Shown: in pieces, positions 1 to 64,000 of the stretch
How positions within the stretch are numbered: the first letter of the stretch is position 1
Layout of the letters: every line of letters starts with the position of its first letter
DNA from: Octopus vulgaris
Taxonomy: Eukaryota
Length of the DNA stretch: 64,000 nt
NCBI GenBank assembly: GCA_951406725.2
Contig: OX597839.1
Location: forward strand, 4,526,001 to 4,590,000
Reading direction: 5' to 3'
Made by a program: the position numbers and the translations under genes
The notes under the pieces: model-generated
What the model saw: only the letters and a program-made list of their open reading frames with translations
Told to the model about the DNA's origin: nothing
The model's database searches: none

Positions 1-364
1 AATCAAAAGACGAATGATCACATTAAGCAGTCAGCTACCCTACCCTAGTCGTTACCACTCCCAGTGTAGGATTCCTCACCATCCAGGTGACAGGCACAGC
101 CGTAAGATGCATTACGAATGTATAGCAATTGGAAGGGCGTGACCCAACTGAAATAAACATTAACAGCTGCGTGATGTGAGGGCTAATGAGATATGAAAGT
201 GTAACCTCAGGGGTTTGCAAATAACCACTATACTGATACGTAACTGGACAGAATAAATTTACAATCTATAAATGTCTTTGAATAAGCAATCACTCATCTG
301 GGAAGGCCTTGAAATCAATGTTACCAAGATATGTATGACCAAGATGGTATATAATATATATATA

Positions 365-663
365 TCACCGTGATCACCGTGACAAACCAGGCTATCAGAT
401 GTTGCTACACATCACTGGTCACAATGCGCTTCGCCTTCAAATGACGCCACCCCGCTGGCTAAGCGAGCAGGCCAACAGAAGAAAGAATGAGAGAAATTTG
501 TGACAAAATAGTACAGTAGGGATCGCCACCACACTCTGCCGGAGCCTCGTGGAGCTTCAGGTGTTTTCGCTCAATAAACACTCACAACGCCCAGTCTGGG
601 AATCGAAACCGCGATCCTACAACCGCGAGTCCGCTGCTCTAACCACTGGGCCATTGCGCCTCC
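365..663 (-). mobile_element. tRNA-derived SINE family A (tail type 1), full length
   Basis: Minus strand begins GGAGGCGCAATGGCCCAGTGGTTAG (A box) and has GGTTTCGATTCCC (B box). It ends in TCACGGTGATCACGGTGA and has near-identical copies elsewhere in the window. It resembles the octopus OR-type SINEs, from recall only. Confidence 0.85.
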
Positions 664-690
664 ACACACACACACACACACATATATATG

Positions 691-751
<61 letters not shown>

Positions 752-794
752 GTACATATATATATGTGTATGTATGTACACACACACACATACA

Positions 795-849
<55 letters not shown>

Positions 850-1547
850 GCATGTATGTATTAGGTGTGTGTGTATACGCCTGTTTCTGAAGGCCCGTAT
901 GAATATATACATATACGAAAGTCTAGTTCTGTATATACACATATATTAACTCTGACTCCATCTTTTCCCTCTTCCTCTCTCTCTCTCTCCCTCTGTCTCC
1001 CAAAATGTGCACTTCCTCTTGTTTCTATATCCCATGAACCTTTATTTTTTTCATATAAATTCTGCTTTTTTTTCTCCCTCAATTTATAAATTAATGTCTT
1101 CTTAAAAATAACGTAGAATTTAACTTTAATTAAAATTGTTTATATTCCCGACGGCATGAATTCTTTTGGTGCTTGAGAGCCGCTTTTAATGCATTCATGG
1201 TTGCGCATGCGTGCATATGTAGTTTCAAATACATACAAACACACTGTGCGATTAGAAGCACATGATTATAGGGAAAATTGTATCGATATGTATACATATA
1301 TATATATATATATATAGTTTTGAATATATGTTATATATCTGATGTGTGTGTCTCACTGTCTCCCCCTCTCTCTCACTTTATATTTATATATGTGTGTGTG
1401 TGTATGTTAGTGAGTGTGTGTGCGTGTTTGTGTGCATGTGTAGAGCATATTTTTATCTTCTATTTATTGCTTCTTTCAATCATTAGACGGCGGCCGTGCT
1501 GGGGCACCACCTTGGAGAATTGTAGTCGAACGAATCGACCTCAGTTG

Positions 1548-1654
1548 TAGCCAGCGAGGCGGCGTCATTTGAAGGCTAAAGCAATGCGAAGCGCATCGTG
1601 ACCAGCGATATGTAACAACATCTGATAGCCTTGTCGGTCACGGTGGTCACGGTG
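1548..1654 (+). mobile_element. 3' fragment of SINE family A tail type 1
   Basis: GGCGTCATTTGAAGGCTAAAGCAATGCGAAGCGCATC...TCACGGTGA matches the tail of 15251-15564. Confidence 0.75.
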
Positions 1655-1744
1655 ATATATATATATTATGTGTGTGTCTGTGTGTGTATACATAAACAAA
1701 GCAGTGACACCGAAAAAACCCAGATGTTATGTAAGGAACTTCAT

Positions 1745-1800
1745 TTGCTTACAATTGTTTCTGCTATAGCAGGATAATATCTTATAGCTTCATCAGAGGC
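1745..1800 (-). ncRNA. Decayed type I hammerhead motif (Penelope-type)
   Basis: Minus strand reads CTGATGA-A-GCTATA..TATAGC-A-GAAA-CAATTG-TA, with palindromic stem III. Stem I is only partly paired. Confidence 0.45.
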
Positions 1801-1832
1801 TTGACATTATTAGGGAGAGTTGCATTTTCACA

Positions 1833-1868
<36 letters not shown>

Positions 1869-1879
1869 TATATTCTTCC

Positions 1880-2246
1880 ACCGTCTAGGCTTAAAAAAGC
1901 CCTCAATGTTGGTTTCCTTGTCCTGTTTTTATTCTTTATGTGTACTATATTTTTATTTGTATTGCTTTTACGTCCTGTTCTTGTCACTTTTTTTCTTCTT
2001 TTACCCCTCTGCAAAAGAATTTTATTTAATTCATTTTGCAGGAAGGTCTACTTCGGCCGGATCGTGTTCTGCCCTTACCTTCGAAACACGCATTGAGTCG
2101 AACCAGGGGCAGCTGATGAAGGGGAATATTCCTTGTATTGTTTGTCTTGTACTCTGTTGTTTCGTTGTTAAAAAAAGTCCGTTTCTTTGTTTGTTTTTAT
2201 GTTTTCGTTTCTCGTTGTGTTTTACGTTTATCTGTGGTGCCCTGTA

Positions 2247-2311
<65 letters not shown>

Positions 2312-2382
2312 ATATACATATAGATGTAGGTATGTACATATATGTATGTATGCATATGTTTTATTTGTTAAATTGTTATTAT
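1880..2382 (+). mobile_element. Non-autonomous repeat carrying the permuted hammerhead motif (family P, copy 1)
   Basis: Colinear with 35845-36302 over its whole length (TTTTACCCCTC.GCAAAA, TTTTATTTAATT, GTTTTCGTTTCTC, GGTG.CCT.TAC) and flanked by (TA)n. Confidence 0.8.
2063..2124 (+). ncRNA. Putative permuted (pseudoknotted) hammerhead ribozyme
   Basis: CGTGT-T | CTGCCCTT-A-CCTTC-GAAA-CACG-14 nt-AGGGGCAG-CTGATGA-A-GGGG. Stems I (8 bp) and III (5 bp) pair in hammerhead register around an intact core. Confidence 0.7.
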
Positions 2383-2401
2383 ATATATATATATATATAT
2401 G

Positions 2402-2760
2402 TAAGTTCACCAAAATTTAGATTCATATGAATATGGTACTTAAGGTAAAGATACCAGAATTTGGTATGGTATTATCCATATAAATCAAATGTAGTGATTA
2501 TAATCAAAATAAGCAACAAGGATATCCAAGGTAGAGTAGTACAATCGTTTCATGCTACTTCATTTCATTAAGCACTGTAAGTATTACATCAGTTTTAAAA
2601 TGTCGAGAACTCGTCATCCACATATAGAATTTTAAAAATTAACTAGACAATGTTCGTTTTGATACTTATATTTGCCAACATTACAAAGAGGATAGATATA
2701 TAGACAGAGAGGTTAATTTCATCATTAAGAACATGGTAGTAGAAGGTCTTTCTCCATGGG
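2402..2760. mobile_element. Penelope-derived non-autonomous repeat family F with decayed type I hammerhead (minus strand, ~2532-2620)
   Basis: Homologous to 55096-55425 and 27857-28078. Minus strand reads ATGACGA..GAAACGATTGTA. Confidence 0.65.
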
Positions 2761-2771
2761 TAGATTTTTTA

Positions 2772-2850
<79 letters not shown>

Positions 2851-2882
2851 TTTATTTTAAGCAGAAGAAAATTCAACAAAAT

Positions 2883-2920
2883 CTGTTACTCTGAGTTTCT
2901 CGTTGCCGTTCATCAGACAG
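2883..2920 (-). ncRNA. Minimal type I hammerhead ribozyme (Penelope-type)
   Basis: Minus strand reads CTGT-CTGATGA-A-CG-GCAA-CG-A-GAAA-CTCAGAG-TA-ACAG: 4 bp stem I, quasi-palindromic stem III, GUA site. Confidence 0.75.
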
Positions 2921-2938
2921 TTTTTATGTGTTTACTCC

Positions 2939-2980
<42 letters not shown>

Positions 2981-3465
2981 GCTTAATAGTTAGGATGTTG
3001 CTCTAGTGGTCGTGATTTCAATTCCTAGACCAGGTGATATGTTGTGATCTTGGGTAGAAACATTTCGTCTACCTGACCGTGCACCTGGTCAGGTGTTGTC
3101 GTTTTGATGGAGAGAGTGAATTAGTGTATGGCACGAACATTTGATCATATAAACAAATCATTCGTGCAGGTCGTTGAACAAAAGCTGAACGCTCATACAT
3201 TGTCTTCGACGGTAGAGCCCATTATACACACACGCACAGACACACACACACGCGCACACACAGACACACACACACTCACACACAATATAATTTATACATT
3301 TATATAACTGAAATGTTTTGTACACACTTTACCTTAAGACAGAATATCTATTCTATTGTTTAATTTCTAGAAACGTGCACGGTATATACACATATACATA
3401 CATGCTTATACATATATATATCTATATATATATATGTATTTTATATTTCTCTCTATATATATGTG

Positions 3466-3535
<70 letters not shown>

Positions 3536-3599
3536 CTGATATATATATATAGATATATGTATATATATAAACTTATCTAGATACATACTTATATACCTG

Positions 3600-3689
<90 letters not shown>

Positions 3690-4693
3690 AGGGTTTGTGT
3701 CGAATTAAATCATGTTTGTGTGTCACTAAGGTAACCAGATTGGAATTTCGGAATCCTTGAATCACAAATTTTCTTAATACATTTGCCGTTGGGGTTTTTA
3801 CGCGTGCATGTGAAATATATCTTTTGTTTGAAATTGTAAATTTTAACACATTTTCAAAATAAAGTATTCACACGCACACACATATATGCACACACATATA
3901 CTCACACGCATATGCGTATATATATATATACTCACAAACATATGCATCGAATGCATGTGTGTTTGTATGCGAGCGAATGTATATGTATGTAGAAATAGAT
4001 ATGTATGTAGAAATAGATAATGTACTGAAATAGATAATGTTGTGTCACACGCACTCTTCGTCACACATGCGGCGAAGAATACATACATATTACAGTTATA
4101 CATTCAGGTGTATACACATACATTCTTTCAAACAAAGAGTATATACACTCTTATGTGTACTAATTACTTTATATACGCGTATATGTGTGTGTGCGTTGCG
4201 TACGTTTTTGCGTATGTCTGTCTACGTTACTGTTCCATATGTATTATGTTGTAGATGTATCCTCGTTCATCAACAATTTGGGATAAAACGGTACACTTAA
4301 CTGCGAACTATGTTAAATTTATCACGAATTGATCTGTCATAACACTGTTCAGCAATGAATGTAGATTCTGCTAATTATATTTTTCAAATATTTTTCTTTA
4401 TTATTTACTGATCGTATGTCATTAAGTGAAGGTGCGTGGCTTAGTGGTTAGGGAATAGGGCTCCCATTTGCAAGGTTGTGAGTTCGATTCCTGGCGTTGT
4501 GCTGTGTCCTTGAACAAAATACTTTATTTCACGTTTCTCCACTCAGCTGGCAAAAAGAAAATGAGTATTTAAAAACATAAGAGGCATCCATCATAGGACT
4601 CCTTGCACGCTAGAGAGAACATTTAAATTCCAAACCACTATTAGGGATAAAACTTCGAAGGGAATGAAAAATAAAAACATTAACCATCTAACT

Positions 4694-4763
4694 CTTGGAC
4701 CATGGTTTCAGACTTCTTTCTAGCAAATAAAATAATTTGCTAGGCGAAGACTTCTTCAGCAGG
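4694..4763 (-). ncRNA. Type I hammerhead motif with extended stem II
   Basis: Minus strand reads CCTG-CTGAAGA-AGTCTTC..(CTAGCAAAT/ATTTGCTAG hairpin)..GAAGTCT-GAAA-CCATGG-TC-CAAG, with palindromic stem III and a GUC site. Confidence 0.65.
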
Positions 4764-5016
4764 TACACCATAGATTAAACATATATACACGAAGCAATCC
4801 ATTATATGCCCCATGCTTATACATTCTAAATGTACACAGTATTTTTATGAATAATATATAGTCTATTGACTAAATTTTTACACGCTAGGCCACTGGTAGT
4901 AGGAATTTCAAATATTTCTTATTACCTTTGATATTATTAATTATTTACAATCTCTAGGTGTTTTCGCTCAATAAACACTCACAATACCTGGTCTGGGGAC
5001 TATGGTATATTATATA

Positions 5017-5051
<35 letters not shown>

Positions 5052-5054
<3 letters not shown>

Positions 5055-5360
5055 GTGATCACCGTGACCGACGAGGCTATCAGATGTTGCTACACATCGC
5101 TGGTCACAATGCGCTTCGCATTGTTTTATCCTTCAAATGACGCCACCCCGATGGCTAAGCGAGCAGGCCAACAGAAGAAAGAGTGAGAGAAAGTTGTGGC
5201 GAAAGAGTACAGAAGGGACAGCCACCACCCTCTGCCGGAGCCTCGTAGAGCTTTTAGATGTTTTCGCTCAATAAACACTCACAATACCCGGTCTGGGAAT
5301 CGAAACCGCGATCGTACGACCGCGAGTCCGCTGCCCTAACCACTGGGCCATTGCGCCCCC
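5052..5360 (-). mobile_element. SINE family A (tail type 1)
   Basis: Near-identical to 365-663. Confidence 0.85.
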
Positions 5361-5911
5361 ACACACACAGATATAATCCTCGAGGTAGTCTAATCAACAG
5401 CAAAGCGTTGAAGTCGATGACATCTATTGGTCTGTAGAAATACATTCAACACTATTTCGATATTTTGAGTGCTTTTTACTCAATAAGCTGATTGCTTTAA
5501 GGTATGCTTTTTACTTGAAGCACACACATAATATAAACATATGTATATCTAGATATTTATAAACATATATATGTACAAACGTATGTATATATTCATATAA
5601 ATATGTATACATACATATACACATATATATTATATTATACATATATATATACATACACATATAATATATATATATATATTATATAATGTATATATATAAT
5701 ATATATGTACATAAACATATATATACACATATACATACAAATATATATATATATATACATATATTATATAATATATATATATGTATTATGTACGTATATA
5801 TATATGTACGTATATATATATGTACATATATATATATATATGTATGTATATGTGTATATATGTGTTTATGTATATATATATGTATATATATATAATATAT
5901 ATATATATATG

Positions 5912-5947
<36 letters not shown>

Positions 5948-6102
5948 GATATATATATATATGTGTGTGTGTGTGTATATATATGTATGTATATGTGTTT
6001 ATGTATATATATATATTATATAATATATGTAATATATATATGTGTGTGTATATATGTATATATATATATGTATGAATATGTGTATATATGTGTTTATGTA
6101 TG

Positions 6103-6177
<75 letters not shown>

Positions 6178-6384
6178 TGCTTATATATGAACGACTCTTA
6201 TATTGAATTCATAGCACTGTACATGTTTGATCTTTTACGAAAGCATTTTTCTATTTCCTTTATCGTTCTTTATGGTTTAGTAAGGTGCAATAAATTTTCT
6301 CGGTGCACCAAACTTTCAACACTTTTTTCCACGGTAAAGGTTTCTGTCTACCTTATTTATAACCACCTTTTCTGTGTTTCATAC

Positions 6385-6491
<107 letters not shown>

Positions 6492-6899
6492 GTATATATA
6501 CATAATTTTGTTACTGATTATATAATCGTGTAATATAAAGTATGGTCGCAATTGCAAGTATAGTATATACGGTAAGAATCCGTATATACTATCATTTGGT
6601 CTACTGCTTTTTTAATCGCTTGTTGCAGCTTTGGAGAATATATCTTGCGCTATTTCGTCACGTCTACTGAGATTTCAATTGAAATCCCACCTAGGTTAAA
6701 TTCGGTTTTCATCCTTTCGGCAGTCGATAAATAAAGTACCACACATAGTACTGGAGTCATTTGGTATTGACTAATCTCCCTCTCTCAAAATCATTGACAT
6801 TAAAGTTAGAAACTATAAAATTAAGAACAATGGTTTAAAATCTTAGCACAAGGCTAGCAATTTGAGGCGAGAGGTAAGTCGATTATATTAACCCCAGTA

Positions 6900-7316
6900 A
6901 AGGCGGCGAGCTGGCAGAAACGTTAGCACGCCGGGCGAAATGAGTAGCCGTATTTCGTCTGTTGTTACGTTCCGAGTTCAAATTCCGCCGAGGTCGACTT
7001 TGCCGTTCATCCTTTCGGGGTCGATAAACTAAGTACCAGTTACGCACTGGGGTCGATGTAATCGACTTAATCCGTTTGTCTGTCCTTGTTTGTCTCCTCT
7101 GTGTTTAGCCCCTTGTGGGTAGTAAAGAAATAGGTATTTCGTCTGCCGCTACATTCTGAGTTCAAATTCCGCCGAGGTCGACTTTTCCTTTTATCCTTTC
7201 GGGGCCGGTAAAATAAGAACCAGTTGAATACTGGGGTCGATATAATCGACTTAATCCGTTTGTCTGTCCTTGTTTGTCCCCTCTGTGTTTAGACCCTTGT
7301 GGGTAGTAAAGAAATA
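6900..7316 (+). mobile_element. SINE family C, head plus two tandem body units, 16 bp TSD
   Basis: tRNA-like head AGGCGGCGAGCTGGCAGAAACGTTAGC..GAGTTCAAATTCC. The ~185 bp body is repeated twice. TSD TATATTAACCCCAGTA lies at 6884-6899 and 7317-7332. Confidence 0.85.
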
Positions 7317-7451
7317 TATATTAACCCCAGTATTCAGCTGGTACTTATTTTGTCAGCCTAAATAGTAGTGAGTGAATTCCTGAAACATATCTTTTGAATG
7401 TTTTAACAAAATTTGCGTAGGTGTTATTCTAAACAGCAATAGAGGTAAAGT

Positions 7452-7810
7452 TTGGAAGGCGGTGGCGGAGAGGAAGAAGAAAAAAGAGATGGAGAAGAAG
7501 AAGAAGAAGAAGAAGAAGAAGAAGAAGAAGAAGAAGAAGAAGAAGAAGATGGAGATGGAGAAGATGGAGATGGAGGAGAAGGAGGAGAAGAAGGAGAAGA
7601 AAGAGACGAAGGAAACGAAGGAGAAGGAGAAAAAGAAGAAGAAGAAGAAGGAGAAGGAGAAGAAGAAGAGGGAGGAGAAGGAGAGAAGAAGAAGGAGAAG
7701 AAGGAGAAGAAGAAGGAAAAGAAGAAGAAGGAGAAGAAGAAGAAGAAGAAGGAGAAGAAGAAGAAAGAGACGAAGGAGAAGAAGAAGAAAGAGAATGGAG
7801 AATAAGAAGG
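7452..7810. repeat. (GAA/GGA)n purine-rich simple repeat
   Basis: Directly visible triplet repeats. Confidence 0.9.
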
Positions 7811-7999
7811 AATGTAGGTAGTATGATAGTAGTAAGGTGTTAAATGGCCAAGCAGCTTAAAATTGGCTCGTTATGGATTATAGCATTGATTGGGATTGTT
7901 TTTTAATGAATTCTTGGGAATCCCTTGAGTGTATCATATTTGATATTTGCTTGTGTGTTTGTGTTATTCTAAGGCCGTGGTGGATATGTCGTTTGTTGT

Positions 8000-8271
8000 A
8001 GATGCGTTCAAAAGGGGTCTGTATTTTGTAATAAAGAGAGGCTCTTTACTAATTCGTTGGCTACAGATTGTATCATCCCTGGAGGGGAAAAATTCTGAAG
8101 CCTGGATTTTTGTTATTGGCGCAAATGTCTACGTGTTGGTTGAATGCTATTTTTCTGTTTTGGGGAATTTTGGTCTGGGATCTGTGCAGAGCCATCCTTT
8201 TACGTAGACTGTTTTTGTTTGGCCTATGTATTGCTCTTGACACCCAGAGCGGTTAGTGCTTATATCAGGTT
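8000..8271 (-). pseudogene. Penelope-like element GIY-YIG endonuclease fragment
   Basis: Manual minus-strand translation gives NLI*ALT.SGCQEQYIGQTK/SLRKRMALHRSQ..FNQHVDIC..FRIFPL../EPLFITKYRPLLN. This is the GIY..CxxC..YIG..R..H..E..FI..P.LN pattern, broken by stops and frameshifts. Confidence 0.8.
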
Positions 8272-8281
8272 ATTATTATTA

Positions 8282-8389
8282 TTGAGTGAGAGAGCAGTGC
8301 TTGCCATCAAAGTGACACTGGGGTAAAATTTACGAAGGCCAGTATACCTATCATGACTACCCGTCTGATAAGGGTACACCAGGCGCATG

Positions 8390-8390
<1 letters not shown>
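8282..8390. mobile_element. Short unclassified insertion inside a (TTA)n tract
   Basis: About 110 bp of complex sequence bounded on both sides by (TTA)n. Confidence 0.35.
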
Positions 8391-8455
<65 letters not shown>

Positions 8456-8839
8456 GTATTTATGTTTTTCAGAATGTGGGTGATCAGGATCTGTCTTTGT
8501 ATATTACGCACGGATGTTAGCATACACAGTTGTGTGTCTTTTACACACACACACACACACACATTGACACCCCTACCCTCACATACAGGCTTATGCGTGT
8601 ATATAAGTTGTTAAAATAAGGAATGCTTCTGCAGCTAAAAAGCAGGACTGGAAGAACGAAGAGGAAGTAGAAGATGCTGCTGTTGCTGCTGCTGCAGCTA
8701 CTTATGATGATGATGATGAACGAGGAGGAGGAGGAGGAGAATTAGAAGGAAAAAGATGACGATGACGATGATGAAGAAGAAAAGAAGAAGAAGTTGAAGA
8801 AGAAGAAGAAAAGAAGTTGAGGAAGAAAAGAAGAAGAAC

Positions 8840-9085
8840 GAGGAGGAGGAAGAGGAATGAGGAGGAGGAAGAAGAATGAGGAGGAGGAAGAGGAAAGAGG
8901 CGGAGGAAGAAGAATGAGGAGGAGGAAGAGGAATGAGGAGGAGGAAGAGGAATGAGGAGGAGGAAGAGGAATGAGGAGGAGGAAGAGGAATGAGGAGGAG
9001 GAAGACGAATGAGGAGGAGGAAGAAGAATGAGGAGGAGGAAGAGGAATGAGGAGGAGGAAGAGGAATGAGGAGGAGGAAGAGGAA
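8840..9085. repeat. 18 bp-period GA-rich minisatellite (GAGGAGGAGGAAGAGGAAT-like)
   Basis: Directly visible tandem units. Confidence 0.85.
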
Positions 9086-9399
9086 CAAAAACAAGAAGAA
9101 AATTAGAGAACAATGTTTTAAAGAAAGTAAAATTAAATTCTTTAAATTCTTAATTTTTTTAATGCCGGTAAATACAATCTAACACGAATGCACACACACA
9201 CACACACACACACACATTTATATATTTCTGTATATGTATGTATATATATATATATATAATATGATCATGGATATATTATCAAATTTTCATCAATTATTTG
9301 TGTTCTGTTTGTTCAGATCTTCAATTATTGTTTGACCTTCGGAAATTTCAGCATTCTTTTCTACTCATCTTAATCGGAAGTGGAAGAAAGAAAGAAACA

Positions 9400-9459
<60 letters not shown>

Positions 9460-9499
9460 AAAGCAGCTCGTCTAAGAAGACTAAAAGAAGATAAGAGAG

Positions 9500-9548
<49 letters not shown>

Positions 9549-9762
9549 CACGTAAACTAAGATTTTCCCCGGAAAAGCACACAATTATAAAGCAGAGTGC
9601 AAAGAATGTGTTTAAAAGCGTGAGTTATTTAAAAATATCTGGATACGTAATTAATTAATTGTGTGTCTTGGGGGAGATGTTGTGATTACTTCCGTCTACT
9701 AGTTTAATCTTATCATTATTTATCATTATCATCATTTATTATAGTTGTTGTTGTTACTACTG

Positions 9763-9925
<163 letters not shown>

Positions 9926-10150
9926 CATTATTATCATTAATGGTATTATTGTATATATCAATACCCGCTAGCGTACTGTGCTTTTTTCATCACTCCGGAA
10001 TCGATAAGATATAGTGTCTTTTAGATACTGGGGTAGATATTGGTTTGGGTTAGAGTGGGAGATCCGGATTGAAGTGAAGCCTAAAACATAGGACAGGATC
10101 CAATGACCTTATACAATTCCCAGGAAGACAACAACTGCAAGTGGTAGCGG

Positions 10151-10662
10151 GGATCTTTTCAGTTTGAACGGCAGTTTTTTTCTAGCGGTGTCATATGCAA
10201 TTGTCACCCATAATTATGAACCTAGTATCGATCTATTGCATTTCAATCTGTTCTAGGGTTAGGGTTAGGGGTGGGGGAAGGGTATCTTTTTTTCTTCACA
10301 AATGTAAATAAACCCAGGATCTTTTCGGTTTGAACGGCGGTTTTTTCTAGTGGTGTCATATGAAATCGTCACCCATTATTATGACCCTAGTATCGATCTA
10401 TAGCATTTCAATATGTTTCTTAAACAAGGGACATATTCATACGGCACAGAATTATTTTTTTTACATCAATAGACGTCGTGAATGGTTGAAATTGCAGAAA
10501 TTGAAGAAAATAACAACAAATATCTTACAAACTAAAGAATATTCTCAATAAGGCCAAGAGAAAAAGATGTTTTATAAACACATTCTACCAGTATACGAAG
10601 TTTAAAATTTTTTAGTTACCTAGAAATTATGTTAAAAACTGCCGTTAAAACCGAAAAGATCC
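10151..10662. mobile_element. MITE-like element with ~29 bp terminal inverted repeats, duplicated left end and internal TTAGGG repeats
   Basis: GGATCTTTTC(A/G)GTTTGAACGGC(A/G)GTTTTT at 10151 and 10317. Inverted copy AAAAACTGCCGTTAAAACCGAAAAGATCC ends at 10662. TAGGGTTAGGGTTAGGGG lies at ~10254-10271. Confidence 0.7.
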
Positions 10663-10859
10663 GGTTGCGGAAAGCACAAGACATTGGTGCCACAAATGTG
10701 GAAAACACAATCAATAGAAAATTATTGTTGAAAGCAAAGTTCCACCATCTTCAGCGAAAACAACAGCAAGTGGAGGCACAACAGCAAGTGGCCCTATGGT
10801 TAGGGCAGCTGACTCGCGGTTGGAGGATCGCGGTTTCGATCGCGGTTGTCTTATTAGCC

Positions 10860-11820
10860 AGGCTTTAGTCTTGGGACAAGCGAAAAGCGTCAAAGGGCAC
10901 TTGACTTTCGAAATGTTGTCAATCTCTCATAACTTTCTACTTGTTAGACTCAACAGTCTGCGAAAATTCCACATTGGCGTTCGAAAGAACGCCAATGTTA
11001 TTATATGATTGTGGCAGGAGAAAGAGACTGCACTCTGCAGGTAACTCTGGGCTATTGACAAAAATCAACTGGTTAGTCTGTTCTGGAGGACTTTTCAACC
11101 GGACCCTGCAGATAACTTTCATGAATTCCTCTGCTGCATGTACAACTAGGATGATCTGCGGGGCATTATTAATTCGAAATAAAGTTTACAGGCAAACAAC
11201 TACCTATTTCTTTACTACCCACAAGGGGTTACACACAGAAGGGACAAACGAGGACAGACAAAGGGGTTAAGTCGATTACATCGACCCCAGTGCGTAACTG
11301 GTACTTAATTTATCGACGCCGAAAGGATGAACTGCAAAGTCGACCTCGGCGGAATTTGAACCCACAACGTAACGGCAGACGAAATACCTATTTCTTTATT
11401 ACCCACAAGGAGCTAAATATAGAGGGGACAACCAAGGACAGACAAACGGATTAAGTCGATTATATCGACCCCAGTGCGTAACTGGTACTTAATTTATCGA
11501 CGCCGAAAGGATGAACTGCAAAGTCGACCTCGGCGGAATTCGAACGTGAATACAAACGAAATACCGCTAAGCATTTCGCCCGGCGTGCTAACGTTTCTGC
11601 CAGCTTGCCGCCTACCATTTCCTGAGCCAGTTCATGATGCGCTCGTCCAGTCGGAGTATGGAAGACTTGTGATGCTATGCTTCCACACGTGGAGCGGATC
11701 CAGTTATTAACCGAGCTCACTGTAAAATCATCTCGCCGCCATCAACAACCTGAGAAGGGCAAACATTTTTTATATGTCTGCTTCATATGGCGAAAGAAGG
11801 TGTCTAGTGAGTAACATTGA
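10860..11820 (+). pseudogene. Old CR1/L2-like LINE reverse transcriptase remnant, interrupted by SINE C
   Basis: Fragments ISHNFLLVRLNSL (like VSH..LL.KL..LG), ALVQSEYG and VERIQ (like ALVRPHLEY..LERVQ). Confidence 0.45.
11205..11613 (-). mobile_element. SINE family C dimer
   Basis: Reverse complement of the 6900-7316 structure. Confidence 0.85.
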
Positions 11821-12261
11821 AATGGCATGAGAACAGATAAGTTTCTCTTTGATGAAGACAGCATCAAATTAGTTTAACTTGAAAAAAGAAAACAAGCATG
11901 GAGATGTAAGTGCTGCCCTCCAGCTAATTATTTGAAAGAGAGATGAGAGCGGACAGCACCATGTATTTCAGTCACATCCTTTGATTTCCAGACAGAATCA
12001 ATTTACTGACCAATGACGAAAAAACTTAATGAAAATTTTGTTACACAGTGTTTTATGAAAGCGACATGCTGCCGGAATCAATGAGCGTCTGGCAAAATGT
12101 TTAGCGGCATTCTTCTGTTCCGAGTTCAAATGACGTTGAAGTCGACTTTGCTTTTCAACTTTTCAAGGTCGATTAAGTAAGTAGCAGCAAAAGTGCAGAG
12201 GTTGATGAAATCGACTGGGCTCTACCTCAGAATTTCAGGCCCTGTGCCTATAGAAGAAAGG

Positions 12262-12531
<270 letters not shown>

Positions 12532-12548
12532 ATGAAAAGTTTCCATAT

Positions 12549-12951
12549 AGGCGCAGGAGTGGCTGTGTGGTAAGTAGCTTGTTTACCAATCACATGGTTC
12601 CGGGTTCAGTCCCACTGCGTGGCACCTTTGGCAAGTGTCTTCTACTATAGCCTCGGGCCGACCAAAGCCTTGTGAGTGGATTTGGTAGACGGAAACTGAA
12701 AGAAGCCCGTCGTATATATGTATATATATGCGCGTGTGTGTTTGTGTTTGTCCCCCTAGCATTGCTTGACAACCGATGCTGGTGTGTTTATGTCCACGTT
12801 ACTTAGCGGTTCGGCAAAAGAGACCGATAGAATAAGTACTGGGCTTACAAAAGAAGAAGTCCCGGGGTCGAGTTGCTCGATTAAAGGCGGTGCTCCAGCA
12901 TGGCCGCAGTCAAATGACTGAAACAAGTAAAAGAGTAAAAAGAGAGTAAAA
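12549..12951 (+). mobile_element. tRNA-derived SINE family B (CORE-like central motif, internal microsatellite)
   Basis: Starts AGGCGCAGGAGTGGCTGTGTGGTAAG..GGTTCAGTCCC, followed by CACCTTTGGCAAGTGTCTT (CORE-like, from recall). Tail is GGCGGTGCTCCAGCATGGCCGCAGTC..GAAACAAGTAAAAGAG. Many copies in the window. Confidence 0.85.
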
Positions 12952-13071
12952 TAGTATATAATTAAATATATTCCAATGATAAACCCACCAATATAAATAT
13001 GTATGTACATCAAAATACGGGGCGGGTCTTTTTTGGAAATAATGCAGTTTTATTTGCCTTTCTCTCTTATA

Positions 13072-13328
13072 CAGAATGTAACGGCAGACGAAATACCTAT
13101 TTCTTTACTACCCATAAGGGGCTAAACACAGAGAGGACAAACAAGGACAGACAAATGGATTAAGTCGTTTATCTCGACCCCAGTGCGTAACTGGTACTTA
13201 TTTAATTGACCGCGAAAGGATGAAAGGCAAAGTCGACCTCGGCGGAATTTGAACTCAGAACATGAAGACAAACGAAATACCGCTAAGCATTTCGACCGGC
13301 GTGCTAATGATTCTGCCAGCTCGCCGCC
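13072..13328 (-). mobile_element. SINE family C, one unit plus the start of a second
   Basis: Matches family C; the second unit stops after about 25 nt. Confidence 0.8.
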
Positions 13329-13408
13329 GTAACACATGTACTTTTATTTCGACAGGGATAAATGGGTCCTCGCGTATGTCTTCGTGAGTGTTAATTTGAG
13401 TCTTTATG

Positions 13409-13488
<80 letters not shown>

Positions 13489-13495
13489 GCGTATA

Positions 13496-13581
<86 letters not shown>

Positions 13582-13608
13582 CATACATGAATGTTTGTTG
13601 CGTATATG

Positions 13609-13659
<51 letters not shown>

Positions 13660-13699
13660 GACTGTTTGTTGTGTGTAAGTATATGTATATGTATGTGAG

Positions 13700-13730
<31 letters not shown>

Positions 13731-13856
13731 ATATATGTATATATATATATACATACATGAATGTTTGTTGTGTGTAAGTATATATATATGTATATGTGTG
13801 TATATATATATGTATGTATATATATATATATATATATACATACATGAATGTTGTAT

Positions 13857-13993
<137 letters not shown>

Positions 13994-14731
13994 GTGCAAA
14001 CATGTATATACGTACATATGTACATAGACACACGTGCCTGCGAAGGATGGGGCGTCGATAACTAGTTATATTTATATACTTCTACATAAATGTGACTGTG
14101 TGAACGTGTCAGATATTTTCAAGGGTAAATGTCTCTAGGTGATATTTTAATTATTTCTTCAAAATATAATGACACTCTTGTTAATGCTGTTGACGTTTCT
14201 TTTTTTTTTCCTACTCGTTATTCATCTTACGCATGTACTTTAGCATTCATCGCTCGACATCCATTACAAGCAGCTTTTCATGCAATCACCTCCCCTTCCA
14301 CGTTCATCATGCAAGACGTCGTCACAACAATGGTACGAATGATAGAAATCAGAGTATTTTATTCATTTGTTTAGTAATTTTCTTTATCTATGCGTCGCTC
14401 TGTCTATACAACTGGGTCATGAAATTTTTCCGCTTTAAAGACGCCATTTTTGTCGTATGGAATTTAGGACAAATCATCTTAGCAAAGACATATTGTGGTT
14501 CTTCGTGTCGTTTCATTGAACGAGCCTGTATTTTGATGATAGATCAGCTAGAAACAGCAGCTAAATATTCGTTAAATCGCACCGTAACGTCATTAAAAAG
14601 CATGGTTTACAAGAACGAAGCAAAACAGTTCTATATATATACCCGATTCTTCGAAAGTTGATGATTTTTATGATTGCCCCACGCATAGAGAAACGCGTGC
14701 ACATACACACACATACACACATATGTGTGCA

Positions 14732-14762
<31 letters not shown>

Positions 14763-14769
14763 ATATCTA

Positions 14770-14880
<111 letters not shown>

Positions 14881-15250
14881 TATGTATGTGTATATATATG
14901 TATGTATAGATACATATTTATACAAATATACAGATACACACACGCATACACACAGACACACATGTGTAATATTCTTACACGTACGTATAATGATATGAAG
15001 CGCACATCACGCGCGCGCGCGTACACACAGATATGTAAGAGGTGAGTGCTGTGCATATGTATATACTTAATAATATGAGCTTACTCTGACAGTTTAAGTA
15101 TATGCCGAATCACCGAGGTGATATGTGTGTGTGTGCAGGAGTGAGTGTGTGCGTATATATATATTATATGCATATATGTATGATGTATGTATGTATATAT
15201 ATATATATATATATGCATATATATATTTATATATATATATATGCATGTGT

Positions 15251-15564
15251 GGAGGCGCAGCAATAGTCCAGTGGTTAGGGCAGTGGACTCGCGGTCGTAG
15301 GATCACGGTTTCAATTCCTAGACAGGGCGTTGTGAGTGTTTATTGAGCGAAAACACCCAAAAGCTCTACGAAGCTCCGGCACGGGGTGCTGGTGATCCCT
15401 GCTGTACTCTTTCGCCACAACTTTCTCTCACTCTTTCTTCTGTTGGCCTGGTCGCTTAACCATCGGAGTGGCGTCATTTGAAGTCTAAAACAATGCGAAG
15501 CGCACTGTGACCAGCGATGTGTAGCAACATGTGATAACCTTTCCGGTCACGGTGATCACGGTGA
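15251..15564 (+). mobile_element. SINE family A (tail type 1)
   Basis: Full-length plus-strand copy. Confidence 0.85.
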
Positions 15565-15992
15565 TATATGTATGTATATATACACATATATCTCATGGTC
15601 TGGTATAATTTTCGTGCAAACGCTAATGTTTATCGTCATATCTATACTATATAACTGTTTCATGTTGCAGTATCTTGCAGAAATATTAAGGAATTGCAAC
15701 ATTTTGCTTTTTCAACCCTTCAGTTCTTAAAGAGAGTGTCCACAAATCTGATTATAATCAGTATATCTGTCATGATAAAAATTTACTACAAATAACTTTG
15801 CAGGACAGATCTGTCCCAGATGATACGATGCATACTCTCTCTCTTTTCCTCTTTTTCTTGTTTCAGTCATTTGACTGTGGTCATGCTGTTTTTCAGCTTC
15901 CGGCAATTTGTATATATGTACATATGCTTGTGCACACATGCTCGCGCACTGATTTTGCTTTGGGTATGTGTGTGCACATATATATATATATA

Positions 15993-16148
15993 TAGGGAAA
16001 GTTTACGGAAAAAAACCCCAAAAGACGAAGACAGGTGGTGTACAAAACAAACAGATGTATTAGTATCACGCTCTGGAATAGAAAAAGTCTTTTACGTTTC
16101 GAGCCAACGCTCTTCTACAGAAAGGTACACAGAAAAAACAAGGAGAGA

Positions 16149-16150
<2 letters not shown>
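15993..16150 (-). mobile_element. Short repeat family E with hammerhead-like motif (16089-16124); other copies at 20503-20665, 35275-35435, 46400-46575
   Basis: Minus strand reads CTTT-CTGTAGA-A-GAGC-GTTG-GCTC-GAAA-CG-TA-AAAG; flanked by (TA)n. Confidence 0.7.
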
Positions 16151-16197
<47 letters not shown>

Positions 16198-16478
16198 AGT
16201 CTGAAAAGTAGAAATATTCATAACAAAATTTTTCAATGTTCAATATATATATATTTCAATTTTTCGCTTAGATATGGCGATACAAATTATCTGGCGTTAG
16301 AACTAAGTATACATGTGCTTCAGAAAAAACTGTTAGTCGAGAATACAGCATAATAAGCGATTATATACATGACTTTATATATAAATGCATAATGTATGAA
16401 TGTAGCATATAGATATATACAAATGTGTATATATAATATATATATATGTATATGTATATTATTTTTGAACTGTGCATA

Positions 16479-16537
<59 letters not shown>

Positions 16538-16651
16538 TACATATAATATAATATTATATTATATTACGTTATGTATATGTATATATATACATAACATAAT
16601 ATGATATAATATAATACAGTATAATATAATATAATATAATATAATGTAATG

Positions 16652-16705
<54 letters not shown>

Positions 16706-16797
16706 ATATATAACGAAAAAGAGAAAGAGAAATAGATAGATACGTTTGCACAAACATATATGGATATGCAAAGATATATATATATTTAAATCTATGC

Positions 16798-16840
<43 letters not shown>

Positions 16841-16912
16841 ATATTATATATATGTAATTATGTGAATTTATGTGTGCATATCAATATATAGGTACATACA
16901 CACATGCGCGCG

Positions 16913-16944
<32 letters not shown>

Positions 16945-17284
16945 TACATATATGCATAGATCTACGTATATGTATATATATATATATAAATGCATATGTG
17001 TTTGTGTGTGTGAGGGTGTGTCTTGCCAAACAGTGTATATATCTCGAAGCCGTATTGCGTGTCGTTGCAATTGCTACTAGGCGCTTGTCTGTCTTTTAAT
17101 GAAGAAAGAATGATTCCTATAAAACCGGAATTTGCCTTGTATAATATTTAATATAATTTTATTCGCCTTTGTTGTCCAAATTCACGCCAGTGGCCATTTT
17201 CACATATTTCGTATTTCTCATATTTATAACTGTCTGCTTATGTCTCTTTCCCTCCCCCTCTCTCTCTCTACGTAGACACACACA

Positions 17285-17339
<55 letters not shown>

Positions 17340-17342
<3 letters not shown>

Positions 17343-17477
17343 CATATATATATATACAGCATATATATACTGTATATAAATAAATATATGTATGTATATA
17401 TAGATATGTATGTATACTGTATATAAATATATGTATATACATATATACAGTATATATAAACTATATGAAAATATGTA

Positions 17478-17513
<36 letters not shown>

Positions 17514-17621
17514 CAGCATATATATACTGCATATAAATAAATATATGTATGTATATATAGAAATGTATGTATACTGTATATAAATATATGTATATACATA
17601 TATACAGTATATATAAAATAT

Positions 17622-17695
<74 letters not shown>

Positions 17696-17830
17696 CATAT
17701 ATATACTGCATATAAATAAATATATGTATGTATATATAGATATGTATGTATACTGTATATAAATATATGTATATACATATATACAGTATATATATGAACT
17801 ATATGAATATATGTATACATACATACATAC
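17340..17830. repeat. Three tandem copies of a ~160-180 bp composite TA-rich unit
   Basis: TACAGCATATATATACTG..TAAATAAATATATGTATG..GTATACTGTATATAAATATATG recurs at ~17355, ~17512 and ~17691. Confidence 0.8.
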
Positions 17831-18271
17831 ACATATATGTGTGTGTGTGCGTGTGTATAGAGGGAGAGAATAGGAAGGGATGGGGTGTAATGCACCGGTA
17901 TATTGACAGATTGCTTGATAGGTATGTATGTGTTTATTTGTATGTATGTATTCGTAATTCAAATGCAATGACAGTTAGCTTCCAACATGTACATCCATTA
18001 CAAGATCCAATATTCGAGCCTTATCTCACATAACTATCTCATATTATATCAACATTATTTTATTACTGATCTAACATTGATTAAACTCCGCCCCGCTCCT
18101 TGCTCTCCCTTTCCCGCTTCCTTTCTCTCCTTCTGAATATGAGATTCACCTATATTTCAGTGGTTCTGTGTTTAATTCTTCTATGGCATAGGATTTGTGC
18201 ATGACTTTTTGTACGCATTTAGGCAAAATTATTTGGTGCATGTGTGTATATGAATATATGTGTGTGTTTAC

Positions 18272-18318
<47 letters not shown>

Positions 18319-18428
18319 TATATATAAATAAATATATATATATAAATATATATATATATAAATATATATATATATACATATATATATACATATATATACA
18401 TACATATATATATATATATATATACATA

Positions 18429-18473
<45 letters not shown>

Positions 18474-18512
18474 GCATATATAATTCGCACACAAAGATAT
18501 CTACGCACACAC

Positions 18513-18552
<40 letters not shown>

Positions 18553-18622
18553 TTATACTTATATATATTTATGTGAATTTTTTATAGCATATGTGCATAT
18601 ACACATATGAATATTTATGTGA

Positions 18623-18678
<56 letters not shown>

Positions 18679-19326
18679 CATATGTATTCATATGTATGCA
18701 CAGATGTACACATACATGCAATACACACACACGCACACACACACACACATATTATGCATCTATACATATATGTATGTGTGTATGTGTACGTGTGTGTATG
18801 TGTATGCATTTAAAAGCAAAGAAACATAGGAAATATACGCAAATATACATTTCACAAAAACCCTCAACTGGCATCAAGAAACGTTCTTTATATTCTCTCG
18901 CCCTGCATCCTCTTCCTTCCTTCATCACACATCCGCCAACCACCACCACCACCACCATACACCATCACCACCACCACTTTCATCGCCTCTTCCATTATCC
19001 TGTATAATATATATTACATATATACATATCTCATCACCACCAATGAACCCTTCTTCTCTTCCCCAGCACCTCTTTTGTCCCTTCCTTCATCTGTTCCTTT
19101 CACTCTCCTCCCATCATTATCTTCTTCTTTTTCATCTCCTTACCTCCTTCTTTTCACCATCCATGTCTCTAATCAACCGTGAAACTTGTCTGAAAGGTCT
19201 TATTCACATCTCGTTTGTCATGTTGAACTCTGCGTTATTTCGTGTTATTTCACTTCACACGTCTTTATCCTTTCGCAGCATCTTTGTTGCCGCCGGGGCT
19301 TTTATACATATACATACATACATAAA

Positions 19327-19406
<80 letters not shown>

Positions 19407-19559
19407 TATATATACATATATATATGCATACATATCTAGATGCATTTATCGCTACGGCATATTTGCGTCTACAAATATTCACATATGCATATACCTATCT
19501 ATCTATATATCTATCTTACTACCTATCTATCTATCTATCTATCTATCTATCTCTCCCTC

Positions 19560-19596
<37 letters not shown>

Positions 19597-19616
19597 CACA
19601 CATATATGTGTGTGTA

Positions 19617-19710
<94 letters not shown>

Positions 19711-19884
19711 TGTGTGTGTATTTATATATATATATATATATATATTTATAAATTGTACATATATGCGTGTGCATATATGTATATAAAGATGGATTGAGTG
19801 AGTTGTATAACTATGTAAAAATTGAATATATATTATAAATATTATATATATAATATTTGCAGGTGAGCTGCAAGATGCAGGAGG

Positions 19885-20065
19885 AAATAGTGAGAGAAAG
19901 TTGTGGCGAAAGAGTCAGCAGAAGTTTCGCCATTACTTTCTGCCGGAGCCACGTAAACCTTAGGTGTTTCGCTCATAAACACACACATCGCCCGGTCTGA
20001 GATTCGAACCCGCGATCCCTCGACCGCGAGTCCGCTGCTCTAACCATTAGGCCATGTGCATCCAC
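19885..20065 (-). mobile_element. Divergent subfamily of SINE family A (head and body)
   Basis: CGACCGCGAGTCCGCTGCTCTAACCATTAGGCCAT and GAGAGAAAGTTGTGGCGAAAGAGT match family A, with distinct substitutions. Confidence 0.75.
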
Positions 20066-20316
20066 TCAAGAGTAACGTCCACTAGATTTGGTTTAAAAGA
20101 GACGATGAGCAATAGCTACAAGAATATTAAGCGAAACCTAATGACCAGTTGATCTAGCAAGCAGGGTCTCATTTCAGTGAGGTTGGGTCAGTGCGCAATG
20201 ATACCGAGAGAAGGACCCCATAAACTTGCTAGCATCCGGCAGGCAGAGCTCTCAACTGGTAGCACTGGCATCTGCAAGTTGTTTGAAAATATACACAATA
20301 TGTGTATGTATATATA

Positions 20317-20502
20317 AAGGTCGTTGTTGACTTACGACCTATCCGACTCACGGCCGATCTACTTTACGATGATTGGCGCGCCAGCTCCCAGCAGCAATAA
20401 TAAATAGTCCGGTTGAAGTATAATGGGTTTAATTTCTTAAAAATTAACCTGTCTACGGATGATGCCAGCTAACAATTTTGGTCGTAAGTCGACGATGACT
20501 TG
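20317..20502. mobile_element. Small MITE with Tigger/pogo-like inverted ends
   Basis: GTCGTTGTTGACTTACGACC versus GGTCGTAAGTCGACGATGAC (imperfect inverted repeat). Confidence 0.5.
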
Positions 20503-20664
20503 TGGAGAATTCACAAAAAACCCCAAAACAGATGTATTAGTATAACGCTCGGGAAGTGAAGAAGACTTTAACGTTTCGAGCCTGCGCTCTTCCATAGTAA
20601 GAAACACAGAATGAAACAAGGTGAGAAAATAAAGAATGTGTAGTGGCTAGCGATCTATTATAGC

Positions 20665-20704
<40 letters not shown>

Positions 20705-20796
20705 CCCACATTTCCCACCACTATAAACATACACCCAAAGTCAACTTGGTTCTATGAGTGGATGCCTTCCCAACCATTGACTATATATAAGATTAT

Positions 20797-20876
20797 GTAG
20801 CAACACCAATTGGCGGTGCCCCAGCATGGTCACAGCTCGTGTGCTGAAACTAGATGAAATAAAATAAAATAAAAAT
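20797..20876 (+). mobile_element. Short LINE-like 3' end related to the family B tail; second copy at 59377-59465
   Basis: GGCGGTGCCCCAGCATGG.CACAGCTCGTG.GCTGAAACTAGAT followed by (AAAAT)n, present twice. Confidence 0.6.
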
Positions 20877-20887
20877 ATATATATATA

Positions 20888-21047
20888 AAGTTAATCCAAA
20901 CATGAAAACACAAAGAGGAAACACAACAACGCGAGGACGTGGAACAAGTATGGACGGTCAGGAAAGCAGGAAAGAAGGAAAGTTTAACGTTTCGAGCGGA
21001 GCTCTTTGTCAGAACCATAGGAAAAGGAAAGATCCAAAGAAAGGAAA
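20888..21047 (-). mobile_element. Short repeat family D with minimal hammerhead motif; other copies at 46169-46386 (-), 48800-49002 (+), 51979-52180 (-)
   Basis: Copies share AGTTAATCCAAACA..CAACGCGAGGACGT..GTTTAACGTTTCGAGC.GAGCTCTT and lie next to (TA)n. Confidence 0.75.
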
Positions 21048-21164
21048 TGATTCCTTCATCTTTAGATGTGATAGCCATCTCATCAACACACACCACACCA
21101 CACCCCATCACACAGTACAATCGCTCCGTTGATGAGCCCTTAGATGAATTAAGACTAGCTGCTG

Positions 21165-21597
21165 ACACTGAGAAGGTTTAAACACAAGTGACATATATTC
21201 AAGTGTCTTCTATATCTTTGTCCTTTGGAATCTGATTTTGAAGGAATGTTGTATTTGTGAATTAGCATATGCCTTTTAAGTCCAGATATTGTCTTACAAA
21301 TTTTTTGACATTTGACACAAGTCGTAACAGGTGGTTGGTGTCCAAGATCATTACCTATCTAGGTATTACGATTTTCATGTGACTTCATATAGTTCCAGTA
21401 TCCTGCTTTTGACAATAGAACACAGTCACGTATAATACATATCAAATGTCCACTGTTGATTACACTTCCAATTGTTCCTTTGCGACAGGCCCTTTCAAGG
21501 TCAGAGTGCTGACTCATCTTTTCCTCACAGGCATGGCAACCGGTCCTTACAGCACCTCTCCACTTGTTCCGATCTAGAATATCATTTTCCCAATCAC
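21165..21597 (-). pseudogene. 3' end of RTE-type LINE ORF with C2H2 zinc fingers
   Basis: [24 protein letters not shown] is the RTE C-terminal pattern. It is followed by ICIIRDCVLLSKAGYWNYMKSH and, in another frame, CVKCQKICKTISGLKRHMLIH. Confidence 0.75.
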
Positions 21598-21884
21598 ATA
21601 TGTATGTACGTACGTATGTATGTATGTATGTATGAATGTATGTATGTATGTATGTATGTATGTATGTATGTATGTATGTATGTATGTACGTACGTATGTA
21701 TGTATGCACGTACGTACATACATATACACATACATACGTATGTATGTATTATAGATATGTATATATGTATTTATATAAATGTGTACGTATATGTTTATAG
21801 AAATACATACATATATGTGTATACACACACATACACATATATATACGCGTATAAGTATATAAGAGTATATATGTATACATACAC

Positions 21885-21980
<96 letters not shown>

Positions 21981-21981
21981 C

Positions 21982-22024
<43 letters not shown>

Positions 22025-22610
22025 ATATATGCATATATATACATATATGTATATATATGTATATATATATACATGTATGTATATATATTTATATAAATTT
22101 ATGTATATGTATATAAGTATTTATATGAAAGTACATATATGTGCTTATACTTTCACACACGGAAATACTTATGTATATATATATATATATACATACGAGC
22201 ACACAACATACACGCTCGCACGCACACAAACATGCACGCATTCACACAAACATACAACACACGTGTGCAGCAGATGTACATCACCGCACAAAACACAAAA
22301 CACAAACACAACACAACACAACACAACACACACAAGCACAGATATCAATCCGTATCAACGATGCTTGATATAAAAAAAAAGCTACGTATTTAGCAAATCT
22401 GCAGCCAAGCCAAGCCAAGCCAACATAAACACGTTATAATTGTAGCCAACACATATTACATTTTTAAATACTTTAGCACTCAACGTTTATGGCCGCCATA
22501 AATCCCCGGAGAGATTCAATAATGTTCTTTTTCAAAACCTTTCTCTGATTTGTCAATATCTCAACATATCTAATAAAATGCGTCATTATATTAGTATATT
22601 TATTGATAAC

Positions 22611-22663
<53 letters not shown>

Positions 22664-22687
22664 TAGATATATATATAGATGTACACT

Positions 22688-22721
<34 letters not shown>

Positions 22722-22740
22722 GATGTACATACACACACAC

Positions 22741-22836
<96 letters not shown>

Positions 22837-22990
22837 CTATGCATATGAGAATGCATATGTGTTTGTATATATGTATGTATGTATGTATGCATGTATACGA
22901 GGCATTGATCCATTGGCACATATAAATTCGTGCGTAGATATTTGACTTATTAATGTGTCTACTATTATATAGGTCGCTATAAATGATCAT

Positions 22991-23082
<92 letters not shown>

Positions 23083-23236
23083 GTATGTGTGTGTATATAT
23101 ATATATATATATACATATATGCCTACATATATATCATAGATATACATACATATATACAAGTGTATACCAACATATACATTACACACTCGCACGCACTTAC
23201 ATTTGCATTTCTCTCTCTCTCTTTCCCTCCATACAT

Positions 23237-23287
<51 letters not shown>

Positions 23288-23687
23288 ATATACATACATA
23301 CATATATGAAACTAATGAAACGAAACTATAAACACGAAATGTCCATTTGGTGACGAACAAGAAAAAAATTTATACGCTGGAACATAGTTTTTATACAAAC
23401 ACATGAATAAAGGCTAAAAATTTGGTAAAGAAATCTAATAACAGCTTTCAGAGAAGCGATGAAAACAGAAGGAAAAAAATATTAATAGCAGAAAGAAAGG
23501 GACATAACTCAAATCAATGCTATCAGACGTAAGCTATTGCAATGATATTTGGAAAATTATAGTTTTGGCGGTATTTTTTTTTCTTAGCTTATACTTTTTA
23601 ATATATCAAATAATTCGGAGTGTTCGTTTAATATTTGCGAATATATGTACGGGTATATATGTAAGTGCATGTATGTGCGTGCGTGTG

Positions 23688-23744
<57 letters not shown>

Positions 23745-23790
23745 TTACATGTATCTTTCTCCCTCTTTTTCTTATATATATACATATACA

Positions 23791-23826
<36 letters not shown>

Positions 23827-23862
23827 TATATAAATATATATATATGCATATATATAAATATG

Positions 23863-23924
<62 letters not shown>

Positions 23925-24454
23925 TATATATAAATATGTATATATGCATGTATGTATATATATATATATATATACATATGTGGCAGGGCGTGGCTTAGTA
24001 GTTAGAGGTGTTGCGCTGAGGATTGTAAGAATACGGTTTCCATTCCTCTATCGGGTAATGTGCTGTGTTCTTGGACATGTGTCTTCTATTATAACCTTGG
24101 ACAAGCCAAAGCTTTCTGGGTGGATCTAGTAGATGGAAAGCAAAAGGGCCGATAGAATAAGTACTTGGCCTACAAAGAATAAGCCGTGGGATCGATTTCT
24201 TCGACTAAAAACCATTTAAGACGGTGCTCTAGCATGGCTGTAGTCAAATGACTGAGACATGTAAAGGAAAGAAAAATATTTGTTTATTGTTTTCACTTCT
24301 TTGTAATATCGAAATAAGATATAAGTCGATTCCATCGATCCCGGGCTCAGCTGTTTTATAGGCCTCAAAATGACGACCTCAGCGGAAATTGAACTCAGGT
24401 CGTGAAGGTGGTCAAAATGTCGCTAATCATTTCACACAGCGTGCTAACGATACT

Positions 24455-24839
24455 TATTTCTTTACTACCCACAAGGGGCTAAACACAGAGAGGACAAACA
24501 AGGACAGACAAACGGATTAAGTCGATTATATCGACCCCAGTGCGTAACTGGTACTTACTTTATCGACCCCGAAAGGATGAAAGGCAAAGTCGACCTCGGC
24601 GGAATTTGAACTCAGAACGTAGTGGCAGACGAAATACCTATTTCTTTACTACCCACAAGGGGCTAAACATAGAGGGGACAAACAAGGACAGACAAACGGA
24701 TTAAGTCGATTATATCGACCCCAGTGCGTAACTGATACTTAATTTATCGACCCCGAAAGGATGAAAGGCAAAGTCGACCTCGGCGGAATTTGAACTCTGA
24801 ACGTAGCGGCAGACGAAATACTGCTAAGCATTTCGCCCG
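24455..24839 (-). mobile_element. SINE family C dimer inserted in an older family C copy, 16 bp TSD
   Basis: GCGTGCTAACGATACT at 24439-24454 and 24840-24855; the flanks are a degenerate family C head and body. Confidence 0.85.
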
Positions 24840-24959
24840 GCGTGCTAACGATACTGTCAGCTCCCCGCCTGTCAGTAGTCTCTCGCAATCCGAGGAAGGC
24901 GGTTTTGCAATTTCTTACCTGTACAAATAAATTGCGTTTAATGAATAAATGTATGTGCT

Positions 24960-25150
24960 GTAAATCAGTTCTCTCACCTGCACCAAATCGACTATGCCTG
25001 AACAGGTGCACACGCAGAGCAATGTGGTACAACGCTTTCGACTACTGGCCTTCCATAAACAACCTTGCACGGACTTGTGCCCTGGAGGCTAAATTTGTAG
25101 GTGCAATCCCATGGTCATTCATGACCGGAGGAGTCTTTACCCTTTACCCT
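24960..25150 (+). mobile_element. Unclassified repeat (second copy ~26340-26440) with CTTTACC-type tail
   Basis: TTCCATAAACAACC.TGC.CGGACTTGTGC..TAGGTG.AATCC..TGGTCATTCA is shared by both copies. Confidence 0.55.
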
Positions 25151-25279
25151 AGTGATCAAATGTAAGTGCTGTGCATTTGCTCACTCTCCCCATCAACACG
25201 TCACCTGAGCCAGAAATTGAAACCACGATCTCGTGATCGTGAGTGCAATACCCTAACCACCAGGCCAAACATCCTCGAC

Positions 25280-25427
<148 letters not shown>

Positions 25428-25708
25428 CACCGCCCTTTTCAAGCCTAGCCAGGCTCATGGGCCCGGTTTCCCGGTTTCTGTGGCGTATGTGTTCCCCGCG
25501 TATGTGTTACTCAAGAAAAAGGAAGAGAGAGTGGGAGAAAGTTGTGGCGAAAGGGTACAACAGGGGTCGCCACCACCCCCTGCCAGAGCCTCGTCGAGCT
25601 TTTAGGTGTTTTCGCTCAATAAACATACACAACGCCCGGTCTGGGAAACGAAACCGCGATCCTACGACCGCGAGTCCGCTGCCCTAACCACTGGACCATT
25701 GCGCCTCC
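25428..25708 (-). mobile_element. SINE family A with a third tail type
   Basis: Family A head and body are joined to a different 3' segment (plus strand CCGCCCTTTTCAAGCCTAGCCAGGCTCATGGGCCCGG). Confidence 0.75.
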
Positions 25709-25709
25709 A

Positions 25710-25758
<49 letters not shown>

Positions 25759-25773
25759 ATCTATCTATCTATA

Positions 25774-25844
<71 letters not shown>

Positions 25845-26684
25845 GTCTGCTTGTATGTCTGTCTGTCTGTCTGTCTGTATCTCTGCATGCATATATGTAT
25901 GCATGTATGACGGTATCAATCTGACTTCATTACTATCTGGTTAGACTTTTGTCAAGGGGAAAAATAATCAACTCCTGTCCACAGCAAGATTAACAACTAA
26001 TTTAGCTCATGGTTATTTATAGGGTGCCAAACTATTTAATCTAATTTGCATAATAGTGTATCCATTGTTTTAATTAATTTAACCATGATTAATATCCATC
26101 GATTCTCTTTTATTCTTCTGGGGGATAATTAGGAACAGAACATACGCCTTTTAAATAAAAGTATAGTTTTAAATGGCCGCAAAATGAAACAGTATACCAA
26201 GGGAAGTGTAATATTTTTATTGTTTCAGTCATTATACAGCGACCATGCTGGGGCACTGCTATCAACGCTTTAGTCGAACAAATCAAATCCAGTATTGATC
26301 TTTAAAACCTGGTCCTTATTCTACTGAACTCATTTGCCGAAAGCGACCGCTGTTTTTCCATAAACAACCCTGCTCGGACTTGTGCTTTGGCGGGTAACAT
26401 TCTAGGTGTAATCCATTGGTCATTCACCGCCTTTACCTTAAATTTGGTGGGAGGGAGCTGGTCGATTATGTCGATTAATGTTCGACTGGTACTCGTCTTT
26501 TTGATCTGAAAGGATAAGAGGCAAAGTTGACCTCAGCAACAGTTGAACTCACAACGTAAAAATCGGAAGGAATACGTAAAGCACTTTGACAGACCGGTTT
26601 CGACAATATTTTGCTTATCAGCGGTACAAATAAATAAAGGTTTTAGGAGAGCTCAAAGTTACAAGGAAACTTGGCATGCATGTC

Positions 26685-26736
<52 letters not shown>

Positions 26737-27160
26737 TATATATATATTCAATCACACACAAGATATAAATGTATAGATATAGGCGAACAAAATTCCTATA
26801 TGCTCACACATGCGCAAAAGCTCACACATACACACATATAGGAGAAAACATATAGTCATACGAACACACACACACACACACACACACATGTATACACATA
26901 TCTATCGCAAATTTTAATTGTATTTCAAGACGATATCAATTGTTAATTACTTGTCTTAATTACGTTACATGCTTTCAAACTGCAATTTGGATTTCATATT
27001 ACTATTGCTGCAAGACATAAGCAGAGTATTTATGTATCTCAGCTTTGATTTCTCAGTGTGCGTCCTTGAATGTCTGAGTGTGAACGAGTTTGAGCATACG
27101 TGTGTGCCTCTGTATGTGTGTGTCTCTGTGCGTGTGTGTGTGTCTGCGTATGTTTTAATA

Positions 27161-27215
<55 letters not shown>

Positions 27216-27287
27216 GTCTTATATATGCTTATCTACATGTACCTCTGAGTTGGATGTGCACATTTATACACACACATATATACATAC

Positions 27288-27349
<62 letters not shown>

Positions 27350-27954
27350 ATATATATATATAAACAGATTTATATGTATAAAGACACACACTCATTACAA
27401 AGAACCATACACGTGTGTGTATGCGTATCCGTATGCGAGTTTCTTTGTTTATGCATATTTCATACATGTTTATACATGTCTGTTGGTGTATATCTATATG
27501 TATGAGCGTAGATATGAATATATATCTCCCACCTTATGTTTGTCAACCTCTGTATATATATATATACATTCAGTGAAAGCGTGTGTATTAATGGTTAGGC
27601 TAACCATTAATTTTTTCATAAATTAAATTTCCCAAACAAAATAAACCCGAAGAACATAACCCATGACAAACCATCATCGAAATATCCCCTTCTCAACCAA
27701 CAATAAACCCACTAATTACCCCTGCTAACATTACCCCTATATGACTAATAGAAGAATAAGCAATTAATCTTTTTACTCTCTCTCTCTCTCTCTCTCTCAT
27801 TCTGTATATACATATATAATACATACATGCATATACACACATATGTATATACATGTATAAGTTCAGCAACAATTTAGATTCAAATGAATATGGTACTTAA
27901 TTTAGATGCACCAGATGATTTGAAAGCTTTTATATTATTAGAAAACCTATATAA

Positions 27955-28040
27955 TTGGCTGAAGAGCACTCGGCATCTTAAATCTGCTGTAATACTTACA
28001 ACTTTTAATAAAATGTTGTAGTGCGAAACAATTGTACCAA
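27955..28040 (+). ncRNA. Type I hammerhead ribozyme with intact core and branched stem II insertion (family F copy 27857-28078)
   Basis: TTGG-CTGAAGA-GCACT..49 nt..AGTGC-GAAA-CAATTG-TA-CCAA. All three stems pair; GUA site. Confidence 0.8.
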
Positions 28041-28088
28041 ATTACCGGAGTCATTCTTGTTGCTTATTTTTGATTACATACATATATA

Positions 28089-28470
28089 TGGAAGCACTCC
28101 GTCAGTTACGACGACGAGGGTTCCGGTTGATCCGATCAACGGAACAGCCTACTCGTGAAATTAACGTGTAAGTGGCTGAGCACTCCACAGACACGTGCAC
28201 TCTTAACGTAGTTCTCGGGGATATTCGGCGTGACACAGAGGGTGACAAGGCCGGCCCTTTGAAATACAGGTACAACAGAAACAGGAAGTAAGAGTGAGAG
28301 AAAGTTGTGGTGAAAGAGTACAGCAGGGATCACCACCATCCCCTGCCGGAGCCTCGTGAAGCTTTAGGTGTTTTCGCTCAATAAACACTCACAACGCCCG
28401 GTCTGGGAATCGAAACCGCGATCCTACGCCCGCGAGTCCGCTGCCCTAACCACTGGGCCATTGCGCCTCC
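28089..28470 (-). mobile_element. SINE family A with tail type 2
   Basis: Family A head joined to a tail reading GGAAGCACTCCGTCAGTTACGACGACGAGGGTTCCGGTTGATCCGATCAACGG on the plus strand. Tail remnants also occur at 36680-36905 and 40818-41410. Confidence 0.85.
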
Positions 28471-28656
28471 ACATACATATATATATATACATTCAGTGAA
28501 AGCGTGTGTCTGCAAAACACGGCGTGGTTAAGGAACCGGGAAAGGAACCTCAAGAAACACGTGTAGCCGAGATAAAAGTAGTAAGTATTAAATTAAATTA
28601 AAATTCTTTTATATAGTGGGATGAAGGGGCCTACTATCTCTAATGAAATATATATA

Positions 28657-28724
<68 letters not shown>

Positions 28725-28873
28725 TTTTTACTCTTTTACTTGTTTCAATCATTTGACTGCGGCCATGCTGGAGCACCGCCTTTAATCGTAACGAGGACAC
28801 AAACACACCAGCATCGGTTGTCAAGCAATGCTAGGGGGACAAACACAGATACACAAACACACACACGCGTATA

Positions 28874-28911
<38 letters not shown>

Positions 28912-29020
28912 TACGACGGGCTTCTTTCAGTTTCCGTCTACCAAATCCACTCACAAGGCTTTAGTAGAAGACACTTGCCCAAGGTGCCATGTGGTTGGTA
29001 AACAAGCTAGTTACCACACA
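28725..29020 (-). mobile_element. SINE family B, internally deleted copy
   Basis: Family B segments with deletions. Confidence 0.75.
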
Positions 29021-29029
29021 GCCACTCCT

Positions 29030-29090
<61 letters not shown>

Positions 29091-29477
29091 ACATATTTTG
29101 AAGATATCTTTGGCTGTAATACCCATTTTTTAACCCTGATACGTATTCTATCGATATCTTTTGGACATAAACACACCAACACAGGTTTTAATGTGGTGGT
29201 GGGGGACAAATACAGATTCATACACACAAAAGACGGGCTTCTAGTTTCTCTCTACCCCCCACCCCCATACAAGGGTCTGGTCGGCCCGATGTTATAGTAT
29301 ACACTTGCTCAAGGTGCTAGGCTGTGGGACTGAACCTAGAACCATGTGGTTGGAAAGTAGAATTTTTATCTCACACACACTCGCACATACACATATATTT
29401 ACATATATATGTGCACTCAAAGGCACACATACACACACTTACCACATTTTTTATCTAGTTTCAATTGATTTATTGTC

Positions 29478-30215
29478 GTCCATCAACATGTGCTGAACAC
29501 GATCAAGATTTCCCTCGTGGGCAGCAGTTACAGGAAGTCCGTATCTTGGGTCATCTTCAAGGCTCTGCGCTTCTTTCCTACATTCAACCGTTCACTTTTG
29601 CACAGTTGATAAAACTGGAGCGTCATCCCTTAATCATCTCTTAAAGTGTTATTGGTAGCTACATCCTTTTCCTGCAGGTAATTGCTATTAAAGGCGGCGA
29701 GCTGGCAGAAACGTTAACACGCCGGGCGAAATGCGTAGCTGTATTTCGTTTGCCGCTACGTTCTGAGTTCAAATTCTGCCGAGGTCGACTTTGCCTTTCG
29801 TCCTTTCGGGGTCGATAAAGTAAGTACCTATTTCTTTATTACCCACAAGGGGCTAAACACAGAGGGGACAAACAAGGACTGACATAGGTATTAAGTCGAT
29901 TACATCGACCCCAGTGCGTAACTGGTACTTAATTTATCGACCCCGAAAGGATGAAAGGCAAAGTCGACCTCAGCGGAATTCGAACTCACAACGTAACGCA
30001 GACGAAATACCGCTAAGCATTTCGCCCGGCGTGCTAACGTTTCTGCCAGCTCGCCGCCTTTCGATAAAGTAAGTACCAGTTACGCACTGGGGTCAATGTA
30101 ATCGACTTAATCCGTTTGTCTGTCCTTGTTTGTCCCCTCTGTGTGTAGCCCCTTGTGAGTAGTAAAGAAATAGGTAATTGCTATCACCACGATGTCAACT
30201 TTTGTCTATTTTCAA
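29478..30215 (-). pseudogene. Tc1/mariner transposase N-terminal remnant, interrupted by nested SINE C
   Basis: Minus-strand fragments DKS*HRG..YLQEK, LRDDAPVLSTVQK* and SLEDDPRYGLPVTAAHEGNLDRVQHMLMDD match the mariner APS..TV..W...SLEDDPRSGRP region. Confidence 0.75.
29690..30171 (+). mobile_element. SINE family C containing an inverted family C copy (29829-30060)
   Basis: Outer TSD AGGTAATTGCTAT at 29676-29688 and 30172-30184. Inner TSD TCGATAAAGTAAGTACC at 29812-29828 and 30061-30077. Confidence 0.9.
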
Positions 30216-30468
30216 GCGGAGTCGCTACTAGTTACGTAAGAAGTCTTCTTCGAACAGTGAGATACCAATTTCGCTGGAAAGAAACAGTACAGTTACTAAT
30301 AAGGAGAGATTAAATACATGCAGCATTACACAGCTCTAGCACCACTCCTTCGCAATCAGCCTATGATCTTTTCTGCCCACTCTCGCAAGAGCCGGTTAAA
30401 GACATAAATTAATCTATGTTGCTTAACCTACGGCAAATCAAAAATGCTAAACGAAGAGAGAAATATAT

Positions 30469-30504
<36 letters not shown>

Positions 30505-30612
30505 TTATCAATATAGGGTAGCAAAAAAATTCAAGAAAAAATTCAAGAAAAATTTTCTGTAACCAGCGGTCAAGTGAGAAAATAGAAATAGTCACAGACT
30601 ATATAATATATT

Positions 30613-30796
30613 CAACAAAATATTAAGGAAAGACCCTTACAGGTCATTCGACTCACTTGAAAAGAGCAGCCAAAACTCAAACCGCAAAAATAATAGTAAT
30701 TCAGAAAGCTAAAGGAGAAATAAAAACGTTTGAGTTTTGGCTGCTCTTTTCAAGTGAGTCGAATGACCTGTAAGGTCTTTCCTTAATATTTTGTTG
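30613..30796. repeat. Inverted repeat, ~70 bp arms with 45 bp spacer
   Basis: 30613-30682 is the near-perfect reverse complement of 30728-30796. Confidence 0.9.
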
Positions 30797-30846
30797 TATA
30801 TATATATATATATATATATTAAATTATAAATTATATATATTAAATT

Positions 30847-30896
<50 letters not shown>

Positions 30897-31084
30897 ATTA
30901 AAGTCAAAATAAGGGTGAAAAAATTGGATATTAATTTAATAACACCATTTGTCCTGCTCGCTTAAGTTTTTGGTGTGTTGAATTATTTCTTGAGAAACAA
31001 TTCTTAGTGGTGGATTCCCTTTGCGGATCTATATCTAGCGTAAGAGCGTCCACATAGTGGATTCTCTCTTATAGTTGTGTATTA

Positions 31085-31117
<33 letters not shown>

Positions 31118-31527
31118 GTATAAAGAGAGACAGACTAAGTCAGAAAGTCATCGAGAGCGTAAAGCTAAGCTATTTCTTTTCGGTCTTTCTATCCATCGAT
31201 TCATCTCGTTAAAACGTAACCCATGGCGTCTACGTTAAGACGTTTAGTAAAATATTTTCATTACTGTCGGCTATAAAACAGACTTAATTAAAGAACTAAT
31301 GATTAATTGATTTCTTTGTATCATGGATTTTACTTTAACTTACCGTACTTGGTTATCTCCTAAGGTTGTTTTCATGAGTCACATCTTCCTTCTCATAAAC
31401 ACATACACATCTATATATAAATATATATACATATATACATGCATACATACATATATATAAACATACATACAAACACACATACACACACACATACATATAT
31501 AGATCCATACATGCATATACGTGCAAT

Positions 31528-31595
<68 letters not shown>

Positions 31596-31728
31596 TCCAT
31601 TTATTTCAAAGCTTTTTTTATGCGATATATAAAATATTTTAATGAACATATCTTCCTCCCCTTCGCCATGGTTATTTTATTGTAAAAATTAACATTTCAA
31701 ATGAAATCTTTTATCACTTATTGTTCAA

Positions 31729-31785
<57 letters not shown>

Positions 31786-32119
31786 GAATATAGGTCTGTT
31801 TATGTGTGTGTGTGTTTGTGTATCATCTCTTTCTTCGCGTTTCATCTTAGTCTCACCGGTATATTCGTTTCTCTCTCTCTCTCTCTCTCTCTCCCACCTG
31901 CCATTTACTTCCCGTCATCACACAAACACGCACAAACTCACACACAAACATACACATACATATTTAGAGAGAGGGGAGAGAGCGAGAGAGAGCTAGAGAG
32001 AAAGAGAGAGAGAGAGAGACAGAGACAGATAGATAGGTAGATGCAGATAGGTATAGATGTTAATCGATATAGATATATGCATTACATTTATGCTAATACA
32101 TACATACATATATATATAC

Positions 32120-32207
<88 letters not shown>

Positions 32208-32302
32208 GTATGTATATATATATATATGTATATATATATATGTATGTATATATATATGTATATATATATATGTATATATATATATGTATGTAAATATATA
32301 TG

Positions 32303-32333
<31 letters not shown>

Positions 32334-32418
32334 GTATATATATATATATGTATATATATATGTATATATATATATGTATATATATATATGTATGTATATA
32401 TATACATGTATGTATATG

Positions 32419-32482
<64 letters not shown>

Positions 32483-32837
32483 TGTATTGTATATACGAGT
32501 GTGTATGTGTGTGCGTGTGTATTTCCATTTATAATTGTGCTTTATGTCTGCGAGTGTATATGCTTCTCTCTCCCTTGTTTCCTTTCCCTTTTTACCTCAG
32601 AGTCTTTCCCACCCACGCTCTCGCTTTCTCTCTTTCTCTCTTTCTCCCCCTCTCTTTAGTTCTGTCTCTCTTACTCCTTCTCTCTCTCTTACTCCTTCTC
32701 CCACTTCTTGAAAATTACTCACAGTGATTTCAATATTTGTAGATGTTAACTTTTTCTCATAAACCCTTTAGCAAAAAGAGACATTTTTTTTTTGTATAAA
32801 ATTAAAATTTCTAGTAGAATAAACACAGCCAAACACT

Positions 32838-32876
<39 letters not shown>

Positions 32877-33073
32877 CTATACACACACACACACACACAC
32901 ACAGACACTAACACACACAAACACGCACTAACATACACAGACATTCATGCACACACATGCACATACACACACACGCTCAATCAGCCAGACACACACACAC
33001 ATGTAAATATCTATCTATCTAAACAATTTTATATATATGCATGTATGTATGTATATGTGTGTATGTATATATT

Positions 33074-33119
<46 letters not shown>

Positions 33120-33190
33120 GTATATATATATATACATATAACTATATATATATAAATATATATATATACATGTATATATATATATACATA

Positions 33191-33243
<53 letters not shown>

Positions 33244-33244
33244 T

Positions 33245-33287
<43 letters not shown>

Positions 33288-33694
33288 ATATGTATATATA
33301 TGTATAGATATATTTATGCACGCATACATACGCACTCAAATATAAGTGCCGGTATATTTGTTTATACATACTTGTGCGCGTGTATGAATGTATTGTGCGA
33401 ACACTTAACATTTTGAATTATGTTCAAAAATCACATAAAACCAACAAGAATTACAAAACTTATATAATGGGTTATGTTCGTAATTTAAATATATTAAATA
33501 TATAATAAACATGATTGTATTAAGTTATAGTATATTCAATTACAGAAAGAGAGCAATACTCTCACTTGTATGTGTAAGTATATGCATGTGTATGTATGCT
33601 TATACATATACTACAGAATTACATTCATACATCCAAGCATGCATACATATATGTGTGTATATATATCTACATTTAATATCTGTCTATCTTTCAG

Positions 33695-33784
<90 letters not shown>

Positions 33785-33908
33785 GATCAATCAATCTATC
33801 TACCTATCTATCTATAAATATACTACATATATATGTATATATATATATATGTGTGTGTGTGTATGTGTGTGTGTATAACTATATATATATATACATAGTT
33901 ATACACAC

Positions 33909-33999
<91 letters not shown>

Positions 34000-34679
34000 G
34001 AGAGAGAAAGAGAGAAATAGATAGCGATAGGTAGACAGATAGATAGATAAATAGGTAGATCAGCTAAAGGATTGATTGAATCTAGATTCATCAACATGGA
34101 GGCTGGGAATGGCTGGCTTCTTATAATTGTGCTGGTAGCATCCTGTTAGTACGTATCTATACACTCAAACATCTGTAATGTATATATATATATATATATA
34201 TATATAAATATACATATGCACATATTCATATATAGGTACTCAATCCAATGTAAACCGTAGATCCAACCCAACGTTGGTCCAAGAGTAACGTATAGACACA
34301 CAAAGAAAACATGTGGAGTTCAAAATTCTTAACAGCTGTTTCGCAGCATTTTAGCGACGCACTTTTAGATTACATCAGGTGAAAAATTGACCATCATGAA
34401 GCAAATATTTAATACATGAACAGGGAACGCAAAAATAGAAGACCTGTTTATCTACTCCCCACTACGATAGTGAAGTAAACTGGTCATGTATATATATAAT
34501 GAACCGTTTTAAGTAAATCAGAGAATAAACAATATTCATTTTTTTTATTATGAAGTCATTTATGTTCCTCTGTTTTCGCCTACGTAACGTTTCCGCTGCT
34601 GTCAAGGTGCATCTTACGCATCTTTTACTGCATTATGATGCTGCAATCCATCAAGGGCTTTATCACCAGCAGTAAACAG

Positions 34680-34915
34680 CATGAAATATGAAAACAAATG
34701 AGTTGAATACGCAAACAACGGGAGAAAGAAATGGAAAACAGGACAAGTAAAATAAGGAACGACCCTTCATCAGTTGTCGGCTGTCTATCTACTCCTCATT
34801 TCGAGCATTGAACGACAATATGAGTCTTCGAAGACAGTGGTTCCCATAAGTACCAAAATAAAATTTGGGATTTATGGAGGATCAAAAGTTGGGAACAAAA
34901 ACAGGATAGTGGAGA
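34680..34915 (-). mobile_element. Diverged member of repeat family P (copy 3)
   Basis: Minus strand CTATCCTGTTTTTGTTCCCAAC..CCTCC..CAAATTTTATTT and CCTTATTTTACTTGTCCTGT align with 35930-35990 and 36092-36112. Confidence 0.6.
34762..34824 (-). ncRNA. Putative permuted hammerhead ribozyme (intact core)
   Basis: Minus strand reads CTCAT-A | TTGTCG-TTCAAT-GCTC-GAAA-TGAG-15 nt-CGACAA-CTGATGA-A-GGGT. Confidence 0.72.
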
Positions 34916-34957
34916 CATACAGAAATGCGTACATACATACATACAAACATACATATG

Positions 34958-35248
34958 TCACGTGACCATCACGTGACCGACCAGTCCATCAGATGTAGTT
35001 ATACATCGCTGGTCACAATGCGTTCGCATTGTTTTAGCCTTCGAATGACGCCACCCCGCTGGCTAAGCGAGCAGGCTAACAGAAGACAGAGTGGGAGAAA
35101 GAGTGGTGAAAGAGTACAGCAGGGATCACCACACCCTGCCGGAGCCTCGTGGAGCTTTTGGGTGTTTTCGCTCAATAAACACTCACAACGAAACCGCGAT
35201 CCTACGACCGCGAGTCCGCTGCCCTAACCACTAGGCCATTGCGCCTCC
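34958..35248 (-). mobile_element. SINE family A (tail type 1, small deletion)
   Basis: Matches 365-663. Confidence 0.85.
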
Positions 35249-35844
35249 ACACAAACATATATATATATATATAACGGGAAGGTTTACGAAAATAAACAAA
35301 AGACGAAGGCAGGTGGAGTACAAACAAACAAATGTATTAGTATGGCGCTCAGGAATAGAAATAGAACAAGTCTTTTAAGTTTCGAGCTTACGCTCTTCGA
35401 CAGAAAGATACACAGAAAAAAAAACAAGGAGAGAAATATATATATATATTCTCCAGGATGACCGCAGTCAAATGACTGAAACAATTGGAAAAATGAAAGA
35501 ATATGTATGCGTGTGCCATTCTGTCTGTCCCCTCATCAACGTTTGACAATAGGTGTTGGTGTCTTTACATCCTCGTAACCTAGTGGTTCGGCAAAAGACA
35601 CCGAGAGAATAAGTACTAGCCTTAAAATGAAGTTCAGGAGTCGATTTGCTCGACTAAAACCCTTTAAGGTGGTGCTCCAGTGGCGCTCCAGCACGGCCGC
35701 AATCAAATTACCGAAAAAGGTATAAAAGAATCAAGAATGAAGATTCATATAAATATACTCACGTACACAAATGAATATGTATAAATATTCACACACCGAT
35801 TCCTATATCGATAGCGTTCGTAAAAAAAAAAAAAAAAAATTATC

Positions 35845-36302
35845 TCGTTTGGCTTAACAGCCCTTCTTGTTTGTGTTACTATCATTCTCCGTGTCCTGTC
35901 CTTTACTGTTTATATTTTGTACTGTCGTTACTGTCCTGTTTTTGTTACCATTTTTACCCCTCCGCAAAAAAATTTCAAATTTTATTTAATTTGATTTTCA
36001 CGGGAAGGAAATTTTCATTGAAGTCATGTATCGCCTTGACCTTCGAAACGTGGAGTAGATGAACCTAAGGCGACTGAATAAGGGGAATTTTCCTTGTTTT
36101 GTATGTCCTGTACTCTATTTATTCGTTGTTTAAAAATATGTCCATTTCCTTGGTTTTGTGTTTATGTTTTCGTTTCTCATTGTGTTCGACGATTTTTTGG
36201 TGTCCTATACGCATATATATGCATGTATATATACATGTAGAGGTAGGTAGTACATATATGTATGTATATATACATATGTTTTATTTATTTATTAATTTAT
36301 TA
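35845..36302 (+). mobile_element. Repeat family P, copy 2
   Basis: Colinear with 1880-2382. Confidence 0.8.
36024..36085 (+). ncRNA. Permuted hammerhead motif with G8->U core mutation
   Basis: TCATGT-A | TCGCCTTG-A-CCTTC-GAAA-CGTGG..TAAGGCGA-CTGAATA-A-GGGG. Confidence 0.6.
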
Positions 36303-36630
36303 TATATACACACAAGCAGACACAAACACGTATGTATATAAAAATAGATCAGACAGATTACAGACGTATATATAAAAAAATGCACACAATATAAAAGATT
36401 AAAGACCTAATTTATAATTGAGTTTATATATTAAAAAAATAAAATAAAACTCAAACCATCTAGTTTTAGAACCGGATATAATAAAACTGAAATAACCAGA
36501 TGAATCGAGAGAATGTAGATATACGTATACAAATGCTAACACACAGATATAACCACACAAATACACATATATAACATATATACTTACAATTGTTACAAAT
36601 ACAAAGAAAGACACGTATGTAACACACACA

Positions 36631-36679
<49 letters not shown>

Positions 36680-36900
36680 GGCACTATGGAGGCTATGACG
36701 ACGGGGTTTCCAGTCGATCCAATCAGCGGAACCGTCTGTTGATGAAATTAACGTCAAGTGGTTGAGCACTCCACAGACGCGTGTACCCTTAACATGCTAC
36801 ACACACACACGCACGCAGGCATATATATATATTACTGGCACTATGTCGGATATGATGACGGGATTTCCAGTCGATCCAATCAATGGAACCGTCTGCTGAT

Positions 36901-36968
<68 letters not shown>

Positions 36969-36969
36969 G

Positions 36970-37017
<48 letters not shown>

Positions 37018-37020
<3 letters not shown>

Positions 37021-37250
37021 TTCTTTACTACCCACAAGGGGCTAAACACAGAGGGGACAAACAAGGACAGACAAACAGATTAAGTCGATTACATCGACCC
37101 CAGTGCGTAACTGGTACTTAATCTATCGACCCCGAAAGGATGAAGGGCAAAGTCGACCTCGGCGGAATTTGAACTCAGAACGTAACGGCAGACGAAATAC
37201 GGCTACGCATTTAGTCCGGCGTGCTAACGTTTCAGCCAGCTCGACGCCTT
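37018..37250 (-). mobile_element. SINE family C monomer
   Basis: Head plus one body unit, between (TA)n tracts. Confidence 0.85.
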
Positions 37251-37254
37251 CATA

Positions 37255-37480
<226 letters not shown>

Positions 37481-37494
37481 GTATATGTATATAT

Positions 37495-37557
<63 letters not shown>

Positions 37558-37821
37558 TAAATTCATCTAAGTGTATGTCTGTGATTCTGTGTGTGAGTGT
37601 ATATGTGTGTGCTTGTTGCATGTGTGTGTGTGACATTTGATTGTCTCCCACCACCGCTTGACAACCGGTGTTGTCGTGTTTATGTCCTTGGAACATCCCA
37701 GTTCGGCAAGAGAGACCGATAGAATAAGTACCAGGCGTAACAAAAAGAGTACTAGCAGGCGATCCGTTCGGCTAAATATTCTTTAAGTTGGTGTGCTAGC
37801 ATGGCCGCGGTTTAATGACCA

Positions 37822-38218
37822 CAGGAGTGGCTGTGTGATGAGAAGCTTTCGTACCAACTACATGGTTCCGGGTTCAGTACCACTGCGTGACACCTTGGGA
37901 AAGTGTCGACTGCTATAACCTCGGACCGACCAAAGCATTGTGAATGGATCTGGTAGACGGAAACTGAAAGAAGCCCGCCGTATATGTACATGCGTGTGTG
38001 TGTGTGTATGCGTGTCTGTGTTTGTTTTTCCAACATCGCTTGACAACCGATATTGGTGTGTTAACGTCCCCGTAACTTAGCGGTTTGGCCAAAGAGTCCG
38101 ATAGAATAAGTACTACACTAACAAGGAATAAGTCCTGGGGTTGATTTGCTCGACTAAAGGCGGTGCTCCAGCATGGCTGCACTCAAATATGACTGAAACA
38201 AGTAAAAGTATAAAAGAA
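37822..38218 (+). mobile_element. SINE family B, preceded by an older 3' half at ~37600-37820
   Basis: Matches 12549-12951. Confidence 0.8.
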
Positions 38219-38226
38219 TATATGTA

Positions 38227-38299
<73 letters not shown>

Positions 38300-38304
38300 G
38301 TCTC

Positions 38305-38354
<50 letters not shown>

Positions 38355-38711
38355 TCTCTACATATATATATATATATAGATATACATACACATGTATGTA
38401 TATATACTCATATTTATATACACGTACATATACATGCGCAGAGAAATCTATTTATAGATACATGTACGCAGCCACATTCGCACCCTAACTCAGTTGCCCA
38501 GAATCGTACCTACACTTACACAGACACACGTACACTCACCCCCATACTCTGATGCATACCATTTTTAATAATGACTTCTCTCCCTCTTTAGTAAAAAACC
38601 TCGTCCCCCATGCCACTCGGCACCACCATCAATATAATATTGTTTCTATCAACGCCTTGCCTTGTCTCTCTCTCCACCGACTCTCTCTCTCTCTGTCTCT
38701 CTCTCTCTGTC

Positions 38712-38776
<65 letters not shown>

Positions 38777-39509
38777 TTATCCATCTCTTCCATCTAACAT
38801 AGATGACCCTTCAGCAACCAAGTAACCGGCAAGCCAGTAAGCCAGCAAACCAGCCAGCCAGCCATCTTCCCGATCCTGACCCTCCACTCCACCGCCATCC
38901 ATGCAGTTAGTGTTATCGTCATATCGTATCAGACTCCTCATCGCCGTTCCATTCCGCATCCATTCACATCGATGATTTCAGATAATTTGTACCATCGTCT
39001 AGATTTGTCAATCTTGGTTCTCCATCGCTCTCCGCTAAAACATTAATACGACCGACATCGTCGCTCTTTATCGCCGGCGCTACCACCACCACCACCACCA
39101 CCACCACCTCCACCACCACCACCACCACCATCACCACCAAAACAGTCATCGTCGCCTCTAACACCATCTCCACCGCACCACCATGACGACAACGACGACC
39201 GCTGCCGCCGCCGCCGCCACGGCCACCATGACCACCACGACCACAAGCCCCACCTCTACTACCACACTTACATGAACAACAGCTATAGGACTATCATCAA
39301 CAGAACTAGGAACACCTCAACCACCACAAACAACCACCACCTACACCAGCACCAACACCACCACCGCCACAATAACAACTATCACCACTTACACCAACAC
39401 CCACATAACACTCCTACTAACAGCATTAATCATAAACACCAATATTTCTCTCAGCATCGCCACGATCCCCATCACCACCACCACCACCACAACCATCACC
39501 AGAAAGACT

Positions 39510-40199
39510 GAGCCGGAGATTGCCGGAGATTGCCGGAGATTGCCGTAGATTGCCGGAGATAGCCAGAAATATGCGGAATAGCATTTTGAAAGATTTCCCA
39601 ATAATGCTGGGTGTTAAAACACCTGGGAGAGACTGAGATAGAGATAGGCGGAGATAGAGTGAGATTGGCGGAGTTTGCCGGAGTTTGCCGGATATTGGCG
39701 GAGTTTGCCCGAGATTGGCGGAGTTTGCCGGATATTGCCAGAGTGTGCCGGAGTTTGCCGGAGATTACCGGAGATTGCCGGCGTTTGCCAGATATTGCCG
39801 GAGATTGCTGGAGTTTGCCGGAGATTGGTGGAGTTTGCGGAGATTGTCAGAGTTTGCAGGAGTTTTCCGGAGATTACCGTAGATTGGCGGAGTTTGCCGG
39901 AGTTTGGCGGAGGTTGCCGGAATCTGCCGGAGATTACCTGAGATTGTCGGGGTATGCCGGAGATTTAAAAAAAAATTTTAAAGAAAAATTGTCCGGCCAT
40001 TTCCGGCAATCTCCGGCAATTTCCCGCAATATCCGGTAATTCCCAGCAATATCCGGCAATTTCCGGTAATTTTCGGCAATTTCCAACAACCCACGGTAAT
40101 TTCCGGCAAACCCCGGTAATTTCCGGCAGAAAATTTTTGGCAAAAATTTTCAACTATTTCTACGGTAAATTTTCAAAAATTTTGGGGGCAATCTCCGGA
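39510..40199. repeat. 10 bp CpG-rich minisatellite (GGAGWTTGCC)n arranged as two inverted arrays
   Basis: TTGCCGGAGA-type units at 39511-39965 and their reverse complements (CTCCGGCAAT) at 39990-40199. Confidence 0.9.
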
Positions 40200-40255
40200 T
40201 ATGCTATTTATTGTTCTTATACATACATACATACATACACACACATATCTATCTA

Positions 40256-40325
<70 letters not shown>

Positions 40326-40333
40326 AAATACAT

Positions 40334-40535
40334 GGAAGCGCAATGGCCCAGTGGTTAGGGCCACGGATTCGCGGTCGTGGGATCGCGGTTTCGATTCCCA
40401 GACCGGGCGTTGTGAGTGTTTATTGAGCAAAAACACCAAAGCTCCACGATCTCCGACAGGGGGTAGTGGCAATCCTTGCTGTACTCTTTCGCCACAACTT
40501 TCTCTCACTCTTTCTTCTGTTGGCCCGCTTGCTTA
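40334..40535 (+). mobile_element. SINE family A, 3' truncated; heads also at ~10785-10845 and 48438-48528
   Basis: Family A head and body. Confidence 0.8.
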
Positions 40536-41961
40536 GAAATGCATGCGTCCCACAGTCCAATGACATCATTCCGCAGCCGCAAGTCCTCCCAATTTAAATG
40601 TGTACAGGAGATTAAATGCAATTGGTTACTATACCACATACAATTTACCATTTCACTTCTGGATGTGCAGTTTCTATAGAAAAATAATATTAGACTCCAC
40701 TGTCGAAAGTATGCAACACGTAGAGTTGCATTAAAGTTTACTACTACTTTTTGACGTGTATAGAGTCTGTGGTGATATAGAGATAATCTGGTCACTTGGG
40801 AAGAGTATATAACTGAAACTCCGTCGCTTACGACGACGCGGGTTCCAGTTGATCCGATCAACGGAACAGCCTGCTCGTGAAATTAACGTGAAAGTGGCTG
40901 AGATCTCTACAGACACATATACCTTTAACGTGGTTCTCAATGATATTAATCGGGATAAGAAATGTTATAAGGTTGGCTATTTCAAATACAGGTACATTTT
41001 TGTCAGGTGAGTGGACTGGGGCAATGAAATTAAGTGTCTTGTTCAAGGACACAATGCACCCCCGGAAATCAAGGCACCTTACGACCGTGAACCGATTGCG
41101 CACGCGCCCTCACACCAACAAATTACTTCAATAACAAAGTCGGTTACGACGACGCGGTTTCCAGTTGATCCGATGAACGGAAAACTCTGCTCGTGAAATT
41201 ACAACGGAAGTGGCCGAGCATTCCAGACACGCGTACCCTTAACGTAGTTCTCAGGGGGATTCAGTGTGACACAGAATGCGACAAGGCTGGCCCTTTTGAA
41301 ATACAGGTGCTACCTTGGCAGCTAAGTAGAATGGAGCAACGTGAAATAAAATGTTTTGGCTGACGACCTTACGACTGTGAGTCGAAAACCCTAACCACTA
41401 AGCCACGCGCCATCACATTTGGAAACAGTCCAAATATATGTACAAATGGTGTAAGAATACACCTGATGCAAATTCTCGCCGTAATTCCGCATGCGCAGTT
41501 TGGTCCTCAGCTAAAATATGTTTGAATCATATCGCGTCATTCGGATGACTACACAACTACAAGTGTGACCCCACCAGACGTGGGAACTGGACAACACCAC
41601 CACCACCTCTACCACCACCACCACCACCACCACCGCCACCACTACCACCACCACCACCACCACCACCACAACCATCACCACCATCACCACCACAACTACC
41701 ACCGCCCCCCCCACCACTACCACCACCACCACCACCACCACCACCACCACCACCACCACCACCACCACCACTATCCCACCCACCGCCACCACCACCATCA
41801 CCACCACAACAACCACCGCCACCACCACCACCACCACCACCCACCCACCACCATGGAAGGCCATAGACAGAATATCTTTCATCATATGTCCAATCGAGCA
41901 TCGCTGTCCTGGGGCTAAATAGCATCCCCACCAAACACCATTATTGTCATCAACAACAATA

Positions 41962-42367
41962 AGGCGCAGGAGTGGCTGTGTGGTAAGTAGCTTGCTAACC
42001 AACCACATGGTTCCGGGTTCAGTCCCACTGCGTGGCATCTTGGGCAAGTGTCTTCTACTATAGCCCCGGGCCAACCAATGCCTTGTGAGTGGATTTGGTA
42101 GACGGAAACTGAAAGAAGCCTGTCGTATATATGTATATATATATATGTATGCGTGTGTGTTTGTGTGTCTGTGTTTGTCCCCCTAGCATTGCTTGACAAC
42201 CAATGCTGGTGTGTTTACGTCCCCGTTACTTAGCGGTTCGGCAAAAAGAGACCGATAGAATAAGTACTGGGCTTACAAAGAATAAGTCCCGGGGTCGATT
42301 TGCTCGACTAAAGGCGGTGCTCCAGCATGGCCGCAGTCAAATGACTAAAACAAGTAAAAGATAAAGA
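41962..42367 (+). mobile_element. SINE family B
   Basis: Full-length match to 12549-12951. Confidence 0.88.
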
Positions 42368-42836
42368 TACAAAATACTAGTAACAACAATATGAAAGGCA
42401 CTATTTGAGTTATCTTCACCGCCATCTCCACGACCGACCACCACAACCGACGACACCAACAGGAAATATCCTATTATTTCATTTAACCAATGCTAACTTC
42501 GTTTGTTTCTATCACCCCCTCCAACCAAAACCAGCGTTGCTACCACGGATCATCAGATCACAGCCAGTACAACCCCCACCGCCACCACCACCACCACCAC
42601 CACCACCACCACCAGTAATAGTGACAATAATATGAACACCAAGTACCTAATATCGAAACCCCAACCAATCCAATTTCAAAATGTCTCTCTCTACCCCCGC
42701 AACTAACCAAATCATGCAATCACTTAAAAATCTAATTCTTTCCACTCGGTGACTCGAACTCTTACGTTTCTGTCATCATTATCGTTACCGTTATCGTTGT
42801 TACAGTCGTCAGCGAAAAACCTCTTATCTCCTAGAT

Positions 42837-42900
<64 letters not shown>

Positions 42901-43226
42901 GGTGGGAGTGCGAAAAGGAAAGGAAACGGGGAGCTGGGGACACAGCGAGATGTTTTCCCGTGATACAACTCGATGGCTCAGCCAAAGCCGGCTTAAATCA
43001 GTCACAACCGAGCCAGCGCGTGCATATATATGTGTGGCTGTATGTGTATGTGTGTGTGTGTGTGTGTGTGCGCACGTGTGCTTGTGTTAATCAGTAAATT
43101 GTTTCCTTAGAACTCATTTCGTCTAGCGTTAACATGCAACAATCAATCAACCCCAGAAGAACCCATACCACGTGATCTCAACCCTTACAAATATCGGATA
43201 ACAATAAGGCAGACAACACTCTCTTC

Positions 43227-43263
<37 letters not shown>

Positions 43264-43819
43264 ATCTCTACTTTTGGTTCTAGGTTCCCCTATCCTTCTT
43301 CCTCTCCCTCTCCTTCTCTCGCTCTCCCTCTGTCTCTTTATCCCTCATCACATTTTCCAATCTATTCTACCCCTTCCCTCCTACTCATATCATGCGATGC
43401 TCTTTCGTTCTTAGTCTCTATTACATCCCCAACTCAAACTCTTTTTACATCACCGTCAAAACAAAAAAAAACAACAAAAAACAAAAAAGGCACTGAGGCC
43501 CCTTTTACAATCCAACTCAATCCTCTGCCTACCACCACGGACCCTTTTAAAAACAAACTCCGTGGTTAGCTTCTCATGCATGTTTGCCTTGCTGCAGTCC
43601 ATTCTTTCCCACAAACCCCATCCATATTTCTCTTTCCGTCATCGCATATCCCTTCCATCTCAGAAAAAAAGAAAAACTTGTTTGCCCCACAACGCCGCCT
43701 CCCCTATTGGCAAAGGTCCATCTTATCACAACCACATCCATTTCCAACTCGAAATGTACCTTCATCATTTATTGCCTTCTAAAATATGTATAGTTACCCT
43801 TAATCAATATAATAATGGC

Positions 43820-43864
<45 letters not shown>

Positions 43865-43865
<1 letters not shown>

Positions 43866-44290
43866 GGCGCAGGAATGGCTGTGTGGTAAGTAGCTTGCTT
43901 ACGAACCACATGGTTCCGGGTTCTGTCCCACTGCGTGGCACCTGGGCAAGTGACTTCTACTATAGCCTTGGGCCAACCAAAGCCTTGTGAGTGAATTTGG
44001 TAGACGGAAACTGAAAGAAGCCCGTCGTATATATGTATATATATATATATAAATATATGCGTGTGTGTGTTTGTGTGTCTGTGTTTTCCCCCCCTAGCAT
44101 TGCTTGACAACCGATGCTGGTGTGTTTATGTCCCCGTTACTTAGCAGTTCGGTAAAAGAGACCGATAGAATAAGTACTGGGCTTACAAAAGTATAAGTCC
44201 CGGGGTCGAGTTGCTCGACTAAAGGCGGTGCTCCAGCATGGCCGCAGTCAAATGACTGAAACAAGTAAAAGAGTAAAGAGTAAAGAGTAA
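43865..44290 (+). mobile_element. SINE family B inside (TAA)n
   Basis: Full-length match, flanked by (TAA)n. Confidence 0.88.
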
Positions 44291-44303
44291 TAATAATGAT
44301 AAC

Positions 44304-44341
<38 letters not shown>

Positions 44342-44345
44342 TAAC

Positions 44346-44408
<63 letters not shown>

Positions 44409-44851
44409 CCTTTCTTCTAAAGGCACAAGGCCTGAAATTTGGGAGGAGGGAAGGGGACAAGTTGATTACATTGACCCCAGTGTTTCATTGATACTTAATT
44501 TATCCTCCCCGAAAGGATGAAAAGTAAAGTCGACCTCGGTGGAATTTGAACTCAGAATTTTGCGACGGGCGAAATATTGGCGAATATTTCGTCCAGCATG
44601 CTAACGCTTCTGCCAGCTCGCCGCCTTAATACTAATACTAATGATAATAATAAAGATAAGGATGATAATAATAATAATATCAATTCAAATGTCTGTGTTG
44701 TATTACATGAAGATATTTTGCTACTGCAACTACCACTTCTCCTCCCCAAGCTTTCTGTCATACTGTAACATCTCTTTTACTTTACACGCCTTAGGACACT
44801 GGGTGTGTCTCGGCATGTGGTTGTAACAAACATGCAGATTAAAAGTAAATA

Positions 44852-44933
<82 letters not shown>

Positions 44934-44934
<1 letters not shown>

Positions 44935-45369
44935 GATCTTGAAACTTACCAAAAACTGAGCAAATATAAAGATCTTGAAATAGAAATCAGAAAAATGTGG
45001 AACCTGAAGACTAAAACAATACCTGTTGTCATAGGTGCCCTGGGAATGATAGCAAAAGGGGCTGATCGCTACCTAACTCAGATACCAGGAAACCCCAAAA
45101 TGGCAGAAATTCAAAAGATAGTGCTCATGGGAACTGCTCATATCCTACGCAAAATACTTTCTATGTAATCTCAAGGTTTAAAACAAACATAACTATGTTT
45201 TTTTTTTTGGGGGGGGGGGGCATTCACTAGTACAGCACTAAATACAAAACCAAACATATGGCACACTAGGCATAACAACAATACGGACTTCCAACCTGTT
45301 GCCTCTTGAGGTCTTTAGGTGAGACTTGGAGCCAACTTGTACAAATATAAAGCAAAAGTCAAACATAGA
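44934..45369 (+). mobile_element. 5'-truncated Dong/R4-clade non-LTR retrotransposon (RLE C-terminus 44935-45168 plus 3' UTR) in (TAA)n
   Basis: Open frame ETYQKLSKYKDLEIEIRKMWNLKTKTIPVVIGALGMIAKGADRYLTQIPGNPKMAEIQKIVLMGTAHILRKILSM* shows the K..KY..L...W....PVVIGALG pattern. (TAA)n lies on both sides. Confidence 0.85.
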
Positions 45370-45446
45370 ATAATAATAATAATAATAATAATGTTGAAGA
45401 GAATTAGTAATAATGGTACACCCCTCCGACATGATTAATGGAATAA

Positions 45447-45489
<43 letters not shown>

Positions 45490-46103
45490 CTGGTAAAGTT
45501 TACATTATAGCTTGTAAGGGTAATGTATATTAAGAGTATGTAATGTTTTTATGATTAACTTTTGAATTATGTAATAATGTATTTCACTCATAATTATTGT
45601 ATTATTCGTTAAATTAATTTCAATCGTGTTTTGTTTTGGAGAGAATTGAAATAAAGCATTCACTTTCTGTTGTTATAGACTATGGAAGACTATGTTATAG
45701 ACTATGGAAGACTAGTAGGACTATTATTTGTATAGACTTAAGATTGGTCGCTATTTAGTATATGAATTAGTTATTGTAGGTTTACTGGTACAGATCTACA
45801 TTGATTTATATATTTCTTGTAGTTTAATTTTAACGCTAGTCTTTAATTCTGCCTATATCTAGAGAGAATACTGTTGTACATAGGGTAAATGTGTTTGAAG
45901 GCTGTTTGAAAGTTGTGGTTTTTTTTTTTTTTTGGTAAATTTGTTCCGAAACAACACATCTTTTAGTGCTGTTGACACCCTTCCGGATTGAATGGTACTG
46001 CAAGATGTCGAAAATATAATAATATCTGTGCGGCAGCTGATGATGGAGGTGCGTTGGTATGGCTGTTTTTGTATATGTGGAACAGTGTTATGACACATCC
46101 TTT

Positions 46104-46174
<71 letters not shown>

Positions 46175-47224
46175 ATCCAAACAAGGAAGCACAAAAAAAA
46201 ACACAACAACGCGAGGACGTGGAATAAATATAGTATTATTGGACGCTCAGGAAAGAAGGAAAGAAGGAGGGTTTAACGTTTCGAGCGGAGCTCTTCGTCG
46301 GGAACATAGGAGAAGGGAAAATCCAGAGAAGGGAAGACAGAGGAAAAAAAATCGTCAACGGTACACACACGGTCACATTTTGACCTATATATATATAGAG
46401 AGAGTTTACGAAAAAAAAACAAAAGACGAAGACAGGTGGTGTACAAAACAAACAGATGTATTAGTATAACGCTCAGGAATAGAAAACGTCTTTTACGTTT
46501 CGAGCCTACGCTCTTCTACAGAAAGGGACACAGAAAAAACAAGGAGAGCAACAAGAAGAGAAAAAAAGGAGAGAGACCGACTTCTTTGTGGTTTTCTTTA
46601 CGAAATCCACTCCCAAAGCATTGGTCGGCCCGAGGCTAGAGGAGAATACACTTTCCAAGTGGGACTGAGCTCGGAACCATATGGTTGGGCAGCAAGCTTC
46701 TTACCACACACCTACTTCAAACAAATAGAAAAATTATTCTCACAGACACACATACACATACACACCCACACACATACACACTCACATACAATACATGAAC
46801 ACACACACACTCACACGCAGACACGAACACACGCATACACATACACATATATAGACACTCACATGCATACACGTACATACACTCATAAACGAACACACAC
46901 ACACATACACATATAATACATGAACACACACACACACATACTTACTCACATACATACACGAACACACATACATACACACTCACATTCACGAACACACATA
47001 CTTACACACACGAATACCCACGTACATATACACTCACAAATATACACAAACACACACATACTCACTCACATACACGAACACACACACACACATACATGAA
47101 CACACACATATACACTCACATACACACACACACACACACACACGCTCACACATACGCACATATTTTATAGCAATGCCATACACCAAAACGCATACACAAA
47201 CATAAACATTATGACACAGACATA

Positions 47225-47637
47225 CTCTTACTCTTTACTCGTTTACTTGTTTCAGTCATTCGACTGCGGCCATGCTGGAGCACCGCCTTTAGTCGAGCAA
47301 ATCGACCCCGGGACTTACTCTTTGTAGGCCCAGTACTTATTCTATCGGTTTCATTTGCCGAACTGCTAAGTGACGGGGACGTAAACACACCAGCATCGGT
47401 TGTCAAGCAATGCTAGGGGGACAAACACAGACACACAAACACACACACATACACATATATATATATATACATATATACGACAGGCTTCTTTCAGTTTCCG
47501 TCTACCAAATCCACTCACAAAGCATTGGTCGTCCCGAGGCTATAGCAGAAGACACTTGCCCAAGATTCTACGCAGTGGGACTGAATCCGGAACCATGTGG
47601 TTGGTTAGCAAGCTACTTACCACACAGCCACTCCTGC
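47225..47637 (-). mobile_element. SINE family B
   Basis: Reverse-complement match. Confidence 0.88.
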
Positions 47638-48096
47638 ATTGATATATAAATACAAAACACAGAATTCTTCTGATACATACTCAGACACACGAATACATAC
47701 CGGAAGATAATCATAAACACACCGACATAGAGACATATACATGGTGACATACACAATTATTGTCAGATACACACGCACACACATATACACGTTCGCATAT
47801 GCACACACGCACTCAAATATTCGCTAATTCACACCGACAAGGTGGAAGAAACCGGTACGCTTTAAATTAAATCTGATTTAAATTTAAATGCAATTAATTC
47901 AAATAAAAATAATTACGAAGTCAATTACAACCTTAACACGATTTTACTTAATGCATTCATGTGTTCATGAGTGCATGCGCCTCCTCCCGCGCATGCGGAT
48001 TTATACGTACACATATTCACGCGAGCACTCTCGTACACAAGCACACACACACATATATGTAGTCACCTCCAACACATATATTTCGATACATACATG

Positions 48097-48157
<61 letters not shown>

Positions 48158-48247
48158 GTATATATGTATATATGTATATATATGTATGTATATATATATA
48201 TGTATGTATATGTATATATGTATATATATATATATGTATATATACAT

Positions 48248-48290
<43 letters not shown>

Positions 48291-48351
48291 TACATATATA
48301 TATATATTACATATATATATATGTATATATATATATGTATATATATATATG

Positions 48352-48435
<84 letters not shown>

Positions 48436-48706
48436 GTGGAGGTGCAATGGCCCAGTGGTGAGGGCAACGGATTCGCGGTTGTGAGATCGCGGTTTCGATT
48501 CCCAGACCGGGCGTTGTGAGTGTTTACTTGGTTTCTCGTCGAAAGGTTTTAGTCGCACAAATTGACCTCAGGTACTTATTTTTTAAGCCTAGTACTTATT
48601 CTATCGGAGACTTATACCGAACCGCTAGGTTATCGGGACGTAAACACATCAACATCGGTGGTCAAGCTAGGTGGGTGGACGAAGACAATACAAAGTCAGA
48701 CACGCA

Positions 48707-48742
<36 letters not shown>

Positions 48743-48867
48743 TATGTGCGCGTGTGTGTGAGCGTGCATATATATATATATATATGCACAATCACATACA
48801 GACCGCGTGTGTATCGTTGGCGATTTTTTCCTCCGTCTCCCCTTCCTTGGATCTTTCCTCTTCCTAT

Positions 48868-48902
48868 GTTTCTGATGAAGAGCTCCGCTTGAAACGTTAA
48901 AT
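48868..48902 (+). ncRNA. Minimal type I hammerhead ribozyme (family D copy with canonical core)
   Basis: GTTT-CTGATGA-A-GAGC-TCC-GCTT-GAAA-CG-TT-AAAT, with palindromic ACGT stem III as in Penelope minimal hammerheads. Confidence 0.7.
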
Positions 48903-49019
48903 CCTCCTTTCTTTCTATTCCTAAGTGTCCAATAACACTATATTTGTTCCACGTCGTCGCGTTGTTGTGTTTTCTCTTTGCGTTTTCATGTTTGGATTAA
49001 CTATATATATATATATATA

Positions 49020-49189
49020 TTTGCAAAAACAGTAAGATAACAAAAGAAAGCAAGAGACCTTAATATTATGTAAATAAAATAGAAAGGAAGAGATCTCAAT
49101 ATTATGTAAATAGAGGAAATTTATCTGTAAAATTTATAATGCCACTTCGGCATCCGAAACTCAGAGTTTTATCTTGGCTACTGAATAAT

Positions 49190-49190
<1 letters not shown>
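49020..49190. mobile_element. Repeat family G (second copy 60885-61190) with hammerhead 3' half
   Basis: Shared GTAAGATAACAAAAGAAAG..GACCT.AATATTATGTA..TAGAGGAAATTTATCTGTAAAA and GGCATCCGAAACTCAGAGTTTTATCTTGGC. Confidence 0.7.
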
Positions 49191-49258
<68 letters not shown>

Positions 49259-49527
49259 CGCGCGCATGTATTCGAGCGTCACTGTTTGTGCCCCGCTATC
49301 GCTATACAACCAGTGTAATTTTCGTTAAGTCCACTTCGGTCAAAGACCAAGATAATAAATAGCAACCAAACTTCAAATTAAGTACTTGCGTCACGTTCTT
49401 TAATTTTTTTTCTAAAGCTTTGCATCCATATATCATCCATATAGCCCCAGGTGAATGAGTGAAACAAGTAAAAGAGAAAAGAGAAAATTCATTAAATGTG
49501 ATCGTTACATAGAGCTTTCTTCCCTAT

Positions 49528-49924
49528 ACTCTCTTTTACTTGTTTCAGTCATTTGCCTGCGGCCATGCTGGTGCACCGCCTTTAGTCGAGCAACTCGACC
49601 CCGGGACTTATTCTTTGTAAGCCCAGTACTTCTTCTATCGGTCTGTTTTGCCGAACCGCTAGGTGACGGTGATATAAACACACCAGCATCTGTTGTCAAG
49701 CAATGCTAGTGGGACAAACACGCACACAAACATACACGCACACATATATATACATATATACGACGGGCTTCTTTCAATTTCCGTCTACCAAATCCACTCA
49801 CAAGGCTTTGGTCGGCCCGGGGCTATAGTAGAAGACACTTGCCCAAGGTGTTACGCAGTGGGACTGAACCCGGAACCATGTGGTAAACAAGTAAGCTACT
49901 TACCACACAGTCACTCCTGCGCCT
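49528..49924 (-). mobile_element. SINE family B
   Basis: Reverse-complement match. Confidence 0.85.
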
Positions 49925-50092
49925 ATAGACATTTTTCTTCAAAATTGTTTCAGATTGCCGATAAAGTGATGTGTCACACAGTTAACTGTTAAAACTGGGA
50001 TGTTTACAAGTCTTGTCGTTATATCTGATTTTGTATCACTCACCGAAGACGCTGTTATTGGAGCAGAAAACTTCTCTGAAGTCTGAACCGTT

Positions 50093-50162
<70 letters not shown>

Positions 50163-50503
50163 AAATATATATAGTATATTGGGGGGTGTATCCATATCTA
50201 TACGTATATATGTCAACACACACTCACACACACACACACACATACACGCACACACATGCACAAACACATGCACATACATACATGCATTCAGGAATACTTG
50301 GGCATACAAAAATTTGATCAGATAAAAGAAAGCATGCAACCATATTTCTTAAATACATACACACACATATATATACATATATATATATATGTGTGTGTGC
50401 ATGTGTATTATGTATATATATATATATATACATACATACAAATACACACAATACACATATGTATATATATACAAACATTTACATATATGTGTGTCTGTGT
50501 GTG

Positions 50504-50571
<68 letters not shown>

Positions 50572-51251
50572 CACACATATAAAAATATGTGTGAGTCCGT
50601 GTGTGTGTGTGTGTGTTTGTGTGTTTGAGTATATGTGTGCGTATTTGTGTGTGTGTGTGTGTGTTTGTGTGTTTGAGTATATGTGTGAGTTCGTGTGTGT
50701 GTGTGTGTGTGTTTGTGTGTTTGAATATGTGTGTGCGTATTTGTGTGTGTGTGTAACATTCCAGTCACAACGATTTCTATATTTCATGCATCATTGGTAA
50801 TTCACACTGACTTGACCATTTCAAAAACATCTCCCACCCCACCCTATCACATTTCCATCTATTATATATATATGCATATATATACATATATACATATATA
50901 TGTATATATTGCTTTCCCTCTGTCTCTAACCTTCCCTTCTCTCCTGTCATTTCTCACACTGTGTCATACACAGAATATCTTTATCACTTTTCATTACCAA
51001 AACACATATTGTGAATTGTGTGGAATTTATTTCACGTAATTTGCTATGTATAAGACACGGGTGTGGCTGTGTGGTTTACACGCTCGCTTCACGTGGATGT
51101 TGGTTCGGGTTCAGTCTCGTCTTGCACTGCTCAACTGACAAATGCATATCGAGAGAATTTGTTTGATAGAAACTGTCTGGATGCTCTTCAAGTGTGTGTG
51201 TGTGTGTGTGCGTGTGGTGTGGTGTATATAATATATTGATAATATATATAT

Positions 51252-51592
51252 ACTCTTTACTCTCTTTTACTTGTTTCAGTCATTTGACTGCGGCCATGCT
51301 GGAGCACCGCCTTTAATCGAGCAACTCGACCCCGGGACTTATTCTTTTGTAAGCCCAGTACTTATTCTATCGGTCCCTTTTGCCGAACCGCTAAGTAACG
51401 GGGACATAAACACACCAGCATCGGTTGTATATATACATATATACGATGGGCTTCTTTCAGTTTCCGTCTCCCAAATCCACTCACAAGGCTTTGGTCAGCC
51501 CGAGGCTATAGTAGAAGACACTTGCCCAAGGTGCCACGCTGTGGGACTGAACCCGGAACCATGTGGTTGGTAAACAAGCTACTTACCACACA

Positions 51593-51595
<3 letters not shown>
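51252..51595 (-). mobile_element. SINE family B, internal deletion
   Basis: Reverse-complement match. Confidence 0.85.
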
Positions 51596-51628
<33 letters not shown>

Positions 51629-51632
<4 letters not shown>

Positions 51633-51806
51633 GAAAAAATTAGAAATAGCAGTCAAGACTGTTTATTTCTATTTTCTACAAATGTTTTTGTTATTTCTTC
51701 CTTCTGTTTTGCATATGTGAATTACAGGGATATGTAGTATGTGGAGTCTCATTTGTAGAAAATAGAAATAATCAGTCTTTGACTGCTGTTTCTAATTTTT
51801 TCGGTA
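51629..51806. repeat. Inverted repeat, ~56 bp arms
   Basis: 51629-51684 versus 51750-51806. Confidence 0.85.
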
Positions 51807-52190
51807 TGCGGCTAAGCAACCTGTTGCCTGCCTCTTTGATTTATATACAATATATATATTGAACTTTTATAGAAGTTCCTACCGTTAATGGTTATATTTA
51901 CATGCCGAAATCTATCAGTAAATAATTGTTTTTTTTTTAAACCATTAAAGCTATTGTTTACTCTTATTATATTACTATAAAGTTAATCCAAACAAGAAAG
52001 CACAAAAAAAACACAACAACGCGAGGACGTAGAATAAATATAGTATTATTGGACGCTCAGGAAAGAAGTAGGGTTTAACGTTTCGAGCCGAGCTCTTCGT
52101 CGGAAACATAGGAGAAGGAAAGATCCAGAGAAGGGAAGACAGAGGAAAAAAATCGCCAACGGTACACACGCGGTCACATTATATTACTAC

Positions 52191-52249
<59 letters not shown>

Positions 52250-52910
52250 TGAGCAGGGTAGGCTGTGTGGTAAGTAGCTTGGTTCCTACTACGTGGTTTG
52301 GGGTTCAGTACCATTGCGTGGTACCCAGGACAAGTGACTTCTACTACAGCTTCCAGATGACCTACACCTTGCTTGTGGATTTGGCAGAGAGAAATAGGGG
52401 AGAAATACGTATACACACACACATATATATCAACAACAATAATAATAAGGATTATTACGAAGATGCATACTATTACCTTTAATTCTTTTAATATAGTAAA
52501 TAGTAAGAAAGGCACAGCCTTATGAAAATAGTAGAGATAGATGTGAGCTTTGCTCTACGGAGATATATGAAATTTTGAAACATAGGGATAATGTAAACTT
52601 ATTAAATAACCGTTTTGAACTAGGACCTTCGTGCATACATTGTACTACCCTTACCTTTAAATATTAAAAAAATAGTATTCTGTTATTCCTAAATTTTAGA
52701 TCATAATGTTTTTTAAAAATCAATAAGGAAATAGCATACCCTGCTACTTTTTATTATTTAATCAGCAATAGTTATTAATTATTGATAACTATTAATTATT
52801 AATGACTATTAATAACTATTAATTATTTGGTGATCAGTAAATAAATTTTACTGAAAATAGGATATATTTGCAGAGAGGTTGCAGTCATCTCAGCTAGCGA
52901 GACTTGATAC

Positions 52911-52956
52911 CCTGGACTGATGACAAGCAATGGACTCAGAAACATATGTCGTCAGG
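52911..52956 (+). ncRNA. Decayed type I hammerhead motif
   Basis: CCTGGA-CTGATGA..GAAA-CATATG-TC-GTCAGG. Stem III is palindromic; stem II is unpaired. Confidence 0.45.
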
Positions 52957-53039
52957 TGCTAGTCCCAACTGGCGGGGGTGATTGCCTCCCCTTTGTAAAT
53001 ATAAGGACACAGAAAATGTGTCAAAGCCGACAGGAAATA

Positions 53040-53381
53040 TCGATGCCCAGTGTGAAACTGGTACTTTATTTATCAACCCCGAAAGGATGAAAGGCAAAGT
53101 TGACCTCGGCGGAATTTGAACTCAGAACGTAACGACAGGCGAAATACCTATTTCTTTACTGCCCACAGGGAGCTAAACACAGAGGGGACAAACAAGAACA
53201 GACAAACAGATTAAGTCGATTACATCGACCCCAGTGCGTAACTGGTACTTAACTTATCTTCCCTGAAAGGATGAAAGGCAAAGTCGACCTCGGCGGAATT
53301 TGAACTCAGAACGTAGCGGCAGACGAAATACCGCTAAGCATTTCGCCTGGCATGCTAACGATTCTGCCAGCTCGCCGCCTT
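53040..53381 (-). mobile_element. SINE family C, young unit followed by a more diverged partial unit
   Basis: Family C match with the junction AAAGAAATA|GGTATTTC on the minus strand. Confidence 0.85.
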
Positions 53382-54847
53382 ACCCATACATATATATAGG
53401 GAGGGAGAGAGAGAAAGATAGAAAGAGAGAGAGAAAAAGAGTGAGCGCGATAGACTTACTAGTAGAGTCTTATATGCGTGCGCACAGAGCGCACATAATG
53501 TGTACACAAACATACAATGGTACACACAACTAAATAGACGGCTAATTTTTAATACTTAAGTGATTTCCAGATTTCCACTACCCGATCACGATAGGTATGT
53601 GAGATATGTCATTTGCCTTTTGAACCCTTTATCGTTAGAAGCCCTATTTCCTTCAATCCCTACCATACCACATAACTTCTCACTTCCCCTCCGCCACAAA
53701 TCCCTCCTTTTTTCATGCTAAAATAGTTAGGTAGGCAAGTAGGTGCCATACGAAGTGCTTTCTTCACCTAAATTTTCTTTTTCTTTATCCGCCATTTTTT
53801 TTTATTCCTGGATTAATCAATATCACTATTATGACGTATACGTGCATATACACATACGCATACGAACACATACACGTACACATATACACACATACACACA
53901 TACACATGTACATATACACACAAACACGCTTACTTACACTTACGCATACAAACACATACACGTACACATATACACACATACACACACATACACATGTACA
54001 TATACACACAAACACGCATACAGACACATACGCATACACACATATACACACGCATATACACATATATGAATATTACACATCCGCACACATACACACAGAA
54101 ACACACGCATAGATGTTTATACACGTATATGCAAATACATGCATACACACGTATATATGCTTAGGCATATATACGTGTACAGACACATGTACACACACAT
54201 GCACATACATATACACACATACTCACATACACTCATACAGATACATACCCATATAAATAAACACACATACGCATACAGTGACATACTCATACACATATAC
54301 GAATGTTACACATACGTACACATTCACACAGAAACACACACATAGATGCTCATATATATACTCATGCATGCATATATGAGTACATATAGATTCACCTTCA
54401 TATGCACACGCATATATACACATATATACATACATATACATATATTTATATGAACACACTTCCTCATAAAAACACGTATATGCATATACATACATGCATA
54501 CATGAATCTATAGATTCCTACCTAGGCACATACTCACATACATTTACGTATACGAACAGAAATACAAATAAATTCACACGCACACATGCACACGTATGTA
54601 TGCATTGATATAATTTGTCGCATTCATACACATATGTACGCATATATTATACAAAAACATACACACGGACGCCATTTTGAATTCTTGCTTCATGTTCTTT
54701 CTCGCTCTCTGAGTATAAATGTCGAGTTTTTGTCTGCCTGCCTCTTTCTTCGTTGCCTCTTCTTGTCTGTCTGTCTACCTATCTATCTGTCTATCGTATA
54801 TCTGCTCATCTTTCAGCTTTCTCTGAGATTTCATGTAAATATCGATA

Positions 54848-54878
<31 letters not shown>

Positions 54879-54885
54879 ATCTCTC

Positions 54886-55000
<115 letters not shown>

Positions 55001-55018
55001 TTCTCTCTCTCTCTCTCC

Positions 55019-55086
<68 letters not shown>

Positions 55087-55095
55087 ATATATATA

Positions 55096-55425
55096 TAAGT
55101 TCAGCAAAATTTAGATTCAGATGAATATGGTACTTAAGTTAAAGGCACCAGAATTTGGTATGGTATTATCCATATAAATCAAATGAGATGATTATAATCA
55201 AAATAAGCAACAAGGATATCCAAGGTAGTGTAGTACAATTGTTTCATGATACTTCATTTTATTAAACAATGTATTACATCAGTTTTAAAATGTTGAGCAA
55301 TCTTCAAGCACATATAGAATTTATTTTTTAATTTAATGGACAATGTACATTTTTATACTTATTCCATTCATGATGAAATTTAACATCTCTGTCTATATAT
55401 CTACCCTCTTTATAATATTGGCAAA
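55096..55425. mobile_element. Repeat family F copy with decayed hammerhead (minus strand, ~55229-55310)
   Basis: Colinear with 2402-2760. Confidence 0.7.
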
Positions 55426-55486
55426 TGAGTTCCTTCACCCTTTATCTGGATTTACTTTCGTTGCGCTTCTTATATGTTACCAATAG

Positions 55487-55905
55487 CGCTCAAAGAGTGA
55501 CCCGACACTCACTCAAGAGGGACGGGACAATCACTCAAAAGCGACCTGACACTCACTCAACTACGACCTGACATTCACTCAAGAGCGATATTCACCTGAT
55601 GTTCTCTCATGGGTAACTTGATGCATTACTCAAGTGCAACCGGACACTCACTCAAGAACGACCTGACGTTCAGTCAAGAGCTACATGACACTCACTCAAG
55701 AGCGACCTGACTCTCTCTCAGTTACGACCTGACACTCAAGATCGACCTGAAACCTTACTCAAAAGTAACCTGACACATTACTCAAGAGCGACGTGACACA
55801 CATTCAAGTGCGGCCTGACACTCACAAGAGACTTGACATTCACTCGAAGGCGACCTGATACGTTACTCAAGAGCGACCTTACACTCACTTGAGTGTGACT
55901 TGATA
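55487..55905. repeat. Degenerate ~22 bp minisatellite (CACTCACTCAAGAGCGACCTGA)n
   Basis: About 18 diverged tandem units. Confidence 0.85.
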
Positions 55906-57018
55906 TTAGCAATCACTACCATGGATACAGGCGCCATACGCCAACACCTCTAGCACCAACACCACCATCACCACCATCGTTATCACCACCACCACTACAA
56001 CAATCACCGACAATTCTACCACCTCCATCATTCATACCACCACTACAACCACTGCCAATACCAAGACCAGTACCATCTCTAATACTACCAATATAAGAAC
56101 ACTACAACCATCACCAGCACCAAGACCGGCACCACTCCAACAACCACCAACGCCATCAATACCCAGATCAACACTACTATAAGCATTAGGAACACTAAGA
56201 GCAAAACCACGACTAATAGTTATACCACTACTCCCATAATCTCCTCCAACACCGATACCAACGCCACCACCACGACTGTCACCACACCATCACCACCACT
56301 ACCACCACATCATCGCCACCAACACCAAAACCAATACAATCACAACCATCAACGCCAACAACAACAGCGGCATCACCAGAACAATCATCACCACCAACAC
56401 CACAAATAACACACACATTGGAATTCATACATACATACACACATATACACATCCATATATGCATGCATATACAGACATAGAAGCACCGTTGGTAGGAGTA
56501 TTAACCCTCTACCCACTACTCCCCCATCACAAATGATCACCAGGGTGAACAGCAATATGACAACGATTGCAAACAAAGAAAAAAAAACCCCACAGAAAAT
56601 CAGAAACCTCCATATTCGTTGATTATAGTGCTTGGTAGGTCCTTCCTATAAAATATGCATTTATATATTTTTTTCTTTTAACATTTATTTTCTCTTGTTG
56701 ACATCGTTTGGGTTTTTTCTCTTTTTTGTATGTTTTCTTAGTTATTTTCATGCATCACTGATTGTCGTGTTGACTTCACGGTCTAGTGGTTTTCATAAAA
56801 TCCCTGATTGGATTTGATCGGAGAAAACACTCGGGGACACTTGCATTCACACGTTGAGATTTCGGTGACCGCACCAGCTATTGTTTAGGACTAGAGTTAA
56901 GGTTCTTCGTTAGGGTTAAAGAGAACTGTTGTAGGGATGCCCCTCCCAAATATTTATAAATACACATATATACATATACACACATGTACATGTGTGTGTA
57001 TATACATATGTACATATA

Positions 57019-57239
<221 letters not shown>

Positions 57240-57248
57240 TATAAATAT

Positions 57249-57325
<77 letters not shown>

Positions 57326-57331
57326 AATATA

Positions 57332-57375
<44 letters not shown>

Positions 57376-57377
57376 TA

Positions 57378-57423
<46 letters not shown>

Positions 57424-57431
<8 letters not shown>

Positions 57432-57457
57432 ATTTTCATTCAATCTATCTATCTACC

Positions 57458-57498
<41 letters not shown>

Positions 57499-57597
57499 TA
57501 GTGTATTGTATATTAAATTAATATCTTATGGTGGTAGATGGTGATGGACGTAGCATTGGCTATGCATTGTAGGATGACAATAATTTGCTTTATGCAT

Positions 57598-57636
<39 letters not shown>

Positions 57637-57705
57637 TCGCTGTCTCGAACAATTCGGAAAGAAAATTCTTCATATGTTCAAGAGCATGTGCATGCGGAGA
57701 TGTGC

Positions 57706-57749
<44 letters not shown>

Positions 57750-57965
57750 TCTTTACTCTTTTACTCTTTTACTTGTTTCAGTCATTTGACTGCGGCCATG
57801 CTGGAGCACCACCTTTAGTCGAACAAATCGACCCCGGGACTTATTCTTTGTAAGCCCAGTACTTATTCTATCGGTCTCTTTTTGCCGAACCGCCAAGTGA
57901 CGGGGACGTAAACACACCAGCATCTGTTGTCAAGCAATGCTAGGGGGACAAACACAGACACACAA

Positions 57966-58027
<62 letters not shown>

Positions 58028-58186
58028 GACAGGCTTCTTTCAGTTTCCGTCTACCAAATCCACTCACAAGGCATTGGTTGGCCCGGGGCTATAGCAGAAG
58101 ACACTTGCCCAAGGTGCCACGCAGTGGGCTGAACCCGGAACCATGAGGTTGGTTAGCAAGCTACTTACCACGCAGCCACTCCTGCG

Positions 58187-58264
<78 letters not shown>

Positions 58265-58301
58265 TATAAATATATATATATATATAAATATATATATATA
58301 A

Positions 58302-58332
<31 letters not shown>

Positions 58333-58377
58333 AATATATAAATATATATATATAAATATATATATATAAATATATGA

Positions 58378-58420
<43 letters not shown>

Positions 58421-58422
58421 TA

Positions 58423-58474
<52 letters not shown>

Positions 58475-58504
58475 ATTTTCATTCAATCTATCTATCTACC
58501 TATC

Positions 58505-58560
<56 letters not shown>

Positions 58561-58679
58561 TAGTGTATTGTATATTAAATTAATATCTTATGGTGGTAGA
58601 TGGTGATGGACGTAGCATTGGCTATGCATTGTAGGATGACAATAATTTGCGTTATGCATTTATTTATTTATTTATATAT

Positions 58680-58710
<31 letters not shown>

Positions 58711-58787
58711 TATATTTATCGCTGTCTCGAACAATTCGGAAAGAAAATTCTTCATATGTTCAAGAGCATGTGCATGCGGAGATGTGC

Positions 58788-58831
<44 letters not shown>

Positions 58832-59047
58832 TCTTTACTCTTTTACTCTTTTACTTGTTTCAGTCATTTGACTGCGGCCATGCTGGAGCACCGCCTTTAG
58901 TCGAGCAAATCGACCCCGGGACTTATTCTTTGTAAGCCCAGTACTTATTCTATCGGTCTCTTTTTGCCGAACCGCCAAGTGACGGGGACGTAAACACACC
59001 AGCATCGGTTGTCAAGCAATGCTAGGGGGACAAACACAGACACACAA

Positions 59048-59107
<60 letters not shown>

Positions 59108-59267
59108 GACAGGCTTCTTTCAGTTTCCGTCTACCAAATCCACTCACAAGGCATTGGTTGGCCCGGGGCTATAGCAGAAGACACTTGCCCAAGGTGCCAC
59201 GCAGTGGGACTGAACCCGGAACCATGAGGTTGGTTAGCAAGCTACTTACCACGCAGCCACTCCTGCG

Positions 59268-59270
<3 letters not shown>
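57424..59270. repeat. Tandem duplication of ~1.05 kb (57424-58189 and 58468-59270), each copy ending in a family B SINE (57748-58189, 58830-59270, minus)
   Basis: Unique sequence and SINE are near-identical in the two copies; breakpoints lie in TA-rich tracts. Confidence 0.9.
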
Positions 59271-59315
<45 letters not shown>

Positions 59316-59462
59316 CTCGAACTCTCTCATGCACCAAATGGCAATTGCTAAAAAAGCATTCGTGAAGTAAAATCATGTAGCAGCACCAAATGGCGGTGCC
59401 CCAGCATGGCCACAGCTCGTGAGCTGAAACTAGATAAAATAAAATAAAAATAAAATAAAAAA

Positions 59463-59499
<37 letters not shown>

Positions 59500-59573
59500 G
59501 GGAGTAAATCCAAATTTACAGGGAAAAATTAGATTTAAGATTAAATCCAATTTTATAGTATAAATATATATAT

Positions 59574-59720
59574 TATATTAAATTAGAGATAAAACCTCTA
59601 TTAGGCAAATCAAACAGTGAAAATCATAAACCAATACATAGAAATAAAATTTTATTTCTACTTATTGGTTTATGGTTTTCACTGTTTGATTTGCCTAATA
59701 GAGGTTTTATCTCTAATTTA

Positions 59721-59726
<6 letters not shown>
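59574..59726. repeat. Near-perfect ~150 bp palindrome
   Basis: Symmetric about TAGAAATAAAA|TTTTATTTCTA (59649/59650). Confidence 0.9.
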
Positions 59727-59751
<25 letters not shown>

Positions 59752-60019
59752 TATTTATGTGTGTGTGTGTATACATGGATGGATTTATGTACAAATATAT
59801 GACTAAGTAACAATATATGCATGTATCTATGGATATGTGTGTTGATATACATTTTCCGCGATATATATATATATATATACACACATACATACGTTTACAA
59901 ATAGTGTACTGTTCCGTGATGGTATGATCAATAAAAAAAGTACTCCATCTTATGAGAGATAAATATTATTTAATAAAACACTATATATGTTTTTATGTGC
60001 CACTATTAGTTTCCTGTGA

Positions 60020-60650
60020 TCAGAGCATGCCAGATCTCAACAGATCTCGTGACTTGACAATCTTCAGGCAATGCCCACATGGCATAACAATGGGACGATA
60101 GGATGAGAGAAAATACTATTAAAGACGAGAAAGAAGCAGATATGAAAGGTAGAAGGTTGAAAAATCAGAAAACGAAAGAGAAAACAGAAAGAAGCAATGG
60201 TTAAGGGGAGCATTAGAATTATTTGCCCTTTGACAAGGCTCAAAAGATAGTGGCTTAGCATATGTGGTACAGCAGTTGAATTCGGAGAATTTGGCACTTA
60301 TCCATATGCTTGCAATCGCTGAAAATTTCGAATCTAGAATTCAGCAGTTTGTTACAGTTCTTAGATCTGGAAAGGATATGAGTTTTTTCAGCTACGCATA
60401 GCTTATATTTTTTTGGTCCGTTAACATATGTTGAGGATCTTTCGACTATTTTCTACTTTATCCTAGGTGGTGTGGTTTTCGACTTGAAACACCATACGTG
60501 GCTAACCAACTTAGCAGCTATTCTTTTGTCCAAGACTCGGAAGGAAAATATGTGATTAGCACTGCGATTTTTGAATTGACCTTCACATAGTGAATATAGC
60601 TCTTCTTATCGGTTGTGTTATGATCTTTGGCGTTATACAGCGTTCTTTTT
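60020..60650 (-). pseudogene. Penelope-like element 3' end: GIY-YIG remnant (60285-60650) followed by a 3' region with a decayed hammerhead (~60026-60075)
   Basis: Minus-strand translation gives LYNAK..KKSYI/LCEGQFKNRSANHIFSF..KLVSHVWCFK..IK*KIVERSSTY..KLCVAEKTHIL..LLNSRFEIFSDCKH. Downstream lies CTGAAGA..GAGATCT..AGATC. Confidence 0.8.
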
Positions 60651-60655
60651 TCAGT

Positions 60656-60726
<71 letters not shown>

Positions 60727-60832
60727 CACTTTATATATATATATATATATATATGTGTATGTGTGTGTGTGTGTGTGTATGTATATACACACATACATTC
60801 GTACATATATATATATTTATTTATATCTTTCT

Positions 60833-60887
<55 letters not shown>

Positions 60888-60983
60888 TAAAAACGGTAAG
60901 ATAACAAAAGAAAGAAAGAGACCTCAATATTATGTACATAGAGGAAATTTATCTGTAAAATAATATGTGACAATTATTCAAAA

Positions 60984-61053
60984 GCCAAGATAAAACTCTG
61001 AGTTTCGGATGCCGAGGTGGAGATCCACAACACCATCTCTTCGGTTATCTGGC
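60984..61053 (-). ncRNA. Type I hammerhead motif with U4->C core (family G)
   Basis: Minus strand reads GCCAGATAA-CCGAAGA-GATG..CATC-C-GAAA-CTCAGAG-TT-TTATCTTGGC. Confidence 0.6.
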
Positions 61054-61224
61054 CATATAAAAAATGCTATGAAAAAAGACCGTTATACAAAGGGAAATTA
61101 CTGTGTTATAATTCCGCTACTTATATAAAAGCGCTAATCCAGTGACCGCTAATTAAAATAAGGTTAAAAGTTCATAGTAAACACGAAAGCATGCCTACTC
61201 ATACGCACACACACACATATATGT

Positions 61225-61281
<57 letters not shown>

Positions 61282-62106
61282 GAGAGAGAGATGGAGAGAG
61301 AGAGAGATTAATAAATAGATAGATGCATACATACGTACATATATATATATATACATGGAGAAAGATAGATAAATATCGACAAAGAGATAAATAGATAAAT
61401 ACATATATTCATACATGCAGATAAATATACGATATAAATATTCATTTATACTCTAGGCACAAGGCTCGAAATTTTTGTGGAGGGGCCCACTCGATTTGAT
61501 CGACGCCAGTACACAACTGGCACTTAATTTATCAACCCCTGAAGGATGAAAAACAAAGTCGGCCTCGGCGGAATTTGTACTCAGAATGTAAAGACAGACG
61601 AACCGACACCACCAACACCACCACCACCACCACAAACACTTCGCCACCTTCGCCACCGCCTTCAGCATCACCACAGCCACTGCCACCACCACTACCATCA
61701 CCAGGCCCCCCCCTAATAACAACAGCAACTACGACACCAGAAGTAGCAACTCAGCCAGATACAACGAAGGTATTAGTAGTAGATATTGTAATGAATTTCG
61801 GAAGCGGGGACAGTTTAGGGGTCAGGTCGTTGGACCCTCAGCACTGACTTCAACCTTATAAAAGTGGAGTAATGTTCTGGATTGATAATAACGGAGATTT
61901 GTTGTTATGTCAGATTCACAGAAAATAAAACAATGATACAACAGTAATAACATATTTTAAGCTTATTATCTCCCCTTCCAAAACCTTTCACTCTATTTCT
62001 AGCTCTTTTTCTCACATACATACGTACATACATACATACATACATACATACATACATACATACATACATACACGCGCTGGCTCACACAAATGTATACACT
62101 CATGCG

Positions 62107-62149
<43 letters not shown>

Positions 62150-62218
62150 ATGTATATATGTATATATCTCTCTCTGTGTCTGTCTCTGTCTTTAAATATA
62201 TATACATACATACATACA

Positions 62219-62256
<38 letters not shown>

Positions 62257-62299
62257 GATCATAGATATACATACTTATATACTGACACATACATATATG

Positions 62300-62363
<64 letters not shown>

Positions 62364-63044
62364 TATGCACATAGATATACATACTTATATACTGATACAT
62401 ACACACATATATATATATATATATACATATGCAGTTAATATCTGTAATATTTCTTTCTCTCTCCTCCTCCTCCTCCTCCTCCTCCTCTTTACTCCCTGTT
62501 TATTATTCCACCCGTGCCGCACACCACCCATTCTACGAGACGTTAAGCTGTATCTTCTTACTCTCCGTTTCTATCACCTCACCACTATTACTCGTCGTCT
62601 ATCTAGAAATATATTTAAGATATTGGCAACGTTCATACGATACGATACGATACGATACTCACGGAGAAGTCAGCCATATTTGCTAAAGTAAGAAATCGGA
62701 TTACAGCCGTGGATCAAAAAGGAAGAAAGAAAGAAAGAAGGAAAGAATGGTAGAACGAAATAAAAGAAGAAAGAAAGGCAGGAACAAAGCAAGGAAGGAT
62801 TCATGAACGATTGGTTCCATGCAAAATATGCAGAAGCTGAATTGCAGGGACTTTTATCTGTATGTGATAATATATATACACACAAACACACACACATGAT
62901 GTGTGTGTGTGTGTGGGTGTGTATTTATACATGTATGTATGTATGTATGTATGTATGTATGTATGTATGTATGTATGTATGTATGTATGTATGTATGTGT
63001 GTTCGTAAGTATGGATAGATAGAACATACACATACATATATACA

Positions 63045-63099
<55 letters not shown>

Positions 63100-63220
63100 C
63101 TATATATATATAATTAAAATCACAATAAGGGTGAAAAAAATTGAATATTAATTAATAACATCAATTTAAAACACCAAGTGGCCTAGTGTATAAAAACTGG
63201 GATACAGTAAAAATTATTAA

Positions 63221-63379
63221 TACAAGTAATGAGAGAGAGTCCCCATGTGGTCACTCTAACGCTAGATATAGATCCACGAATGGAATCCACCACTAAAGAA
63301 TTCTTTAGTGGTGGATTCCATTCGTGGATCTATATCTAGCGTTAGAGTGACCACATGGGACTCTCTCTCATTACCTGTA
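63221..63379. repeat. Near-perfect ~160 bp palindrome centred on GAATTC (63298-63303)
   Basis: The arms are reverse complements. A single related arm occurs at ~31000-31075, after the same upstream sequence (AATAAGGGTGAAAAAA). Confidence 0.9.
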
Positions 63380-63785
63380 TATATATATATATATATATAT
63401 ATATGATATGATATCTGTATTCATGTATGCATGTATAGATATATCACTACTACAAGTATATGAAAATGCTATAGGATATGTACATGTGCATCCAAATAAG
63501 TATGTATATTTATATATTTCTCTCTCTCTTTTACTCTCTTTCTCCCTCACATTCTCGGACAAATCTATATTTATAGATGAACACACACACACACACACAC
63601 TAACAAACAAACGCACACACATATGTATCCATATATTCATATACACACATATCTATGCATAGATACTTCGTCCTCTGACGTTTGATTGTCTGACGCTTCG
63701 ACAGTTTCTATTGAATTAAAATTGTCATCAGTGAGAGAAAATGAGTTTTAAGGACAAATTATTCATGTCAATGTCACTCTAGACG

Positions 63786-63941
63786 GATTCTGTGGCTGAC
63801 ACAGTTCATTGTTGCTAAAACGTATACTGGTGTTTTCTTTACTTTGCAGATAGTTCAAGGCTTAGATTCTGTGGCTGACACAGTTCATTGTTGCTAAAAT
63901 GTATTGGTGTTTTCTTTACTTTGCAGATAGTTCAAGGCTTA
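63786..63941. repeat. Direct tandem duplication of ~78 bp
   Basis: GATTCTGTGGCTGACACAGTTC..GATAGTTCAAGGCTTA occurs twice. Confidence 0.9.
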
Positions 63942-64000
63942 GAAGTGGCGTGTAAGCCAGGTTCCAAAAATTCGTTGCTCCCTTTCTACACAGGTAGCCA

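Follow-up and report, generated by a model that had tools for sequence, protein, structure and literature searches.

A candidate hammerhead of non-circular strand order in a high-copy, retrozyme-like octopus repeat, with covariation that suggests a further split of its core

A repeat of the Octopus vulgaris genome carries a hammerhead core whose three strand blocks follow a non-circular order. With a probability of roughly 0.55, we consider this repeat to be a high-copy, non-autonomous, Penelope-dependent retroposon whose predicted hammerhead belongs to the SGC/CSG/GCS class and is opened between A9 and G10.1. In the literature covered, it is new to find a putative ribozyme of this class carried by an animal retroposon of high copy number. 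In addition, covariation suggests a further split of the core block, an arrangement that is undescribed in the same literature. That the ribozyme would be an active seventh arrangement, with the block split at 9/10.1 by a four-way junction and processing the circular RNA of a retroposon with thousands of copies, has in our estimation somewhat less than even odds.

The motif in the window and in the genome

The window, that is, the whole stretch of 64,000 nucleotides analysed, contains three motifs found by a descriptor for the blocks S, G and C in that order, which is the order of type SGC: 2063-2124 (+), 36024-36085 (+) and 34762-34824 (-) (Table 1). The motifs named in the initial annotation were all present where it had placed them, and the recurrence of the layout that it had reported at 34762-34824 has descriptor support. 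At 36024-36085 the layout recurs as well, but the core is damaged (CUGAAUA, with G8 changed) and this third copy is probably inactive; otherwise the core elements CUGANGA, GAAA and UH are all present. A relaxed-core descriptor added one loose and implausible match at 43666, while a stricter S-G-C descriptor found two sites in the window with an exact core, three with one core mismatch, and none in each of 100 dinucleotide shuffles of the window. CUGANGA alone occurs at chance level (19 seen versus 17.1 expected).

In the genome (2.8 Gb searched), anchors on the G and C blocks gave 5,013 matches versus 4 in the control, and at least 3,125 complete S-G-C cores were counted versus 0 in the control. 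The stricter descriptor was passed by 7 of 30 own-genome anchor loci, many of the 30 being truncated or mutated, and, among the matches listed, by none of 117 metagenome loci with the GAAA and CUGAUGAAGGG anchors. Contigs from four runs, with four organism labels, contain related sequence. The search of the window against Rfam gave no match at gathering score, and that of a tandem copy no hammerhead at E<=5, as expected from the earlier statement that nested models miss this fold.

Table 1. Coordinates of the copies and of the proposed ribozyme strands in the window.
Feature	Position	Strand	Evidence or remark
Copy 1 of the repeat, 5'-truncated, TA-microsatellite end	1872..2384	+	86% identity over 524 nt to L098
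Strand a (partner 2120-2124)	2004..2008	+	90.5% paired cells, two-sided 1/5 pairs
Hairpin between a and b, AU-rich loop	2009..2041	+	two-sided 4/6 basal pairs; MFE
Strand b, proposed 5' strand of stem II (partner 2078-2082; G10.1 = 2042)	2042..2046	+	covariation
L1 (partner of L2)	2048..2057	+	two-sided 7/10 pairs; 74.6% paired (MAFFT alignment)
Block S, 5' part: stem III strand, U16.1 (2067), H17 (2068)	2063..2068	+	predicted cut 2068/2069
Stem I 5' strand (2069-2074) and 3-nt link (2075-2077)	2069..2077	+	stem I two-sided 5/6 pairs
Block G: b' (2078-2082), GAAA (2083-2086), stem III 3' strand (2087-2090)	2078..2090	+	motif match, covariation
L2 (partner of L1)	2097..2106	+	subfamily swaps, covariation
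Stem I 3' strand (2107-2112) and CUGAUGA core (2113-2119)	2107..2119	+	
Strand a' (bulged A and stem II strand of the initial annotation; partner 2004-2008 in the preferred model)	2120..2124	+	
Copy 2, subfamily C	34663..34926	-	87% over 266 nt to L180
Copy 3, motif 36024-36085	35832..36308	+	78% over 504 nt to L334

The non-circular strand order is upheld by the descriptor and by covarying stems I and III, but it is not the undescribed topology that it had been taken for. It was published as type SGC (HRIMA-1 and a variant), with cleavage shown and in metatranscriptomes only (Eckert et al. 2023, PMC10085705), and the suggestion that a short S-G link draws stems I and II together is in that paper already. 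Its SGC sequences are RNA-only and come from soil, spruce and sludge metatranscriptomes; octopus and mollusc terms are absent from its text and supplement. A helix between stems I and II was found to be essential, the block formed by CUGANGA and stem II was assumed to be uninterruptible, and the descriptors required exactly CUGAUGAG or CUGAUGAUG, so that they would miss CUGAUGAAG.

The octopus motif shares with type SGC the order of cleavage site, GAAA and CUGANGA, the crossing stems, a link of about 3 nt between stems I and II, and a predicted helix that connects these stems at their far sides. In the split model, a 5-bp stem II, a 1-nt spacer, the helix, stem I and a 3-nt link would also be shared with the tested SGC-1, as we interpret its oligonucleotides; the S-G link measures 3 nt in families A and B, and stem I 5-6 bp. 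In type SGC, however, stem II directly follows CUGAUGA(U), whereas here its strand apparently arrives from upstream via a four-way junction, and in place of an RNA-only sequence there is an animal genomic repeat. The literature covered, which includes few subscription papers, gave neither a non-circular hammerhead in an animal genome nor a four-way junction at 9/10.1, and we found in it no precedent for an active hammerhead with strand exchange at 9/10.1; the available parts of PMC13725137, PMC10162972 and PMC3088659 hold nothing on either subject.

Stems I and III and the choice of stem II

The first alignment was built from 107 extracted cores, of which 75 were kept and 67 aligned; truncated, inverted and canonical cores were removed by eye. 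In it, the three stems of the initial annotation are paired in 91.4% of cells (slid controls, 43-55%), with two-sided change in 10 of 17 pairs, of which stem II contributes one. Covariation across genomic copies had been set as a check of the fold, and stems I and III, which adjoin the core as in a hammerhead, do covary. Stem III is a non-palindromic helix of 4-5 bp with two-sided change in 3/5 pairs, and stem I, first given as 8 bp, is probably 6 bp long. The core itself varies mainly at N7 (U77/A10/G2/C1 in 90 copies), and position 2117 is the sole core place among the variant rows listed, 40 of 44; H17 reads U44/C34/A11/G1 in 90 copies.

The pairing of 2079-2082 with 2121-2124, originally proposed as stem II, is possible, but it is probably not the conserved one. 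In a second alignment of 49 sequences (46 of 62 listed references and three added), it is paired in 94.4% of cells (slid controls, at most 80%), with two-sided change in one of four pairs; the helix is G·U-rich, and its pairable cells include a change from C-G to G-U. Its energy within and between subfamilies (-2.4 and -2.3 kcal/mol) is no better than shuffled and not subfamily-specific, and it adds nothing to the fold energy (-7.9 versus -8.0 kcal/mol). Nested energies are -18.4 kcal/mol for strand a, the hairpin and strand b, versus -7.9 kcal/mol for the hairpin with this stem II. An unbroken block C, with a stem II strand within 1-2 nt of CUGANGA, is possible by sequence and is outcompeted in energy. 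The C11.1-G pair is kept under both models, and a stem II with G10.1-C11.1 beneath the tandem G·A pairs would have two candidate partners, the upstream one being better supported. Folded as a single sequence, the core is unremarkable (z from -0.58 to 0.76); the 161-nt region gives z = -2.70. The AAGG..CCUU hairpin 3' of the core, reported as a competitor, is indeed in all three window copies, but only in 46 of 90 full genomic copies.

Covarying helices with upstream strands

In the MFE structure of 1990-2150, 2120-2124 is paired with 2004-2008, and for this reason the upstream region was investigated. Both strands of the stem II proposed earlier have covarying Watson-Crick partners 20-65 nt upstream. 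Depending on the subfamily, b' is CCUUC, UGCUC or CGUUC, and the matching b, about 27 nt before the predicted cut, is GAAGG, GAGCA or GAACG; the partner of a' lies about 62 nt before it. These helices, like the carrier repeat and its copy number, had been overlooked by the initial annotation, which did find the motif.

To measure subfamily specificity, strands were swapped between six subfamilies (79 of 88 copies classified, at most 9 used per subfamily). Energies within versus between subfamilies were -8.0 and -4.8 kcal/mol for L1:L2, -5.4 and -3.6 for b:b', -7.7 and -6.6 for a:a', -3.4 and -2.1 for stem III, and -6.4 and -4.3 for stem I. In the 49-sequence alignment, b:b' is paired in 96.7% of cells (slid controls, 34-62%), with two-sided change in 3/5 pairs. 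RNAalifold selected a:a' (three pairs of strand a), the hairpin and b:b' unprompted, and strand a is also paired in the single-sequence MFE.

The six helices, namely a:a', b:b', L1:L2, the hairpin and stems I and III, occupy disjoint bases, and they could coexist if stem II is 2042-2046/2078-2082, with the chain opened between A9 and G10.1 and closed through a four-way junction. The model with all six is paired in 85.9% of cells (slid controls, 39-47%), with two-sided change in 23/37 pairs. This last count was equalled in 27 of 500 shuffles, and the paired fraction and the covariation score in none; since the sequences are related, these figures are not probabilities, and the covariation counts derive from some 6-7 subfamilies that are themselves related, so that cells are not independent. 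Under strict rules, the four upstream-dependent helices form in 54 of 88 copies, compared with 0.03 after upstream shuffling and 0/400 per cross-subfamily swap; under tolerant rules, in 81 of 88, compared with 6.0 after shuffling and about 40% in the swaps. No unpaired base stands at the junction between a and the hairpin and after A9 in 62 of 88 copies, and the first base of strand b is G in 83 of 88. L1:L2, a helix of 6-10 bp, is sited where the essential stem I-II helix of PMC10085705 sits: 3' of 2124, a helix joining these two stems at their far sides is not above controls, and its equivalent lies 3' of strand b.

Within the window, L1:L2 of copy 1 has two mismatches, and in copy 2 (motif 34824-34762, predicted cut 34819/34818) strand b carries substitutions against its own subfamily. 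One subfamily (L085, L087, L130, L110, L115) has UU or UA in place of the A after CUGAUGA and retains a:a' and b:b'. Two further candidates were discarded: a G-C linker helix with sequence 3' of 2124, which was no better than controls, and a pairing of GAAGG upstream with UUCCU downstream, which was not specific to subfamilies.

Based on these data, we propose that stem II would be 2042-2046/2078-2082, five Watson-Crick pairs in which b provides the strand 10.1-10.5, stacked under the G12·A9 pair; one base further on, a helix would begin whose partner adjoins stem I. CUGAUGA would not be joined to b: A9 would run into a', and b would come from the hairpin. After A9 the chain would exit via 2004-2008/2120-2124, which together with the hairpin 2009-2041 would make a four-way junction, and the rest of the RNA would consequently hang from the fourth helix. 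L1:L2 would take the role of the essential helix of PMC10085705.

The same strands could be read differently, as a plain type-SGC ribozyme in which a and b act as a conserved off-switch, covering stem II on both of its strands and leaving the precursor or circle mostly uncut. We find this unlikely, although several observations agree with it: the high proportion of pairable cells in the originally proposed stem II, including the change from C-G to G-U; the nucleotide between 9 and 10.1, which is normal in Penelope and SGC hammerheads (PMC10085705 and the available part of PMC4209133); the blocking by complementary sequence known in plant retrozymes and viroids (available part of PMC7229834); and the majority of copies that extend past the predicted cut. 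Against it, that stem II gains no fold energy and lacks subfamily specificity, the masking strands are always present upstream, and the essential helix of PMC10085705 is unsupported in the plain layout and correctly placed in the split one.

Insertion ends near the predicted cleavage site

The 5' ends were mapped for copies selected through anchors that lie 3' of the predicted cut, at a distance of 85-140 nt. In family A (90 rows, after 2 of 92 were dropped as self-inversion errors, with some inversions counted with both arms), 24 ends fall in -2..+25 (0.0144 per nt) and one in -30..-3; the wider flanks hold 6 in -125..-3 and 14 in +26..+110. The interval -2..+25 was chosen on these family A data themselves. 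The first 30 copies of family C gave a weak signal (6 versus 5; P=0.04 and 0.075), whereas 60 fresh copies of the same family gave 15 ends, compared with 2 in the neighbouring 28 nt (P=0.004) and with 9 downstream (P=0.0003). The excess spans -2 to +22, with a sharp drop at the predicted cut; of the 45 ends that make up the peak, just 6 lie within 2 nt of the cut, and the majority are 3-22 nt 3' of it. Neither the foot of stem I nor, for the strongest helices, their 3' foot (+23 to +52: 0.001-0.004 per nt) shows an excess. Between about two thirds and three quarters of the copies that reach the predicted cut extend past it. This pattern fits templates that would begin at the cut and be trimmed by a few bases during insertion, and does not in itself map the cut.

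In three loci (L003, L090, L101) an inverted arm meets the direct copy either at the predicted cut or inside stem I, as would be expected from cDNA folding back on its own end.

The lineage could also have needed a ribozyme that is now inactive or very slow in most copies, or in all of them, the pile-up of ends being then due to RT pausing or to a transcription start. Even inside one young subfamily divergence is about 5% (mean identity 0.95, 7 copies), the available part of PMC4209133 describes Penelope minimal hammerheads as slow in vitro, and the ends are spread across 25 nt. Nevertheless, we consider this improbable: pausing is at odds with the sharp drop at the cut and with the strongest helices having no excess at their 3' foot, the junctions of the snap-back inversions fall at the cut or within stem I, and the core letters are conserved across subfamilies.

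The repeat that carries the predicted ribozyme

The carrier unit is T-rich and 754-898 nt long, and its copies are 5'-truncated, inverted, head-to-tail, longer than one unit or ended by (TA)n. Head-to-tail copies were found at L061 and L316, with a tandem unit of 898 nt. Subfamily anchors 3' of the ribozyme gave 1,797 and 523 genome matches. Thirty of 92 anchored copies reach the terminal motif, where 28 stop in (TA)n and 2 go on, and six of the 92 read upstream intact across the terminal junction. Among 89 loci, 13 were flagged as having an inverted 5' arm, of which some 4 are doubtful, and the 5' flanks are microsatellite in 24 of 41. Three near-identical copies lie inside 200 kb (L317-L319), two of which (L318 and L319) share flanks and resemble a segmental duplication.

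No tRNA was found in any of five carrier loci searched, and the longest carrier frame (224 codons, L061) has no Pfam match. The unit contains no ORF with RT and GIY-YIG and thus is not an autonomous Penelope-like element. As in metazoan non-LTR retrozymes (Cervera and de la Pena 2020, PMC7229834, in its available part), it is non-coding and low-GC, with one hammerhead per unit and tandem or more-than-unit copies, and mobilisation by Penelope was proposed for those too. They have, however, type I hammerheads and units of 150-450 bp that are expressed as circles, whereas the octopus units measure 750-900 nt, occur mostly as dispersed truncated copies, carry a predicted ribozyme of non-circular order and are known from sequence. 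The 5' truncation, partial tandems, 5' inversions and microsatellite targets are those of Penelope-like elements (PMC4209133; bioRxiv 10.1101/2021.04.23.441226) and the G10.1-C11.1 conserved in their minimal hammerheads (PMC4209133) is probably present as well, as far as the available parts of these sources go. Unlike them, the carrier has no RT or endonuclease, stem III is not palindromic, the strand order is non-circular, and there is no homology to the autonomous elements sampled.

The tandem copies, and the canonical dimer-type hammerheads with palindromic stem III found in the same window and genome, would suit cleavage that takes place only in trans, or in dimers or tandems restoring the ordinary strand order, as in Penelope minimal hammerheads. 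We give this very little credence, since stem III is here non-palindromic, short (4-5 bp) and covarying, and all the strands needed lie inside 125 nt while the units are 750-900 nt apart.

Relation to Penelope-type elements

The genome has young elements with RT, C-terminal GIY-YIG and (TA)n ends. One young Penelope-type family (L191-L196, e.g. L192:1164-3506) has many near-identical copies with a (TA)n end, and consists of an upstream ORF followed by a 781-aa frame with RT, Cys-linker and GIY-YIG. A canonical minimal hammerhead was matched by pattern in 2 of 6 full RT + GIY-YIG copies, and the 3' UTRs of L192 and L193 carry a U3-A8 minimal hammerhead. At least three further Penelope-type families (L396-L415) have a C-terminal GIY-YIG and 3' ends running into (TA)n; hammerhead patterns gave no match in their 3' UTRs, which are worth checking for rewired hammerheads. 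Naiad and Chlamys elements were reported as having no hammerheads, after a search with canonical descriptors, in the available part of that report.

We examined 46 of 148 GIY-YIG matches for a partner of the carrier. Nothing beyond (TA)n is shared with seven 3' UTRs from four groups, so that homology to autonomous Penelope-type 3' UTRs was rejected, and no SGC core was found in 20 further GIY-YIG loci. Descent of the carrier from a GIY-YIG coding region read in antisense, which a 35-nt match had suggested, was no better supported than in shuffles, and a Naiad partner was discarded, the loci examined having a C-terminal domain or being fragments. A bulged base at 9/10.1 was also dropped as a sign of Penelope origin, as tested viroid-like SGCs have it too.

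The window holds other repeats. An intact-looking canonical type I hammerhead with a long stem II and a palindromic stem III (CAATTG) lies at 27951-28041 (+), inside an inverted pair (27832-28076), and its repeat family is also found at 2380-2628 (-), at 55070-55318 (-) and in L197. A second type of minimal hammerhead in canonical order (L019-like) lies at about 1740-1800 (-), head-to-head with copy 1. Furthermore, a dispersed repeat of 340-420 nt (89-92% identity, both orientations) is present at 6900-7321, 11205-11545, 24450-24870 and 53046-53381.

Returning to the split, Penelope-dependent retroposon that we prefer, more-than-unit transcripts would be cut in cis after 2068 and possibly ligated to circles; the 5' product would be held by four helices after cutting, which may favour such ligation. 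A Penelope-type RT/GIY-YIG enzyme would then prime on nicked (TA)n DNA where the RNA is TA-rich. Copies made from cut templates would end just 3' of the cut, and those made from uncut or circular templates would be longer.

Implications

With this repeat, non-circularly permuted ribozymes would shift from unassigned environmental RNAs to an animal genome, and the carrier offers thousands of natural variants and insertion footprints for study. If the split fold is active, the three-block rule for enumerating hammerhead permutations would be broken, and position 9/10.1 would be able to bear a whole junction, which may be of use in ribozyme engineering and in circular-RNA tools. It is now testable whether hammerhead censuses, including the Naiad/Chlamys report as far as its available part goes, may have missed rewired forms. 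If the split class is real, both canonical and SGC descriptors miss it, and elements reported as hammerhead-free may therefore hold rewired hammerheads.

What the first reader, a model, noticed from the sequence alone, without database searches (positions are those of the whole stretch)
34762..34824. Second intact permuted hammerhead with completely different stem sequences (minus strand)
The minus strand reads CTCAT-A | TTGTCG-TTCAAT-GCTC-GAAA-TGAG-GAGTAGATAGACAGC-CGACAA-CTGATGA-A-GGGT. Stem III is CUCAU/AUGAG (5 WC pairs), stem I is UUGUCG/CGACAA (6 WC pairs) and stem II is GCUC/GGGU. The core is intact, the triplet is AUA, and the predicted cut is between 34819 and 34818. The flanks are distantly homologous to copies 1 and 2, yet most stem positions differ while pairing is kept. 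This compensatory change is the strongest evidence in the window that the permuted fold is under selection.
Basis: partly seen in the sequence, partly recalled or inferred. Interest (0 to 1): 0.88.

Follow-up and report, generated by a model that had tools for sequence, protein, structure and literature searches.

The report
Split-core hammerhead of Naiad-type retroelements
This is a damaged copy of a jumping-gene repeat carrying a scrambled, probably self-cutting RNA whose catalytic centre is pieced together in a way not found in the papers searched, and the same fold sits at the end of many animal Naiad retrotransposons that were reported to lack such RNAs.

Summary
The motif is real: hammerhead core blocks in S-G-C order, stems I and III as stated, predicted cut 34819/34818. 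In 18 diverse relatives the strand before GAAA pairs with an upstream strand (89 of 90 positions, first pair always G-C); pairing with the bases after CUGAUGA is at chance level. Those bases close an extra helix, so A9 and G10.1 lie on different strands, which the published permuted hammerheads do not show. The copy belongs to a non-coding, (TA)n-targeted repeat with thousands of copies. The fold also ends Naiad Penelope-like retrotransposons, reported to lack canonical hammerheads: 19 of 72 metagenome Naiad 3' tails score on the sense strand, 0 on the antisense. Genomic 5' truncations cluster 0-15 nt after the cut (19 against 5.1 expected), indirect evidence of cleavage. This copy is not intact: two stem II mismatches. 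Cleavage is untested, RNA reads show no end at the cut, and the mobilising RT is unresolved.

The parts
34663..34921 (-). Family A repeat copy, 5'-truncated and lacking the last ~20 nt of the family's 3' end; non-coding; full unit about 750-800 nt
   Evidence: shared extent with 29 other loci, alignment, 92% to a near-majority copy, longer copies
34878..34883 (-). Helix IV, 5' strand (closing helix; one C-to-U change leaves a G-U pair)
   Evidence: counterpart in families B, C and most Naiad loci
34844..34877 (-). Hairpin V (6-bp outer stem 34877-34872 with 34849-34844), abutting helices IV and II with no spacer
   Evidence: recovered by nested folding of the whole 132-nt region
34839..34843 (-). 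Stem II 5' strand, supplies G10.1; two substitutions in this copy break 2 of 5 pairs
34832..34837 (-). Helix VI 5' strand (joins stems I and II; pairs with 34786-34781)
   Evidence: equivalent of the I-II helix required in type SGC
34813..34824 (-). Block S: stem III strand 34824-34820, H17 = A 34819, predicted cut 34819/34818, stem I strand 34818-34813
34795..34807 (-). Block G: stem II 3' strand 34807-34803, GAAA 34802-34799, stem III strand 34799-34795
34781..34786 (-). Helix VI 3' strand
34767..34779 (-). Block C: stem I strand 34779-34774 and CUGAUGA 34773-34767
34761..34766 (-).
1872..2253 (+). Family B copy with a fully paired split-core ribozyme at about 2004-2124 (predicted cut 2068/2069)
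35902..36218 (+). Family C-like copy, same layout, core G8 mutated
45869..46112 (+). Family D copy: decayed 3' end of an autonomous Naiad element with the same ribozyme layout
   Evidence: RT remnants upstream in other copies; matches printed Naiad_Obim/Ovul 3' ends by eye

Best explanation
The locus is a 5'-truncated, slightly decayed copy of a non-autonomous Penelope-like retroelement (retrozyme-like unit of ~0.75-0.85 kb) that carries the 3' ribozyme typical of a subset of Naiad elements. The RNA folds as six helices in the order 5'-IVa, V hairpin, IIa, VIa, IIIa-UH|Ia, IIb-GAAA-IIIb, VIb, Ib-CUGANGA-IVb. It is a circular permutation of the published CSG/SGC/GCS class, opened at a new place: between A9 and G10.1, where helix IV and hairpin V are inserted. 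Shown here by comparison: the pairings, the association with Naiad 3' UTRs, the sense orientation, the excess of 5' truncations just after the cut. Inferred: that the fold builds a normal hammerhead active site and cuts after UH; that cutting trims tandem or read-through transcripts into units (possibly circularised) which a PLE RT/GIY-YIG protein copies into (TA)n from an internal start ~170 nt downstream; that RT running off a cleaved 5' end gives the short copies. This particular copy is probably slow or dead.
For: Upstream stem II: 89/90 positions paired in 18 representatives, G-C first in 18/18, 0.57 when partners are swapped; contiguous stem II 24/72 (no bulge) and 30/72 (one bulge), swapped 0.32 and 0.37. 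Watson-Crick run sum 102 against 59.8 +/- 4.0, maximum 75 in 2000 shuffles. In a structure-blind MAFFT alignment of 8 related Naiad loci 5 of 6 stem II pairs change on both sides, 97.9% paired, 0-1 of 500 shuffles as high on four of five measures; the contiguous rival is 9.4% paired. Helix VI abuts IIa and Ib in most representatives without being required. 12 of 80 Naiad loci under strict criteria, all sense, 0 antisense, 0 in 10 shuffled sets; 19 of 72 tails sense, 0 antisense, 2 hits in 30 x 72 shuffles; 21 of the 22 loci with CUGANGA after the ORF show the fold. Family D lies downstream of RT remnants whose best relatives have N-terminal GIY-YIG. Tandem units, inverted truncated copies and (TA)n ends match the Naiad description. 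19 of 100 unselected copies start 0-15 nt after the cut against 5.1 expected (scan P = 0.00035). Unsplit SGC and CSG forms cleave in vitro.
Against: No cleavage assay of the split form exists; a break between A9 and G10.1 has precedent only as a one-nucleotide insertion. Three RNA-seq runs of one study show no pile-up of ends at the cut (unstranded, ~6% of each run read, species may differ). The truncation peak is centred near +10, not at 0, and 64 of 100 copies extend 8 nt or more past the cut. Helix IV is weak in D, needs a 2-nt insert in one E copy, was not found in L329, and its three core pairs never vary in the 8-locus alignment. Stems I and III were imposed by the descriptor. Family A shows no blastn similarity to the Naiad 3' end D. 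58 of 80 Naiad loci have no CUGANGA after the ORF. In another PLE the hammerhead needed protein to cut and was dispensable for insertion in vitro.
Confidence: 0.8

Rival explanations
1. One reading: an ordinary type-SGC hammerhead in which the bases after CUGAUGA (one A bulged) form stem II; the upstream helices are a regulatory or incidental alternative, and this copy is active.
For: A 4-bp contiguous stem with one bulge is possible in families A, B and C; an extra nucleotide after A9 is known (U in type SGC patterns; A10 in CChMVd). It is the only stem II left to this copy.
Against: 0-2 contiguous pairs in D, E and 15 of 16 metagenome loci listed (3 in L329); 9.4% paired in the 8-locus alignment; weaker (-4.0) than helix IV (-8.6 to -11.2) and than the upstream stem II (-7.7).
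Confidence: 0.1
2. The fold is conserved as a protein-binding or structural signal for the PLE RT, and is no longer, or only with protein, catalytic; the truncation peak comes from RT stalling in the pseudoknots or from microhomology with (TA)n.
For: No RNA ends at the cut; peak offset to about +10, inside the stem II 3' strand, and many junctions abut (TA)n; PAc hammerhead is protein-dependent and dispensable in vitro.
Against: All catalytic-core nucleotides and an H other than G are kept across families with unrelated stems; other AT-rich sites and helix entries in the element show no such peak.
Confidence: 0.08
3. On mobilisation only: families A, B, C and E borrow the young C-terminal-endonuclease Penelope-like element of this genome rather than a Naiad protein.
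For: Naiad copies here are old and broken (77-82% to the window copy; no long open frames among the top hits), while a 781-aa-ORF PLE with pLTRs is 96-98% identical between copies and also sits in (TA)n; family B is 94-97% identical.
Against: No sequence similarity between the A-E units and that PLE at low stringency, and no S-G-C fold was found in 8 of its copies; the shared ribozyme architecture points to Naiad ancestry.
Confidence: 0.35
4. Chance arrangement in a repeat.
For: Nested MFE z-score -0.13; no Rfam match.
Against: Strand-specific, position-specific recurrence with different stem sequences and near-zero shuffle rates.
Confidence: 0.01

Closest known systems
Type-SGC, -CSG, -GCS hammerheads (Eckert et al. 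2023, PMC10085705)
   Same: [quoted passage not shown]
   Different: Published forms keep CUGANGA contiguous with stem II (an explicit assumption; patterns CUGAUGAG or CUGAUGAUG; alignments). Here that link is broken and two helices are inserted. [quoted passage not shown]
Naiad Penelope-like elements (Craig et al. 2021, PMC8557442)
   Same: (TA)n targeting, partial tandems, inverted 5'-truncated copies, N-terminal GIY-YIG with C-terminal RT in the autonomous relatives; family D matches the printed Naiad_Obim and Naiad_Ovul 3' ends by eye.
   Different: That paper reports no canonical hammerhead in Naiads and only flags 'HHR_core' and 'HHR_half_core' cases; the flagged families I could read fold as split-SGC or CSG ribozymes. 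Family A itself is non-coding.
Non-LTR retrozymes and PLE pLTR hammerheads (PMC4209133; bioRxiv 10.64898/2026.07.22.740005; PMC7229834 seen as listing only)
   Same: Non-autonomous tandem units with one hammerhead each, thought to be PLE derivatives processed to unit length.
   Different: Those carry type I (CGS) canonical or minimal, often dimeric, hammerheads; this one is a self-contained monomer in permuted order.
CChMVd (+) hammerhead with extra A10
   Same: Tolerates an insertion between A9 and G10.1 (passage in PMC1636495).
   Different: One nucleotide, not an open helix plus hairpin.

Membership tests
Hammerhead ribozyme | Core CUGANGA, GAAA, UH with U16.1-A15.1 | tested here: met
   this copy; relatives
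Hammerhead ribozyme | Stems I and III flanking the core, with covariation | tested here: met
   pairing was part of the search descriptor
Hammerhead ribozyme | Stem II starting G10.1-C11.1 | tested here: met
   family level: 18 of 18, via an upstream strand; this copy keeps G-C but breaks 2 of 5 pairs
Hammerhead ribozyme | Site-specific self-cleavage after UH | not testable with these tools
   indirect only: truncation excess; no RNA end seen
Classical types I-III (Rfam hammerhead models) | Block order CGS, GSC or SCG | tested here: not met
   order is S-G-C; no Rfam match
Type-SGC hammerhead (Eckert 2023) | Block order S, G, C | tested here: met
Type-SGC hammerhead (Eckert 2023) | Block C unbroken: stem II directly follows CUGANGA(U) | tested here: not met
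   possible only as a weak alternative in families A-C
Type-SGC hammerhead (Eckert 2023) | [quoted passage not shown] | tested here: met
   helix VI
Naiad PLE (autonomous) | ORF with N-terminal GIY-YIG and C-terminal RT | tested here: not met
   no such ORF seen in family A units; met for relatives of family D and for metagenome loci
Non-autonomous PLE derivative | Fixed 3' end, ragged 5' ends, partial tandems, inverted truncated copies, (TA)n targets | tested here: met
Non-autonomous PLE derivative | Mobilised by a Naiad protein | tested here: inconclusive
   shared fold but no blastn match to family D; no intact Naiad found; no match to the young canonical PLE either
Non-LTR retrozyme | Circular RNA monomers from ribozyme cleavage and ligation | not tested
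   one search did not cover a complete unit junction

The most novel reading that the evidence does not exclude
A natural hammerhead can assemble an active core with A9 and G10.1 on different strands, joined through an inserted open helix and hairpin. This split form and unsplit CSG forms are the missing ribozymes of many Naiad retrotransposons in cnidarians, nematodes, arthropods and cephalopods, so non-circularly permuted hammerheads are abundant genomic elements of animals, and cleavage leaves a footprint in where retrotransposed copies start.
Probability: 0.7. Interest if true: 0.88.

Novelty: new variant of a known kind. Interest (0 to 1): 0.8.

Why it matters
It would add a new opening point to hammerhead topology, one that the paper defining the permutations ruled out by assumption, and move permuted hammerheads from metatranscriptome curiosities to high-copy animal genome elements. 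It changes the statement that Naiads proliferate without canonical hammerheads, explains the unexplained 'half core' flags, and gives a descriptor for a class that Rfam and published patterns miss. The skewed 5' truncations offer a genomic handle on the open question of what ribozymes do for Penelope-like elements. The design is directly testable with one transcription reaction and offers a new insertion site for ribozyme engineering.

Tried and rejected
Whole-window Rfam scan was swamped by microsatellite miRNA models; local scan found no hammerhead; 20 Naiad loci, 17 without and 3 with the fold, gave no family at gathering score, so no substitute ribozyme was found in the motif-free ones. 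Nested folding cannot show stems II, III and I together. GIY-YIG search of the genome returned C-terminal-endonuclease PLEs, some near type I hammerheads, not Naiads. The word-indexed protein search with the decayed RT piece found nothing and Pfam did not recognise it; phmmer did. No RNA holder listed on record for the element. A one-mismatch core variant search of the 80 loci found nothing. Five further RT-bearing loci gave two D-type ends and no A-, B-, C- or E-type end. MAFFT of 13 distant ribozymes misaligned the helices and was not counted. A third 200-kb genome sample was not obtained, so the copy-number estimate rests on 400 kb. Tandem-unit reading as a split type I was rejected: S-G-C repeated never gives C-G-S. 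Look-ups of earlier scan findings returned nothing. The shuffle line shows a constant 1 because one N-containing tail was left unshuffled; one search corrects it.

Full report
OBSERVATION. A descriptor for all six block orders finds two S-G-C motifs in the window, this one and 2064-2123 (+), plus one ordinary type I at 27955-28040; 100 shuffled windows give no S-G-C hit. Nested folding and Rfam see nothing. S-G-C order is the published 'type SGC' non-circular permutation (PMC10085705; I read parts 2-6 of 8 of the text and searched the supplement). That paper validated SGC, CSG and one GCS RNA in vitro and found none in genomes of known organisms apart from one bacterial candidate.

THE REPEAT. 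The motif lies in a 259-bp copy (34663-34921) of a dispersed repeat, family A. The genome search lists 3222 first-look candidates, the 40 scored at 91-94%; one exact 20-mer occurs 475 times, its reversed control 0 times; 2 copies fell in 400 kb of evenly spaced sample, which suggests the order of 10^4 with a very wide margin. Related families are B (2254 candidates), C, D (1433) and E. A, B and C end in the same short motif followed by (TA)n; all have ragged 5' ends; partial tandems of about 820-845 nt and inverted truncated copies occur. No coding frame was seen in A or B units (output partly cut).

LINK TO NAIAD. Craig et al. 2021 (PMC8557442; passages, metadata sheet and motif searches of the supplement) describe Naiad elements as (TA)n-targeted, lacking canonical hammerheads, with 10 'core' and 8 'half core' flags in the supplement. 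By eye the printed 3' ends of Naiad_Obim and Naiad_Ovul match family D. Independently, D lies downstream of RT remnants whose best relatives are 830-1000-aa proteins with a C-terminal RT; 5 of 8 scanned carry an N-terminal GIY-YIG hit.

THE FOLD IS LARGER THAN REPORTED. Comparing families showed that the strand before GAAA pairs with an upstream strand, that the bases after CUGANGA pair with a strand further upstream (helix IV), that a hairpin (V) fills the gap between the two with no spacer, and that a helix VI joins stems I and II. To test this outside the genome I fetched the best 80 of 439 Naiad-like metagenome loci. Strict criteria give 10 split S-G-C and 2 CSG loci of 80, all on the sense strand after the ORF, none antisense, none in 10 shuffled sets. 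Relaxed criteria give 19 of 72 tails of 200 nt or more on the sense strand, 0 antisense, and 2 hits in 30 rounds of 72 shuffled tails. Of 22 loci with CUGANGA after the ORF, 18 score as split S-G-C, 2 as CSG, and L309 shows stems I and III by script and the upstream helices by eye; the 22nd has the word at the ORF end. The other 58 lack the word, 19 of them with tails of 800 nt or more. On an RT tree the split form sits on both sides of the midpoint and needs at least 6 gains or losses.

STEM II TEST. In 18 representatives (5 octopus families, 13 metagenome loci; the window copy and three near-duplicates L289, L333, L338 left out) the upstream stem II pairs at 89 of 90 positions and starts with G-C in all 18, whereas the contiguous pairing scores 24 of 72 without and 30 of 72 with a bulge, like swapped partners. 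The upstream partner was chosen as the best match in 50 nt, so I controlled it: 102 Watson-Crick pairs against 59.8 +/- 4.0 in 2000 shuffles; single-locus P values range from 0 to 0.49. Eight related loci aligned without structure give changes on both sides in 5 of 6 stem II pairs; the contiguous rival pairs 9.4%. Against: among six octopus A-C copies alone the signal is weak, a bulged contiguous stem is possible in A, B and C, helix IV is the least supported helix, and relatedness inflates such counts. By eye, Craig's supplement shows the split fold in three Acropora Naiads and in further records in the cnidarian and arthropod parts whose names were not in the passages, and unsplit CSG in Naiad-1, -2 and -3_Nbra; these readings were not computed, and each search showed only part of its hits.

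TOPOLOGY. Read as a circle the order is VIb, Ib-CUGANGA, [IVb | IVa, V], IIa, VIa, S, G. That is the CSG/SGC/GCS circle opened inside block C. Eckert et al. assumed that block C cannot be interrupted and searched for CUGAUGAG or CUGAUGAUG with a G-to-C linker of at most 15 nt, so these forms would be missed. One-nucleotide insertions at this spot are known, which makes the site plausible.

THIS COPY. Of 54 unselected copies spanning the ribozyme, 30 keep the core and 7 keep core plus stems I-III; divergence is 6.4% in the core, 9.2% in helices, 9.8% elsewhere. Selection acted on source elements; inserted copies decay.

EVIDENCE ON CLEAVAGE. I fetched 170 nt upstream of the first 100 of the 475 exact matches, a sample blind to 5' length. 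49 run to the edge, 4 end at -91 to -83, 15 start at -82 to -1, 19 at 0 to +15, 13 at +16 to +71. Under a constant hazard 5.1 are expected at 0 to +15; the best 16-nt window has P = 0.00035 (four unanchored copies were given placeholder positions near +65). By-catch copies of A, D and E also start near the cut (E offsets there are one too high). The peak is centred near +10, so stalling or microhomology remain possible. Three RNA-seq runs from one study carry family reads (486-708 laid) but show no pile-up of ends at the cut; 34, 41 and 23 reads switch there to inverted element sequence, probably one genomic junction. In a lizard PLE the hammerhead cut only with protein, was dispensable in vitro, and also left no ends in RNA-seq (PMC11167929, passages).

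MECHANISM. Most likely, tandem or read-through transcripts are cut once per unit; a PLE protein nicks (TA)n and starts reverse transcription internally near the fixed 3' end; templates that are uncut, multimeric or re-ligated give long and tandem copies, cut ones give short copies starting just after the site. The unit-length and circle model is from PMC4209133 (passages). Which protein moved family A is open: Naiads here are old and broken, and a young canonical PLE also targets (TA)n but shares no sequence with A-E.

NOVELTY. Ten full-text searches found no paper joining Naiads to permuted hammerheads or describing a split block C; 'type-SGC' occurs in one paper only. The 2026 retrozyme preprint uses type I models (part 1 and passages; its supplement is closed); PMC13725137, PMC10162972 and PMC13159263 were checked by passages. 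The library lacks most subscription journals, so an unseen report is possible.

VERDICT. Interest 0.8.

Noticed in passing
window 27955-28040 (+): Ordinary type I hammerhead with a long stem II; the same family occurs twice in L069 beside a C-terminal GIY-YIG Penelope-like ORF.
   Followed up: partly
L091-L095 (e.g. L094 244-5490): Young two-ORF Penelope-like family with an open 781-aa RT/GIY-YIG frame, ~500-nt pLTRs, 96-98% identity between most copies, inserted in (TA)n; no permuted ribozyme found in it.
   Followed up: partly
L005, L011, L035, L023, L060, near the 5' end of the units: A splice-donor-like GTAAG motif follows the (TA)n tail in families A, B, C and E, with long pyrimidine tracts downstream, like the 5' intron of PLEs; no spliced joint was seen, but that part was masked in the read lay.
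   Followed up: no
L313 3440-3580, L368 2890-3030: Two unsplit type-CSG hammerheads in Naiad 3' UTRs, sisters on the RT tree. The two published CSG examples came from soil DNA and have the same helix order as the nematode Naiad forms read by eye, so they may be Naiad ends.
   Followed up: partly
PMC8557442 supplement, part 17: One arthropod-section Naiad record appears by eye to have S-G-C order with a short contiguous stem II and a long insert between stems I and II: a possible third arrangement.
   Followed up: no
window 34930-35200, also 353-589, 1548-1685, 5022-5284, 15328-15581, 25522-25634, 28280-28396, 40408-40536: A different abundant ~260-bp repeat directly beside the element, at least 8 copies in the window at 81-89%.
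   Followed up: no
window 34824-34835: A 12-bp perfect palindrome between helix VI and stem III in family A could form a competing hairpin or mediate dimers.
   Followed up: no
L005:1620 in runs X21-X23: Reads switch to inverted element sequence within one base of the predicted cut, in all three runs; probably one transcribed inverted junction.
   Followed up: partly
58 of L289-L368: Many Naiad loci, whole subclades included, have no CUGANGA after the ORF and, in the 17 scanned, no Rfam family; they may lack a ribozyme, be cut short, or use an unknown one.
   Followed up: partly
L002 (about 600-1180 nt past the query start): A family A copy lies next to an open frame that reads like an exon of a host extracellular protein (recalled resemblance, not searched).
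   Followed up: no

Follow-up and report, generated by a model that had tools for sequence, protein, structure and literature searches.

Type SGC was described by Eckert et al. (2023; PMC10085705) as a non-circular permutation of the hammerhead ribozyme with two pseudoknots, and natural RNAs of this type are cleaved where predicted. According to that paper, the published set comprises 583 sequences that were not found in the genomes of known organisms, and earlier SGC reports come from metatranscriptomes only. The minimal hammerheads of Penelope elements (min-HHR; Cervera and de la Pena 2014, PMC4209133) are of type I (C-G-S), possess no more than a minimal stem III and are active as dimers; that report had no in vivo evidence for a role of Penelope hammerheads. 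In a lizard Penelope, hammerhead mutants were unimpaired for insertion in vitro, and no RNA-seq reads terminated at the cut (Frangieh 2024; PMC11167929). Non-LTR retrozymes of animals, proposed to derive from Penelope elements, are defined as tandem arrays in which every unit has a type I hammerhead, and type I alone was considered (Li et al. 2026; 10.64898/2026.07.22.740005). In addition, Craig et al. (2021; PMC8557442) labelled eight Naiad families 'HHR_half_core', including Naiad_Ovul and Naiad_Esco; two are cephalopod.

We analyzed a 64,000-nt stretch of the Octopus vulgaris genome (C26:4,526,001-4,590,000, hereafter the window) from a microsatellite-rich assembly of 2.8 Gb. Taken as a whole, the results make it probable that an S-G-C motif sits in a likely non-autonomous Penelope-like retroelement, that its intact copies are able to cut themselves, and that the copy at 36025-36085 is dead through a private G8->U change.

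Predicted type SGC hammerheads in the octopus genome

A structural descriptor returned exactly three motifs in the window (2059-2126+, 34760-34828-, and 36021-36087+), compared with a mean of 0.03 and a maximum of 1 in 60 local shuffles. The Rfam hammerhead families gave no matches within the window at the gathering score, the intact sibling L002 yielded no hammerhead row at E<=1 against Rfam, and ARAGORN returned nothing relevant. From 5' to 3', the blocks follow the order S (site), G (GAAA), and C (CUGANGA), which matches type SGC (Table 1). The first-pass annotation had read the third motif as a permuted hammerhead with covarying stems, and this reading held; the topology (type SGC) and the host element had been left unnamed. 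Its letters and pairings were all reproduced on recomputation: in stem III, CAUGU (36025-29) pairs with ACGUG (36048-52); the triplet GUA is 36028-30; in stem I, UCGCCUUG (36031-38) pairs with UAAGGCGA (36066-73); A36039 is the single base joining block G to stem I; and the core CTGAATA spans 36074-80, with T36079 at core position 8. The three compensated stem I pairs and the change of triplet from GUU to GUA that it had reported relative to copy 1 were both borne out; of the stem III changes, one is a compensated pair and the second is one-sided only.

Table 1. Features of the motif copies and the host insertion in the window
Feature	Position	Strand	Description
Block S	36025..36038	+	Stem III 3' strand, GUA triplet, predicted cut, stem I 3' strand
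Predicted cut, block S	between 36030 and 36031	+	
Block G	36040..36052	+	CCUUC (36040-44, stem II 3' strand), GAAA, stem III 5' strand
Linker, stem III to stem I	36053..36065	+	13 nt; includes the second private change C36064
Block C	36066..36085	+	Stem I 5' strand, core CUGAAUA, extra A36081, stem II 5' strand GGGG
G8->U substitution	36079..36079	+	Private to the 36025-36085 copy
Upstream strand GAAGGAAA	36004..36011	+	Possible partner of CCUUC (36040-44) or of the tail (36089-95); predicted gate
Tail strand UUUCCUU	36089..36095	+	Predicted outer helix with 36005-36011
Copy 1	2059..2126	+	Intact-core SGC motif, GUU, CUGAUGA; subfamily other than that of the 36025-36085 copy
Copy 2	34760..34828	-	Intact-core SGC motif, AUA, CUGAUGA; third subfamily, more distant
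Insertion of non-coding Penelope-like element (likely)	35811..36308	+	5'-truncated; repeat end of ~805-nt unit

Each of the three window copies had more than 1,200 first-look candidates in the genome. The pattern of the two core blocks (G and C) had 8,262 exact genome matches, against 1 in the control, and further copies without G8 (232) or without G10.1 (468) bring the family to ~9,000; G8 was thus kept in 8,262/8,494 copies (97%) and G10.1 in 8,262/8,730 (94.6%). Of the first 100 listed matches, which all lie on C1, 68 kept the site block and 64 fitted with <=2 deviations, the other 4 being left out as degenerate. The family-level core of CUGAnGA, GAAA, and NUH was present, and U16.1-A15.1 was found in 62/64 site-bearing copies. 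In a MAFFT alignment of 56 sequences (55 distinct copies and the 36025-36085 copy), 95.1% of cells paired, compared with 34-57% in slid controls. Two-sided changes numbered 143 versus 51 in shuffled data and affected 4/5 pairs in stem I and 4/5 in stem III, much of this covariation following a limited number of lineage splits. Six stem III types were distinguished (GUG/CAC, GCG/CGC, GUA/UAC, UCA/UGA, AUG/CGU, and ACG/CGU), mostly sorting by clade in a tree of 50 rows built from the flanks only; in the helix scan, stem III did not reach the weighted threshold of 0.85. Young subfamilies, with copies 96-98% identical, retain every pair. Intact copies of the family are likely to cleave themselves just behind the NUH triplet of their RNA.

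The family is assigned to the type SGC hammerheads by its block order, its core, and its covariation, with cleavage as a prediction. It shares with HRIMA-1 and the other SGC variants (PMC10085705) the S-G-C order, the CUGAnGA, GAAA, and NUH core, stems I-III predicted as two pseudoknots, a short stem I-stem II linker, and covariation in the stems. Unlike the sequences of that paper, it comprises ~9,000 genomic copies in an animal retroelement, and its own traits are an additional A preceding G10.1, a stem II rich in G-U pairs, and an upstream helix that covaries. In the published SGC set, a further helix connects stems I and II at their free sides; the alignment helix scan did not find it here, so the family is not a member of the published SGC alignments. 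Its novelty lies in the host, the copy number, and the context, and no report of an SGC ribozyme from an animal genome was found in the open-access text searched. Metagenome loci were also considered as SGC relatives; 3/118 had a loosely fitting site block, which was taken as chance. A type I hammerhead candidate at L177:2597 (+) has GGGGAA after its core, a trait shared with the SGC family, and may be related to the unpermuted ancestor.

The helix scan found one further conserved helix, GAAGG (36004-08) with CCUUC (36040-44), which takes the forms GAGCA/UGCUC and GAACG/CGUUC in other lineages. It was paired in 93.6% of cells with two-sided changes in 3/5 pairs, and an exact 5-bp match was found in 46/60 copies versus 5.9% across families. 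This helix and stem II are mutually exclusive. Stem II was 97.7% paired, a value for which 3/4 pairs were partly set by the search pattern and which faces the competing upstream helix, and it is weak, with two G-U pairs and ~-3 kcal/mol versus ~-6 for the upstream helix. The upstream GAAGG strand, and not the post-core GGGG, might form the catalytic stem II and so give an undescribed four-block permutation, an arrangement we consider very improbable. The upstream helix is all Watson-Crick, exceeds the conventional stem II in stability in nearly every copy, has one of the three top covariation scores and, in L240, tracks a change (GAACG/CGUUC) by which the conventional stem loses its fourth pair. 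However, the pair at 10.1-11.1 would then fail in 9/56 sequences, including a U-C subfamily, the strong retention of the post-core G10.1 is accompanied by no listed subfamily fixed otherwise, the fourth conventional pair covaries too (C-G/G-U), and an extra A together with G10.1-C11.1 is the Penelope norm (PMC4209133). The conventional stem II is the more probable one. Core letters 8-10.2 recur in the strand GAAGG (36004-36008), and the tail sequence CCUUG (36092-36096) is similar to CCUUC-GAAA; these strands may be relics of a C and G block duplicated during rearrangement.

Like many Penelope hammerheads, the motif could instead be active only in trans or as a dimer, or be a relic past selection. 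The weak stem II would fit such a state, as would nested folding that was not unusually stable (z -0.4 to -1.0, by a method that does not extend to pseudoknots), the lack of cleavage of minimal Penelope hammerheads as monomers (PMC4209133), and two subfamilies with palindromes just upstream. We give this scarcely any credence, as ~60 nt suffice for all three stems to form in cis, and the young subfamilies both retain every pair and show the cliff of 5' ends described below; activity in cis is preferred. The palindromes, at approximate positions just upstream of the site block, are GTCTTCGAAGAC at 34826-34837 (-) in copy 2 and CGGCCG at 2054-2059 (+) in copy 1, and they could promote dimers.

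The G8 substitution in the copy at 36025-36085

Among the 29 other top loci of the same subfamily, which came from the best 40 scored of 1,271 candidates with a query that itself carried T, the core was CTGAAGA in 28/29, TTGAAGA in 1/29, and CTGAATA in 0/29, and CTGAAGA was thereby established as the subfamily consensus that the first-pass annotation had proposed to check. A 64-nt contig from run X15, which may come from the source sample, showed no difference from 36034-36097 at a depth of 42, so T36079 cannot be put down to an assembly error. The family is present in contigs from runs that carry the labels of three organisms, with G at 36079 in >99% of depth. Genome-wide, G8U after GGCGA was found in 3 copies whose linkers are all different, which indicates independent hits and no lineage. 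The G8A tandem arrays L527 and L528 were considered as a spreading dead lineage and rejected, because their duplications carry the flanks and spread is therefore not shown. Since G8 is kept in 97% of the family (position 8 is not G in 232/8,494 motif copies) and its T is private, the 36025-36085 copy is not special but an ordinary decayed insertion, in which G8U most likely arose at insertion or later.

The hammerhead core of this copy is not intact, as T at 36079 removes the C3-G8 pair. Substitutions at G8, whatever the base, are generally expected to be strongly inactivating. In the hammerhead core, C3 and G8 form a Watson-Crick pair (PMC3884650), and cleavage by a Penelope-element hammerhead was abolished by G8C or C3G (PMC11167929); a test of G8U itself was not found in the readable papers. 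On the basis of this core pair and of the effects of G8C and C3G, loss of activity in the G8U copy is likely, in support of the earlier judgement that it is probably dead, and if its siblings are active we regard its inactivity as highly probable. Its proposed use as a natural negative control is qualified by the second private change, C36064.

A likely non-autonomous Penelope-like host

The insertion that carries this copy is 95-97% identical to its nearest siblings; its 5' boundary is approximate (35811-35840) and its 3' end runs into (TA)n. Across the element, copies share a 3' end ~270 nt past the cut, into (TA)n, and vary at their 5' ends. Partial tandems of the 805-nt unit occur, with 6 tandem pairs seen, and inverted truncated partners are common, e.g., L004/L008 and L006. 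In a set of 30 loci with the unit junction as anchor, 20 end 31-56 nt beyond the main end (TA run included), 1 ends at 115, 2 end at 216 and 391, and 7 continue into the next unit; the element thus has an optional tail of ~45 nt. Partial tandems or pseudo-LTRs, inverted partners, an optional tail, and a fixed 3' end at AT-rich targets are therefore all present, and pseudo-LTRs, a tail, inversion, and (TA)n are features of Penelope-like elements (PMC8557442, PMC11167929). The host is, from its sequence anatomy, likely a non-coding, non-autonomous Penelope-like element of ~0.8 kb.

The family resembles min-HHR (PMC4209133) in its position within the element repeat, in the G10.1-C11.1 pair and the extra base between 9 and 10.1, the latter a mark of Penelope hammerheads, and in having many subfamilies with compensated changes and mostly truncated solo copies; it differs in being non-circularly permuted and in a stem III of 4-5 bp. 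Like the non-LTR retrozymes (10.64898/2026.07.22.740005), it is non-coding, hammerhead-bearing, and a proposed non-autonomous Penelope derivative. However, it does not consist of tandems with a type I hammerhead per unit: the motif belongs to type SGC, solo copies or partial tandems predominate, and the ends are Penelope-style.

Penelope membership was assigned by anatomy because no linked ORF or parent was found. No linked ORF was found upstream of the 222 copies examined; no repeat shared with an autonomous RT + GIY-YIG element was seen among 16 autonomous loci, a set outside the Naiad clade; and the Hydra-like, Neptune-like, and third RT families carried no SGC motif on the coding strand. 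A GIY-YIG fragment upstream of the L074 copy was rejected as a partner because it continues differently in its own family, marking the adjacency as a chimera. An SGC-like match with a 60-nt linker, antisense in a GIY-YIG coding region, was judged a false positive of the loose descriptor. At L016:997-1065, the unit junction and tail open with a 22-codon ORF (MTERTH...), perhaps a relic of the parent's ORF start, and the first 29 nt of this ORF have 279 exact matches.

Several other repeats and hammerheads were recorded. A type I hammerhead with the variant core CCGAAGA (U4->C) is found at window 60987-61050 (-) and in L121-L134; its host is a young autonomous Hydra-like Penelope repeat, with an ORF containing RWK and DKT and open frames of 600+ aa. 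The same type I motif has the core CTGAAGA in L190. Adjoining the Hydra-like repeat in the window is a decayed Penelope GIY-YIG endonuclease fragment at 60297-60587 (-), 37% identical to the L074 fragment. L209 contains a young Neptune-like ORF of 753 aa at 1299-3557 (+), with hammerheads nearby at 4420 (-) and 6938 (+); the type I candidate of this locus has U-U at 10.1-11.1, and its motif also occurs in L123 and L220. Small deletions or duplications inside the ribozyme were seen at L007:756, L054:2460, and L529, with breakpoints at or near the cut and short microhomology. A 184-nt SINE-like repeat occupies window 6950-7316, 11201-11545, 24450-24821, and 37022-37250, as a tandem dimer thrice.

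5' ends at the predicted cut and their meaning

The 5' ends were called by anchored extension, as BLAST-based end calling is confounded by (TA)n. The predicted cut precedes GAAA by 13-17 nt, according to subfamily. With a 25-nt anchor located 137 nt downstream and independent of the ribozyme (99 of the 100 copies listed), 18/71 ends fell at +1..+15 from the predicted cut, all within +3..+14, versus 0/53 at -1..-15 and none until -41 (p 1.6e-5); the comparison of +1..+15 with +16..+30 gave p 0.009. In this sample, the rate of 5' ends per base climbed from 0.001 to 0.017 toward the cut. A core-anchored sample gave 28/100 ends versus 5/72 across the cut (p 7e-4), and removal of the overlap between the samples left 11/54 versus 0/43 (p 0.001). 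The mode lies at +7/+8, not +1, and the first T/A-rich bases, which are at +7/+8, could anneal to the (TA)n target. Far upstream of the cut, 47/99 (3'-anchored) and 55/100 (core-anchored) copies still extend, and 5/6 tandem pairs read across both sites. The 21 tail-only copies showed no clear peak (1 at +12 and 1 at +23), a comparison of low power. As the 5' ends form a cliff but about half of the copies cross the site, cleavage looks real but partial, or followed by re-ligation.

The cliff suggests cleavage in vivo, although a promoter at the same place would compete with this explanation: the ribozyme fold would then be real, the ends would mark an internal promoter start, and cleavage would be rare or irrelevant to mobility. 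The scatter of ends over +3..+14 and the copies that cross the site would accord with such a start, and Penelope repeats are thought to contain a promoter, while cleavage is dispensable for in vitro insertion (PMC11167929). We nevertheless judge this unlikely. The cliff lies <=3 nt from a site predicted beforehand by structure alone, stem III requires bases upstream of the cut and is preserved by compensation, and the three window subfamilies have no common initiator-like sequence at the site, as judged by eye against the general initiator consensus. Under the favored reading of partial cleavage, transcripts through the repeat would fold the double-pseudoknotted core and be cut part of the time only. 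A Penelope reverse transcriptase acting in trans would start at a nicked (TA)n target, ~270 nt downstream of the cut (~320 nt with the tail). On cut RNA the enzyme would run off a few bases before the new 5' end, leaving the +3 to +14 ends, and on uncut or re-ligated RNA reading would continue, giving long and tandem copies.

The upstream strand, lying on the stem II 3' strand and swappable to the 3' tail, may gate this fold. Its pairing with the tail is stronger in most, not all, subfamilies, and the simplest reading is that the off state would form first and a swap to the tail would then free stem II, by which partial cutting would be explained. The Naiad HHR_half_core families (PMC8557442) resemble the octopus family in having a (TA)n target and a half-core in the 3' UTR; they are autonomous with an ORF and were compared by description only. 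The other Naiad half-core lies 35-50 nt away on either side, a spacing that fits SGC, as the octopus span from GAAA to the end of CUGANGA is 36-37 nt. Motifs of the octopus family had 0 matches in the supplement text of Craig et al., which is without Naiad DNA. An SGC topology may likewise be hidden in the 'ribozyme-less' half-core Naiad elements known from octopus, squid, nematodes, and spiders. Only tentatively, we suggest that the whole constitutes a young germline family of ~9,000 copies, that it is a gated SGC switch with its partial cutting recorded in the 5' ends of its copies, and that the half-core Naiad may share its topology.

On its own, the G8U copy is ordinary, and the family is the finding. 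A non-circular RNA permutation previously known from environmental RNA, for which host and role were lacking, is now placed by its sequence in a chromosome-level animal genome. It occurs there in thousands of copies that include natural variants, point-dead ones such as 36025-36085 among them. By implication, descriptor searches restricted to types I-III would overlook ribozymes that lie in eukaryotic repeats. The 5'-end cliff would be genomic evidence for cut RNA as a real template, and it makes the role of Penelope hammerheads directly testable.
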